Shown: piece by piece, positions 1 through 64,000 of the stretch
How the letters are laid out: each line of letters begins with the position of its first letter
How positions within the stretch are numbered: position 1 is the stretch's first letter
Assembly (NCBI RefSeq): GCF_030684315.1
Contig: NC_081354.1
Span: 19,400,226-19,464,225 of the forward strand
DNA length: 64,000 bases
Source: Stegostoma tigrinum
Lineage: Eukaryota
Direction of reading: 5' to 3'
Notes under the pieces: model-generated
What the model saw: only the letters and a program-made list of their open reading frames with translations
Databases searched by the model: none
What the model was told of the DNA's origin: nothing
Position numbers and translations under genes: made by a program

Positions 1-299
1 GAAAACTGAATGAAAATAGGAGCCATACAGATATTGATCTTGTCCAACAACAATATACTTCATGCTAGTGAGAGATACAGAGTCAGGCTATCAGACAGAG
101 AGAATGCTAACTAAGGCACTATAAGCTGGAGGCTTTCCAAAGGCCAGAAGAGTATAATAGGTATGCAGTACAGAAAGTACTAATAGTACGAGGTTAAAAG
201 AATATGTCAATATAGCTGGAAAGGAATTTGGAAGGTGGCAGATTAGGATGTGTTTGTCCATGTTACGAGTGAAATAAGTAACAACCCATTGATAGAGCA

Positions 300-540
300 G
301 AGGCAGAGTGTAAAACCACCAGAAAGATACAAAGCCTTCGAAAATTTAATCACAAAAATGGGCTGTTTAAGTTAGGCTTGTTTTTCCTTGAGTTTAGAAG
401 CTTCAAGGGTGATTTAAATCAAGACATTTGAATTGGTAAAGTAATTTTATACAGAAATCCTACTGTAGTCAGAATAGGGAAGTACAATTTTCAAAGTGGA
501 GTCAGGCAAGTTAAGAGATGGAGTGGAAATCTGGGGCTTT
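300..540 (+). mobile_element. Degraded CR1/L2-type LINE 3' fragment
   Basis: Contains TTCCTTGAGTTTAGAAGCTTCAAGGGTGATTTAAATCAAGACATT, resembling the LE.RRLRGDLIE-coding end of CR1 ORF2 seen in better-preserved copies elsewhere in the window; heavily diverged. Confidence 0.4.
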
Positions 541-744
541 AAAAGTGTAAGTGACAGGTGGAGGGTATGCCTACAGGGAGCGAAAGGCAGGGAGACAAAA
601 GGGGTGGATAATGGTAAGTGGGGAAAACAGAAGAGCTGTTAATGGGGACTGAAACAGGTAAAAATGGGTTGACAGTTGCTGAAAGCAGCCCAAGTGATGA
701 CAAGGCCTGGGCTGTGGCAAAGGTCATGGAAGGAGGTGCTCTGG

Positions 745-900
745 CCCTAAAATTAATGAACTCAGTACTGAGAACTGAAGGCGACAGGGTCCCCCAAGCA
801 GAAAATGAGATGCTGTTCTTCAAACTAGCACTGAACCTCGGTGTAGCAATGAAACAGGCCTGGAACAGAAATGTTCCAGATTTCCAGCATTCACAGTTAT
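745..900 (-). mobile_element. Old Penelope-like element fragment
   Basis: ACAGGGTCCCCCAAGCAGAAAATGAGATGCTGTTCTTCAAAC resembles 16357-16395 (GCAGGGTTCCCAAGCGGAACAGGAGTGCTGTTCCTGCAAC) in the large Penelope copy; a tail-like TTTCCAGCATTCACAG follows on the opposite strand. Confidence 0.4.
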
Positions 901-2436
901 TATTATTTAAGAAACTCTTCTAGTTCTTTCCTTGGGCTGATACCAAAAATACCCACTTTATCATAAGAGCTGCAACTTGTTCCACATACTGATAACAATT
1001 TGAAAGAGCAAATAAGAACTGACCTTTAACCTATTTCTATGTTGGCACAACTTATATGTATGACCCCTCACTTTCTCTAATCTATTTCAAATAGTCTGTC
1101 TTGACAGATAAGGGGCTAGTCTAGTGCTAAAACAAATGCAAAATAATTTAGTCCTGTCATTATTTTGACTGTTTAAATTAACCCTCCCAGAAACGAAGCT
1201 AGAATAAACAGATCCAGCTTAAGTCTACGGTTGTTAAAAATGGCTTTAATAAAACTGAATTTTCTACTGGTCCATTTTTGTGAATGTTTTCTATGGCCTA
1301 ACACAAGGGAACTGTGGAATTGTTTTCAATAGTGACCAAGATCAGTGAGCAGCAAGGCTAGCATTTTAAATGAACATCCACAGTAGCACAGTTTCAGGTG
1401 GCAATGGAATCCAAAGTACAGTTTCACAGTAGCCTCTTTTATACACAGTTTTTACATACCATAAAATGTTAGCACTATAGTGTCACATATTTGCATCTAT
1501 TGCACATAACTCTGTGTGACATCTGTCCTTGGGAAGCATGAGATAGTTTAAGCACTTGCTCAATCCTGATGGGGATTTATATTGTATCCAGTCTGAGTCT
1601 GCATGATTAAGAGGTGTTAGTCTTTTTGTCTTTAAAGATAATAATGTTAGTAGAAATATTAGACATATATGATCTAAATAAGTGAGAAATTAAGTGTGTT
1701 ACTAAATAAAAAGTATAGAGAATATTAAACTGATCTCCCGCAGCTGCGTCGTGAGATGTCATCCACTATTGCCAGTTTTTACACATTCATTCACGCAGTT
1801 TCATGGAAGTGCTGTTTTGATAGAAACTTTCTTGAAGGGGGCAGCAGCCTTATTTAGTATGTTTTTAAAAAGTATAAATCCGTACATTAGAACAAGATGG
1901 TAGTCCGGAATAAAAGTTAGAACTAGGTGGTACAATGTTATGGAAATAGGTAGTATATAAGGAAACTTCAGAGATAAACAGCAGCAGACTGTTAGGATAT
2001 GCTGGAAGAAGAAACTGTCTGATGTCCTGCAGCCTACTCAGGTCCCAAAAAACAGGTCTAAACACTGTTTGCAGCATGGCGCCAGCAAGAATTGAAAAGG
2101 TATAAAGAAACAGTAATGGGTTGACAGCCTAGGAAGGGATGTTTAGTTTATCTTGTACGAGCAAAATTTACGACAAAAATGCAGTTTTGTGAATGAATGG
2201 AAATACTGTATAGTAAACATAGAGTACTTGTTAGTAAAGTGAATCGTAATACATCTCAGAACCAAAACTGAACACAGTATTCCAGGTGAAGTCTAACTAA
2301 GCTCGACACAAAGCCTCTATGCTTTATACAGAAATATTCTTGCTATGTAACACAGCATTCCTATTTGCCTTCTCTGTAAGCCCATGGACACCCACTAATA
2401 CAAGTCTCCATAGAGAACGTTTCCAATAAAAATCAA

Positions 2437-2663
2437 AAATGAATGCACTGCAGATGCTGCATATCAGGAATAAAAACAAAGTTGCTGGAAAAGCTCAGCA
2501 GGTCTGGCAACATCTGCGAAGGAAAGAAGGAGTTAACGTTTCGGGTCCGGTGACCCTTCCTCTGTTCTGAAGGAAGATCACCGGACCCAAAACGTTAACT
2601 GTTTTGTCCTTCACAGATCTTGCCAGACCTGCTAAGCTTTTCCAGCAACTTTGTTTTTGTTTC
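2437..2663. mobile_element. Miniature fold-back Penelope-derived element (family 2), ~90-bp inverted arms with hammerhead-like cores
   Basis: 2471-2562 (AAAAACAAAGTTGCTGGAAAAGCTCAGCAGGTCTGGCAACATCTG...GTTAACGTTTCGGGTCCGGTGACCCTTCCTC) is the reverse complement of 2567-2663; the left arm alone has the CTGCAGATGCTG tail; possible TSD AAAATCAA at 2429-2436 and 2667-2674 (low complexity). Confidence 0.8.
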
Positions 2664-3116
2664 ATTAAAATCAATCTTGTGTGAAAGCATTTTAATCCAA
2701 TATCAGTCCCACCAGTCTCTATATTAATAAAGTAAACAAACAATAGCTTTGTCATACAAAATTTCAGTTTTTCTTAAAATCAGTCAAAATTTGATGTCTT
2801 GCACCATCAGATCAAGAACACAAGAAAACAAATTTTGCAAGCACACAACAATTTACACAGCACGAGAAGAGAACGCAAATTGCTTACACCTAGTTGGAGA
2901 TATGACAAAAACTGTTAATCATAGTGAGCTGACTGAACTCCGACCAGGCAGATCGACTTGTTGGTCAAGACAATGCCATTGCCAATTCACAGTGCATACC
3001 CAATCTGTGAAATCCTTTTAATCAAATGAGAAGGGTATAAGAACTAACTGTAGCTGTACAGGCTACCTACATTCTCACACAGGATCCTCTGTCGGCAAAA
3101 AAACGTCCATACATAA

Positions 3117-3395
3117 GCGGCCGTACGACGGCTCAGTGGTTAGCACTGCAGCCCCACAGCACCAGGGACCTGGGTTCAATTCCAGCCTGGGGTAAGGTGT
3201 GGAGTTTGCACATTCTCTGCGTGGGTTTCCTCCCACAGTCCAAAGATGTGCAGGCTAGGTGAATTGGCCATGCTAAATTGTCCAAAGTGTACAGGGGTGT
3301 GTGGGTTACAGGGGGATGGGTCTGGGTGGGATGCTCTAAGGGGTGGTGTGGGCTTGTTGGGCTGAAGGGCCTGTTTCCACACTGTAGGGAATCTA
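3117..3395 (+). mobile_element. tRNA-derived SINE, HE1/V-SINE type
   Basis: A-box-like GGCTCAGTGG, B-box GGTTCAATTCC, V-core GTGTGGAGTTTGCACATTCTC...GTTTCCTCCCACAGTCCAAAGATGTGCAGG, LINE-like tail CTGTTTCCACACTGTAGGGA; homologous copies at 26268, 36455 and 49058. Confidence 0.9.
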
Positions 3396-4454
3396 AACTG
3401 CATACACTGTTGCTCTCTTCCTAAAATCAGGTTTCTGGTGTCCCAGGCCTGATGAGTGTAACACAAAAAGATTGGACTTTATCTGTTTTAGTGCTGTTTA
3501 AATTTAAGTAAATAGGACGCAGATCCACATCAAAAGTTTGATTAAAGTTATTAATTTGGACTTCAAATAGGACTACCTTTCTCAACAAACCATAATTCTT
3601 TCAACTTTTTGAGGAGATAACCAAGCGTAAATAAAGCATAAATAAGAGACTGTTCTGACTTTTTGTCAAAAATTCAAGCAGTTTGATTAATTTTTGGTTC
3701 ACCTTGCAGATCTTCCATCCTGTAACAATCACAACTGACAAGTTGACTACACTTCTGCTCATCTACAGACCCACTGGATTTCTGTGGCATGCTGAAGATA
3801 CAATGTGCACGACATTCAACCCAATGTAGGATGGGGAAAAATCACAGTGCATCTCTCACGTGACTAACTGTAACAAATCCAAAATATTTTCCTTAAGATT
3901 AAAAGCCATGTTCTCTTTGCTATTTGGATTTATTTGTAACTGTCAATGTTGTTTTTACAATGAGGTACACTAAAGCTGAAAAAAAATCCCTTTCAATCTT
4001 TAAGAAAAATAAAGCATTTACAACACTAAATGTTAAAAGTTAATGGAAATAAATTTTTTTCTATATGTATAGTAACATATACTTTGAATGAAAAATGTAT
4101 AATAAGAAATGATGTAAAATTTAAGTTTCATTTTCAGACGCTGAATAACCTGGTCAGGTTGTGTGCCAAATTATTCATGGCTACCGCGATTAGCAAAAGA
4201 TTACTTTCAATTGTTCATCACATACTTTGTTAATATCCTACATACTTAAAAAGTCACAATGCAAAATTAGTTAATTTTATACACAAACTGTAACAATACA
4301 CAAATTGCTAGGTGGTCTTGATTACCTCTCCATGATGATGGTTTCATGAATTAACAAAATCACAATTTCCAAGGAAAAGTTAGTTGTAGTAGTGACACAT
4401 TAATGCCTTCATGTGTACATATGTTCTAATTAACCTGCTCAGATAGGTTATCAT

Positions 4455-4530
4455 ACACTTCTGGAGTAGGTAGGATTTGAAATCAGGCTTTCTGGTTCGT
4501 AGATGGGGAGAATGCCAGGATGCCACACAG
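4455..4530 (-). mobile_element. Short SINE-head-like repeat (second copy at ~24816-24900)
   Basis: ACACTTCTGGAGTAGGTAGGATTTGAAATCAGGCTTTCTGG matches ACACCTCTGGAGTAGGTGGAACCTGAACCCAGGCTTTTTGG; a B-box-like motif lies on the minus strand. Confidence 0.45.
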
Positions 4531-4769
4531 CATGTTTTTAAAAAAAAGAGGAATTCACTAAGACCTAAGCTTTAACAATGTCTCTCCTGGTTTACAAAGC
4601 TGGGGCCTTTCACACGTGAGGCAAACATAATAGCTAATATGCCACAGCAACGAAAAACTGACAATAGTTATTTATGTTGGGCAATTCAATGATTTGTGCA
4701 AATGTATCCATTATCAAAGTTATTGTACAATCTGCTGCAGTTGGGTACAGCAGAAGTCATCACCCTTTA

Positions 4770-5190
4770 GTCCTCAAGGGTCCTTGAATTTACCAGAATA
4801 CTTCCAAGGTTGAGGGATTATAACTATGAGCTAAGGTTGGAGTAGTTCATTGTTGTTTGAAAATTAGACTGAAGAGAAAATATGATGATCACGTTGCTGC
4901 TTCTACAAAATCTGGCAACACTAATTAAGTTTTGGGCAAGAATAGCAGAGATGAGGAGAAAAATGACGACAAGATAGGATCTTAAAGAAAAGTCGACAGT
5001 AATGATTTGGAACTTGCTGCCAAGGAGGACGGTGGAAGCAATGACATTGAAATTATTTCAGCAGGAAGTTGGACAGGCACTTGAGGAGAATAAACTCTCC
5101 GGGTTACCAAGTTGTGGGTAAATCAGAACAGACCTACAACAAGTAGCTACTACCTGAGCAGGCTGAATGGCGTCCTTCTGCACTCTAGTA
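4770..5190 (+). mobile_element. Degraded CR1 LINE 3' end
   Basis: TTTACCAGAATACTTCCAAGGTTGAGGGATTATAACTATGAG, TGGAACTTGCTGCCAAGGAGGACGGTGGAAGCA and terminal GGGCTGAATGG-like motif typical of CR1 3' ends. Confidence 0.6.
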
Positions 5191-5739
5191 AGTTGCCGAA
5201 TGTAACCCTAAGTGACAGTCTGAGCGAAAAAAAACTAGTTTCCAAGGAGCCAATGGTAGTTCATTAAAAAAAATTCAGACCCAACGTACACTGGCACTAA
5301 GACCAGTGAGCTCACAGTTGCAGCCATAGCAACTCTCACACTTTACCTGCTTGTTTCACACTACCGACTTAACACAAGAAAAAAAAGACTGGGACAAAAC
5401 TCCACCTGTAAAGAAGGTAAGCCAATATGCATACTCACCTGCAACACACCCAGTGTCTAACTAGGAAACCATTCACAATAGACTCGAGAATCAAATCTGT
5501 GCAACTCATCCAGTTATTAGGACTTGCAATGGCTCACGTCGCTTTATTTTGATGTGCGCCATTCTTAATAAACATGTATTTAAACTGATTTGCAGTTTCG
5601 GGTCAGGTCTTTGAGACTGTTTACTCCGTGATATATATACACGCATGGGGGCGTTCTGGTGTATTCTCGTGAGAATTTAACAGTCGTACAATCATTTCTG
5701 TCATTTATTTACACCGTTCGCATGATACATCAGGATTTC

Positions 5740-7560
5740 ACAGAAACCATCACTCCCCCACCTCGCGCTCTCATTGCTCGCATCGAGTGCCCGAACGGTG
5801 GACGAAAGCAAAACGCAAATCCCAGAAACCGAATCAAACTCACACGGCGAACAACCGTTCCGCGAACCCGTCCGTCGTCGAACTTTTTGGTTGGGGGGGG
5901 GGGTTTGTGTGAAACGAAGAAACGCGTCCCGTGACGAAACTGCCAACGGCGGCCTCTGTCGCTTCGCTTCGAAAGGCCAAGCTGAGGAGGTCGCTGGTCT
6001 CAGTCGGAGGGTCGCTCGCTCCCTTTCACCGGCCCTGCGGAGGGAGAGGGGGCGTACTGCGGTCCGGCGCGTGCAGCCTGCATGGTCCGTTACAGCAGTC
6101 GCCGGCACGAGCGCGCCGCGGAGTGATCGTGCCGCGAGGGCGGGAGGGGAAGGGAAGGGTAAAATAGGCGGTGCAGCGGCCTGTCGCCTGAACCTACGTG
6201 TTTCGCTCACCCTCCTCCTCCCGTAACAACCGTCTTCCCTCCCTTCTTTGGCGACGGAGGCCATCGATGTCTCTCTCTCTCTCGCTCTGTCGACGCTGCG
6301 GCTTTCGGCAGTGCCAGAAACAGGAAAAAAGAAGGGACGGGAGGGGGAGGGGGAGGGTGGGGGGTAAAAGTGGGAAACATCTATCAAATCGTAAGGGCAA
6401 AGCCGAGAGAGAGTTAGGTACACACACACGGGAGTTCGGGGTCTTTCTTTTGGGGGTGAGGTGGAGTAGGGTTGAGGAAAAGAAGAAAGAGAAACGAGAG
6501 AAAGAAAAACATACACAGGCGATTCCCTCCCGTCTCTGTTTTGCCAGAAGCCGGACACTTTAGAGAGATCGGGGCCGCGCATCCTTTCCTCCTGTAAAGC
6601 GGGGAGGGGGAAAAGAAATCAAGGTAACATTCACCGGAAAGAAAGGGGCGCCAACCTCTGGTGATCAAACAGTTACTCGTCCCCCTTCCCCTCTCTCTAC
6701 CGTTAGAGGAGGAAGAGGGGCAGGTCGGGGGAGAGCCGGTTTTGCGTACTGTGGGGTGGGGGGGGGGGGAGGAGAGGTTAAACCGGCCCGGTGGGGGTTG
6801 GGGGGGGGTACGTGCGTCTGTGTTGTTAAATGTCAGTCCGGCGGCCTCGAGCTGCGTCAGAACGGTTTAAAAATTCAAAAAACAACAATCGCTTTATTCC
6901 GACTGACAGGCTGGTTAAAGCGTGGGATTTGAATCGTCCCTGTCACACGGGGCGGGCGCCTCTTTAGGAACACCAATGCCGTTTTGTTTTTTTAAAAGAA
7001 AATATGTATGTTATATGTCTACATACACACACGTGAATGGTCAGTGAGCGAGTTGGCTTATTGGAATTAAGAGCAAGTGCGTATGTCTTTTATTACCGCC
7101 CCCCCGCCCGGCGTTTGTCCTTATCCGCTGTGGGGCCTCACTGAATTAATGGCTATTGACAACCAGACTTGCTGCCTTTTTCGGCCATTGTGACGTTTGA
7201 GGATTGATGGGGCCTTCCGCCAGTGGCAGGACGGGACCTCCGTTACGTCGGAGAGCCTGCGTCGCGGCCTGCCCAATGGGCGTTCGCGAGAGGGGCGGGG
7301 ACCTTGCTTCGCCATCCCCGCCTCTTGTTCAGGTTAGGTGGAGGAGTCACAGACCGAGAAGGTGGCGGGGTGAGAGGAAAAGGAGAGAAGAGCAGTGCGG
7401 GTCGGTTGCAGTCGGTTTTAATAGATTTCCTTCCCCCGCACCCCTCCCCTCACCCCAGGAAAGCTTCCCATCGAAGAGACTCTGAGCCAGCCTCCTTGCC
7501 GTCCCCTCTTTCGCAAACGCAGTGGCGTGTGTGAGATGTCTGAATAATGCGTCAGGACCG
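5740..7560. promoter_or_regulatory. CpG-island promoter / first-exon region of KIAA0232
   Basis: Sharp rise in GC and CpG density against an AT-rich, CpG-depleted background; GC boxes (~6949, ~7096, ~7292), CCAAT/ATTGG (~7060, ~7273), CRE half-sites TGACG (~5932, ~7191), E-box CACGTG (~7030), ETS CCGGAA (~6634); candidate donors AAG|GTAACA (6623/6624) and CAG|GTTAGG (~7332). It is the only CpG island upstream of the KIAA0232 exons. Confidence 0.85.
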
Positions 7561-10500
7561 GGTTTTTAAACCCTCTTCATAGCGCGTACTCCCAAGTTGA
7601 GCAAAAGGTCAAGTTCAAAAATTGGTGTTAATTTTTTTTGGAGACATTCCGATTTCAGTTTAGTCTCCCTTTCATTTGGATGTTTAAGTATTTAATAAAC
7701 CGGTTTGTCTAACCTGGTATCCTCCCACCACCACTTGAGACATCCAGTAGCTTTTCTAGCCTGTCACGTTCATTTTCTATTCACAAGGGCATTAAACCGC
7801 TTGGAATGAGCCTTTCTGCCCTAGATCTTACTTTGTTTCTGCGTCTCAGGTTTCTTTATTCAAGTAGCTTACCCAATTTGAGACTAAGGATTGCATCTAA
7901 AACAGGATTTTATTTTCTCATCGACGCGTTGTTGGTTGGGCAAGGTTGTTAACGGGAAATAATCTGTGTGGTTGGATTGAGGCCGTGGTTTGGGGTCCAC
8001 CTGGTGCAGAGTCCACTCATCGGGTTTGTCGACATTCTGAGCAGAGTAGTGTATCTTTCGGTGACCGGTGACGCGAGACCTCTTTTTTTTCCCCCTGCAT
8101 TCGAAACGTATAACATTTTTCACCTTCACACGTGGGTGCTGTCATTAGTTTGACATTTGGGCTTTAAATAAGTGGTAATGAGCCAAATGCCTTGCCCTTG
8201 TCCAGTATTTTCGGTTTTGCACAGAACCACGTGATTCGTGTAATCTTAAAAACAAAACTCCTTAAATCCTATTTAATGCCGATCATGTTTTCTGTTTATT
8301 TTCAAACTATTCCCTGGAGACTCCAGGTTAATTTTGTGGTGATTTGTCCGAGTTCTGAAATAGAATGTTTAATTATGTTATCAGATTGTACTGTTTTGAT
8401 TTTTTGCAAATTTGTCAAATGATTAGACTTTTTAGTACTTAAGTTGATTTAGTTTTTTTGACATTTGGAAATTTGGTTTTGCAGTATTGAAGTATCTAAG
8501 TCTATCCCAAAGTGTTAAATGTTCTGTCCAAAATGCATCAATACAATTTTAGCTCACTTTGTAAGTTAGATAAACACTGGTGTATGAATGCTAAAGGACA
8601 AGTTCTACCTTTTATCAATGATAGTTATAAAATTGTTGGGTTATACAGGCCTTGAGTGGAATGAGATAAACTGTATAAAACCACTTATTATGGAGTGACA
8701 AGGCTTGTTGCTATGCATCAGCTGCACATTGCAAAACTATTACGACATGCCTTTTTGTTTCCTTGTGATAACACTTTCCTTTCATGTCAGTATGGATATA
8801 GGTTTATGAAGTTGCTTGCAAGAATTCTATTTGGTTGCCTTGTTTACTTAAATCAAAATAATACATAATAGAAACTATTAGCAGTGCCTCTCCTATGATG
8901 GTTTGTGATCATAATTTTTCACTCCTGTGAATTCTTCCAAGAATAATTCTGAATTCTGAGGGAAAATGGGAAAGAATATGAAATAGTGACTCGCAACTTA
9001 TAGCTGTTTGATGTGTTGCGTAATGTCGATTCTGTATTGTGATATCAACACTGAGGTTTATTTGTATCATTAATGAAAATCTATAGGGTGTAAGTGTACT
9101 CATGATTTTTGAATTGCACGGTATATTTCTTGGTCTGTGATCTTGAATTTGCCACGGTAGGAAATGCTGTGTTAAGTTTGCATTCCTTAATTGCTGGCAA
9201 GGATTGTTGGGGCTGAATGGCCTTTTATCTGTGCTATATCATCTTGTATTTGCCTACAGTACAATTCTATATGGAACTGTATTTTATCATCAGCATTGCA
9301 GTTACTTGAAAGTCTGTGGGAGTTGTCAGTAATGCTGCAGCGCATGCTCTGAATTCATGCACTTGTGAATTTTCTGGATAATTTGTTAGATTGACATTAC
9401 TGTGATATCGGTTGATGAACTTGTTTTGCTCTAGCTTAAGTGAATATTTTACCCGTAGCTTAAGTGATTTCCACATAAAGAAGCAAAATTATTGAAAATA
9501 TGATTTATTTGGAGACAAATATGATATCCTTTGACCACACCTGAAATCTTGGTGTATTTTTGGACTTATCCAGCATGGAAAAAAAAATACTCTTGGCCTG
9601 TACTGTATTGCTTATATTCAAATATATGTGAATGATTGTAACTACATCCATTAGAAGAGTGCACAGTCGGAAGAAAATGTTTTTCTTTGTTAGAACCAGT
9701 TTATTCCTTATGTGATCATAATTTGGGGACCCCTTAAATGTATAAATTCATCTCATGAAATATTTCACCGTATTTATGTTTTGCTTTATTTTATTGCACT
9801 TATTAAAAGAAGTCTTTTGATTTCCAACAAAATGCTAATTAGTGCAATTGTAATCTGCTTCCTCAGAGCTATGGACTGCAAAAACATTTAGACAATTGTA
9901 GCTGCAGTTGCAGTGCAGAAACGGCATACAAATAGAGCTGATTTGTTAGTTAGATTTGACAAGATACAACTGACCTCTATTTATGAAAAGTCTGTTTTCA
10001 AATTCATGCTCGATTGAACATGCTATCCTATAGCATGTGTAGTATACTGCATCTTATTTTTGTTTGAACTATGCTCTAGACAGTTCATCAACTTTTTATT
10101 GTACATTACGATGTTATGTTTTACCTTTATTCGGAGAAATGAAAACGAATGAATGCCAATTGTGCAAGATATCGCCAAAGAGAGAGCGAGGTCTGACAGT
10201 ACAACAGAAAAGAATGCGAGAAATTTCTAAAAGATGCCCTCTATTACTCTTTTGACAAGTACATTTTTAGTTGCGTGATGGAGGTTATTCTTTACCTAGT
10301 TCTAGGAAATTTACTGGAGCCAGCAGGTAATGTAAGCATGAGGAACACTAGAGCAAAACAGTTCCTAAAGCATAATTAGCTTTGAAATCAAGCCGAGGAG
10401 GAAACAACTGAGATGACAAGTTAAAGTATAAAAAGAAAAATAAACAAAAAGCAGCAAGGAATTGTGGGGGTTGGGTAAAAGGGTAGAATTTAAATGTGAC

Positions 10501-10699
10501 TGTTCAGAATGAGAAAAGAGATGACAAGTGATTTTGTTTTAAATTCTGCATACAGAGTACGATGCTGGGAATGAAAGGGTACATTAGGCAATAAGACGTT
10601 CAGACAGATTAAGAAAGAAATAATGTTGAAAAGAATAAGTGGAATTCAAAACGGTGTAAACTCTGAATCTTGACAAAATAACAACATATTTTTCTAGTA

Positions 10700-11900
10700 C
10701 TTTTAATGAAAAATACTGGAATACTTCATAGGAGCATTATAAAACAAAATAAGCCAGTGGGCAACATTGGCAGAATTATGTTGAGAATTCAGAACTTGGA
10801 GCCAGTGTAACTGAAAATATGGCCAGCAGCGTTGGGGTGGCTAAAATAGTTGGTCGCAGGACCCAAATTGAAGGATTACAGATATGAAAGCTGTGGCCTG
10901 GGAGAAGATTACAGTGGTTGAAGCCACGGTGTAATTTCAAGAACTTGGATAAGCTTTTTAAAATCAAACTTTGTTTGACTAGGAACCATTGTAGGTCAGC
11001 GATCAGAAGGGTTGTAAGTGAATATGACTTAGGATCATAACACAGTGCCTATGAAGATAGAAGTTTACAGACTGTAGAATGCAGAGGGTCAGCCAAGAGT
11101 TTGCTGGAATGGTCATCTCTAGAGCTAATGAAAATATGGATGAGGATTTCAGCTGCAGTTGAGCAGAGTCACCGATGATGTTGTGGAGGTTGAAATAGTT
11201 GGCCTTAGTGCACATATGAGGTCAGAAGCTTCTTCTGGGGTTGATTAACCCAGGTGGTGAAAAGACAGGCAAAATCTGGACACGATGCCAGAAGCAAATA
11301 GCCAGCAGCTAAGCAGTTTGGACCATGGGCCAAACTCCATAATAGCCTTGTGTCTTCCTAATATTTCACAAGAAAAGATTTCTGCTCATCCTGTACTGAA
11401 TGTCTGATAAACAGGCTGATAGTTTAGCAACAGCAGAAGAGTCAAGGAAGTTGGCAATGAGATGGACTGAGGTGGGGATGTAATTTATATGTGTGAAAAC
11501 CGACAGGCTGTTTTTAAGAATAAAACGAGGAGCTGGATGCTTTTGTTTTGGATTTCAAGCAATGTTGGAGAAACTCATCAGGTCTGACAGCATATTCAGT
11601 GACCCTGCAGAACTGGACTCAACCTTAGCTCTGCTTTCTCTCCACAAACCCTGCTGGACCTGAGTTTCTCCAGTTCTGGCTCTGCTTTTAGGTACGACCT
11701 GAGAAGCAATATGTATGTGAGAAGAATGTGGGATCAAGTATAAATTCTTGGGAGGCAAGAGTTTAGGTACAGGAACACTAAGATAAGCCACTGCAATAAT
11801 TCTGTGACCTCACTTACCTAGATAGGAATAGAACCAGGTGAGACCAGTCCCATCCGGCTTGGTGACATTAAAGGATGCATTTAAGAATATGATCATCTGA
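10700..11900 (-). mobile_element. Ancient L2-like LINE remnants (with an old Penelope-type fold-back relic at ~11563-11675)
   Basis: Motifs such as AGGAACCATTGTAGGTCAGCGA and CATATGAGGTCAGAAGCT resemble antisense L2/CR1 ORF2; GGAGAAACTCATCAGGTC and GACCTGAGTTTCTCC form a short inverted pair. Confidence 0.4.
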
Positions 11901-12834
11901 GTCATAGGCTGCAGAGAGATGGGGGACTATGAGTCTGGCACAGTTTACTCTCAAAAAAAGAAGTTGGGTGTTTGTAATTGAGGTTGATCCTGAAATAGCA
12001 GTCAATTTTAATGAATGAGAACAAGGCTTAGTATGTGATGCATTGAATGATTAGAACTGTTGTCCACGTCTCTCTTCTTTTGTGAGAAATGAAATGTGCA
12101 AAGTTGAGGAAATAGCAAAGGATCTACCACTATCTTTTTAAAATGGCTTTGTATATGGAAGTTATGCAATTGCAGGATTGCCAATGTGATTCTTCAACCG
12201 AGGAAGGCATCGTGTGTAACTTTGGACCAGATGGGATAAGTTTCAAAAATCCATATATGTAGAATAAAATTCACTCTGATGGCAAGCAAATCAGTCAAAG
12301 ATAATACGTTCGTATTTATAAAATGAAAATTTAATCTAGTTCTTTGCATATGTAATCCAGCATGTGGGGGGGAGGGGTGTGTGGGAATGGAGAATGCAAT
12401 GGACATTGTGCAGAAGTATCTTGAAAAGATGTTCAGTCAGGCAATGCTTGAAAACTTCTTGAAAGATTCATCTCGAAAGCTTCCCTCCAGAATATTAATT
12501 TAGTCGCAGACTAGAGTTTGACACCCACAAGGTTGTTAGATTATTGAAATGATATTCAGGCTTTGACTGAAACTTGGATTATATATGACAACACTTATTT
12601 TCAAAATTCATGTGGCCCTAATTACGAAATCACAGCTTTGTTACCCCTGAGTCCTTCTCGCATTCTTTCTTCCTTTGAGCATCTGAATACCACCTCGTCC
12701 TTTTATATTTTCTCTTTGAACCTTGGGGGCAGTAAGGATGCAGTTTCTCCCTGAGATATTCTTTGATTTTCTCCAGTAGCTTCTGTACTGCATAATAGGC
12801 TCACCCTTTGTAATTTACGTTTGATCTTTGCGCT

Positions 12835-13480
12835 CTCCGCATTTGGAATACTGCGTACAATTCTGGTTGCCGCATTACCAAAAGGATGTGCATGCTTTGG
12901 AGAGGCTGCAGAGGAGGTTCACTAGGATGTTTTCTGGTATGGAGGGCACTAGCTATGAAGAGAGATTGAATAGATTAAGATTATTTGCATTAGAAACTTG
13001 AGGGGACACCTGACTGAGGTCTACAAATCCATGAGAGGTATGGACCGGGTGGATAGTAAGAAGCTTTTTCCCAGAGTTGGGGACTCACTCACTTGGGGTC
13101 ACGATTTCAAGATGAGAGGGGAAAAGGTTAAGGGAGTTTTGCATAGAAAGTTCTTGATGCAGGGGGTGGTGGGTGTCTGGTACACATTGCCTCTACCACC
13201 TCCGCTGGCAGGTATGATAGCGTCACTTTAAGATGTATCTCGACAGATACATGAATGGGCAGGGAGCAGAGGGATACAGATCCTTGGAAAATAGGCTTGT
13301 TTCAGAGATAGTATGAACTGCAGATGCTGAAGAATTTGAGATAACATGGTGTGAAGCTGGATGAACACAGCAGGCCGAGCAGGAAAGTTTGACGTTTCAG
13401 GCCTAGACCCTTCTTCAGAGGATCTGGATCGGCGCAGGCTTGGAGGGCCGAAGGACCCATTCCTGTGCTGTAATTTTCTT
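12835..13480 (+). mobile_element. CR1 LINE 3' fragment (RT C-terminus plus 3' UTR), interrupted by a Penelope 3' fragment
   Basis: ORF 12998-13231 (RGHLTEVYKSMRGMDRVDSKKLFP) is the CR1 ORF2 C-terminal signature; TTGGAATACTGCGTACAATTCTGG encodes LEYCVQFW. Confidence 0.9.
13302..13420 (-). mobile_element. Penelope family-1 3'-end fragment with hammerhead-like core
   Basis: Reverse complement reads CTGAAGAAGGGTCTAGGCCTGAAACGTC...GCTGTGTTCATCCAGCTTCACACC...CAGCATCTGCAGTTC...TATCTCTGA, the same end as 18349-18475. Confidence 0.85.
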
Positions 13481-14705
13481 TGTTCTTTGTTCCCTCTACC
13501 TGCTCCACTCAATTTATTTCCTAAATGTTCTTCCCAGGCACTTGTCAGGCCTATTGCCTTGACTTTGCCACCTCCCATGAATTCTATTCCCAATAATTGT
13601 CGGCAAGGTTATCTCTGACCATTTTCTTGTAATTCATTTCTTTCTGCATTGAAACAAAGCTCTTAGCCTGAAAGTTCAAACTTGCAAATTCTTAATCCAC
13701 TTGTGACAATAATTCTGCAGTTGTCAGATTTGTCAACCACTTTATCACTTGCCTTATGTTATTCTTGTCTCGAGCCAAGTCTGGTCATTCTCCTATCACA
13801 TGACTTCAATGTAATTTCCCTCCTGTCCATGATACCTGAAGTTCAGCCTGTCTGGTGAGCAACTGATTTAGCCACCAAGCACGAGATTGCAGTTTTAGCA
13901 TTGTGAAAGACAGTTTATGCAAAACTGACAATATTCAGTCCTAAACCCAATCCCACTAAGCCATTCATTCCCGTTCTTACTGAAGTAATTTGGTTCTGTA
14001 TCTCAAAGCCTTAAGTCTATGTTTTCAATGCTTGTTTTCAAATCATTTTGTTCTGTGCTGCTGTACCTCCAGCCAGGCCAGGACTATTAGAGGGTTCAGA
14101 AAAAAAAATTACTATGGTGATGCTGGAAATAAGCAGTCTTGTTAGTTATAAGGAGAAATTAAAGAAACTTTGCTTATTTTAGTAGATTGGAGAAGGAAGG
14201 CTGATTCTCTGATGGGGATGATCAAAATTCAGCTGTTTTATTCTCAAATGCTGCCATGCCTGAGTTTCTCCAGTGATTCCTGTTTTAGTTTGTTACACTT
14301 CCATCTGCATTCATTAAAATATGTAGTCGCCTGTGAGTTTGTCAGGTGAAAAATATGTGGACCATGATAAAGTAAAATCATGCTTGTGACTAGTTAGTCT
14401 TAGTTGTCCCATGCTCTAAAACAGTATGAACTACACCCCATACATGATGTACAATCATCTGCAATTCTTCAAAATCAACAATTAGTCAGTAGAATAAGTT
14501 GCAGTTCTAACTATTTAAATGTTTTTTAAACTTTTTTGATTCCTTTGTCTATCTCAAAAAAAACTAGATTGTTAGAAATTATTTACAAATATTATTTCAA
14601 TTGATTTACAGTTGCTTAGCTATTTAAAAATTGCTGTGTTGTATATTTGATTCTTGAATTTTGCACGTTTTTCGGCTTGCTTCTATTTTTCTTTTCCGTT
14701 TTCAG

Positions 14706-14767
14706 TACTCAACGGATGAGGCAAACACCCAGCGATTTGTGGGTTCTTAAAAACTATATTTTTAGAA
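14706..14767 (+). other. Candidate non-coding (5'-UTR) exon of KIAA0232
   Basis: Long polypyrimidine tract TTCTATTTTTCTTTTCCGTTTTCAG acceptor, non-repetitive body, possible donor GAA|GTGGGT; signal-based inference only. Confidence 0.35.
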
Positions 14768-15020
14768 GTGGGTTACCTGTACACAGTTCAATGATTTACT
14801 ATTTGTGGTGCTAGGAATCTATTTACCACTTATTCAGACAGGACAAATATAATTGTGTGTATTGTGTAAAAACTGTAAGATTCCAATTTGATTTCCTGAA
14901 CTTTAGTAATAGCATAGAACAGAGGGAGAGAATCCAGTCCATATACTTGATTAGACACCAAATAATCTGATCTGATCTGCACAGCTCATTAAAACATGAA
15001 TTTCTTGTTAACCTGGGATA

Positions 15021-15042
15021 CCCCCCCCCCCCCCCCCCCCCC
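15021..15042. repeat. Poly-C tract (22 nt)
   Basis: Directly visible homopolymer; G-run on the minus strand. Confidence 0.9.
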
Positions 15043-15959
15043 AAACATCTGATCTGTATTTTTTTTTATGGCAATCATTTTCAGAAAGTTGCAGGGTTCA
15101 AAAGCAGTAATCACCAGACAAATGTTTTGGATGAGAAAAGAATCACTTGCCACCTCAAGATTGTATCTTTTTCAAATCAATCTTTATTTACACTATGGAA
15201 TACAATGAACTGTGCTGCAGTTAAGGAAGAAGAGTCTGCTGGATTAAGAATTTTAGCTTCACCTCATGAATATTACTAGTCTGTATTCAGGACAGAATCA
15301 TGAATGTCCTTTCACTCTATGAATCATGTTTGGTATGTTTTCATTGCAAAGCATCTGACAGTAATTTCAGATATACGCTTGAATCAGCTTAGTGTGAGTG
15401 ATATTAATCATAGGTTGTGTCTTAGCAGATGTAACTGTTCTTGTCATAAGTCCAGTTTTGATGGTATTAGGCAAGAATTTTCAAAAAATGATTGGGAGAG
15501 TCGGTTCACAGGTAAATTGCTTGGCACGCTCTTTCAATATTTTTTCTAAATATTTTCATGCTTTTTTATAGGTTAAATGTTCACAACAGTTAACTCATTT
15601 TTAGATGATTTAATTGTTCCTGTGTACATGATTGTAGTTAGTGTTTTGCTCGTGCAGTTGGATAGATATTGTCCTACTGTGTGTCATAACCGTTGTCAGG
15701 CAGATGTTTTGAAGGTGAGTATGTGGTCAGAGTACATTTTAGGAACACCAACTAATGTGGTTTAAGATCAGATATATGTATTAAATGAAAAGGTTATTAA
15801 CTTAGAGATAATTTCATTCAATACAGGATAACTATTGAATAAACAGGCATTTCTTAAAATATTTTGAAGACCATTATTTTTATCACAGATTCCATTCCCC
15901 AGCATCCTTTTCGGTCACTGTCCCCTCTAACTGTCTGAAACTGAACGAGACTTGGTGTT

Positions 15960-18473
15960 AACAAAGTGTGAAGCTGGATGAACACGGCAGGCCAAGCAGC
16001 ATCTCGGGAGCACAAAAGCTGACGTTTCGGGCCGAGACCCTTCATCAGAGAGGGGGATGGGGAGAGGCTTCTGGAATAAATAGGGAGAGAGGGGGAGGCA
16101 GACCGAAGATGGAGAGAAAAGAAGATAGGTGAGGAGGTAGGGAGGGGATAGGTCAGTCCAGGGAAGACGGACAGGTCAAGGAGGCGGGATGAGGTTAGTA
16201 GGTAGGAAATGGAGGTGCGGCTTGAGATGGGAGGAACAGATAGGTGAGAGGAAGAACAGGTTAGGGAGGCGGAGACTAGCTGGGCTGGTTTTGGGATGCA
16301 GTGGGGGGAGGGGAGATTTTGAAGCTTGTGAAGTCCACATTGATACCATTGGACTGCAGGGTTCCCAAGCGGAACAGGAGTGCTGTTCCTGCAACCTTCG
16401 GGTGGCATCATTGTGGCACTGCAGGAGACCCATGATGGACATGTCGTCTGAGGAATGGGAGGGGGAGTTCAAATGGTTCGCGACTGGGAGGTGCAGTTGT
16501 TTATTGTGAACCGAGCGGAGGTGTTCTGCAAAATGGTCCCCAAGCCTCCACTTGGTTTCCCCAATGTAGCGGAAGCTACACTGGGTACAGTGGATACAGT
16601 ATATCATATTGACAGATGTGCAGGTGAACATCTGCTTAATATGGACAGTCATCTTGGGGCCTGGGATGGGGGTGAGGAAGGTGGTGTGGGGCAAGTGTAG
16701 CACTTCCTGCGGTTGCAGGAGAAGGTGCCGGGTGTGGTGGGGTTGGAGGGGAGTGTGGAGCGGACAAGGGAGTCACGGAGAGAGTGGTCTCTCTGGAAGG
16801 CAGACAAGGGTGGAGATGGAAAAATGTCCTGGGTGGTGGGGCTGGATTGTAGATGGCGGAAGTGTCGGAGGATGATGCGTTGTATCCGGAGTTTGGTGGG
16901 GTGGTGTGTGAGAACGAGGGAAATCTTGTTGTGGCGGGGGGGGGGGTGTGAGGGATGTGTTGCGGGAAATGCGGGAGACGCAGTCAATGGCGTTCTCGAG
17001 CCCTGTGGGTGGGAATGTTGAAGTCCTTTAAGAACGTGGACATCTGGGATCTGCGGGAGTGGAATGCCTCATCCTGGGAGCAGATGAGGCAGAGGAATTG
17101 GGAATAGGGGATGGAATTTTTGCAGGAGGGTGGGTAGGAGGTGGTGTATTCTAGGTAGCTGTGGGAGTTGGTGGGCTTGAAATGGACATCAGTTTCTAGC
17201 TGGTTACCTGAGATGGAGACTGAGGTCCAGGAAGCTGAGGGATGTGTTGGAGATGGCCCAGGTGAACTTGAGGTTGGGGGGATGGTGTTGGTGAAGCGGA
17301 TGAACTGTTCGAGCTCCTCTGGGGTGCAAGAGGTGGCGCTGATACAGTCATCAATGTAACGGAGGAAGAGGTGGGGTTTGGGGCACCTTGCACCCCAGCC
17401 TCAAGTTCACCTGGGCCATCTCCAACACATCCCTCACACCCTGCCCCCGCCACAACCGCCCCAAGAGGATCCCCCTCGTTCTCACATACCACCCCACCAA
17501 CCTCCCGATACAACGCATCATCCTCCGACACTTGCATCATCTACAATCCGGCCCCACCACCCAAGACATTTTTCCATCCCCACCCTTGTCTGCCTTCCAG
17601 AGAGACCACTCTCTCCGTGACTCCCTTGTCCGCTCCACACTCCCCTCCAACCCCACCACACCCGGCACCTTCTCCTGCAACCGCAGGAAGTGCTACACTT
17701 GCCCCACACCACCTTCCTCACCCCCATCCCAGGCCCCAAGATGACTTTCCATATTAAGCAGATGTTCACCTGCACATCTGCCAATATGATATACTGTATC
17801 CACTGTACCCAGTGTAGCTCCCTCTACATTGGGGAAACCAAGTGGAGGCTTGGGGACCACTTTGCAGAACACCTCCGCTCGGTTCACAATAAACAACAGC
17901 ACCTCCTAGTCGCGAACCGTTTTAACTCCCCCCTCCCATTCCTCAGATGACATGTCCATCATGGGTCTCCTGCAGTGCCACAATGATGCCACCCGAAGGT
18001 TGCAGGAACAGCAACTCATATATATTCTGCTTGGGAACCCTGCAGTCCAATGGTATCAATGTGGACTTCACAAACTTCAAAATCTCCCCTTCCCCCACTG
18101 CATCCCAAAACCAGCCCAGCTTGTCCCCGCCTCCCTATCCCTTCCTCCCACCTCAAGTTGCACCTCCATTTCCTACCTACTAACCTCATCCCGCCTCCTT
18201 GACCTGTCCGTCTTCCCTGGACTGACCTATCCCCTCCCTACCTCCCCACCTATACTCCTCCTCTCCACCTATCTTCTTTTCTCTCCATCTTCGGTCTGCC
18301 TCCCCCTCTCTCCCTATTTATTCCAGAACCCTCTCCCCATCCCCCTCTCTGATGAAGGGTCTAGGCCCGAACCGTCAGCTTTTGTGCTCCTGAAATGCTG
18401 CTTGGCCTGCTGTGTTCATCCAGTTTCACACTTTATCTTGGATTCTCCAGCATCTGCAGTTCCCATTATCTCT
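15960..18473. mobile_element. Penelope-like retroelement (family 1) as an inverted head-to-head pair with TSD
   Basis: Left arm (minus, 15960-~17385) encodes the RT motif FLRYIDDCI (17341-17367) and GIY-YIG endonuclease (IYCIHCTQCSFRYIGETKWRLGDHFAEH); right arm (plus, ~17390-18473) is its inverted copy; 13-bp TSD GAGACTTGGTGTT at 15947-15959 and 18474-18486. Frameshifted and 5'-truncated. Confidence 0.92.
16018..16050 (-). ncRNA. Minimal hammerhead ribozyme-like motif
   Basis: Minus strand CTGATGA-AGGG TCTCGG CCC-GAAA-CGTC: CUGANGA and GAAA cores, short stem II, palindromic ACGT stem III as known for Penelope minimal hammerheads; stem I is weak; activity untested. Confidence 0.6.
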
Positions 18474-19159
18474 GAGACTTGGTGTTGTTCCCTGACTGTC
18501 TCCTGACATGGAGAAAATGCTCTGCCAGTATTAAAAAAGCATTCCTACCTCTGTGCCAGAAGCTCAAAATCCATTCCAGGGCTTCATAGACGCAGAAGGT
18601 ACATTCTTAACGAGGCCAAATAGATCAGTCAGCATTTTGAAAACATTAACACCTTGATTCTGACAGGCAGTAAGAACAGCCTCCTGGCTAGCCATGTTTT
18701 ATGTAGGCTTCTAAGTCTTTAATTGTGACCACTACAATGTCCTGTACCGTGAAAGGCCTAGCTTCATACTGTCAATTTAGTTTACCATCTTTGGAAAGCC
18801 CTTGCACTGAGTAAACGTTTTCTCAAAGACTTGTATGCAAATTGTTGGATCTATCCTTAATTTTTTGACTGCTTGGTTTTGTTAAAATAAATGCATGTTT
18901 GGGGTGATTGTCTTAGCACTACCACTCTATCATTTAAATATGATGCCAAAAGTATGACATGTTTGAACTTTTAAATTCACACCTGATGGAACTGGTTCCA
19001 CAAGCTCCAGAATTAAGTTCATGGAGAAATGCTATCTGCTTCAGCTGATACCAGTCTGTTCTGATCTAGACCATTTGATAAGTGTCACCTCAAAGGTTAT
19101 TGTGAAAAATAAAAGTTGTGCAGTGGATTGCATATTAACAAGGATTTTTTTAAAAATGG

Positions 19160-20085
19160 CTAGCTAACAGAAATCAGAGTCAATCCATAAATGAGTCTTT
19201 TTGAGGTTGGCAAGATGTAATGAGTGGTATGCTATAGGGATTGGTGCTCGAATCTCAGCTGTTTTATGGTGACTTGGGTAAAAGGATGGAAGTATGATTG
19301 CTAAATTTGGTGATGACATCAAGATGGGATGAAAATTAAGTTTTAAAGATATAAACAGGCTACTAAAAGGATTGTGAGTGAGCAAACACTTGGCAAATGG
19401 TGTATTATGCAGGAAGATGTGCACTTGTCTTCTGGCAGGAGGAATAAAAATAGCAGCATATGATCTGAACAAGGAGATCGCACGAGCTCTGAGGTGTAGA
19501 GGGATCTGAGTGTCCTTGTGGATAAATTGCAAAAGGTGATCACAATGGGAATGGACTACCAATGTACGCGGGTAATGCCTGCATCTGGAGCATGATGAAC
19601 AGTATTGGCCAATGTATTTAAAGAACGTAAATGAATTTCAGAGTTCAGAGAAGACATGCAAAATTAATATTTGGAATGAAGGGCTGGTTTGTAAAGGAGG
19701 GATGGACAACCTTGTTTCAATTGGAGCATAGATCTACAAAAGCAACTTGATTGAAACAGAAGGTCCCAATTGTGTCTTGGGGGTGAAATTAGTACGGTGA
19801 GAAGGTCACTGTTCACAAATCAAGGGTCACCCATTTGAAACAGATCAGGCAATTATTTTGAGGGTTATCTTGCTTTAAAACTCCTCTTCCTTTAAAGACA
19901 GTGGAAGCAAGGTCCTGTTTTTAGGCAGAAGTAGATACGTTTTCATCCCTTTGCTCCAAAAAGACCTATCAGCAGTAGGTGGACATGTGGATTTCATGTT
20001 AGCAAGACCAGTTGTGATTCTATTGAATGGCAGAGCAGGCCCAAAGGGATGAAATAGCCTAATGCTGCAACAAGTTTGTGTGATG
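19160..20085 (+). mobile_element. Degraded CR1 LINE (RT region to 3' end)
   Basis: GCTAAATTTGGTGATGACATCAAGATGGG (KFxDDxK motif), AGGGATCTGAGTGTCCTTGTG, 3' end ATTGAATGGCAGAGCAGGCCCAAAGGGATGAAATAGCCTA. Confidence 0.75.
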
Positions 20086-20302
20086 AAACTCGTGAATGTC
20101 TTTTTCTCTGCTCCTGCCTATTCCGTGCACTACCCCAACCCTGTTTAAATAGGTAAATACTGAAAACACCGTTGTTTTGCTTTGATCTAATTTGTTCTGC
20201 CAATATTTAAAATTAATAATCTACAATTTGAATTTTTTTCTTCCAGTAGTACTAATTGTAGTATTTATAGTCAAGCACTTAATCAAATACATACTTACTG
20301 AG

Positions 20303-20308
20303 TTTATT
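20303..20308 (-). terminator. Candidate polyadenylation signal of the actin-like gene
   Basis: TTTATT on + (AATAAA on -) ~360 nt downstream of the stop codon at 20668. Confidence 0.4.
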
Positions 20309-20667
20309 GTTAGTACTACATCATTTCAACTGCATTTTGATGTTGAACTGGCAGTGTAAATTTGAGGTCGAGGACTAATTAATTCCAGAGGGAGGTGGAG
20401 GGAAATTTTCTGTAAAAGACACTCTTGCACTGATTCAGTTTACAACCAATCCAGCATCATACCATCTAGTTTGTAAAGTTCTTGGGACTGGAGTTATTGG
20501 CCTCTCTTGAAAACTTGATAAACTATAAACACAGTGAACAGATTACACTCAAAAATAAACTAAGCTCCTCATGGTTGACCATCAAACAAAATCAGTATGA
20601 AATTCTGACTGTTTCTTAAGGTATTTGATCTTGTGCAGTCAAAATTAAATAGTCGCATAAGTAATTC

Positions 20668-21786
20668 CTAGAAACATCTTTTGTTAATGATAGCTGGCCC
20701 ATAATCCCTGTAATCATTACTCGTGACCCACATATCCTTAAAGGCTGTCAGGCTGGTTAAAATTGAGGCACCCATCCAAACCGAATTATTCCTGTTTGGT
20801 GGTGCAATGACTTTAATTTGAAATCCAGTGGGAACTTGGAATTTAATCTCCTTCAGCAACCTTTCTTCCAGACCCAGGAAAAGAGTAGAACCACCAGACA
20901 GTAAAATGTTGCTAAAGAGATCTTTTCTCAAGCTTCTGTCACATTTTGAAATACTATCATAGATCAACTTATGAATTCCAGGTTCTTCCAAACCTACAAT
21001 GGAAGTTGTGAAGAGTGCTTCTGGTGCTTTGAAGAGTTCCTTTTGGAGTGTGATCAGATTCCCATCAGGGAGTGTATATTCCTGTTGAATGCCATCTGTT
21101 TGACTTTTGCTGTCCAGCTGGGGATCAAGAGCAATATAGCACAATGTTTCTTTGATGTTCTCAAAGGTCTCCTTAGGAATTGTATTTGAAATGTTATGAC
21201 CATTTTCCAATAGAAGTCTCCTCACACTTTCAGTGATGTCATTTCCAGCAAGTTTAAGCCTTTTGACAGCATCAGGCAGGTAGTAGCCTTCATAAATTGG
21301 TACAGCATCTGTTAATCCAAATCCACTATCAAGGACTATTCCCCTCGTCCGTCCTGATGCATAGAGTGCCAGAGTTGCAGGAATAGCCACATACGTAGCT
21401 GGCACATTAAAACATTCAAACATAATTTCTGTCATCCTTTCTCTGTCAATGAAGGAAGTCAATGGAGCAGCGGTTATCAAAACTGGCTTCTCTTTTGGCT
21501 TTATGTGAAGTTCAGATGTGTAAACATGTTTCCAGAGCTTTTCCAAAAGTTCCCAGGAAGTTACTGTACCACGCTCAATAGGGTGTTTTAAGCATCCACT
21601 ACCTCTTTTAGCTAGGGCCTTTTTTCCAAAATACATTTCTGTATGGGATGCTTCACGTGTGTTTCCCTTGACTTTGAAGGTACCTACAATGGATGGTATG
21701 ACTGATGTTGGAATGCTGTCACCAACTAACCCGGATTTGCAGAGCCCAGAACCATTATCTATGATTACATCAGGAATGTCCATCAT
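20668..21786 (-). CDS. Intronless divergent actin-family protein (ACTRT/ARP-T-like), 372 aa, nested antisense in a KIAA0232 intron
   Basis: Uninterrupted ORF from ATG 21786 with actin-fold motifs throughout: IIDNGSGLCKSG, HPIERG, LALYASGRT, VLDSGFGLT, VPIYEGY, LAGNDIT, YTLPDG, NILLSGGSTLF, VIAPP, SVWMGASIL and C-terminal KRCF; no stops or frameshifts. Confidence 0.93.
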   Translation of the reverse strand: MMDIPDVIIDNGSGLCKSGLVGDSIPTSVIPSIVGTFKVKGNTREASHTEMYFGKKALAKRGSGCLKHPIERGTVTSWELLEKLWKHVYTSELHIKPKEKPVLITAAPLTSFIDRERMTEIMFECFNVPATYVAIPATLALYASGRTRGIVLDSGFGLTDAVPIYEGYYLPDAVKRLKLAGNDITESVRRLLLENGHNISNTIPKETFENIKETLCYIALDPQLDSKSQTDGIQQEYTLPDGNLITLQKELFKAPEALFTTSIVGLEEPGIHKLIYDSISKCDRSLRKDLFSNILLSGGSTLFLGLEERLLKEIKFQVPTGFQIKVIAPPNRNNSVWMGASILTSLTAFKDMWVTSNDYRDYGPAIINKRCF

Positions 21787-23544
21787 TTGATATGCAGCGA
21801 TTCTTGTCAATTTGAACAGCAAGTCTTACTTGCCTCTTCTGGACAAGCAGGTACCCTGTAATTGCAACTAGAGCTGAAGACCTATAGCAGGATAGATCAT
21901 TGCCACCAGATGACTCAACAATAGGTAGCTATGTGACCACTGAAAAGAGCCACTTCATAATAACTAACCTTTAAATGACCTGTGACTCATATTAAGACAG
22001 GTCAATAGTCTTGATTCAAAAAAAAGGTTCAGTAAACTGCCAGGTTCTGAAGAGCAGGAAGCTCAAGAGTGATACAAAGGAAGTGCCATGAATTGTCAGG
22101 CTACTTGTGATCTCCAGTCAGGTTGAAAATTAGCTGGAAGCAAGATAGTTTAGTGAATCAGATCTCTGTCCTTGCATTTGGGACTTTATTTCAAAGCAGC
22201 CAGTCTGGTTTCAGTTCATAATGCAAGACAGAACCTAAGTTCATTTCCCTGACATTCAAATTGGTTACAGTCATGAATGCAGATATTTTAGGTTATTGTT
22301 TAGGTAGTGTAAATGGAACTTGTAATTTTTCAATCAGCGATGCATGTGTATCAATCCTTAAATCTGTTTTGAAATTAACTTATTTTTCTATTTTTCAATT
22401 TCTCAATGTGGAGGCGATTACTGTTGGATTAAAGCATATGCTTGAGTTGGTAAACAAACTTTAGGCATGAAAAATGTGTACAATTAGAATGTTACAGCTG
22501 AAATCCTTACAGGTTTGGTTTCAGTTGCCACCTCGCTTAAACTTTTCTCCAACTTGGTGCAGCGCCACATTTTTTTTTTGCAAACTGCTCCGAATCTTAC
22601 TCTCTCAGAATTGCAGAGTGCACTCTACCCAAGGAGAACTCCATCATATAACAGCAGTTGGGAAAAGATGAGCTGCCCTCTTCTTTCTTTTTATGGCTCT
22701 GGCTGATAGAAATAAGTTCAATTTTTCCAGTCAGCATGTTAATGAATGGTTCAGTGAATGGCTAGACAGGTGGATGGGTGAAGTAAGTTGGTAGGATGGT
22801 AGTTAAGTCAAGTGGGGATGCTGAGAGGAATGTGAGAAGTTGTGTGTCCGTGAGGACAGTTGGGACATTGGCCAATTGGTATTGGTTCGGGTCAGGAGGA
22901 AGCATGTTCGTGAGGGGCTTCAGAGTGGGAATTATAGAAGTCCAGTGAGAGTGACAGCAATTCTGTGGTGTTTTATAGGAGTTAAGCTAATGAGTTTAGT
23001 ATATTGAAATTCTAATTGAATTGAAACATCAGTGTGAGAAATGCCCATCAGAGCTTCAAATAGCCTCTGCATTTCCCTCAGGGTGCAACATGTTGGAACT
23101 TCCACAGGTTCCTGAAGCACATCTTTGGTTGTATGTCCAATCTCTGATTCTGAAAGTGGGCCAGTGCACATTTCTATAAAATCCCAGTTGCTTACCTTCT
23201 TTGCAATTTATTTCCAGGTCCTTTTAAAGTAAAACATTAAAATCCCTATATTGAAACTGCAAGTGGTGTCGGAAAACTGTTGGTTTTGTTGCAAATGTAC
23301 AAGTGTGAACTGTATAAGTGTCTCAGTAAATAAGGAGGAGCTGACCTGGTTCTGTAAGAAGTTGTAATCTCCTCTGAGGCATTTCTGCTTGCTGGAACAC
23401 AGTTCCACTTTAACAAGTTGACAGATAGATATCTAATGTGGGGAAAATGTGAAGTTACATGGTGAACTAATTCACTTTTTGGTTGTAAAAATAGAAAACA
23501 AATACTTGTTAAAAAGCTCGACAAATTGGCTTGACATAAGTCAG

Positions 23545-23670
23545 GTTCTGAGGAAGGGTCACCAGACCTGAAAAGTTAACTCTGTTTTTCCCATCACGGA
23601 TGCTGCCAGGCCTGCTGAGCTTCTCCAGCAACTTTGTTTTTGTTCCTGATTTACAGCATCTGCAGTTCCA
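23545..23670 (+). mobile_element. Penelope family-2 3'-end fragment starting at a hammerhead-like core
   Basis: GTTCTGAGGAAGGGTCACCAGACCTGAAAAGTTAAC...GCTGCCAGGCCTGCTGAGCTTCTCCAGCAACTTTGTTTTTG...CAGCATCTGCAG, the same family as 2437-2663. Confidence 0.8.
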
Positions 23671-23689
23671 TCGGCTTGACATAAGCGGT

Positions 23690-24540
23690 GTTCAGAGACT
23701 TGGGTGTACCCTACAATGACCACAAAAGCACATTCAAAGCTCAAATAATGCCATGTTAACTTTTGTTTGCAAGGAGATTAGAGTACAGGAAGGTTAAAAA
23801 AGCCTTGCTGCAATTGTATAGTACTTTGGTAAGTTAACCCCTGGCTGTTGCTCAATTTTGATCTCCATATTTGAGGTAGAATATAACTTCTTTGGAATCA
23901 CTACTGTATATTCATGGCATTTGTCCCTGGAATGAGCGGGTTGTCTTGAAGCTCTGTAAACTGAAAGCTGCAGAGAAAGTAAGCCCAAAAATTTCAGATT
24001 TTTCATTTGCTCACTTGTTGTTATCTGCGCGTTTGTGACCCATAGCGGCTGCCCCTGACCCAATCATTTTGTTTCCTGTTGACTTGTCAGGTTTGATTGT
24101 GCAGTCCTTCATCATAAAAGGACGCTTGACCTCGTAGCAGCAATGTGCTTTGTTATTCAAGGGACATCTGTGCCGCTATCCCCTCTGGATACCCCTAACC
24201 AGGATTTTGTTAAATACAGATTTCTGGAAGGGTGTGAAATACTGCTGCGTAAATACAGTAATGTCTGGCTGGAAGTTGAAAATGCAAGGACAGTGTCTCC
24301 GGGTAAGGATTAGCCCCAATGTAAGGATTAATTCCTTTTATGTATTTAAAGGATTGTGAATTATCTACCCGAGAGTTGAGTGCTCCATCATTCATTGCAC
24401 TTAAGGCTGAGATAGACATATTTTTGGTATCTCAGGAAATCGTGTATATGGGTAGTTGATTGAAAAGTGGAGTTAGATTAACCCAAAATAAGACAAGATA
24501 ATGTAGAATGACAGCGAAGGCTTGGCTGGCCACGCTGAGT
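23690..24540 (+). mobile_element. Degraded CR1 LINE fragments
   Basis: CAGAGACTTGGGTGTACC, GCAAGGAGATTAGAGTACAGGAA, TTAAGGCTGAGATAGACATATTTTTGG; apparently interrupted by unrelated sequence. Confidence 0.55.
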
Positions 24541-26267
24541 ATTCAATTCTTATCTCTTGTGTGTAGCCTGTTCTGTGGCCACTTTCTGGATAAACTTAAA
24601 TCATGCGTAACATTGAGATTTTTGAATCATCTGGAGGGTAACAGCCAATGTACTTCACAGCAGGGATCAGTAACTAGTTATTGAGATCAAAAGTCACAAC
24701 TGATTTTCTTTCCTTTGTTTAGGTATTAAAATTATTAACAGAGGAGTCGGTTCAGCATGTCCTCACTGAATTCTTAGATATATTTTCTAATCAGTCCTGT
24801 TGAGACATGTTACTACACACCTCTGGAGTAGGTGGAACCTGAACCCAGGCTTTTTGGTAGAGAGAGAGAGAGGAGCTCTCCGACTGCACTACAAGAGCCC
24901 TCTCGCCACATTCTTCCTTAGTGTAGCTTGCAACACATGGATTTCCTAATTAACCCATTGTGCAAATATCTACTTGTCACTATTAAAGAGTGGTGTGTAT
25001 CTTAGCAATGAAAATAGTTAATAACTTTGTAATTGATCAGAATTGTTTTGAACGAAAGGTTTCCCCAGACCTCTTAGTCTGATACTTAAGTTAGCACATG
25101 AAATGCATCATGTGGATGTGACTGCATAAGGAAAATTCCATTATACGCAATATCAAGAATTCCAACGCTTCAGTTATGCTCTTTTGGACTTGTTGATTGT
25201 GGTATTCCACAGGAAGTCTAGTTTGATGTACTCTTACTAATATCACTTGCCAAGATAAGACATGAAAGTGGTGATACTTTACTTGATCTACAAAATGTAA
25301 ACTGGCTGTCTTACAAAAGTGTAGCATTTGCAAAATTCCATTATTATATTTGAATTTTCAAATCTTGGTTCTGAGAAATAAATGGGCATAGTGTATCTGC
25401 TGCTCCAGCATGGAATGCACTGTCTTGCAGGGGGATACGTTTAGCTAAAGTGTGGGACATAGAACACGTTGATAGACCTAATGATTTGGGGCACTGTCAA
25501 GTGTTTGCATCTAGAGTATCCTTCCTGTTGTATTGGTTGGCAAGATTATTTGGAGAGAGTGGGAAGATTTAGTTCACAGCACTGATCTGTTAAGTCCATT
25601 ATGAAGTTACTCATCAGCGTATTGGATTTAACAGGACCAGCCTGGTTCAGCTGTCAAATTAGTGAATGTGCCAAGGATCCAACAGATTTCATAGTTTTCT
25701 GTTGTATATAACTTTTGAGGCACATCAGACCTGACGTCGTACAAAAGGTAAGGACTGATGTATGCCATTCTACCTCCTAGAGCCCATTTTCACCCAGATT
25801 TCCTTCAAAATGCCATTTCATTCATTACTAATCAACATCAAACTTAAATGACTTGCAGCGATCATGCTGAAACCTCATGGGAATTTTGGCCAAAATATCT
25901 CTCTCCCATTAATTATTAATTTTTCCAATTCTGTGAAGTACATATTACATGGCTTGTTGAGTTTCAAATAGGAAATGAATAAAATTGCTCAAAACCTTTC
26001 AGGTTTTTAAACTATCATGGAAGGGTTTAAAAAATGTTAAGGCACATTCAGACTTTTCTTCAAAGAATTTGAAGAAATCCAGAGTTGCTGAAATACTCTT
26101 TTATTGTCTGTCCAATATATTTTATAAGCCCAGAGACCAAGTTTGTGCTCTGGAGTCTAAGTTTCTTACACTTCTTTGGGATTTGTTTGTACATACTTGT
26201 CTTCCTCTTGAAATTATTTTGGACTGATTGCAGAAATATAGCTCCTTCCCCCTTTTTTCCCCAAGAT

Positions 26268-26628
26268 GGGGTGGCACGGTAGTTCACTGGTTGCACTGCT
26301 ACCTCACAGTGGCAGGGTCCTGGGCTCAATTGCCGCCTCGGGTTATGGTGTCTGTGTGGAATTTGCATGTTCTCCCTGTATCTGTGTGGGTTTCCGCTGG
26401 GTGCTCTGGTTTCCTCCCACAGTGCAAAGATGTGCAGGTCAGGTGGATTTGCAGTGCTAAATTGTCCAGTGGACAGGGATGTGCAGGGTAGGTGCGTTTA
26501 GCCATGGGAAATGCAAGATTACAGGGATAGGGTGAGGGTGTAGGGTCTGGGTGGGATGTTGTTCAGCAGGTTGGTGCAGACCTGATGGGCTGAATGGCCT
26601 GCCTGCACGAAAAGGATTCAATTATTCT
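26268..26628 (+). mobile_element. tRNA-derived SINE, HE1/V-SINE type
   Basis: GGCACGGTAGTTCACTGG head, V-core CTGTGTGGAATTTGCATGTTCTCCC...GGGTGCTCTGGTTTCCTCCCACAG, tail GGGCTGAATGGCCT. Confidence 0.9.
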
Positions 26629-28354
26629 AATTGGGCTGGTCAAACTTTAATTGTGCACGCTCATCCCTTTTTCCCTCTGAAAATTACCTCTGTTATCGTA
26701 TCTTTTGTTGTCATCGCTTCACACGATTTGCTGGTGCAGGCCAGTTCATTTCTTGTTCCAAGCCACACCTGATAGACAACATTGAGTTAATGTTAAAAAT
26801 ACAATTCTAGAACAAGATTCAAGATGAGGCCTGTGTCCTGTATTAGTTTGTTTCATACTACAGCACCTCCCAGTTCTCTCTCTCTCTGAATCTAAGTATA
26901 TACTTTGTGAACACAAAATATTGCCTCCTCCCCACATTGGTTAAGAACACTTCAGTCTTCTCCATTCATCCTCAACTCCAATCTTACTTGCTGCACTTTA
27001 CTCATATCCAGTTGAATTTAATTGTCACTGCTGTCACACCCCAAGTGTTTTACTCCCAGTACCCGAGCACCCCTCTGACTACAACAGGGAGCCCTGACCC
27101 ATGAGCATAGTTTAACCAATGCGAGATTGAGCCCAGCTCTTTGGCCCCATGGTGAGATCCAGGAGAAAACAGCTGCTGTAAAGATGAATTTAATCTTTGC
27201 AGCACTGCATCAGGGATTGAGCTTGAAATTATTGGCGTTCCCTCCCTAAAAGCATTGTGGGTTCTGCTTTCACTAAATGCAGCAGGTCAAGAAAGCAACA
27301 TGCTGCCACGTTTTCAAGGGCAAGTGGGAGTGCTATATATGCTGTTCAGGAAAGACTACCAGAGTGACCATAGAAATGGCTCCTGCAAACACAAGTGGAT
27401 AGAGTGTGTGGTATTTTTAATGACTAGCAGACAAATGAATTTTTTCACCTGAGGTGAAGCACAAGCTGATGTGCCTGATTTAGTGGAGAAGCAGATTCTG
27501 TCATGGACATAAAAGTTAACATGGAACAGCAAGTAAAATCAGGGTACTTCAGGAAAAAAAATGTGCAAGCACACTTCATGAGGCTAAGATAGGAGTATAC
27601 AATGTCGCTGAAGCCACTCGCCATATTAAAATGTAGACTGCTCACAGGGAGACTCTGTAAAGGAGTCTGTCATTGCAACTGCTAGTTTTACTATTTCTGG
27701 AGAAACATGAGTCAATTCAGTGTGAGTTGCCTTGCAGAACCATGTCAAATTTCACTATTAATGTGGCCAGATATTGAAAAGTTTGGGTTTCAGTCAGCTG
27801 CAGAATCTTTCTACAGCATCAAGCTAATGATGAGATAAGAAACACAACGAGTACTAGTCAACTGACTATTTTAGTGTATGGAATCTCAGATTTTGAGATT
27901 GGAAAGAATTTTCAGCTTTCGTGGCAGTGCATGATATCACCAAAGGGAGGGGAGATTGTTTTGACAGTTTTATATTTGCAGTGCTAGAGACTTTTAGTTA
28001 TCAACTTACCCTCTTAAAGTGATCTTGCTACTAATGGTGCTGTGTAAATGTTTGGATCTCGAGATTAGTTACGTAGTCAAGAAAGAAAGGGACTGCCTCA
28101 ACCTTGATAGATGTGAGTCAAATGCCACATTCGTGGTAAAATCTGTTTAACTTAAATCGTTTCATTCGTCAAATGAATTTGTGCGCACGGTCCCTGCAGC
28201 TGAGAAATTTAATGTCAAAAGTTGATGCCTGATTCTAATGTGGTTAAAAATAGAATTTTGGACAGGTACCAGTATGAAGAGTTACTGAAAGACCTTGAAT
28301 CAGTATGATGGTTTAGGTTGCTGTTGTGAAATGAGGATGTTTAAAATGCATTTG

Positions 28355-29950
28355 TGGAATATGGGTGTTGGTGGGTGAACCAGCATTTATTGCCCATCTC
28401 CAGTTGCCACTTGAACTAACTGGCTTACTAGGATCATCCGAAGACAGTTAATAGTCAATGACACTACAGATCAGCTAGAGCAGTAAGAAAACAAGAACTA
28501 GGAATGGAAGTAGGCAATTCAACTCCTCGAGCCAGATCAGCTATTTTAATAAGACCATGTCTGATTGCACTTCAGCTTCAACTTCACTTTCCTGCTGGCT
28601 ATCCAAACCCTTCAATCTATAACTAATTAAACATCGATCAAAGTTATTCAGTGTCCCAGCATCCACCACACGCTGGGATAATGAATTACGTAAGTACATG
28701 ACCGTTTAAGAGATGTTATTTCTGCTCATCTCTTTTAAATCTGTTACCCCTTAGCCTAAAAATAGTCTTCTCATTCCATGTTACCCCACATGAGGAAACA
28801 TGCTCTGTGTCCACTTTATCGATCTTCTTCAGCATCATACACACTTCAGACAGAGCTACTCTCATTCTTCTAAACTCCAGAGAGTGTAGACCTAAAATGC
28901 TCAATCTTTCTCCACAAACAATTGTCAGGGTTTAAGCTATAGGGAGAGGTTGAATAGCCTGGGGCTATTTTCCCTGGAGTGTCAGAGGCTGAGGAGTGAC
29001 CTTAGAAGTTTGTAAAATCATGAAGGACATGTATAGGGTGAATAGGCAGGGTGTTTTTCCCCCAAGATAGGGGGAGTCGAAAAGTAGAGAGCATAAGTTT
29101 AATGCGAAAGGGAAAGATTTAAAAGGGACCTAAAAGGGGCAATATTTTCATGCGTAGGGTAGCGTGTTTATGGAATGAACTGTCAGATGAAGTGATGGAG
29201 GCTTGTGTAATTACAACATTTAAAAGGCAAGAGTATATGAATAGGAAGGGTTTGGAATGATGTAGGGAAAATGTTGGAAAATGGGACTAGATTAATTGAG
29301 AAAATTTGGTTGACGTGAACAAGTTGGAACCAAGGGTCTGCTTCCATGGCGTACATTTCTGACTCGAAGACAAACCCTTCATTTATGGACTAAAGCTAGT
29401 TCGTGAATCTCCTGCAAACTCCAATGCAACCACATCCTCCCCTCCTTTTAGGCATACCTGTACTCTAGGTGTGGTCTTGGTAATGTCTTTTAAAATTGCA
29501 CAACATTTCATTACTTCTATACTCTGTTTTCTATGAACTTATTTCCAATGAATGCCAAAAACCCATTTGCTTTCGTTGTTACTTGCTATATCTGCATGGT
29601 AGTTTTGTGTGATTCATGCATGAGGACACCTAGATGCTTCTGCACCAAAGCATTGTGTTTTCTTGCTCTTAGTTTAAACAATAAGTTGCCTTTCTATTCC
29701 TATGACCAAACTAGTTAACTTATCAATATTAAATCCCATCTGCTAGATGTTGGCCCCCAATAGCAGTTTCCTTCCCTAATGGGCATTGGTGAACCAGATG
29801 GGCTTTTGCAACAATCGACAATGGTGATTGCCATCTTCTAATACCAGACTTTCATTTGCCATGGTGAGATTAGAACTTGCGTTTTCAGAACATTAACCTG
29901 GATCCCTGGATTACTAGTCCAGTGACAACAACCTTGTCATTGCCTCCTCC
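28355..29950 (-). mobile_element. Deu-domain-type SINE split by nested CR1 insertions (pieces ~28355-28480 and ~29762-29950)
   Basis: CCAGCATTTATTGCCCATCTCCAGTTGCC and CAGTTTCCTTCCCTAATGGGCATTGGTGAACCAGATGGG...CTGGATTACTAGTCCAG match the contiguous copy at 46480-46985; family name recalled, not searched. Confidence 0.7.
28490..29760 (-). mobile_element. CR1 LINE 3' fragment (minus), itself interrupted by a plus-strand CR1 3' end at ~28925-29365
   Basis: ORF 28716-28904 (-) LGLHSLEFRRMRVALSEVCMMLKKIDKVD is the CR1 C-terminal signature; the inner copy has GGGGCTATTTTCCCTGGAGTGTCAGAGGCTGAGGAGTGACCTT. Confidence 0.85.
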
Positions 29951-31256
29951 ATCAGCTAGGCAGAATGCTGATGCAGTTTTATGACCAAGGAATACAAAGT
30001 GAACGTTTTGAGACCAAAAAAATCTGTAGCTGTGCTCAATGACCACAAGTGGTGGTGTGACTAAGTATTTGTAGTCAGTATTGTGCACTACCTGTCTGAG
30101 TTCAGTGTCACATAGTGAGTACCAACTAGGTCCTTAGATCTATTAAATGTGAAATCATTGGAAATCAAATTAAAGTGTAGCCACTTCAGCTGGAAAAGGA
30201 CGGTACAGTATATTTTTCTACCCTTCATGCCTTGGAATGTGCAAATTTATTTCAGAAATTTTCTACATGATTTTAGGACCAAAAAGTGAAAGAACCAGAG
30301 TTGAATACTTTTGCTACTCTGCTCAGTATTGAAGTTGCTGATGTACCTGGGAATCTTCAACTTCAAGTCTCAACTACAAAGCAACAGTGAACTGAAGGCC
30401 ATACGGTAATCTCCCTCTGCTGAAATGCTAGAGTCCATGCAGGTACCCAAATTTTCCAAACTCTCAGACATGCAATAAGAATCACATCACTGTTCAAAAC
30501 TATATATTGCTATGAGCAATTATTTTCAAAACTTTGCAGAAAAGAACTTTTTGTATTTGAAATTAATAAGAATTTGGAACAACAGTTGTACATAGCAACA
30601 TACAGCCTGTAACATCTTCATTGGCAGCAGCCATAAGGCTTAGCAAAGCAAAGCAACCTTGACTATCTCATTTAAGACAAGTGAGTTAAATTTTTTTGTT
30701 TACATCACCCAACCAGGTAAGTGGGGTTTTGGTTTCATTTTCCACCCCTAAAAAAAGCATGCCTGACAGTATAGTATGCCCTCTGTGGTCCACCGGAATA
30801 TCAGCTGTGATTTTAACGCTTAAGCCCTGGGGTAGTATTTGAGCTTGGTGGCTCAGGCAGGAGTGCTACTAGCTGATGCCAAATAGCATACTTGAGAATT
30901 ATGAAGGGGCTTAATTAGGCAAACATACAGGTAATCTCAACTTGTCTGCCGAATAGGAAATTCAGGGAGAAAAAAAGAATTTCATGTGGTTAAAATTTCA
31001 CATGTAATTACAGAGTTCTACTTTGTCATAGTATGTGAAATGCCTCGGTCTACGAAACCTGGAAAATTGTGCATGTTTGTGAGGGTATTCACTGAAATGT
31101 GAGGGAATACAGAGAGTTACACGACGGCATAGGTTTAGTAAAGCAGTAAAATCAACAGGTTGTCTCCCCACTGCAAGGGAAATATTGAATTTGGAGACCA
31201 TACGGTGATAAATCAGCAGAATGGTACCTGGTACCAAAGTCACAAAGCTTGAGGTA

Positions 31257-31304
31257 CATTCTTTTGGAGGTAAAACTAACCATTCTTTTGGAGGTAAAAC
31301 TAAC
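31257..31304. repeat. Perfect 24-bp tandem duplication
   Basis: CATTCTTTTGGAGGTAAAACTAAC occurs twice in succession. Confidence 0.9.
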
Positions 31305-32299
31305 CACCCTTTTGCCATTTCAATCCAGGTAATAAACCATTTAGAACAAACCCGTTGTAGAAACTCTGCAATTCCAAAAGACAAGACATTGTTGAATTAA
31401 TGATTTAAGGCTAAGTTTTGGCATCTGCAAAACCAAGGTCAAATTGACCAGAAAAGCTATCCACTACATTTGATCGATAATAGGCTAGGGAATAGATAGA
31501 GAAAAAAGCAGTGGCATACATTTAAAGGAGTATTTCAGGAAAAAGTTTACCCCTACTATAAACAAATTCTGAGAGCAGACCCTCCCATCTGTTTGAAATT
31601 AGCAAACTTGAGGAAAGCATCAGACTGAAAAGTGCATAAGTGTGTTAAGTGACAGGTCAGATGATTGGTGGATGACATTAACAAGTCTTGTTAGGCAAGG
31701 GAATCATAAGTGATCAGGAGCAGCTGGAAATGTGGAATTTGGAATGTGCACAGATCAGCCATGATCTTCCTGAATAGCAGAGCAGACGTGGGCTGAATTG
31801 CTGACTTTGACATGTAATACATGTTTTATGTAAAGTAACAATATAGTTAACAGAAGTCTTGATCAGCAATTTTAGACATGAATATTTTGAGAAAATATAA
31901 ATGCTAGTGGATTCACAGAAGTTTAAACTCAGCAAAAATGCACATTGCATTAAATTTTTAACAATCTGCAAGTAACAACATCAACTCTAATGACAGAACA
32001 GAGAAGGAGAATTTTGAAATTGCTGCTGATAAAAGAGAGAAACAAACCTGGATTGTGCTTTTCAGATTAAGGTTTTATGTTTAAGGGCAGAAACAAGATG
32101 GTTCTCAAATGATCCTAGTCTCTTAAAGGAGCAATACCCCATTTTTGTCAGTTTTCATCACAGTGCAATGGCTGTATCAAAAACTTGTATTTCTGAGGGG
32201 GCAAATATAATTCGTCTTCAAGTGAAGTGAGAAGCAGCAAGTGAAATGAGAAGCCTTACTAAATTTCTCTTCGACTGCCTCCGACCTACCAATTGGTTG

Positions 32300-34600
32300 A
32301 GAGAGGTACAAGACTGGTAGTTTAACTTTTACAGGATTTGGATGTTTCGAATGAGATAGAGAAGGATGTACAAGAGGTGAGGGAGTTAGATTACTGATCA
32401 GGGAGAATATCACAGCTATGTTGAGGAAAGGACACTTTTGGAGGGCTCATTCGGAGAGGCCATGTGGGTAGAGTTCTGCAATAGAAAGTGTGCGATCATT
32501 TTGGGAATTTACAGCAGACCCACCCCCCCACCAAAAAAAAAACCCAGCTGGAAATAGAAGAATAGATAGGTATGGGGAGATAGTATGGGCAAAAAAGGTT
32601 TTCCAAAAAAAAGCGGGTGATTTTTAACCTCACTGGTATTGCCTGGGATTATATTAGTACGGAGGCTTGGTTTGGGGGGAGGGGGCATTTGTTAGGTGTG
32701 TCCAAGAGGGTTTCTTGAAGCAATATATAAAGAGTGCAAATTAGGAAAGGGCTATAGAGCCATGCTGGACTTGGTGTTAGGAATGAGCTGAGACAGGTGA
32801 TTGAAGTTTATAGGGGTAGCATTTCAGAACAGTGACGGTAATTCCCTAAGTTGTAAGTTGATTATGAATAAGGATAACAGTGGTGCTTGGATGAATGTAC
32901 TAAACTAGTGGAAGGCTATCTCTCAAAATATGAGCTAGGATTTGGGGAGTGTATATGGGGCAGCTGTTTGGGGATAAATCCATATCTGGCATCTGGTACT
33001 TTTTTTTTTAAAAAGTCAGTTGATTTTGAGTTCAGGACCAGCAAGTCCATGTGAAAATGAAGGATAAGAATGGCAAGATTCAGGTACCTTTGATAACAAG
33101 AAATGTTGAACTTAGTCAGAAAACAAAAAGGATATGTAAGGATTTGAAAACAGCACCCTTGAATTTTTTTTTTAAAAAGGCAGGAAAGAACTGAAATGAA
33201 GGCTAAAAGGGACCTTAAAATTTCCCTGGCAAACAGGATTAAGGAAAATCTCAAGGTGTTTTATACAAGGATCAAGAGGGTAGATCGGGAATGGTTATGT
33301 CCACTCGAGGACAAAAGAAGCAGCTTATGTGTGGAGCTGGAGAAAGTTTTTGAGATCCTTGATGAACATTTCTGCATTGCTATTTACAAAGGAGAAGGGC
33401 ATAGTGAGTTGAGAAGGGGGTACGTTGATATTCTAAGGCATGTCAACGTAAAAAAGGTGGTGCTGGTATTTTGAAAAGCATTTAGACTTCTTGGGATCTA
33501 TCACAGAATGCTGAGGGAGGTGAGGTCGGAAATTGCTGGGGCTTTGTATGATGGCTTGATATCCTGACGTTACAGGAGAGGTCCCAGAGGATTAGAGAAT
33601 AGCTAATGTTCTTTTGAAGATACAGGCCAGTAAGCTGTAGGTCACTGGTAGGGAATTTATTGGAGAACATTAGGGGACAAGACTTACTCAGACTGGATAA
33701 ATATGGACTTATTAGAATAGACAGCATGGCTTTGTGATGATAGTCATGCCTCTTAAACTTGGCTGAGTCTTTTGAGGAAGTGACAAAGATGATGGAGGAC
33801 TGTGGTAGGTTGTCTACATGGACTTCAGCAAAGACTTTGATAAGGTTCCTCATGGCAGGCCGAGTGGCAAGTTGAAGTCACGTGAGATCTGTGGTGAGTT
33901 GATACAGAGCTGCTAGGTCAGAGAAGACCATAGTCGTGGAAAGGGGTAGTGGCTTGAAATGTCAGCTTTTGTGCTCCTAAGATGCTGCTTGGCCTGCTGT
34001 GTTCATCCAGCTCCACACTTTGCCTACCCAACACCAGTCAGTAAAAAGATGATAATCTGATTTGTAAAGTTTTCGGGCAGTGCAAAGATTGAGGAAGCTG
34101 CGGATTGTGAGAGGATTGCCACAAGATATGGATGGACCGGAGACTTGGGCAGAGAAATGGTGGATGGAATGTAATCCAGACAAATGCAATGTTATGGGTT
34201 TTGGAATGTCTAATCCAGGAGTACAGTAAATGACAGAACCTTTAGAAGTTGCAACATAAATGTCCAAAATTTGCAAGATTTTGGCCCACAGGTCCCTGAA
34301 AGCAGCAATACAAGTGATTAAGGTATTCAATTACTCGTGGACATGTGGGTTTAAGGTAAAAGGAAAAATGTTGAAAGGCGATGTGAGGGGTAAGGTTTTT
34401 AGAGGGTGCGATGCCTGTAAGATATATGACCAGAAGAGGTGAAAGAAGAAAATAGAATAGCAATGTTTTAAGAGGCATCTGTACAGAAGGCAGAGAATAG
34501 AGGGATACAGAGGTCATGGGGCAAAAAGACTTCAGTTTACGAAGGTGCCATTTATCAGCAAAAGCTTGGTATGGCCGAAGGCCCGGTTGCTGTGCTGTAC
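32300..34600 (+). mobile_element. Long degraded CR1 LINE (APE endonuclease to 3' UTR)
   Basis: GGTGATTTTTAAC (GDFN), CTGGACTTGGTGTTAGG (LDLVL), ACAGTGAC (SDH region), LANRIKENLKVFY, GTCTACATGGACTTCAGCAAAGACTTTGATAAGGTTCC (YMDFSKxFDKV). Confidence 0.88.
33955..34022 (+). mobile_element. Penelope family-1 fragment inserted in CR1
   Basis: GAAATGTCAGCTTTTGTGCTCCTAAGATGCTGCTTGGCCTGCTGTGTTCATCCAGCTCCACACTTTG matches 18370-18434. Confidence 0.8.
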
Positions 34601-36454
34601 CATCATTTATTTTTGATCTTTATAAGCTGAAACAGTTAAATCACCATGCTGCATTGACTCTTTTAAATTTAAGAAGTCTCCTCTCACTTGGTACGTGTTA
34701 CTTGTAAGCAAAAATGAATTGAATGAGGGGATGAATGAGAAAAACATCCTTCTGTACACCCCAACAGTAATTACATTTAAAAGAAATGATTGAAGATTTA
34801 TGACTCACTGAGCAATGGAGTGGTAAGATGTAGGGTGGTTGTGAGGTAAGGCTTTTTAAAAAGTGTTGAGTTTTCTCAGGCCATTCTATTGTCTATGCTT
34901 GAAATCTCTTGAGTAATATTCCTTTGGCACCTTCTCCAACTTTGAATCACTTGAGTCTTAAGTGTTGTTTCTTGTCATGTGTATTGCAATACGTATGGTG
35001 CTTAACCAGAGAAAAGTATAACACCCAGTGTATACTAGTGTTACACTGCCTCTCGGTGTTGGCATATAGCTTCAACTTTGTAATTTTAAATTTAATAAAT
35101 ACCTCTCATTAGGTTTGCAAGATTCATTAACTAAACTGTGAATTGCGCTATAAGCTATTTGCAGATATAGATGAAGCATGTCATCACTGTTTTAAGTAGC
35201 AAACATCGATAATGCCTGCTTGCTTTCCTTAATGAATCGGGGGGTGAGGTCATCTAAGGAACGTGATTTAGAATATTTGCTGGACATTGGGGTACTGCAG
35301 AGTTCGGTTAGTGTTTATCATGTTGATGTGAATTTTGGGAATGGCTTCAAAAGGATGAGTACCTTGGTTATTTAAATGGCACAATCGTTCATCCTACAGT
35401 AGTGCACAGCTGTAAAACACAGTTTAACATAGATTGCCATGACGATCTTTACAAAAGATATGACTTGTCACTGTGAGGCTAAGTGCTACACTTTGTGATT
35501 AGAAGTAAAACAATTTGTCATTTCAGCATCCCAAGAATTAGTCTCATTATTCCCTGAAATGTGGCATAAAATTCCTGCAAGCTGTTTTTTTGAATGTAGG
35601 AGCTACAATTAATTGATCAAAATGATTAAATGAACTCTCCTGAATGAAACGCACTTGGCATAATTTTTTTTTAACAGAAGAGCTCAGATCTTTTGCCCTG
35701 TGGATAGTGGGAGATTGCACGCATGTGAGAGAGATGCATGCGAGGACTCTTCAGAAGCCCTAATGCAGTGACTGCACAGTGGATGGAGGCAGTGAGTTTG
35801 GACAATTCCGACTGACGTAGCTTGATAATTACCTCGAACCAACGAGATTAAAACAATGTCTAATCCCTTGATAACTATAAATGACTCACCTTGCCTCAGT
35901 CAAACTCTTAACTTCCCTGACGAGATTCATCCACCAAATTCTGACTCCTTAAGCTGATGACTCAACTTGTAACCCTTCCTACTTTGCCGTTCATGTCACT
36001 TGTCTCACTCATACACACTCAGCATTAACACATTGAAAACTTCTGGGACATCCAGACAGTTTTTCAGCATGTTTGTGATTGAATGTAACACAATGATGCT
36101 ATTGCATTTATGAAAGAAAGGGCATAGCACGTCTTCCCTCAACAATCCAGAATCACAAAGAAGGCCTTCTATTTTGTATACGTTCCGTGCTTCTGAAAAA
36201 AAAGCATTGTGCATCCTGGCCAGAAATGTGAGTTTCATTGCCACGCACTCCAACATTTTTGGGTACAATCTGACCATGACTGCCACTCCTCGGAAGATTG
36301 GGACCAAAATATTTTTAATCTTTTTGTAGCAAAGCTTCATGTTGCATTACTGTTAGGACGATGCGATAGGATATCGGCAACATAATTATTTAAAAAAAAA
36401 CAAATGGCATTGTGCATTCTAAATCACCAGTGTAGGTTTATCCATTAATTGATT

Positions 36455-36768
36455 GGGGAGGCACGGTGGCTCAGTGGTTAGCACTGCTGCATCACAGTGC
36501 CAGGGACCCATGGACCCTCTGGCGACTGTCAGTGTGGAGTTTGCATGTTCTTCCCATGTCTGTGTGGGTTTCCTCCAGATGCTCCGGTTTGCCTCCCACA
36601 GTCCAAAGATGTGCAGGTGAGGTGGATTGGCCATGCTAAATTGCCCATAGTGTTCTGGAATGTGTAACTTAGATGGGTTATGGGGAATGGGTCTGGGTGG
36701 GATGTTCCAAGGGTTGGTGTGGACTTGTTGGGCTGAAGCACCTGTTTCCACGCTGTAGGGATTCTATG
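36455..36768 (+). mobile_element. tRNA-derived SINE, HE1/V-SINE type
   Basis: GGCACGGTGGCTCAGTGGTTAGCACTGCTGC head, V-core, CTGTTTCCACGCTGTAGGGATTCTATG tail. Confidence 0.9.
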
Positions 36769-37629
36769 TATTGAGATAATTTGAAAAATTGAGCCCAACC
36801 TCCATTAAAATGTTTTCTATATACTAATAGCTACTTTCTACATGAGTACTGAGACCAATTCGGGTCATGTTGAGTTCTACCCTGTGGAGAGTTATCGAGT
36901 AAACTGAATTCACATCTGTGGTTGCAGATTTTCTTGCTATGACTCAGCATATTTCAAGTCAAACAGTATCTGATTGGTATGTGAATATTTGAATCCTGTT
37001 GCAGTAAAATGTGTCAAATGAAAATCGATCAAGATGGGCCAAGCTTTAAGGCTTTTCTAAAGCAAAAATGTCTTATTCACTTAGCTCAAAAAAAATGAAA
37101 ATTGTGATGAAAGACAGGATTGTGTGTCTGTATATGTACACTAATATTTGTTTTAATTGGCAATTAATTATCTGAAATACCAGATGTTTACTGTATTGTT
37201 GATCTCTGATGTCAAAGTAATCAGTTAAGGGTGTGATTGAGAAGGCTCTCAGCTGCAAAGTTTTATTTAAGGCAAAGTTGCATAATTGTTTGTGATTTAT
37301 GCTGTAAATTAAGGATAATAGTGATGTGTATACTCCCAGCATTACATTTCTATTATTTAGTGTGTGTTTTTACTTTGATTGTGTTGACTTCTTGATCAAC
37401 CAGAATATTTGATCATCTGACACACTCCTGGTCCCGTAGGTGCTATTTAATAAAATGTTAGCTGTGTATGGTTTTGCATTTGTATTTTAGAATAGTAGAA
37501 CATGTAGTTGGTTACTTTTCTGAAGGATTGAAAAAATTGAAGTATTTTAACAACGGTGACCTAATCCAATCTGTGTTAAAGAGCAGGGAACCATTCGAAT
37601 GTTCAGGAAGGGAATTGGTTCTTTTGTGC

Positions 37630-38227
37630 TGGTTTATGACAGTGTGTATCTGTTTGAAGGTTGTTTAGCTTCCTTTTGGTTCAGGTCAGAGGTATCTTGA
37701 CAGGGATCAGAAGAAAATATAATTTCTCTCCTGCAAAAGGTATGTGGGCCAGTTCGAGAAAAGCACATCTACTTAAGTAGACAAGTTCAGTTTATGCACC
37801 TTCTAGATGAAGAACCATTGATTTGGAAACCAACAAGTACTGGAAGCTCTTTTTGCATGTATTCAGTTGAGAAGACTTCACAGTCGACAGTTTAAATAAA
37901 AAACTGGGGGCAATCAGTGTTGAACTGAAAGATTTAACGTGATGGCTAATTTCTCCCTGGATTTGACTAACTGTGAAAAGTTTGCATTGAGGTATAGCTC
38001 AAACCTTTGGTTTGCTGGGTGAGTTTTAAGTGTTTTTTAATCTGCTGTATATCCAAGTAACACTTTTTTTCTTTGTGGAATAAACTTCTGTTAAAGAAAC
38101 TGCACCCTTGTGTGATTGTTCAAGTCAATGAACACCCAATTAAACAATGTTTTAAACTATCCATCAGGCCACATTTCATTCTGGGATCTGACTACTCCAG
38201 TAGTACCATTAGTTAGGATCATGACCA
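37630..38227 (+). mobile_element. Possible degraded solo LTR
   Basis: Begins GGTTTATGACAGTG, has AATAAA at ~38079 and ends GGATCATGACCA (degenerate TG..CA termini); no TSD confirmed. Confidence 0.3.
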
Positions 38228-38399
38228 AGATTCCCACCTCAGTATTGATTAGATCAGTATCCTTGATTTTTGTTTATTGGCTCAGAATTGCTTAAGATAA
38301 AATTCAGATCAATTTTGCTAAACTGTAAACTCGATTATTTCTATATATTATTTATTGTCTAATTTGGGTGTTGTTTCAAACCCTCCTTTCTTTTTTCAG

Positions 38400-38665
38400 G
38401 CTCTACTGCAAGTAGTCCAATTATAACACCATGAAAGGCATCTGAAAGTTTCCAAACACAGGAGAGTTTTGCTCGTTGAGATTATACTTCACCATCTGTC
38501 ATGCCAGTAGAGTGAAACTTCCATCTGTTGACTACTTGCAGTCTGTATAAATGCTCGTCCAAACAGTTGGTCTTCAGTCACTCCTGGGGTGAGCAGCTCC
38601 AGATAATTATTAAATACCAGTAAGAAAAATGTTGCAAGAATTAAGAATGCCGACAACTTAGCTTC
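38400..38665 (+). other. KIAA0232: 5'-UTR part of the KIAA0232 start-codon exon, with four uORFs
   Basis: Strong acceptor CCCTCCTTTCTTTTTTCAG|G at 38399/38400; uORFs at 38431-38445, 38501-38515, 38551-38592 and 38629-38661. Confidence 0.8.
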
Positions 38666-38896
38666 ATGCATCCAACCTGTCCAGTTGTTGTGGAAGGCCC
38701 ACCATCTGAGGGATCCTCAATCTCTTATCAAGGCCTCACATCTGCTCCTGAAATGTCTCTCTTTCAAGCTTTGGGTCCAGTGCAGACCTGGTTAGGACAA
38801 GAATTGGAGAAATGTGGGATTGATGCCATGATCTACACACGATATGTCCTCAGTCTTCTGCTTCATGACAGTTATGACTATGACTTGCAGGAACAG
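38666..38896 (+). CDS. KIAA0232: KIAA0232 orthologue, first coding exon (77 codons)
   Basis: MHPTCPVVVEGPPSEGSS...ALGPVQTWLGQELEKCGIDAMIYTRYVLSLLLHDSYDYDLQEQ, recognised as the conserved KIAA0232 N-terminus; phase-0 donor CAG|GTATGC. Confidence 0.93.
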
Positions 38897-41800
38897 GTAT
38901 GCAATTACATTACTCAAAATGAGATTAGTGTTCAAATGATTTGTTGAGAGTTCCCCGATCATGAAATGAGGTGTTTCCATGGTTTAACGTTGTGATTCAG
39001 AACATTGAATGTTATGTTAAAACAAATTTACATTGAAAAATTGTCTAAGCTAGATTTTTTTCCTGCAACTGCTTCACCGATGAAGCAGTTTATTTGCGTT
39101 AATTTATTGATGGTTCTCTCGAATGCTAACCACAATACAAGAGTTAATGTTTGTTAGCTATCAGATGCCAGTAAGTACTATTTGACATAGAATAGTTAAA
39201 TCTGGCCTCCCTCCCCACAAAACACAGTAGGCCAATTGAAAGTTTGAAAATTGAGATTGGTTGTTTTTTTTCTCTCTCAGCAAGAGTGTTGGTTACAGAA
39301 TCAAGATGATCACATGGAGTTGAACTACAGATTGGCTGTGAATTTGTTGAATAGCAGAACAGGCTCTGTTCCACTGTTCTGGAAGTTTTGGAATATAACA
39401 TTTAACCTATCAGTGCCAAAATTTACCTCTAGTGTATTGTTTCTATTTGGAACTTTTTAACTTACCTGTTCTGTAATTGAGAGCTATCTACATCCTTCTG
39501 CAGGCTCCTTACGTTGTCTTTACAAAATGCTTTTCTTTCTAACTTGCTCCTGCAAATTTCACGACCATATCTTTGCTCCCTATCTAAGTCATTGCAGAAA
39601 ATTGTAAGAAGTTGAGCCCCTAGCATGACGCCTGCAGATTTCCATTCATCATGCCCTGCCAATCAGCTGAGACTGACTGACTTACTCATACTCATGTATT
39701 ACCCAATGAGCTTTTATGTTTTGCAAAAGCATTTGTTGTGGCACATTGTCAAACAGAAGTCCAAGTACAGCTCACCTACCCACTCCCTTTTATCCATTGT
39801 ACTTTGTTGTGTGTAAATCACCACAAGTTATCATTAATTTGGCTATTTAATCAGAAATCTCTCAGACAATCAAGTACGGAAACAATGATTTAAACTTGAT
39901 ATTGCATGTCGGAACCAAAATAATACTTCTCAAGTGAGCAAGTTAAGCTTTACAACATGGTTTAACATGGCTTTTATGCAATTAATGTCCGTCTCTGGAA
40001 ATGTCCATAGTTTGATCTTTATGCAGTGTTCTTCTTCGAAGTTCTGCTACTGAATTGTTACGATGTTGGATTTTTACAATTTTCTCTTTCAGTAGTGTGA
40101 CGTGATATTATTGATGATTCAGTAGATTCTTTCATCCCTAACATTGATTACTTTTCTGGTCTACAGTTTGCTGCCTTATCAGAATTAATTGCAGTTCTTT
40201 GTTAGGTTCTGAGTTAGCTGTCTGCTTAAAAGACAGCTTTTCCTGCAATTAACCCCTTTTATTTCAGGTTCTTTATTGTTTAGGCAGACCTATTTGGCCA
40301 TTTGTCATGAGTTAGATTACCAAGCAGCGTTATGTTCTCTTCCCCAGGAAACAGTTCATTGTTTCACCTCCTTCCCAGGGATGGTTAATTTGCATGCAGT
40401 TGTTTAATTCCTTTATTACAGCTTCTCCTTTTCCTTCACATCTTGAGAAACTTTATTCTAGAAAGAATTATTGCTGGTTCTTTGAATCCATGAAGTTTAA
40501 GGTTTGACGTTTTACAGTATGACATGTTACTCCTTCAAAGAAATTGAATCAAATGGTTAAGCATGACATTTCCCTTCCCGAATCCACGATGACTCTCACG
40601 ATTATCTTGAGTTGCTCTTGGTGAGCGGTGTTGAAGACGTAATGATCCATTATAACACCTTTCCCATAACACAAGTCAGCCTCACTCTCCTAGATCTTGT
40701 TTATTCATGCTCCCTTATTCAAATATAAGGATTATGTATGAACTTTGCAATCTTACCAAGCCTTTTCTGATTCATAGGGATTTTCCCTATTCTAATTTCT
40801 TTGTCTTTATTTAATCTATCATTGCCATCCTTGTATAATCTGATCAACCATGTGATCTGCCACTCAGTTTTGTGCAGTTCTCTGCTTTTCCCTCAAGTTT
40901 GATTCTTGCCCTAAATACTGTAGATTTGGGTACTTCCTTTAGGATTTTCCTCGAGACGAGGAATATACTTATTGTCTGTTTTGAGAGATCCCCTTAAAAG
41001 TGTGCCACTCTGAATTTCAAACTCGTTATGGCTGCTACTACGTAAGAGTGCCTTTTACTCAGAGGTCTTCACTTAATCCTGTCACATTACACAATTCCAA
41101 ATCCAATATAACCTACACTCTAGTCAGTTCAAGGACCTGCTGTTCTAAGGAAATGTCTTGAAGATTATCTGTCTGCTTCGATATTCATACCAGTAAAGGC
41201 CTGTACTCAATATTTAGTATTTTATTATTTTCATGACTTTTGAAGCAATGGAAATAAAAATAGAAGCCAGAATAGAGATGGCCATATGTTCTATACAGTC
41301 AATGTGTTCATTGAAATGTGTGTTCTCCTTGCCTGTAGTACTGCTGTTTGTTTAATATCCAAATTTTTGTTGATATTTATCTACTTGTAGATATTCATCC
41401 CAGTTTGCTTGGGAAATGTCCTAAATTTTACTTGAATTTGTCCCAGTTGTTAACTTGACATGTTGTTCTGAATTAACCTTTATTAATTTTATTTCAGGGA
41501 CATCTCTTTTAGAAGATGGTTCCTTGTTTGTCTCATTGTTAAAAATCCTTTTCTAATGACTACATCCTTTGACATTATGAATCAAAATCGTGATTCTTGT
41601 GTGCACCACTTTGCGTTTGTATTTCCCTGTGCCTCTGTAGTCAAGTGTGTATGGTATGTTCAACAGATGGCCTTAAATTTTACATTTCAACTTTCATGAT
41701 TTATTGCTGTTTTCAGTTATTGGAGATAGTAGTATATTTGAGTCGGTTATCATTCTTAATATCTTGCACTGCTTAAAGAAAAGTGTTTCTCATCTTTTTC

Positions 41801-43399
41801 TCTTCTCACACATATTACCTTAGATTTATCAGTATTGAATTCCTGTTGTTGGAGTTGTATTCACTTGAGAATTTTGTCTAGATCCTTTTGTAGTTCCTTA
41901 GACTCAGTTGCTCTACCTAATTTTATTGTGATGTGAAAATCTGGCAGTTAATAATTGAGTACAATTATTGTCTCTCGGAAGACAAGGACATCTGCAGGTT
42001 CTCCCATCAGATGATGAAAGATATCTGCAGTGTCCTGTTGAAAGACCTGACATCAATAACTGGAAGTGAGCTTCAGCACAAGGTAGATCACTGTTGGCTT
42101 GTTTGCTAGAATTAGTAATTATGCAAACTTCCCCTGTAGTGACAGTCAAAATGATCAAGGACTTTGATTTGCCTCTCTTGCTTAGTTCTCCCCTGCAAAT
42201 GCAGCGTGCCATTGATCCAACAGCTGCTATGGGGCATTTTATTAACTAAAAGGAATATTCTTTGTTCACTGCACAGCCAGTGTACAATCACAAATAGAGG
42301 GGTGTGCAGACTTGGGTCACACTTACTGTGAGCTGTCATGTTCCCTTCATACCGAAGCACTCCAACATCTTTAGTCCTGATTTTAAGGACCGGTTCATTC
42401 GGCGACAAGTTCTCCCACTTCAGACTTGGTCCATGATATTGATGGGTAACTCTGCCAATCATGGCTGTTACATGAACCATGTGATCACATTGAGCAATCA
42501 TTTAGGAAGGTGAGGATGATGCTGTGACAAGGCTAGAAGTTCCCTTCACTTGAGGCTGCAAGAATGATAGTGATGTATTGTACAACATCTCTCAGCTGAG
42601 ACAATTGCAGGCGAAGGAGGATGTGGGGGCTTGTCACTCTCTTCTGAATGAGGAGAACATGGAGAATAAACAAGAAAGTGAAAATAGGATGTCTTAACCA
42701 GACCAGCAACTTGCATTGTTGCTAGGTATATCGTCTTATTATTTCACTGACTTTGTTTCACAATAGGTGTATGTGGTTCACTACGACCGCTTTAGAGCTA
42801 AGCCCTCGTCTTTGCATTACATAGTCTTTCAACCAGAAATCAGTCATTGCACAACTGTCTGTCGAGCAAGTGACAATAGAGTTTGTCTTCAGATGTGGAA
42901 GTGATAAGAAATTGAGGCATCATGTTGGAGAGAACACAGCATAATATTTGGCCAAAATATTTTGCAAATTAGTTTCTTTAACTTATTACTTCCTGGTTTT
43001 TGGTATGTTGTGTGTCATATGAGGCTTCAGTTGAGTTTGGAGACAGGCTGCTTAGATCTGTCCTGTAGGCTCCTCAGACCATGTTGTCCTATACTTGGTT
43101 TAATTTTTCAGCCCAATCATATTGAGCTTCCCATGTATCTGAGCAAGGACAGACTCTGCCATCATTCAGTTTGCTACCAAGATGAGGCATGGGCAACCGT
43201 TGATAACTGTGTATGTGTTTTGAATGGATTCCAGGCTCCTTTTTTTTTCACCGTTATCCTTCTGAGATTGCAACCTAATGAATTTCTGGTTGAAAGATTT
43301 GATATTTAGTCCGGTGGCTGAAACTTAATTTGCAAAAAATAAACCTGTGATTACAATACAGAAACATAAAAGCTGAGTACCGCAGATGCTGGAGATCTC

Positions 43400-43789
43400 T
43401 GTATTATGGACCAGACCAAATCTCCTCAAAATATATTAAAATGATAGCCTAGACCCCAATTTTTTTTCTTAAAGGCAAATTCTTGAAAATAGATTATCTC
43501 ACATGCACAGTTTCTCCAGTCCAGGAGGAAAGAACATAGAGAAAGTTCAGAGAGAGAACTGAAGCATTTTACAGTAGCAGGAAGAGATGTATAACAGCCA
43601 CTGAAAGTTCAGCTAAATTCCTGGCTCTGAGACCTTGACCTCACTTCCTTCATGGTGCTTTCAGAAAAAAATACGAAGCTTACTACATTGCTCAGTTCAC
43701 AGCAGGCAGCTCATCCCCCTAATTTACAATACTTTCTTTCAAAAGAAACATGACAGAACAAATCTTTCCAAAAGGCACAGCTTGTAACA
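43400..43789. mobile_element. Possible solo LTR inserted into an old Penelope-type 3' fragment (host pieces ~43365-43399 and 43790-43850)
   Basis: TGTATTATGGACCAGACC...CTTGTAACA has TG..CA termini and separates GCAGATGCTGGAGATC from AAAGTGCTGGAAAAACTC...GGCAGCATCT, which are contiguous in other copies. Confidence 0.5.
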
Positions 43790-44467
43790 TGAGATAAATG
43801 AAAAGTGCTGGAAAAACTCCGGTGTGGCAGCATCTTTGGAGAAAGAGACAGAAGAATCATATTGTACTTGTGTGTTCATTCACTCTTTCCACAGATTATA
43901 ATATGCTGATAGTTTTCTTAGTTTGAGAGTAAAATGAGAAGTCAGTATACCTTGTTGGTTATATGCGGTAATTGTCCAGAGTATGTTCTTTATTCTGTGC
44001 TTCTTAATATATGCAGCATTATTTTTCTTTTGAGGAGCCATAAGGAGTCCAGTATCAATAGGGCAATTAACTTAATATTGATGGAGAAGTTTGGAAAGTT
44101 CATAATGCAGCAAAAAGTCAATTTTTTTAAAAAAGTAATGTTCACTTGTTAAAGGTGAATCATATCTGATAAACTTGATTGCAGTCTTGGATTAAAATAA
44201 GAGTGTTGGTGGCTTGTACGAGGACTTGTAAGTAAGATTGAAGGGCCATGTAAAATATGTTGAGCATTCTAAAAAGGCATGAGATTAAATGGGCTGTGCC
44301 AGAATGGATATGAAATTAGCAAAGTTACTGAAAGCAGTGGCAAACAATTGTTTATCTGAAGAAAGGAAAGTACTCAATGTTCCTCTGGGATTGATTTTTC
44401 AGGCATGTGTTCTTTTTGAAGCATATTAAGTACTTGGCTACGAGAAAGCACGATTGGAAAGTTAGCA

Positions 44468-44650
44468 GAGATAACAAAGTGTGGAGCTGGATGAATACAG
44501 CAAGCCAAGCAGCGTCTTAGGAGCACAAAAGCAGACGTTTCGGGCCTAGACCACCTTCAGAAGGGGGGGATGGGGATAGGGTTCTGAAATAAATAAGGAG
44601 AGAGTGGAAGGCGGATCGAAGATGGATAGAGGAGAAGATAGGTGGAGAGT
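44468..44650 (-). mobile_element. Penelope family-1 tail-less arm with hammerhead-like core
   Basis: GATAACAAAGTGTGGAGCTGGATGAA...GACGTTTCGGGCCTAGACC...GATAGGTGGAGAG aligns to 15960-16135. Confidence 0.85.
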
Positions 44651-45984
44651 TGGTATCAATCAGGACCATTACAGGGCACATGAAGGTTTCAAAGCTAATA
44701 GTTGTCTGGTCAAAGAATTTAAGTATTGCTGGGAGGAGGGAAATGTGTTATATGTCCGAGCTTTTCCTCATGCTCAACAAGACATTTTTGCCGGAATGCC
44801 AATACCGATTCCATGGAAATCGAGCATTTATCTGCACGTGAAAAATGCTGATTGGTTGAATTGTGGAATCTAGAAGTGGTTTTGCCTTGGAGGGAACATT
44901 ACTTAATAGTAAGTAACTGCCAGGCTATTTTTAAATTTTAAACCAGGTGTTTGACCTTGGACGTAAGATTTGAGCAAAGAAATGTACCACCCATTGAACT
45001 GAAATGGACCTAAGGTGTCTACATGTTCTTTGTAGACAAAAAGAACATAGCCCCGTATGTTAATTAGATAATTTCCAATATGCCTGTACTAATTGCCATT
45101 CATTTGGCAAGAGTGAGCAATTTCCCCTCCTGCAGCATTCATGTTGTTAATTGTCTTGAGGTGTACATAATACAAATGTGTTTGGAACAATATTTAATTA
45201 TCAATATTGAGTGTGGGAAGCATGCTAAGTCAGCACCTCAAAAGAAAGGAGGCAGCAGGAAGGCATTCAAAAACAGAGACCATTCCTGATGCTGCATAAA
45301 TGGGAGAATAAACAGGAGCTGTGGACATAATGAAACTGCAACAGCTTAGACTTACATAGCCTGGTTTTAATTTAGTGAAATGTCCCAGGACATTGCACAA
45401 GAGCAAGTTCGTAATGAAAAGATATGTAAGGGGGTTTGAGGACTGAGGACCAGAAGGTCAAGGCAAAGGAGCAGCTTGAAATAAAAAGCAGAGATTTAGG
45501 GAGAGATTTGTGGGGCTGTAGGTAGTGTATGGGCTGAGCCCATCCACTCCAGGCAATTGCAATTTTTTTCTCTCTCCCTTTTCATCTGTTTTTATTTTGC
45601 CTTTCCTCCCTCCTGAGGGAGGCTGGAGCAGTGTTGGTAGTGACTCTGACTGACTCAGGCTGGATGCATGGATTCCTGCAGTGGTGGCAAGGTGATGGCA
45701 GAGTTAGGACTCTGGCTTTGTAGGACCAGTGTGTGGACTCCTGGAATGGTGGGGCATTGGCTGCAGCGATCGTGGAGTAGAAACTCCTGGCTGTGGTAGA
45801 TCCAGAATGGGGAGATCTGAGACAAGTCCTGGAATGGTGTTTGGGACTCTGGCTGATGAAGAAACTCTAAGTACCTTCTCTTTATTCTTCTGTTTCCCAA
45901 AATGGCACTAGATTGTGGTGACAGAATAGTTTTTAAATGTATCTCCCTCAATATATGTGGCAATAAATTCATTCTCGGACTTTA

Positions 45985-47535
45985 CAAAGCCTGTTGATAA
46001 GCTCCTTTAATGGCAGGCTGATGCAGAACGTGAAGTCACATGTGACCTGCAGTGAGCTGGTAAGATGGATACAGACCTGGCTTAGTCATTAGAAGACAGT
46101 CATGTTGGAAGGATATTTTTGTGATGGGAGGTCTGTGACCAGGTCTGCAGGGATCAGTACTGAGATCTCTGTTTGTAATACATATGAATGATGTGGAGGA
46201 GAAAGTATGTTGTCTGATTTGAAATTTTGTGGACAACTCAAAGATCCAGGGAGCTGCGGATAGTTAGAAGGATTGCCAGAGAATGTAGCAGGACATACGT
46301 ATGTTGGAGAAGTGGCAGATGGAATCTAGTCCAGACAAATGCACAGTGATGCAGTGTCTAATGCAGCAGAGAACTACAAATGGGATGGCAGAACCCTTAG
46401 CATTAATGTACAGTGGGAACTAGACATAGGGGTCTGCAGTTCCCTACAAGTGGTTAAGGTGGTCAGAAAGGTGGTTTTTTTCTTTATTCATTCATGGGAT
46501 GAGGGTATCGCTGGCTAAGCAGCATTTATTGCTGATCCCTAATTGCCCAGAGGGCAGTTCAGAGTTAACCACATTGCTGTGGGTCTGGAGTCACATGTAG
46601 ACCAGACCAGGTAAGGATGGAAGTTTAAATAAAAACAAAAAGAACTGCAGATGCTGAAAATCTGGAAAAAAGACAAAGTTGCTGCAGAAGCTCGGCTGGT
46701 CTGGCATCATCTGTGAAGGGGAAAAGCAGTTAACGTTTCGGGTCTAGTGACCCTTCCTCAAAACAGGAATGCAGTTTCTTTCCCTAAAGGGCATTAGTGA
46801 ATCAGATGGTTTATCCAACAAGCGACAACGGATTCATGGTCGTCATTTGATTCTTAATTTCAGATATTTTATTGAATTCAAATTCCACTGTTTGCTGTGG
46901 CAGGATTTGAACCTGGGTCCCCAAAATATTATCTTGTCTCTGGATTAATAGTCCAACAATAATGTCGTTAGGCCATTGCCTCCTCTCAATATATGTGGAA
47001 TATAGTGTTTTTTTAAAAAAAATTAGCAGGTCACATTTGGTTAGGCGGCATTTGGAATGTTGTGTACACTTCTGGTCACCATGCTCCTGGAACGATGTGG
47101 TTACTTTGTAGAGGATACAGAAAAGGTTCGTGAGGATGTTGCTTGGTTTGGAGGTTATTAACTATTACGTAAAAATGGACCAACTGATTTGTTTTCACTT
47201 AAATGTCAGAATGAAAGAAGCTCTCAAAATTGAGGAATGGGTAGTCAGTCTTTTTCCTGAGGTAGCAAAGCCAATTGTTAGGGACGTAGGCGTCGAGTTA
47301 AAGGGGGTAAGTTTAAGGGGGATGTGAGCAACTAGTCTTTAACAGAATGGTAACTCTCTGGAATGTGCTACCAAAGGAGCTTGTAAAAGCGATACAATAG
47401 CAGCATTTAAGAGGTGTCTTCACAAATACATGAACATGCAAGAAATAAAGTGGTACAGACCACAGAGGCAAACGGTTTTTATTCAAAAGACAGTGTTGGC
47501 ACAGACTTGGTGGGTGAAAGGGCCTGTTCCTGTGC
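45985..47535 (+). mobile_element. CR1 LINE (RT to 3' end) hosting a SINE
   Basis: GACTTTACAAAGCCTGTTGATAAG, GGGATCAGTACTGAG, AAATTTTGTGGACAACTCAAAGAT, TTGGAATGTTGTGTACACTTCTGGTCACC and CR1 3' end GACTTGGTGGGTGAAAGGGCCTGTT. Confidence 0.85.
46480..46985 (-). mobile_element. Deu-domain-type SINE with an internal Penelope family-2 fragment (46627-46765, minus)
   Basis: GCAGCATTTATTGCTGATCCCTAATTGCCC...GGGTCTGGAGTCACATGTAGACCAGACCAGGTAAGGATGG and B-box-like GGATTTGAACCTGGG; the insert is flanked by a degenerate TSD GGATGGAAGTTT / GGAATGCAGTTT. Confidence 0.75.
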
Positions 47536-48024
47536 TTCATTGTTCTTTATTCTAGTTCTTGCCGTGGCATATGCACTGTGCATGCATTTGGCTTATGGCA
47601 ACAGTGGTTTGGGTGAAGGCCCTAGGCTGTCATGAGAAAGTATATCTGCAGGTGTTGGTGGCAGTTCAGGCAGCTCTTGCTGTGTGATTGGGAACAAATT
47701 AAGCCATCCTTGGACTTGGGCCTTATTTGACCTCAGTTACTCTGCTGCCTAAGGAGCCTGGAAGATATTCAAAAGAGATCAGCCATTTGACTGAATATGC
47801 CCTGCCAGTAGGCATGGAAGTGTCCATTACCTACAGCTTTGTTCAGGTGGACTTCTGCAGCATCTCACATGCAGCTGCTTTCATTAAACTGTCCAATGCA
47901 TGCTTTTATTGATGGATAGTTAGTGTGTTTTCTTGATTCCAATAATCATTAAGCTTCACTTTGAAATGTGAAATGATATTTTTATGTACTGTACTAATTG
48001 TTCCACTCCAATTTTATGGAACAG

Positions 48025-48162
48025 GAAAATGACATCTTCTTGGGCTGGGAGAAAGGAACCACAAAGAAGTGGGGAAAAGGAAAAAAGAAGTGTTCAGATC
48101 TGAGTGTTGAGGAAATGAAGAAACAAGCTGCTGTTCAGTGTCTCCGTTCTGCTTCTGATGAA
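48025..48162 (+). CDS. KIAA0232: KIAA0232 orthologue, second coding exon (46 codons)
   Basis: ACAG|GAAAAT...GATGAA|GTAAGG; ENDIFLGWEKGTTKKWGKGKKKCSDLSVEEMKKQAAVQCLRSASDE continues in frame from DLQEQ, as in KIAA0232. Confidence 0.93.
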
Positions 48163-49057
48163 GTAAGGAACTTGGCAAATCTGAATTAAATGTTTGAAAA
48201 TTATATGTTACTAACTGCTAATTGGAGTTTTTCCCAATGCTTGTAAATTTCTAGAGGAGCATATGTGGAAATTAGCGTGGCACTTGAAATTTCCTAAACG
48301 AGTTTCCAAGGTGCTACGCCTGATATGCAGTTGTTTAAACAAGTACACGATAATTTGTGGTTATAGGTATTTTCTATCATTATACTAATCAGAGGGCAGA
48401 CAACAGATTGAATGGAAACTTTATACAGCATCGAAAAATCAGATTTCAGAGTAATAATTTGAAACTTAACGTTTTTTGTTATTGAAGATTTGTATTTTTA
48501 TTATCATCTTTGTAAAACCCCAGTAGCAAGTGTTGTTGACAATGAAGAAGTGTGAAAGTAGAATTTGAGGAATGGAAAGATGTTGTGATAATTATCCCAT
48601 TTATGATCTGATCAATACTGGTTATGGTTTGACTGGTTGCTGAGCAGAGATGTAAGGAATGTGTCATTGCATTGAGTCAAGAACTGTTACTGTTTCAGAA
48701 TATATGATCATCTCTGCATTATTCACTTTAAAATGGAATTCGTTAACAAAATATTACCCTGAAAAAGAATGTGAAGGCATAGTTTTAAATTGATGTGCGA
48801 ATGAAGCAAGGGTAATGCAAGGGAGCACCTTTTTCACACAGCGAGTAGGTGGGCAATGGAATAGATTACGTGGAATGCAGTGAAAGCAGGTTCAGTTGAG
48901 GCATTTAAAAGGACATTGGATGATATTTTGGATAGAAATGGTGTGCAAGGATATGGAGAAATGTCACAAGATTGGGACTAAATTACAAACAATGGTGCAA
49001 CTGAGCCCCATCTGTCCAGAGACAGTTCTGTGATTTGAATTAGGTTAAATAAAAAAA

Positions 49058-49390
49058 GGGCAGCATGGTGGCTCAATGGTTTAGCTCTGCCTCACAGCAC
49101 CAGAAACCCATGCTTGATTCCACGCTCGGGCAATTGCCTGTGTGGAGTTTGCACATTCTCCCCATGTCTGCCGGGTTCCCTACAACTGCTCTGGTTTCTT
49201 CACGCAGTCCAGAGATGTGCAGCAAAGGTGGTATGGCCAAACTAAATTGCCCTTACTGCCCAAAGACATTTAGGTGGATTAGACATGGGAAATGCAGGGG
49301 TAGGGGAATCAGTCTGGGTGGGATGCTGTTTGGAGGGGCAGTGTGGACTTGGCCTGTTTCTACACTGTAGGGACTCAGTGATACTCTACG
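49058..49390 (+). mobile_element. tRNA-derived SINE, HE1/V-SINE type (more diverged)
   Basis: GGCAGCATGGTGGCTCAATGG head, CTGTGTGGAGTTTGCACATTCTCCCC core, CTGTTTCTACACTGTAGGGA tail. Confidence 0.85.
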
Positions 49391-49399
49391 ATCATTGAA

Positions 49400-49810
49400 T
49401 CGGAAAATACAGAAGAGGCCCTTCAACCCATCAAGTTTGTACCAAGTTAACTATTAACTACACTAATCCCATCTCCCTATCCTCAGCCTGTAGCATTTAA
49501 TATTATGTTATTTTAAGTGCTCACCCCAGGATTTTTTAAATAAGGTTGCAAGGTTTCCTGACAGCCAGGCAGTGCTTTCCAAACCACCACCACCACCACC
49601 ACCCTCTGGGCGAAAAACATTTCCTCACATCCCCTCTATAATCACTTCACTTCTCTTTCAGTTTAAAAATATACCCCTTAATTATGGACCCTTCAGTTAA
49701 GGGAACAGCTGCTTCATATTCACACTGTACATGCTCCGAATGATCTTGAACATGACAGTCATGCCCCACTCAATTTTCTCTGCTCTAAAGGTAACACCCC
49801 AAGCTTACTT
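49400..49810 (-). mobile_element. CR1 3' fragment (minus) with a (CCA)n microsatellite at 49583-49603
   Basis: GAAGAGGCCCTTCAACCCATCAAG and GGCAGTGCTTTCCAAACCACC are reverse complements of CR1 3' motifs. Confidence 0.7.
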
Positions 49811-50100
49811 TAGTAAGATGGCCGACAAGGCTCCCCATTGCGCAATAGTTCGCAAGGTTAGATCACATGGAAAACAAGGAGACCTAGTCATTTGGACACA
49901 GAACTGACGCAAAGGTGGATGGTTGCTTGTCAGACTCTAGGCCTGTGACCAGCAGTGTGCCACCAGGATCAGTGCTGGGTCCACTGGTTTATGTCATTTA
50001 TGTAAATAATCTGGATGTGAACATAGGAGGTATGGTTAGTATGTTTGCAGGTGACAACAAGACTGTAGTGGACACCAAACAGAGTTACCTCAAAGTAAAA

Positions 50101-51043
50101 GATAACAAGGTGTGGAGCTAGATGATCACAGCAAGCCAAGCAGCATCTTAGGAGCAGGAAAGCTGACGTTGCGGGCCTAGGACATCCATCAGAAATGGGG
50201 TAGGGGAAGGGGGTTCTGAAATAAATAGGGAGAAAGGGGGAGGCGGATCGAAGATGGTTAGAGGAGAAGATATGTGGAGAGGAGGCAAAGAAGTTAGAGG
50301 CGGGGATGGAGCCAGTAAAGGTGAGTGTAGGTGGGGAGGTAGGGAGGAGATAGGTCAGACCAGGGAGGAACGACAGGTCGAGGGGGCAGGATGAGTTTAA
50401 TAGGTAGGAAATGGGGATGTGGCTTGAGGTGGGAGGAGGGGATAGGTGAGAGGAAGAACAGGTTAGGGAGGTGGGAATGAGCGGGGCTGGTTTTGGGATG
50501 CGGTGGGGAGAGGGGAGATTTTGAAGCTTGTGAACCCACATTGATACCATTGGGCCACAGGGTTCCCAAGCCGAATTCCCAAGCAGCCCAATGGTATCAA
50601 TGTGGATTTCTCAACTTCAAAATCCCCCCTTGCCCCTCCGCATCCCAAAACCAGCCCAGCTCATCCCCTCCTCCCTAACCTATTCCTCCTCTCACCTATC
50701 CTCTCCTCCCACCTCAAGCCGCACCCCCATTTACTACCTATTAACCTCATCCCACTCCCTTGACCTGTTGGTCCTCCTTAGACTGACCTATCCCCTTCCT
50801 ATCTCCCCAGCTACATTCACCTTTACTGGCTCCATCCCCACTTCCTTTAATTTGTTCTTCTCTTCTATCCATCTTCGATCTGCCTCCCCCCTATTTGTTT
50901 CAGAATCCCCTTCCCCTCTGCCATTTCTGATGAAGGGTCTTTTCCCGAAACGTCAGTTTTCCTGCCCTAAGTTGCTGTTCATCCAGCTGGCCACGCTTTG
51001 TTATCTCGGATTCTCCAGCATCTGCAGTTCCTATTATCTCTGA
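50101..51043. mobile_element. Fold-back Penelope family-1 insertion, ~450-bp arms, with TSD
   Basis: 50101-50571 (minus) mirrored by ~50585-51005 (plus) plus a tail to 51043; TSD TTACCTCAAAGTA (50085-50097) / TTACCTCCAAGTA (51052-51064). Confidence 0.9.
50927..50958 (+). ncRNA. Minimal hammerhead ribozyme-like motif (sense to KIAA0232 pre-mRNA)
   Basis: CTGATGA-AGGG TCTTTT CCC-GAAA-CGTC with intact core nucleotides; activity untested. Confidence 0.55.
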
Positions 51044-51914
51044 TACAATTTTTACCTCCAAGTACCATGGGATTTCATCAGATGGACCAATGGACTGAGG
51101 TGTAGCAGATGGTGTTTAATTTAGGTAAATGTGAGGTGCTGCATTTTGGAAAGGCAAATTGGGGCAGTACTTAGGCACTTCATGGTAATGTCTTAGGGGG
51201 TTGCTGAGAAAAGAGAGGTTGGAGTGCAGGTTTTTAGTTCCTTGAAAGTAGAGCCGCAAGTAGATCGGATAGTGAAGAAGGCAAGTGGTGTGTTTTGCTT
51301 TTATTGGTCAGTGTCAGTGAGTATAGGAGTTGGTAGGTCATGTTGCAGGTCATTGGTTAAGCCACAATTAGAATACTATGTGCAATTCTGATCTTATTAT
51401 AGGAAGGATGCGGTGGAACTTAAAAGGGTTCAGAAAAAATTTACAAGGATGTTGCCAGGGTTGGAGATTTTGAGCTGTAAGAAGACGCTGAATAATAGGT
51501 TGGGGTTATTTTCCCTGAAGTACCTGAGGTTGAGGGGTGACATTAGAGGTTTAGAAAATCATGAGGGGTATGGATAATATGAATAGTCAAGGTCTCTTTC
51601 CGGGTGTGGGCGAGTCCAAGATTAGAGGGCATCGGTTTCGGATGAAAGGAGAAGATTTATAAAGGACCTGAGGAACAACAATTTCACCCCGTAGGTGGTG
51701 CATGTATGGAACGAGTTGCCAGAGGAAGTGGTGGAGGCTGGTACAATTGTAACATTTAAAAGGCATCTGGATGGGTACGTGGGTAAGAAGGGCTTCGAGG
51801 GATGTGGGCCAAATGCTGGCAAATGAAACTAGATTTATTTCGGTTATGAGGTCAGCATGGATGAGTTTGACCGAAGGATCTGTTTCCATTGCTGTATATC
51901 TCTCTGTCTGTGTA

Positions 51915-52260
51915 ATCCAGCCTTCATAGCTCAAATGTTCCATCCCGGGCAGCATTTCGGTGAGGCTCCTTTGCACTGTACCCTGCCTTTCCCCAACCCA
52001 ACTTCGCCCAACAAAAGTATCACCTTCCTGTAAAGTGGTAACCAGAACTGCATACAGTACTCCACTGTGCCCTGAACGCAGTTCTGTCCATCTCCAATAT
52101 GATCTCGCTGCGGCTATAATCTGTGCCTTGACTGATAAAAGGAAGCATCCTGTATGTTGTCTTCAGTTCTTCAGTACCTTATTAACCTGTCCTGCTTCCG
52201 ACAGGAGTCTGTGTACAAGTATCAGAAAATCCCTCTGTTCCTCTGAGCTTCCTATTAGAT
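51915..52260 (-). mobile_element. CR1 fragment (minus)
   Basis: ACCAGAACTGCATACAGTACTCCA is the reverse complement of the LEYCMQFW-coding motif. Confidence 0.7.
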
Positions 52261-54530
52261 GTATCCATTCTTAACTTGGAAAAATGTGTTTTATCTCTTC
52301 AATTAAGACCTAAACTGATGTTTATTAGTGTTTTTCTGGCCTGTTGTTCTATTTTCCCAATTTCATAATTTACATCTGTATGGCTTATATGTGTTTATGA
52401 TAAATAACAATGTTAGAAATGCCTAAGTCGTCAGCTGGCATTAATGTTAAGAGCAACAGGATTAATGTTTGGGTTACTGCTTTATTATCAGAACTGAGAC
52501 ACTTGTTGCTGTTTTACTTGCAGTCTACTTCCAACGTTTTCTATATTTATTTTGTATTGTTTGTCTCCACTATATTCTACTGTTGTGGGTTTATTTGTTC
52601 TTTAGCTACTTCCAACAGAGTATAACACTGGAGGAATACTGCCTGGGAGGTTGTGGGTTCGCAGTAATGGTTTTTAATCCATTAATTGAATTGATATGGA
52701 ATGTTAGCAATTTTTTTAGTCCTCCTTCCCTGTAAACACCTGGGTTTCCCAATCTTGGAGTTAACACTTCTACTGATTTGAAACATTTTCCAACTTTGTC
52801 CATGAAAATAGTTCTGTATATTTTCTTCAAAATCTCTCTCTGCTGTAATGTTCAAACTTTAAAGCAATATTTCCATTTTGTTTTTGTTTTGTTCTGTACT
52901 CTATATGGTTGGATGACTTTATCAAATGCTTGTGCATTGCATTCTCAGGCTACATGTGCTTTCAGAGCTTTGTGTTGACTGGATCGTTTCGGATATCTAG
53001 CTAAAACATACATGTGGGTTTTTGCCTTTGGCTCACAAGTACTTCTTTCATATTGTTTTGGATTATGTTTAAAAAGGTCGACATTTATGAAAATGCTTTC
53101 TCCATCACTTTGAAATTCAGTGTTTCCATCACATTTGTTTGACCAAACAACTCATACAGCATATGTCGTCCTTTTGTTAATCAATAAATTACATTAATAC
53201 AAAATCTTTTAAAATCCATGATCCCAAAGTGCTTCAGTCTCTCTCCCTCAGCCTCATTTGCTCTTATTATCTCTTTCTTTCTCCCTTCTTCACCTCTTTC
53301 TGTTATTCCCCCACTCACGCTGTCTTCCCCCACCCCCACTTTTCTCTGTCACTGTCTCTAGTCCATCACTCCAGTCCTTTGCGCTGTCCTACACATCCTC
53401 TCTCATTTCCCTGCTGTTTTAAGCTTCCCTTCAACTATTAATCCTTTAATTTTAATTTATACTATTAGATCCACAACCTAAATTCCTGATTAGCATACCA
53501 TGCATTTGCAAATCACTGTACAAATGATGACCACTAAGTGACTTTGACTTTTGTTAGCCAAGCCATGGGAAAAGTGCAAGATTTTTGTTCTTGAAATAAT
53601 TGACCCACTTCCATTGTGGTTTTATGACTGGTCGCTGATCTGAGCATGCAAGTAAATTTGCGAGGATAGATCATTTGAAGATATCAGTGTACAGATTTGA
53701 CTGAAGTGCTTTCAACTGTCAGGTGTAGACAAATATTTAACCCTTTTTTAAATTTGTTTTCTTTCTTTTAACATCTCAACTTGAAACGACATACTATTTT
53801 CTTTACAGAAGGTGCCCTTGATATGATGTAAAGTCACGTCCAACAATGGTTTAATGATCCCCGGTAAAAAGACATGATTCATGTTCACTGCTTATTTTTC
53901 TCCTCTGAAAGGAAATGTCTAAGTCATCAAAATGGGAGCATTGATTTTAAAAAGCATTTTTCACATCTTCAGGACATCACAAAGCACTTCACAGCCAATT
54001 AGTATTTTCAGTACATAGTCATTGTTGTAAAGTAAGGAGACAGAGCACTTAACTCAGCAGTGAGGAAGGTTATCAGATATTGATGGAGAATATGCAAGTG
54101 TTGGTCACGGCATCATTTAAAGCTCCTCTGTTCCTTCAATTGTCCCATGTGATGAGGCTAAAAGAAAGATCTGGTGAGCACCTATGGCTGAGAAAAGCAA
54201 ATAAGTATATATAAACATGCGTAACAAGAAGTACTGCAAAAGTCTCAATTACGTGAATTCTGAAGGAAACAGGAAATTTTAAAATTACTTCAAAAGTAAA
54301 GGCTTCCTGATTTATCTCCAACTTTCTCCTAGAGTGATCCCTGCACAGCATGGCATGCTTGGTCTCTAAAAGCACAAAGTGGAATGTTCAAAGCAGTCTT
54401 TGCTATGTAATAATCAGCTATTTTGCAGCAGAAGCAGTTTGATTTGGCCTGTTGATAAATGATAAATGATGGAAAATCAGGAGACGCTTCAAACTGAGAT
54501 TCTCCTGTGTGAGGCGACATCAGTTATCCT

Positions 54531-55743
54531 AAATCAATACTTCACCCATTGTTGCCTCAGCTGGTGTTTCAAGTCTTTCTTCCTTATTTGACCAACACAC
54601 ATCAGTTAATACTTCATTTTTACTAAAGTTGCTGATTTCTTTTAAAATTTTGAAAGAATGCATCTTCCTGTTTATTTACCTATTAGAGGAAGGTGAAAAA
54701 TAAAACTCCATTGGATTGTCTCTGCAGGTATCTGGTATTAAATATAATTTGTTGCCAGTCTAGAAGATCAATTAGGCAGTTATATGCTATTTCACATTGA
54801 AGTGTTCTGAATGCTTCAGCACTTGTGCTATTTAACTGGCCTAATTTTGACAACTGGTCAGATGGAAGGCGATAATGCAAATTTTCATACTTTGGATTTA
54901 CGCTGTGATTCTGGAAATTATGATTCTGGGTGCTGTAGTTTGTGCTGAGAATAAGTTGAAGCACAGCAATGTTAAATGAGAAAGCAAAATACTGCACATG
55001 CTGAAATACTGGAACTAATATCTGCAGAAGGAAATGTTACATGAAATGTCAGTGATTTTTCATTTTGTTCTGATTTTCTCCTAACATGCTCTGTGTGATG
55101 GTACTGTGCCTTTTAATAGGGACTTATTCTGTGCTATTTCTTCTGCAGAGTGGTGTTATCACCCTGGCGCCGGAATGTCTGTTTCAGACGCAGTGGGTAA
55201 ACAGTTTTGAGCTCAGTGGTTTTTAAAATTAGCAGAAAGAAGCATGGGTAGATAGAGTCAGGCTCTCTCCAGCACAGGGTTTGTTTTGCTTTCAGTTGAA
55301 GTTGGTGTTTGAAGTTGATGTATCCAGCTGTCTCTGGTAGATTTGTTTCTTTTGGTGTTCCTTTCTCCCGGATTGGAGATAGCATGTGAGAAAAATCTGT
55401 TCTGCTGAAGTTGCCTTTGATAATGGCATGTTAATGGATGCTGCTGTATTGGAACATGTTTCCAAGATATATTTCGAGGGTTTGGTCCAGTCCATAACAG
55501 CTGTTTATATTTAAGCTGTATTGCCACATGGTAATCAAACATCCTGCCCAGCAATAAATTTTAAATCTTCAAATGAAATCTTAGACTGAACTGAAATTAA
55601 AAATTAAAAATCTTTCAGTCAAATTTTGGCAATGTGTAAATGACGATAGCAATGCTAATTGAATGTTTTTGACCAATTCTGAATCAATACTTCACCATTG
55701 TTACCTCAGCTGGTGCTTCAGTCTTTCTTCCTGATTTGACCAA
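54531..55743 (+). repeat. Dispersed ~62-bp direct repeat (54531-54595 and 55682-55743)
   Basis: AATCAATACTTCACCCATTGTTGCCTCAGCTGGTGTTTCAAGTCTTTCTTCCTTATTTGACCAA versus AATCAATACTTCACCATTGTTACCTCAGCTGGTGCTTCAGTCTTTCTTCCTGATTTGACCAA. Confidence 0.85.
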
Positions 55744-56955
55744 TGTAATTTACTTTGCTAACCAACAATTAGGCCTAATTAACGTTGCTTTTTGTAAGAT
55801 GTGAATTGTAACATTTTGATTACATGCAAGAAGTGTAAGACTTTACCAGATGCTTTTAGTGTGCAGCAGGGTGTTTAATATTGATCCTCAAAGTTGACAG
55901 ATATATTTGCAGAACATCTTGGTTTTGTCAAGAAGAAAATTGAATTTTTTCTGAAAGGCAAATAGATTTTATCTGCGTTTGATGGTATATTTTTCAGATG
56001 ACTAAGATTGTTGTGAATTTAAAAATGAATTCTGATTCAGGTTTCAGAGACAATTTTCAAGTCATGCCTCTTGTTGATCACTTTTGACTTAAATGCAAAA
56101 ACTTTGCCAAGCTGTACGAAAGAGCTGTTGAGACAGTAATTCATTTGTTACTGCTTGTATCTCTGAAGTGCAGTTTTCCACATGTATTTGCATTGCTAAA
56201 AAGTTTTTAGAAGCAATTTTTACATAGTCTGGTATTTGAAATGGTCTCAAATTAAACCAGGATACCACAATCTGTATAATAGCAAACTGGCTTATCTTTC
56301 TTTTTGAGATCAAGGCAAGTTATCAATTTAAAGATTTATTCTTTCAAGTTTATACGCTTGTGTATAACTTGTAAGACTTTAAAAAATTGACTACAGTGCA
56401 AAGTTTGTTTTGTTGTCTAATTGTTTCAGTTTTCTTTTTTGCCTCATTTAAGGAAGAGCTGTAGAAATCATATGATCTTTGAATTTCACGGACAAATTAT
56501 TTTGCATTGTTTATCTTAAGTTCAAAGGAATTGCAATGATGAACATTCAATTTGTAGGTCTGCTAAATTGTGTATATTTTTATGGAGCATCAATATTGGT
56601 TTGGTGCTGTTAGTCAGGCAGTTAATTTTCTATGATTATTTTTAGACAAGTTACCGTGAAAATATTGTGACTGAAGGTTTCTAGATTCAATAAAAGTCGC
56701 AGTCAGTGACACATACCGCTATGAGTTCCTTCATGTGGATGAGCGGCTGATCTCCACAACAGATATTTAATCCTCTTCTGACATTGTCCTCTCTAGAGAA
56801 ACAAGTGTGTTATACAACACTGGCCAAGAGTGACACTGAAGCCCAAACTTTTCAACACTTGATCATATTCGCTGAGTCACAAAATGCACTTCCTTTAACC
56901 AGGTATAATTATCAATAATCTTATTCAGATTTCCAATAAACTGAAACCTGTAGTG

Positions 56956-57166
56956 ACAAGATGTAGGGCTGGATGAACAAAGCAGGCCAAGCAGCATCAG
57001 AGAAAGCAGGAAAGCTGATGTTTTGGGCCTACACCCTTCAGAAAAGGGTCGAGGCCCAAAATGTCAGCTTTCCTGCTCCTCTGATGCTGCTTGGCCTGCT
57101 GTGTTCATCCAGCTCTACACCTTATTATCTCAACTTCTCCAGCATCTGCAGTTCTTACTATCTCTG
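56956..57166. mobile_element. Miniature fold-back Penelope family-1 element (~85-bp arms) with 15-bp TSD
   Basis: 56956-57038 is the reverse complement of ~57044-57125; tail on the right arm only; TSD CTGAAACCTGTAGTG (56941-56955) / CTGAAACCTGTGGTG (57164-57178). Confidence 0.9.
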
Positions 57167-57879
57167 AAACCTGTGGTGTCTTGCTCCTACGATAATGCCA
57201 GTATATATTGCGGACAGCTGTCTATTTCAGTTATCCGTGTACATATGTTGGCTCTGATTTAATTTCAGTTCAAATGCATACATGCTGTACATCACTTTGA
57301 ATGCATTAATCCAAATATTTGCAGTCATTCTTAGTGTAACTAGTTATTCAATATCTTCAGTATTTAATGTATTTCCCGTTTAAAACTATATTGAATTAGG
57401 TTAGGCTTTGCTAAATAGTTCAGTAAAATAGATTGTTGCTGGCCATATTGTTGTGAAAACAGAACAATTGTGTCTTCTTTTAAGATGCAGCTTAAAAGCT
57501 TTTCTGGAACTGGGCAAATGTTATCGCCCGAGCTTAGCTTGAAACAAGGGGCAACATTTAGAGAAGACAGCTTTAAATTCTGGATTTTTTAAAAATTGTT
57601 CATGTAAGCCATATGATCTTGAAGAAGGTTAAGTTCAGTGGGTTAAGAGCAGATCTCACCATGGTAGATTGGAATCAAAGATGGGCAGGCAAAACTACAA
57701 ATGAATAATTGGCCCCCTTTTAAAAAGGAGCTAGTTCTGGTTTGGTTGAGTTTCATTGCCAAGAGACACAGACAGGTATTAAACCAAGCCGAAGAGCTTC
57801 CTGGGTAATGAAAGTCAGTGTGAGCTACTTAGAAAAAAGTACTTGTAAATATCTGGTTGATAATATGTTTGAACACAAC

Positions 57880-58400
57880 AGAGTATAGAAGGAAAAAAAA
57901 CTGTGGTGCATGTAATTTATTACTGAGAAATCGTGTGAAGTGATGACTTTCGATATGAAGAATAGGAGAGGCAATATGAAACAAAGGGTACAATTCCAAA
58001 GGGTGCAGCAGCGAGGGACGCAGTGATATGTACAAATTTTTGAAGTAGGCAGGGCAGACTGAGGAAGCAGTTAATATTGCTAAAAGGCTCCTGGACTTTA
58101 TAAGTAAAGGCATGTCACAAAAGCATAGAAGTTATGATTAACCATTACAGTAAAACAAAATTGATAAACCTTAGCTGGAGTCTTGCATCCAATTCTGAGC
58201 ACCACACATGAGGAAGGTTGTGAACGCTTCAGGGGAAAGATGTGCAAGAATGGTTCCAGGATGAGAGATTTTAGTTGAGGAGATTGATGAAGCTGAGCTG
58301 ATTCTTGGGGGAGAAAAGGTTGAGGAAATTTAATTGTGCTCAGTATTGTGAGCGGACTAGAAAGTAGTTTGGAAGAAGAAACCATTCCCGTGGGCAGAAT
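57880..58400 (+). mobile_element. Degraded CR1 fragment
   Basis: CTGGAGTCTTGCATCCAATTCTGAGCACCACAC and AGAATGGTTCCAGGATGAGAG. Confidence 0.7.
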
Positions 58401-59139
58401 GCTTACAAAGAAAAAGAACTAATGGCAGCCAGTGTTATAATCTGATGTAATATTACTCATCAAGTCATACACCAAAATGAAACCTAGCATGATGGATTCT
58501 ATGTTTAGTTTCTTGTTTTGTTGAGTTAGTCAACATAGTTGAGAAGTTATTCATGCGAGGCTGCAGATTTTCTTAAACAACAGAACAAAAGGCTATTCCA
58601 CAAAGCACAAAATCTTAATTTTTTATCTTAATAAAGAAAATGTTTTAGAAAAGTTTTAAAATACCCAGGAAATCAGTGTACAACTTATTTCTTGATGCCA
58701 ATTTACATGAAGTCTGGAGAAATTACCCCTCTACATCAAATCTTGCATCTGCATCACTGAATTTCCCCACTTTCTTGGCTGTGAATTGTGGCATTGTCTT
58801 ACATGCGCGCACTTAGCCTCCAAAAGCATGCAGATTTTTAACCAAACTTATGTTTGGAAGCTGTATCAAGTTCTACTGAGGTATCTTATCTGTTGAACTG
58901 CTCTGGAAAACTCCTTTGAAAGAGAGTGGCTATACTTATTCCTAACTCCTATTGTTGTCTCCTCCAAACTGTCCTCAAAATTTTTGGATTTTCAAAATTG
59001 TGTTGATTTGCTTTGATGTCAGTTATGTCACAATCTTGAAAGCACGACTCTCAAAACCCTGTTGATGTCTTAATTATTACAGGAGGAATGCTTCTTGTAC
59101 ACAATAAACGTGTGTGTGTATATATGTGAACAAACAAAT

Positions 59140-59750
59140 TAGAAGCAGGAATGGGCCATTTAGCCCCTTGAGCCTGCTCTGCCAACTTGTAAGATCATGA
59201 TTGATCTGACTTTTAATGTGAAATCTGAAAGAATCTGCATACCTCTGTTTTAAAGTATTGAAGGATTTTTCCATCACCTTTACAGGAAAAGAATTCAAAA
59301 GATTGTCAGAAAAACTTTGAATCTCCGTTTTAAGTGGGTGGCATGCACTTTTTAAGCACTAATGACACAAGTTTCTAGATTTTCCCATAAGAGGAAACAT
59401 TCTCTCTGCACATCTACCTTGTCAAGAAGCCTCAAATGCTTGCTTTTTAATCAAGGTATCTCATACTTCTTTAAACTACTGTAGATAAAAACCTAGCCTG
59501 TTCAACCTTTCCTCTTAAGTATGCTTCCAATTCATTTTAGTCATTCTATTAAAGGAAGAACATAACTTATTTGCAGCACTCCAAACGTGGTCTTGTGCCC
59601 TATTTAATTGAGGCGTGTAACTACTTATTTTTGTATTCAATTCCTCCAGCGATAGATGAGAACATTTTTAGCTTTCTTAATTATTTGCTGTACCTGATCA
59701 CTAACATTTTGTGGTTCATGCATGAGTACACTTGAATCCTTTTACATTTG
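59140..59750 (-). mobile_element. CR1 3' fragment (minus)
   Basis: AGAAGCAGGAATGGGCCATTTAGCCCCTTGAGCCTGCTCTGCCA is the reverse complement of the CR1 3' terminus. Confidence 0.75.
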
Positions 59751-59829
59751 AGCTATGAAGGTCTATTGATCTGGAATGCACTGCTCAATTGTGATAGAGT
59801 CAGATTCTCTTGTGGCTTTGAATCACTAT

Positions 59830-61820
59830 AAAGTCGTAGTCATACAGCATGGAACAGATGCTTCAGTCTAACTCAGCTGTGCTGACCAGGCATCCAAATT
59901 TGACGACCTCCCATTTGCCAGCATTTGGCCCTTATCCCACTAAGCCTATCCTATTCATATACTGATCCAGGTGCCTCTTAAACATTTCAATCGTACCCTT
60001 CACCATCACTGTCTCTCCTACCTTCAAGCTAATTTTGTATCCAATTGGCTAGCACCCCCTTGGATCTCGTGATCTAACCTTGCTAACCAGCCTACCGTGC
60101 AGAACCTTGTGGATCGCTTTCCTGACGTCCATACACGCACTACTGCCTTCATCAATCCTCTTCATCACTTCCAAAAAATTCAAGCAAGTTCATGAGAGCA
60201 ATTTCCCAAATAGCCATGTTGACTATCTCTAATTGGTCCTTGCTTTTCCAAATGGTTGTAAATCCTATCCCTTAGAATCCTGTCCGACAATTTTCCCATC
60301 ACACGTAACATTCACTGGCCTGTCGTTCCCTGGCTTTTCCTTTTTATCTCCATAAATAATGACACAACGTTAGCCAACCTAGAGTCTACCAGCACCTCGC
60401 CTTTGGTTATCGATGATACAGCTATCTTAGCAAGGGGCCCAACAATTGCTTCCCTAACTTCCCACAAAGTTCTGGGAAACACCTGATCCTAGAGATTTAC
60501 CTACCTTTTGGGTGTTTTAAGATGTCAAGCATAAACTGTTCTCAAGACATCACAATTTATTTTCCTAAGTTCCCTAGCTTCTATCTCCCTCTCCACAGTA
60601 AACTCGGTAAAATACTTGTTTAATATCTTGCCCCATCTCCTGTGGTTCCACATGAAGACGGCTTTGATGATCTTTTCGGGGCCTTATTCTTTCCTTAGTT
60701 ACTCTTGTGCCCTTAATGTACTGAAAATCTTTTTGGATTCTTCTTAACCGTATTTGCCAAATCTATCTCATGTCCCCTTGTTTCCCTCCTGATTTCCCTC
60801 AAGTATACTCCTTCTACCTTTGTACTCTTCTAGGGATTCATTTGATCCCAGCTGCCAACATCTGATATTTACTGCCTCCTTTTTCTTGACCAGAGCCTCA
60901 ACTTCACTAATCATCCAGCATTCCCTACATCCACCAGCCTTGCCCTTCACACTAACAAGAACCTACTGTCTCTGAACACACACGCATTTTTTGAAGGCCT
61001 CCCACTCTCCAACCATCTGTTTACCTGCAATAGCCTCCCCCATACAACTCCTGAAAGTTTCTGTCTGATAACATCAAAATTGGCCTTAATCCAATTTAGA
61101 ACTTGGAACCTTTTAGGTCAGCCTCTCCTCTTCCATTACTATCTTAATACTAATGCGATTATGTTCACTTGCCCTGCCTTTTTACCCCAGAGAAGGTCAT
61201 GTATGGCTCATCCTTTAGTAGGTACATCCATGTATTGAATAAAAGAGTTTTCTTGTACACTGTTAACAAACTCCTCCCCATCCAAACCCATAACACTGTT
61301 TGGAAATGTAAAAACCCAGACCTTTACAGTTCTATTATTCTTAGATATCAGAGTTCTCCTTAGATATTTGCTTTTCAATTTTCCACTGGGAGCCTATAAT
61401 ACAATCCCAACAAGGTGATCATCCCTTGCTTATTTCTCCGTTCCACCCACGCAACTTCCCTGCACGATCCACCGGGACTATCTCCCTAAGTACAGCTGTA
61501 ATGTTCTCGCTGACCAAAAACCATGACCAACCCCCACCTTGCTTGCTATTGCATCTATACCCCAGGACATTTAAGCTATCAGTCCTTTCCATGCCTGAGC
61601 CACATTTCTGTAATAGCCATTATACCCCAGTCCCATGTTCCCCACCCTGCTGTAAGTTAATCTGCCTTACCTGTCAGGCCTCTTGCGTCAAAGTAAATGC
61701 AGTTTTGTTTATCAGTCATACTTCGTTCTCTGCCGAATTCTTGTCTCCCTTGACTATTAGTCTTTTTCCCCTTTTCTACTGTATCAGCCTCATCCTTTTT
61801 TTTTCCCCTCACTATATCAC
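59830..61820 (-). mobile_element. Long degraded CR1 LINE (minus)
   Basis: GTCATACAGCATGGAACAG 3' end, CAGAACCTTGTGGATCGCTTTCCTGACGTCCATA (RT motif, antisense) and GGATTCTTCTTAACC (KKNPK region, antisense), extending into the endonuclease region. Confidence 0.85.
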
Positions 61821-62389
61821 TTAGGAGGTTGATAGGCAGGGCAAAGGATGAGACCCTGCATAAAGCATGTAGGAAGTTAGACAGGAGGCTTAAAAGTAGG
61901 TCCTTGAGTGCTGTACTCAGTGGATTATTCCAGAGGGGAAAAGGCTGGTAAGTGGGCTTACCTAAGTATCTCTCTCAGGTAACATGGATATGACTGGGTG
62001 AATGGCCTCATGGTAATAGCATTCTATGATTTAATGACTTCCCTGTTGGTAGATTTTGAGGTATCTCTTTTGAGATATAAATACATAACACGTGTCACCT
62101 TTACACTTCAATTTGAGATTACCTTCTCCATATGAAGGAGACATTTGGGCGCGATTCCAATTATTATCTCATGAAGTAGAACTTTCTATCATTGCAACAG
62201 AAATGTAGAGTATCTGAGTGCAATTTTCTGATTTACCGAATATTCTGACTGTGAATGCAGGTAGAGATAAAGGTTCCTTATATGAAAGCTTAGGAATTAT
62301 CTATGTGCCCCTTGGTACAGTCATTGCCTGTCTTACCCCTGGAATGATTTTGATCTCAAAACACACAAACTGCTGCAAGTACTTTAAAT

Positions 62390-63180
62390 ATTAAAGGCAT
62401 TGAAGGGTGTGGGGAGAAAGTGGGAATATGGCATTGAGAGAGAATCAGCCAGAATCCTGTTGAATGGCGCAACAGGCTCAAAAGGCCAAATGGCCAACCC
62501 CTGCTTGTTTTTGTTTCTGTGAATGGGAGGGTATTAAGATAACTTTGTTAGTATAGGATGGAACAAGTACAATTGCAAGACACAGTCTAGGATCTGAAAA
62601 TATGGAAGCCATACAGGTGAGAGGAAGACGATACTGGTGGGAATAGTTGGTAGAGACCCCTGCCAGCTGTTAGGTATGACAGGATAAATCAGGAATGAAT
62701 GCGAGCACGTAGAAACGAACTTTTGGACTCGTGGGGAACTTCGACATCACGTGCCTTGGCAATGTGATATTCTGAATGTACATGAAGGCTAAGTAAAAGA
62801 TCTCCCTTGAAACAGTGATCATAACAGAATGTTATGTTGAAAACAACTGTGCTAGATGTAAATAATGGTCATTACATTGGGATGAGGGGTAGTGATATTG
62901 GAATGGACTGGGAAAGGCATTTAAAAGACAAGACAGTTGAGGACTGGAGACAGATGTTTAAGAAAATAGTTTGACTTGCAGTCAAGATATATCCCAGCGA
63001 TTTAAGGGGGATTCTAGGATAATCTGACTGTCGTTAATCAAGGAAATTTAGGACAGTATCAAATTAAAAGAAAATGCATAGTGTGGCAAAGATTAATGGT
63101 AAGCTAGAAGACTGTCAGCATTGTAAAAACCAACAAAATGATTTCTTAAAAGGGAGAAAATAAGCTGGGATCAAACTCAT
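62390..63180 (+). mobile_element. Degraded CR1 fragments
   Basis: TTGAATGGCGCAACAGGCTCAAAAGGCCAAATGGCC 3' end, then an endonuclease-region remnant ACAGTGATCATAACAGAATG (SDHN). Confidence 0.65.
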
Positions 63181-63182
63181 GT

Positions 63183-64000
63183 TAGCGAGTTTTGAGAAGA
63201 TTTGTAGCTCAGGTTGAGGTTCTGGATGTGAGTTTGCTCGCTGAGCTGGAAGGTTCGTTTTCAGACGTTTCGTCACCATACTAGGTAGCATCAGTGAGCC
63301 TCCGACGAAGCGCTGGTGTTATGTCCCGCTTTCTATTTATCTGGTTAGGTTTCCTTGGGTTGGTGATGTCATTTCCTGCGTTGGTGATGTCATTTCCTGT
63401 TCTTATTTTCTCAGGGGATGGTAGATTGATTTGGAACCAATGTGTTTGTTGATGGAGTTCCGGTTGGAATGCCATGCTTCTAGGAATTCTCGTGCATGTC
63501 TCTGTTTGGCTTGTCCGAGGATGGACGTGTTGTCCCAATCAAAGTGGTGTCCTTCCTCATCTGTATGTAAGGATACGAGTGATAGTGGGTCATGTCGTTT
63601 TGTGGCTAGTTGATGTTCATATATCCTGGTGGCTAGCTTTCTGCCCGTTTGTCCAATGTAGTGTTTGTCACAGTTCTTGCAAGGTATTTTGTAGATGACG
63701 TTCGTTTTATTTGTTGTCTGTATAGGGTCTTGACAAATAAAACGAACGTCATCTACAAAATACCTTGCAAGAACTGTGACAAACACTACATTGGACAAAC
63801 TGGCAGAAAGCTAGCCACCAGGATATATGAACATCAACTAGCCACAAAACGACATGACCCACTATCACTCGTATCCTTACATACAGATGAGGAAGGACAC
63901 CACTTTGATTGGGACAACACGTCCATCCTCGGACAAGCCAAACAGAGACATGCACGAGAATTCCTAGAAGCATGGCATTCCAACCGGAACTCCATCAACA
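63183..64000. mobile_element. Young fold-back Penelope-like element (family 3), running off the window end
   Basis: Minus arm encodes GIY-YIG (NVIYKIPCKNCDKHYIGQTGRKLATRIYEH...AREFLEAW); 63447-63714 is mirrored almost perfectly by 63733-64000; hammerhead-like CTGATG..TACC TAGTAT GGTG AC GAAACGTC on minus at ~63262-63292; 21-bp tandem repeat at ~63360-63399. Confidence 0.92.

Follow-up and report, generated by a model that had tools for sequence, protein, structure and literature searches.

An ACTRT2-lineage pair of actin-like genes in cartilaginous fishes with its own nucleotide-pocket signature

The stretch of Stegostoma tigrinum DNA analysed here (64,000 nucleotides of contig NC_081354.1, hereafter the window) carries an actin-like gene, gene A, which together with a sister gene elsewhere in the same genome, gene B, makes up a hitherto undescribed subfamily of two genes within the ACTRT2 lineage, marked by a pocket signature of its own. 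Gene A is a real, conserved gene under purifying selection, and among the proteins retrieved so far the two-gene set is confined to cartilaginous fishes. Literature searches on actins and on KIAA0232, covering few subscription papers or supplements, found no study of the A and B proteins. The proteins are on record only under automatic RefSeq names, such as 'actin-3-like', and vertebrate actin-like clades without assignment are mentioned, with no detail, in the accessible text of PMC7870945.

Gene A, its sister gene B and their conservation

Gene A is an uninterrupted, intronless frame running from ATG to TAG. Its 372-aa product matches the Pfam Actin family (PF00022, E=1.5e-109), in agreement with the full-length actin-fold ORF of the initial annotation. 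It shares about 50% identity with conventional actins, and its ESM Atlas matches are actin clusters only, with 'actin-related protein T2-like' ranked second. The locus comprises the following features:

20668..21786, minus strand: gene A, intronless actin-fold ORF of the ACTRT2 lineage (ORF, Pfam, tree, structure prediction)
21787..22226, minus strand: candidate 5' UTR of gene A, colinear with the ORF on a single X2 contig (X2 being a run of a related organism, taken as RNA by guess)
20303..20308, minus strand: candidate polyadenylation signal of gene A, the sole AATAAA within 770 nt downstream
21021..21200, minus strand: 180-nt in-frame GT..AG segment in gene A, whose excision would give the RefSeq short isoform of the Hemiscyllium orthologue; splice sites weak
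5001..8000 (about 5-8 kb), no strand assigned: CpG island, putative promoter and first exon of KIAA0232 (itself on the plus strand), from sequence layout
38645..38896, plus strand: open frame with the first KIAA0232 coding exon (DUF4603, E=8e-33)

The large KIAA0232 exon lies past the window end (L071:380-3784). From this layout of CpG island and exons, rather than from a transcript, we infer that gene A is intronic and antisense in KIAA0232 in this genome, in line with the position first proposed for it. Contigs of run X2, which come from a related organism with the tissue unstated, cover 20575-22226 and leave several flanking bins bare, and bare bins prove nothing; those of a second run, X1, cover the intronic flanks as well as gene A and are hence uninformative on expression. 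The acceptor of the 180-nt segment (21021-21024) falls at the junction of two X2 contigs, and no skipping joint is among the joints listed. In four sharks, coelacanth, turtles and a lizard, ACTRT2-lineage genes repeatedly have RefSeq short isoforms that lack about 60 residues in the region of actin 200-267 (P0008, P0009, P0011, P0012, P0385, P0387, P0398, P0174 and P0251), and the segment is either a conserved exitron or an annotation artefact. Elsewhere in the window, 15850-18500, 49970-51040 and 63400-64000 hold broken retroelement pieces of GIY-YIG/Penelope look by eye, which are ordinary repeats.

Protein searches recovered full-length and intact orthologues of gene A in 16 shark, ray and chimaera species, with 77% identity between this shark and the chimaera Callorhinchus. 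Six of the seven in-ORF differences from related runs that were listed, in a listing with 200 further rows, are synonymous. Three X1 contig pieces over gene A, one of which extends some 190 nt upstream of it, differ from the window at 25 of 986 nt with 0 gaps, against 11/177, 38/377 and 18/431 differences with 0, 10 and 27 gaps in three non-repeat flank pieces. The earlier view that intactness implies selection, and that this is an old gene of cartilaginous fishes, is thus borne out. An intronless, intronic and antisense frame would also suit a young processed pseudogene or a chance-intact functionless ORF, a reading that we rejected on cross-species conservation and regard as extremely improbable: besides the intact orthologues and the excess of synonymous differences, synonymous sites between A and B are saturated while dN is 0.25.

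Gene B was found in 12 species from chimaera to rays, the Stegostoma copy lying at G000:C15:76821075-76822190 (76.82 Mb, L002) under the RefSeq name 'actin, clone 302-like'. It is 85% identical between the same two species, and A and B share 63% identity. Both genes are intronless and have the same rewritten pocket (B with Y157, I159 and S183), but they differ in the D-loop and in the subdomain-4 surface, and GC3 is 0.65 in B against 0.36 in A. Whereas A sits in a putative KIAA0232 intron, B has a CYP26-type P450 as neighbour and no identified host gene; this P450 was the only other gene found near B among 54 ORFs scanned, which included about 45 of the longer ones of 240 non-repeat ORFs. The P450 lies 90 kb from B and brings the number of such loci to four, the others being one on C1 and two on C24. 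An open frame of low complexity (548 codons; L050:3022-4665, minus strand, C15 about 76.845 Mb) shares the strand of B, lies 23 kb upstream of it and gave no Pfam or ESM Atlas match. A tblastx comparison of the A and B regions returned mostly repeats.

Placement in the ACTRT2 lineage and origin of the pair

In our main tree (58 rows, LG+G4, with long branches present and ACTRT1 not among the sequences retrieved), A and B form a clade with support of 100/100 on a stem of 0.34. This clade falls with 100/99 support within a group that comprises paralogue C of the same genome, mammalian ACTRT2 and the 'actin-85C-like' genes of tetrapods and that leaves out ACTRT3-type genes and actins, and the same group was recovered in a quick mixture-model tree without mammalian ACTRT2. 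On these trees A and B derive from the ACTRT2 lineage and not straight from actin. Of the kinship first proposed, the relation to testis Arps therefore stands, and direct relation to actin gives way to membership in one of two ACTRT2-lineage sisters. Topologies that place A and B outside the ACTRT2 clade, or join them to paralogue D, were rejected (p-AU 0.001), and the AU topology test also ruled out their descent directly from ACTB or from ACTRT3. Concerning the finer placement, p-AU is 0.29 with tetrapod ACTRT2 (not the best tree), 0.06 with shark C and 0.26 outside all C-type genes.

Paralogue C (G000:C36:21101999-21103111; 21.10 Mb, L003) is followed at 0.59 Mb by a PRDM3/16-type PR exon, which has the same strand. 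Paralogue D (C17:77541955-77543058; 77.54 Mb, L004) is followed by TERC at 50 kb and by a PRDM3/16-type PR exon at 0.88 Mb; an Rfam search within 20 kb of D gave no match, TERC lying farther off. We take these neighbourhoods to match the human ACTRT2-PRDM16 and ACTRT3-TERC-MECOM orders. Source names agree for the skate orthologue of C, which is called ACTRT2, and for a catshark D. Unlike mammalian ACTRT2, C and D are canonical at 12/12 catalytic and back-door sites. On the strict locus test for an ACTRT2 orthologue, a place beside PRDM16, the shark gene found is C, and A lies instead in its KIAA0232 intron. This genome also has intronless ACTL7-like pairs on C3 and C38 and one further actin-like gene on C60; two Stegostoma genes carry the name actin-like 7A, and no ACTL9 was identified in the Stegostoma genome.

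Tetrapods have an apparent tandem cluster of three ACTRT2-lineage genes, judged from adjacent locus tags or a shared contig (proteins P0058/P0405, P0147/P0382, P0106/P0375 and P0175), one parrot model being a chimera of two. The canonical member of this cluster persists in marsupials and platypus. Besides the telomerase-RNA copy on C17, a second full-length match lies at C22:22567746-22568336 (L064), with 122 bits, above the Rfam cut-off.

The initial annotation had suggested an old germline retrogene of cartilaginous fish, of which the age and, among the proteins retrieved, the taxonomic range hold and the retrogene part is unproven. Mouse Actrt2 is intronless (bioRxiv 2026.06.05.730397), as are further actin-like genes of the shark genome, so the parent lineage already had no introns and their absence from A is not proof of retroposition. 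No poly(A) tract is present in the 770 nt downstream of A, and at this age none is expected. The lineage of A moved to another chromosome, a move that fits retroposition or DNA transposition.

All 7 families that we probed (ABLIM, GrpE, JAKMIP, calcyon/NSG, PP2A-B55 motif, amidohydrolase of CRMP/DPYSL type and CYP26-type) have members on both C1 and C15. The order on C1 is CRMP-type (18.21 Mb), JAKMIP (18.45), B55 (18.99) and A (19.42), and on C15 CRMP-type (72.69 Mb), JAKMIP (73.29) and B (76.82), all on the minus strand, which puts A 1.0 Mb and B 3.5 Mb past JAKMIP on the same side and strand. The chance that a random insertion would land no more than 3.55 Mb from any one of the three paralogous anchors is about 0.007, and anywhere on C15 0.025, the anchors having been picked after the first match. 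Given the paralogous chromosomes and the shared side and strand relative to JAKMIP, A and B may be whole-genome-duplication twins, a reading that we moderately favour. Two observations count against it: the C15 B55 gene (68.09 Mb) lies on the opposite side of JAKMIP from the C1 arrangement, and the nearest identified neighbour of B, the CYP26-type gene at 76.91 Mb, is paralogous to a C1 gene that lies at 185.6 Mb, 166 Mb from A.

We put forward more tentatively, and with slightly more doubt than belief, that the twins date from the second vertebrate duplication: an ACTRT2 copy would have come to lie in the JAKMIP region, the pseudo-ATPase pocket would have been fixed in the jawed-vertebrate ancestor, chondrichthyans would have kept both genes and bony vertebrates lost both. 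The pair may then be older than the shark/bony-fish split instead of a chondrichthyan invention. The twin reading requires the C/D split to be an older duplication, and the 1R/2R pairing of the chromosomes is here an assumption; the accessible text of Simakov 2020 (PMC7269912) does not list chromosome pairs. In a comparison of B55 exons, itself weak, C24 and C52 are identical (56/56) and C1 and C15 agree at 48/56 positions, with one shared residue. If this fuller scenario is true, jawed vertebrates would have had the 'mammalian' sperm-head Arp toolkit ancestrally, and A and B would be a natural ATP-locked actin, stable for more than 400 million years.

A redesigned nucleotide pocket and its possible role

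The residue changes of gene A are numbered here after P0098, a 375-aa conventional actin with H73, Q137, D157 and H161 at those positions. In the alignment they lie as follows, all on the minus strand:

21736..21759, minus strand: P1 phosphate loop, D11-K18 kept; M16L as in the ACTRT2- and ACTRT3-position genes
21571..21573, minus strand: H73R in the sensor loop, common to mammalian ACTRT2
21457..21471, minus strand: Pro-rich loop with E107A (21469-21471) and N111T (N111 being the actin phosphate back door)
21379..21381, minus strand: Q137P, codon CCT; the Pro is the protein's own residue 136 and opens a predicted helix (alignment, structure prediction)
21307..21330, minus strand: P2 loop with D154, G156 and G158 kept and with D157F (21319-21321), V159L and H161D (21307-21309)
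21241..21273, minus strand: H173D, D179K and R183N, with R177 kept

Each of the changes reported initially (Q137P, D157F, H161D, H73R, TEAP to TAAP, that is E107A, and a replaced D-loop) is present in the alignment to actin, and N111T, V159L, H173D, D179K, R183N and K336N are added to them here. The D-loop matches actin at 2/15 positions, and the sole gap relative to actin is a 2-residue deletion near 230, with no insertions. Gene A thus lacks the high identity of a conventional actin and has all four of its diagnostic residues (H73, Q137, D157 and H161) changed; among the catalytic and back-door sites as a whole, 6/12 are changed.

In actin, Q137 and H161 organise the attacking water, and the Q137A mutant has low ATPase activity, polymerises and keeps its active-site geometry (PMC10062479, text available in part). 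N111 and R177 form the back door for Pi, whose release is at least 15-fold faster in N111S actin, and R183 contacts D157 (available text of PMC10643162). Deep-sea fish actins are functional with Q137K (accessible part of PMC3896411). A single change at 137 is thus compatible with function, since Q137A actin polymerises and the Q137K actins work. For the same reason, the 'non-filament-forming' character first ascribed to gene A does not follow from the loss of Q137 (PMC10062479, as above).

We found R73, T111, P137, D161 and D173 in 28/28 copies (16/16 A and 12/12 B), and E107, D157 and R183 in none of the 28. S14, K18, D154, R177, E214 and G302 are kept in all 28, and D11 in 27. Actin, C and D have 160 invariant positions in common; the 21 A and B rows examined have all lost 18 of these and all kept 102. 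Losses affect 6/11 gamma-phosphate and back-door positions against 12/149 others (Fisher p=3e-4, an optimistic value, as the site list was drawn after seeing the changes). Interacting residues altered jointly and then fixed point to a redesigned pocket, not to decay. The crippled hydrolysis site that had been suggested is probable, being in line with the fixed Q137P, H161D and back-door changes.

The pair P137 and D161 occurs in 41 of 509 retrieved proteins, of which the window's own protein and named chondrichthyan records make up 39 and the other 2 belong to a skate cluster; no named non-chondrichthyan protein among the 509 has it. No bony-vertebrate protein of A/B type is among the best 120 of 8000 scored candidates, which reach down to about 50% identity. 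P137 without D161 is found in 7 other proteins, so that single change recurs. A divergent actin-like gene in a cytoplasmic-actin cluster (C5:96269441-96270406, L013) has, by eye, an independent Q137P together with H161A.

Predicted with AlphaFold2 from a 145-row alignment, A models as an actin fold with pLDDT 92.7 and Foldseek TM of 0.91-0.97 (about 0.95) to actin structures; a 46-row alignment gave pLDDT 63.7. The alignment being actin-rich, the model attests fold compatibility and not active-site detail. P137 would be the first residue of a helix, where Pro is well tolerated, which suggests that the side chain was removed and the fold left unbroken. D157F/Y and K336N may weaken nucleotide binding.

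Surface counts were obtained by applying contact lists to the alignment table. The barbed groove of A is as in actin at 11/13 positions, with a conservation within A of 0.99, and the W-loop segments 166-169 and 242-245 are kept. Pointed-face contacts are as in actin at 10/31 positions in A against 18/31 in C, barbed-face longitudinal contacts at 14/24 against 17/24, and profilin contacts at 15/26 against 22/26. Residues 199-205 of A agree with actin at 1/7 positions and lateral contacts at 7/23.

We propose that A binds ATP, hydrolyses it poorly and serves as a static subunit in a testis Arp complex of the spermatid head, likely at the pointed-side end of a short hetero-oligomer, a proposal that we regard as evenly balanced when taken whole. 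Its parts differ in strength. Testis expression of A is likely, low ATPase activity and the absence of a dynamic homopolymer each slightly less so, and a role as sperm-head scaffold is marginally favoured. The polymerisation-coupled ATP/ADP-Pi/ADP timer of actin would be lost, since A no longer has the Q137 side chain or H161 and its E107/N111/R183/D157/H73 network is taken apart. The P1 and P2 loops, D11, K18, D154, E214 and G302 would still hold Mg-ATP and stabilise the fold. A kept barbed-face groove and a rebuilt pointed face would, on this inferred geometry, let A dock onto a partner Arp without extending a filament, and so end a short hetero-oligomer with the canonical ACTRT2-, ACTRT3- and ACTL7-like proteins of the same genome. 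In mammals, a single complex of the perinuclear theca contains ACTRT2, ACTRT3, ACTL7A/B and ACTL9 and binds CAPZA3, and the word 'filament' has 0 occurrences in the accessible text of that report (PMC13752377). Several points weigh against the proposal. The mammalian complex is carried over to sharks by homology, over a distance exceeding 400 million years, and its report does not present it as a filament; a change at 137 alone leaves actin functional; D157F/Y and K336N may weaken nucleotide binding; and the barbed face of A is not intact either (I287R, D288S, H173D and the reduced profilin contacts).

The same surfaces could be read differently. A and B might join filaments of actin or of the ACTRT2- and ACTRT3-position proteins and, as subunits that stay in the ATP state for good, stabilise or terminate these filaments, with no dedicated hetero-complex. 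A protein free of insertions, with a small deletion near 230 only and with its W-loop kept, would suit such copolymerisation, and C and D, canonical at all catalytic and back-door sites, could form true filaments; the few actin-like positions in the D-loop and in the lateral contacts make it unlikely. The pocket, for its part, might be a rewired active ATPase, in which D161 would act as an MreB-like acidic helper, R73 would hold the gamma-phosphate, and T111 with the lost R183 would leave the exit open, hydrolysis and release being uncoupled from assembly. The H161 position corresponds to the acidic residue of the MreB 'E...T-X-[D/E]' motif (PMC9597168, available text), an invariant D161 would not be needed in a merely dead site, and the fast Pi release of N111S actin (PMC10643162, in its accessible part) points the same way. 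However, that motif requires E at 137 and T at 159, where A and B have P and L/I/V, and D161 and R73 may simply make a new salt-bridge network, so that we consider this reading more unlikely still.

Improbable as well, and the least probable of these three, is a monomeric or nuclear Arp, which would act in germline or somatic cells as a nucleotide-poor adaptor of a chromatin complex or of some other complex. Loss of the D-loop and of catalytic residues is typical of nuclear Arps. Mammalian germline Arps can moreover be nuclear, as far as the available text of the ACTL8 preprint (10.64898/2026.08.21.746286) and of an ACTL7A/B preprint goes. Against this, A has no insertions of nuclear-Arp type, and its lineage is that of ACTRT2, whose mammalian members are in the perinuclear theca (PMC13752377, in the part available). 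The static subunit of a testis Arp complex is the reading that we retain.

Significance and comparison with known systems

The shark has canonical-site ACTRT2- and ACTRT3-position genes beside a sister pair whose gamma-phosphate network appears to have been rewritten a single time and kept fixed since. The contrast of C and D with A and B offers a natural series in which to test the residues that couple polymerisation to ATP hydrolysis and Pi release, and the series also bears on the need for ATPase activity in sperm-head Arps. The ACTL8 preprint (10.64898/2026.08.21.746286) describes divergent germline Arps as duplicates of recent, mammalian origin, and the genes considered here would place the testis Arp set at the base of the jawed vertebrates.

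The closest known proteins are mammalian ACTRT2 and ACTRT1 (Arp-T2 and Arp-T1), which share with A the clade (tested for ACTRT2), the absence of introns, a length of about 375 aa and the lack of insertions. Mammalian ACTRT2 has H73R in 43/43 sequences and has lost H161 in 43/43 (to C or S), two features common to A, but it keeps Q137, E107, N111 and H173 in 43/43, all four of which are changed in A, and orangutan ACTRT2 is only 46% identical to A. What is distinctive of A and B is therefore Q137P, E107A/T/V, N111T, H173D and the loss of R183. Conventional actin (ACTB/ACTG1) has in common with A the fold, the P1 and P2 loops, the adenosine loop, the barbed groove and the C-terminal CF, and differs from it in about half of its residues, in half of the catalytic and back-door sites, and in the rebuilt D-loop and lateral contacts. 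To an MreB-type active site A corresponds at the acidic H161 position, without the E at 137 and the T at 159. For the geometry proposed here, our working analogy is Arp11 of dynactin, an actin-fold subunit of a subfamily unrelated to A that ends a short Arp filament at the pointed side.
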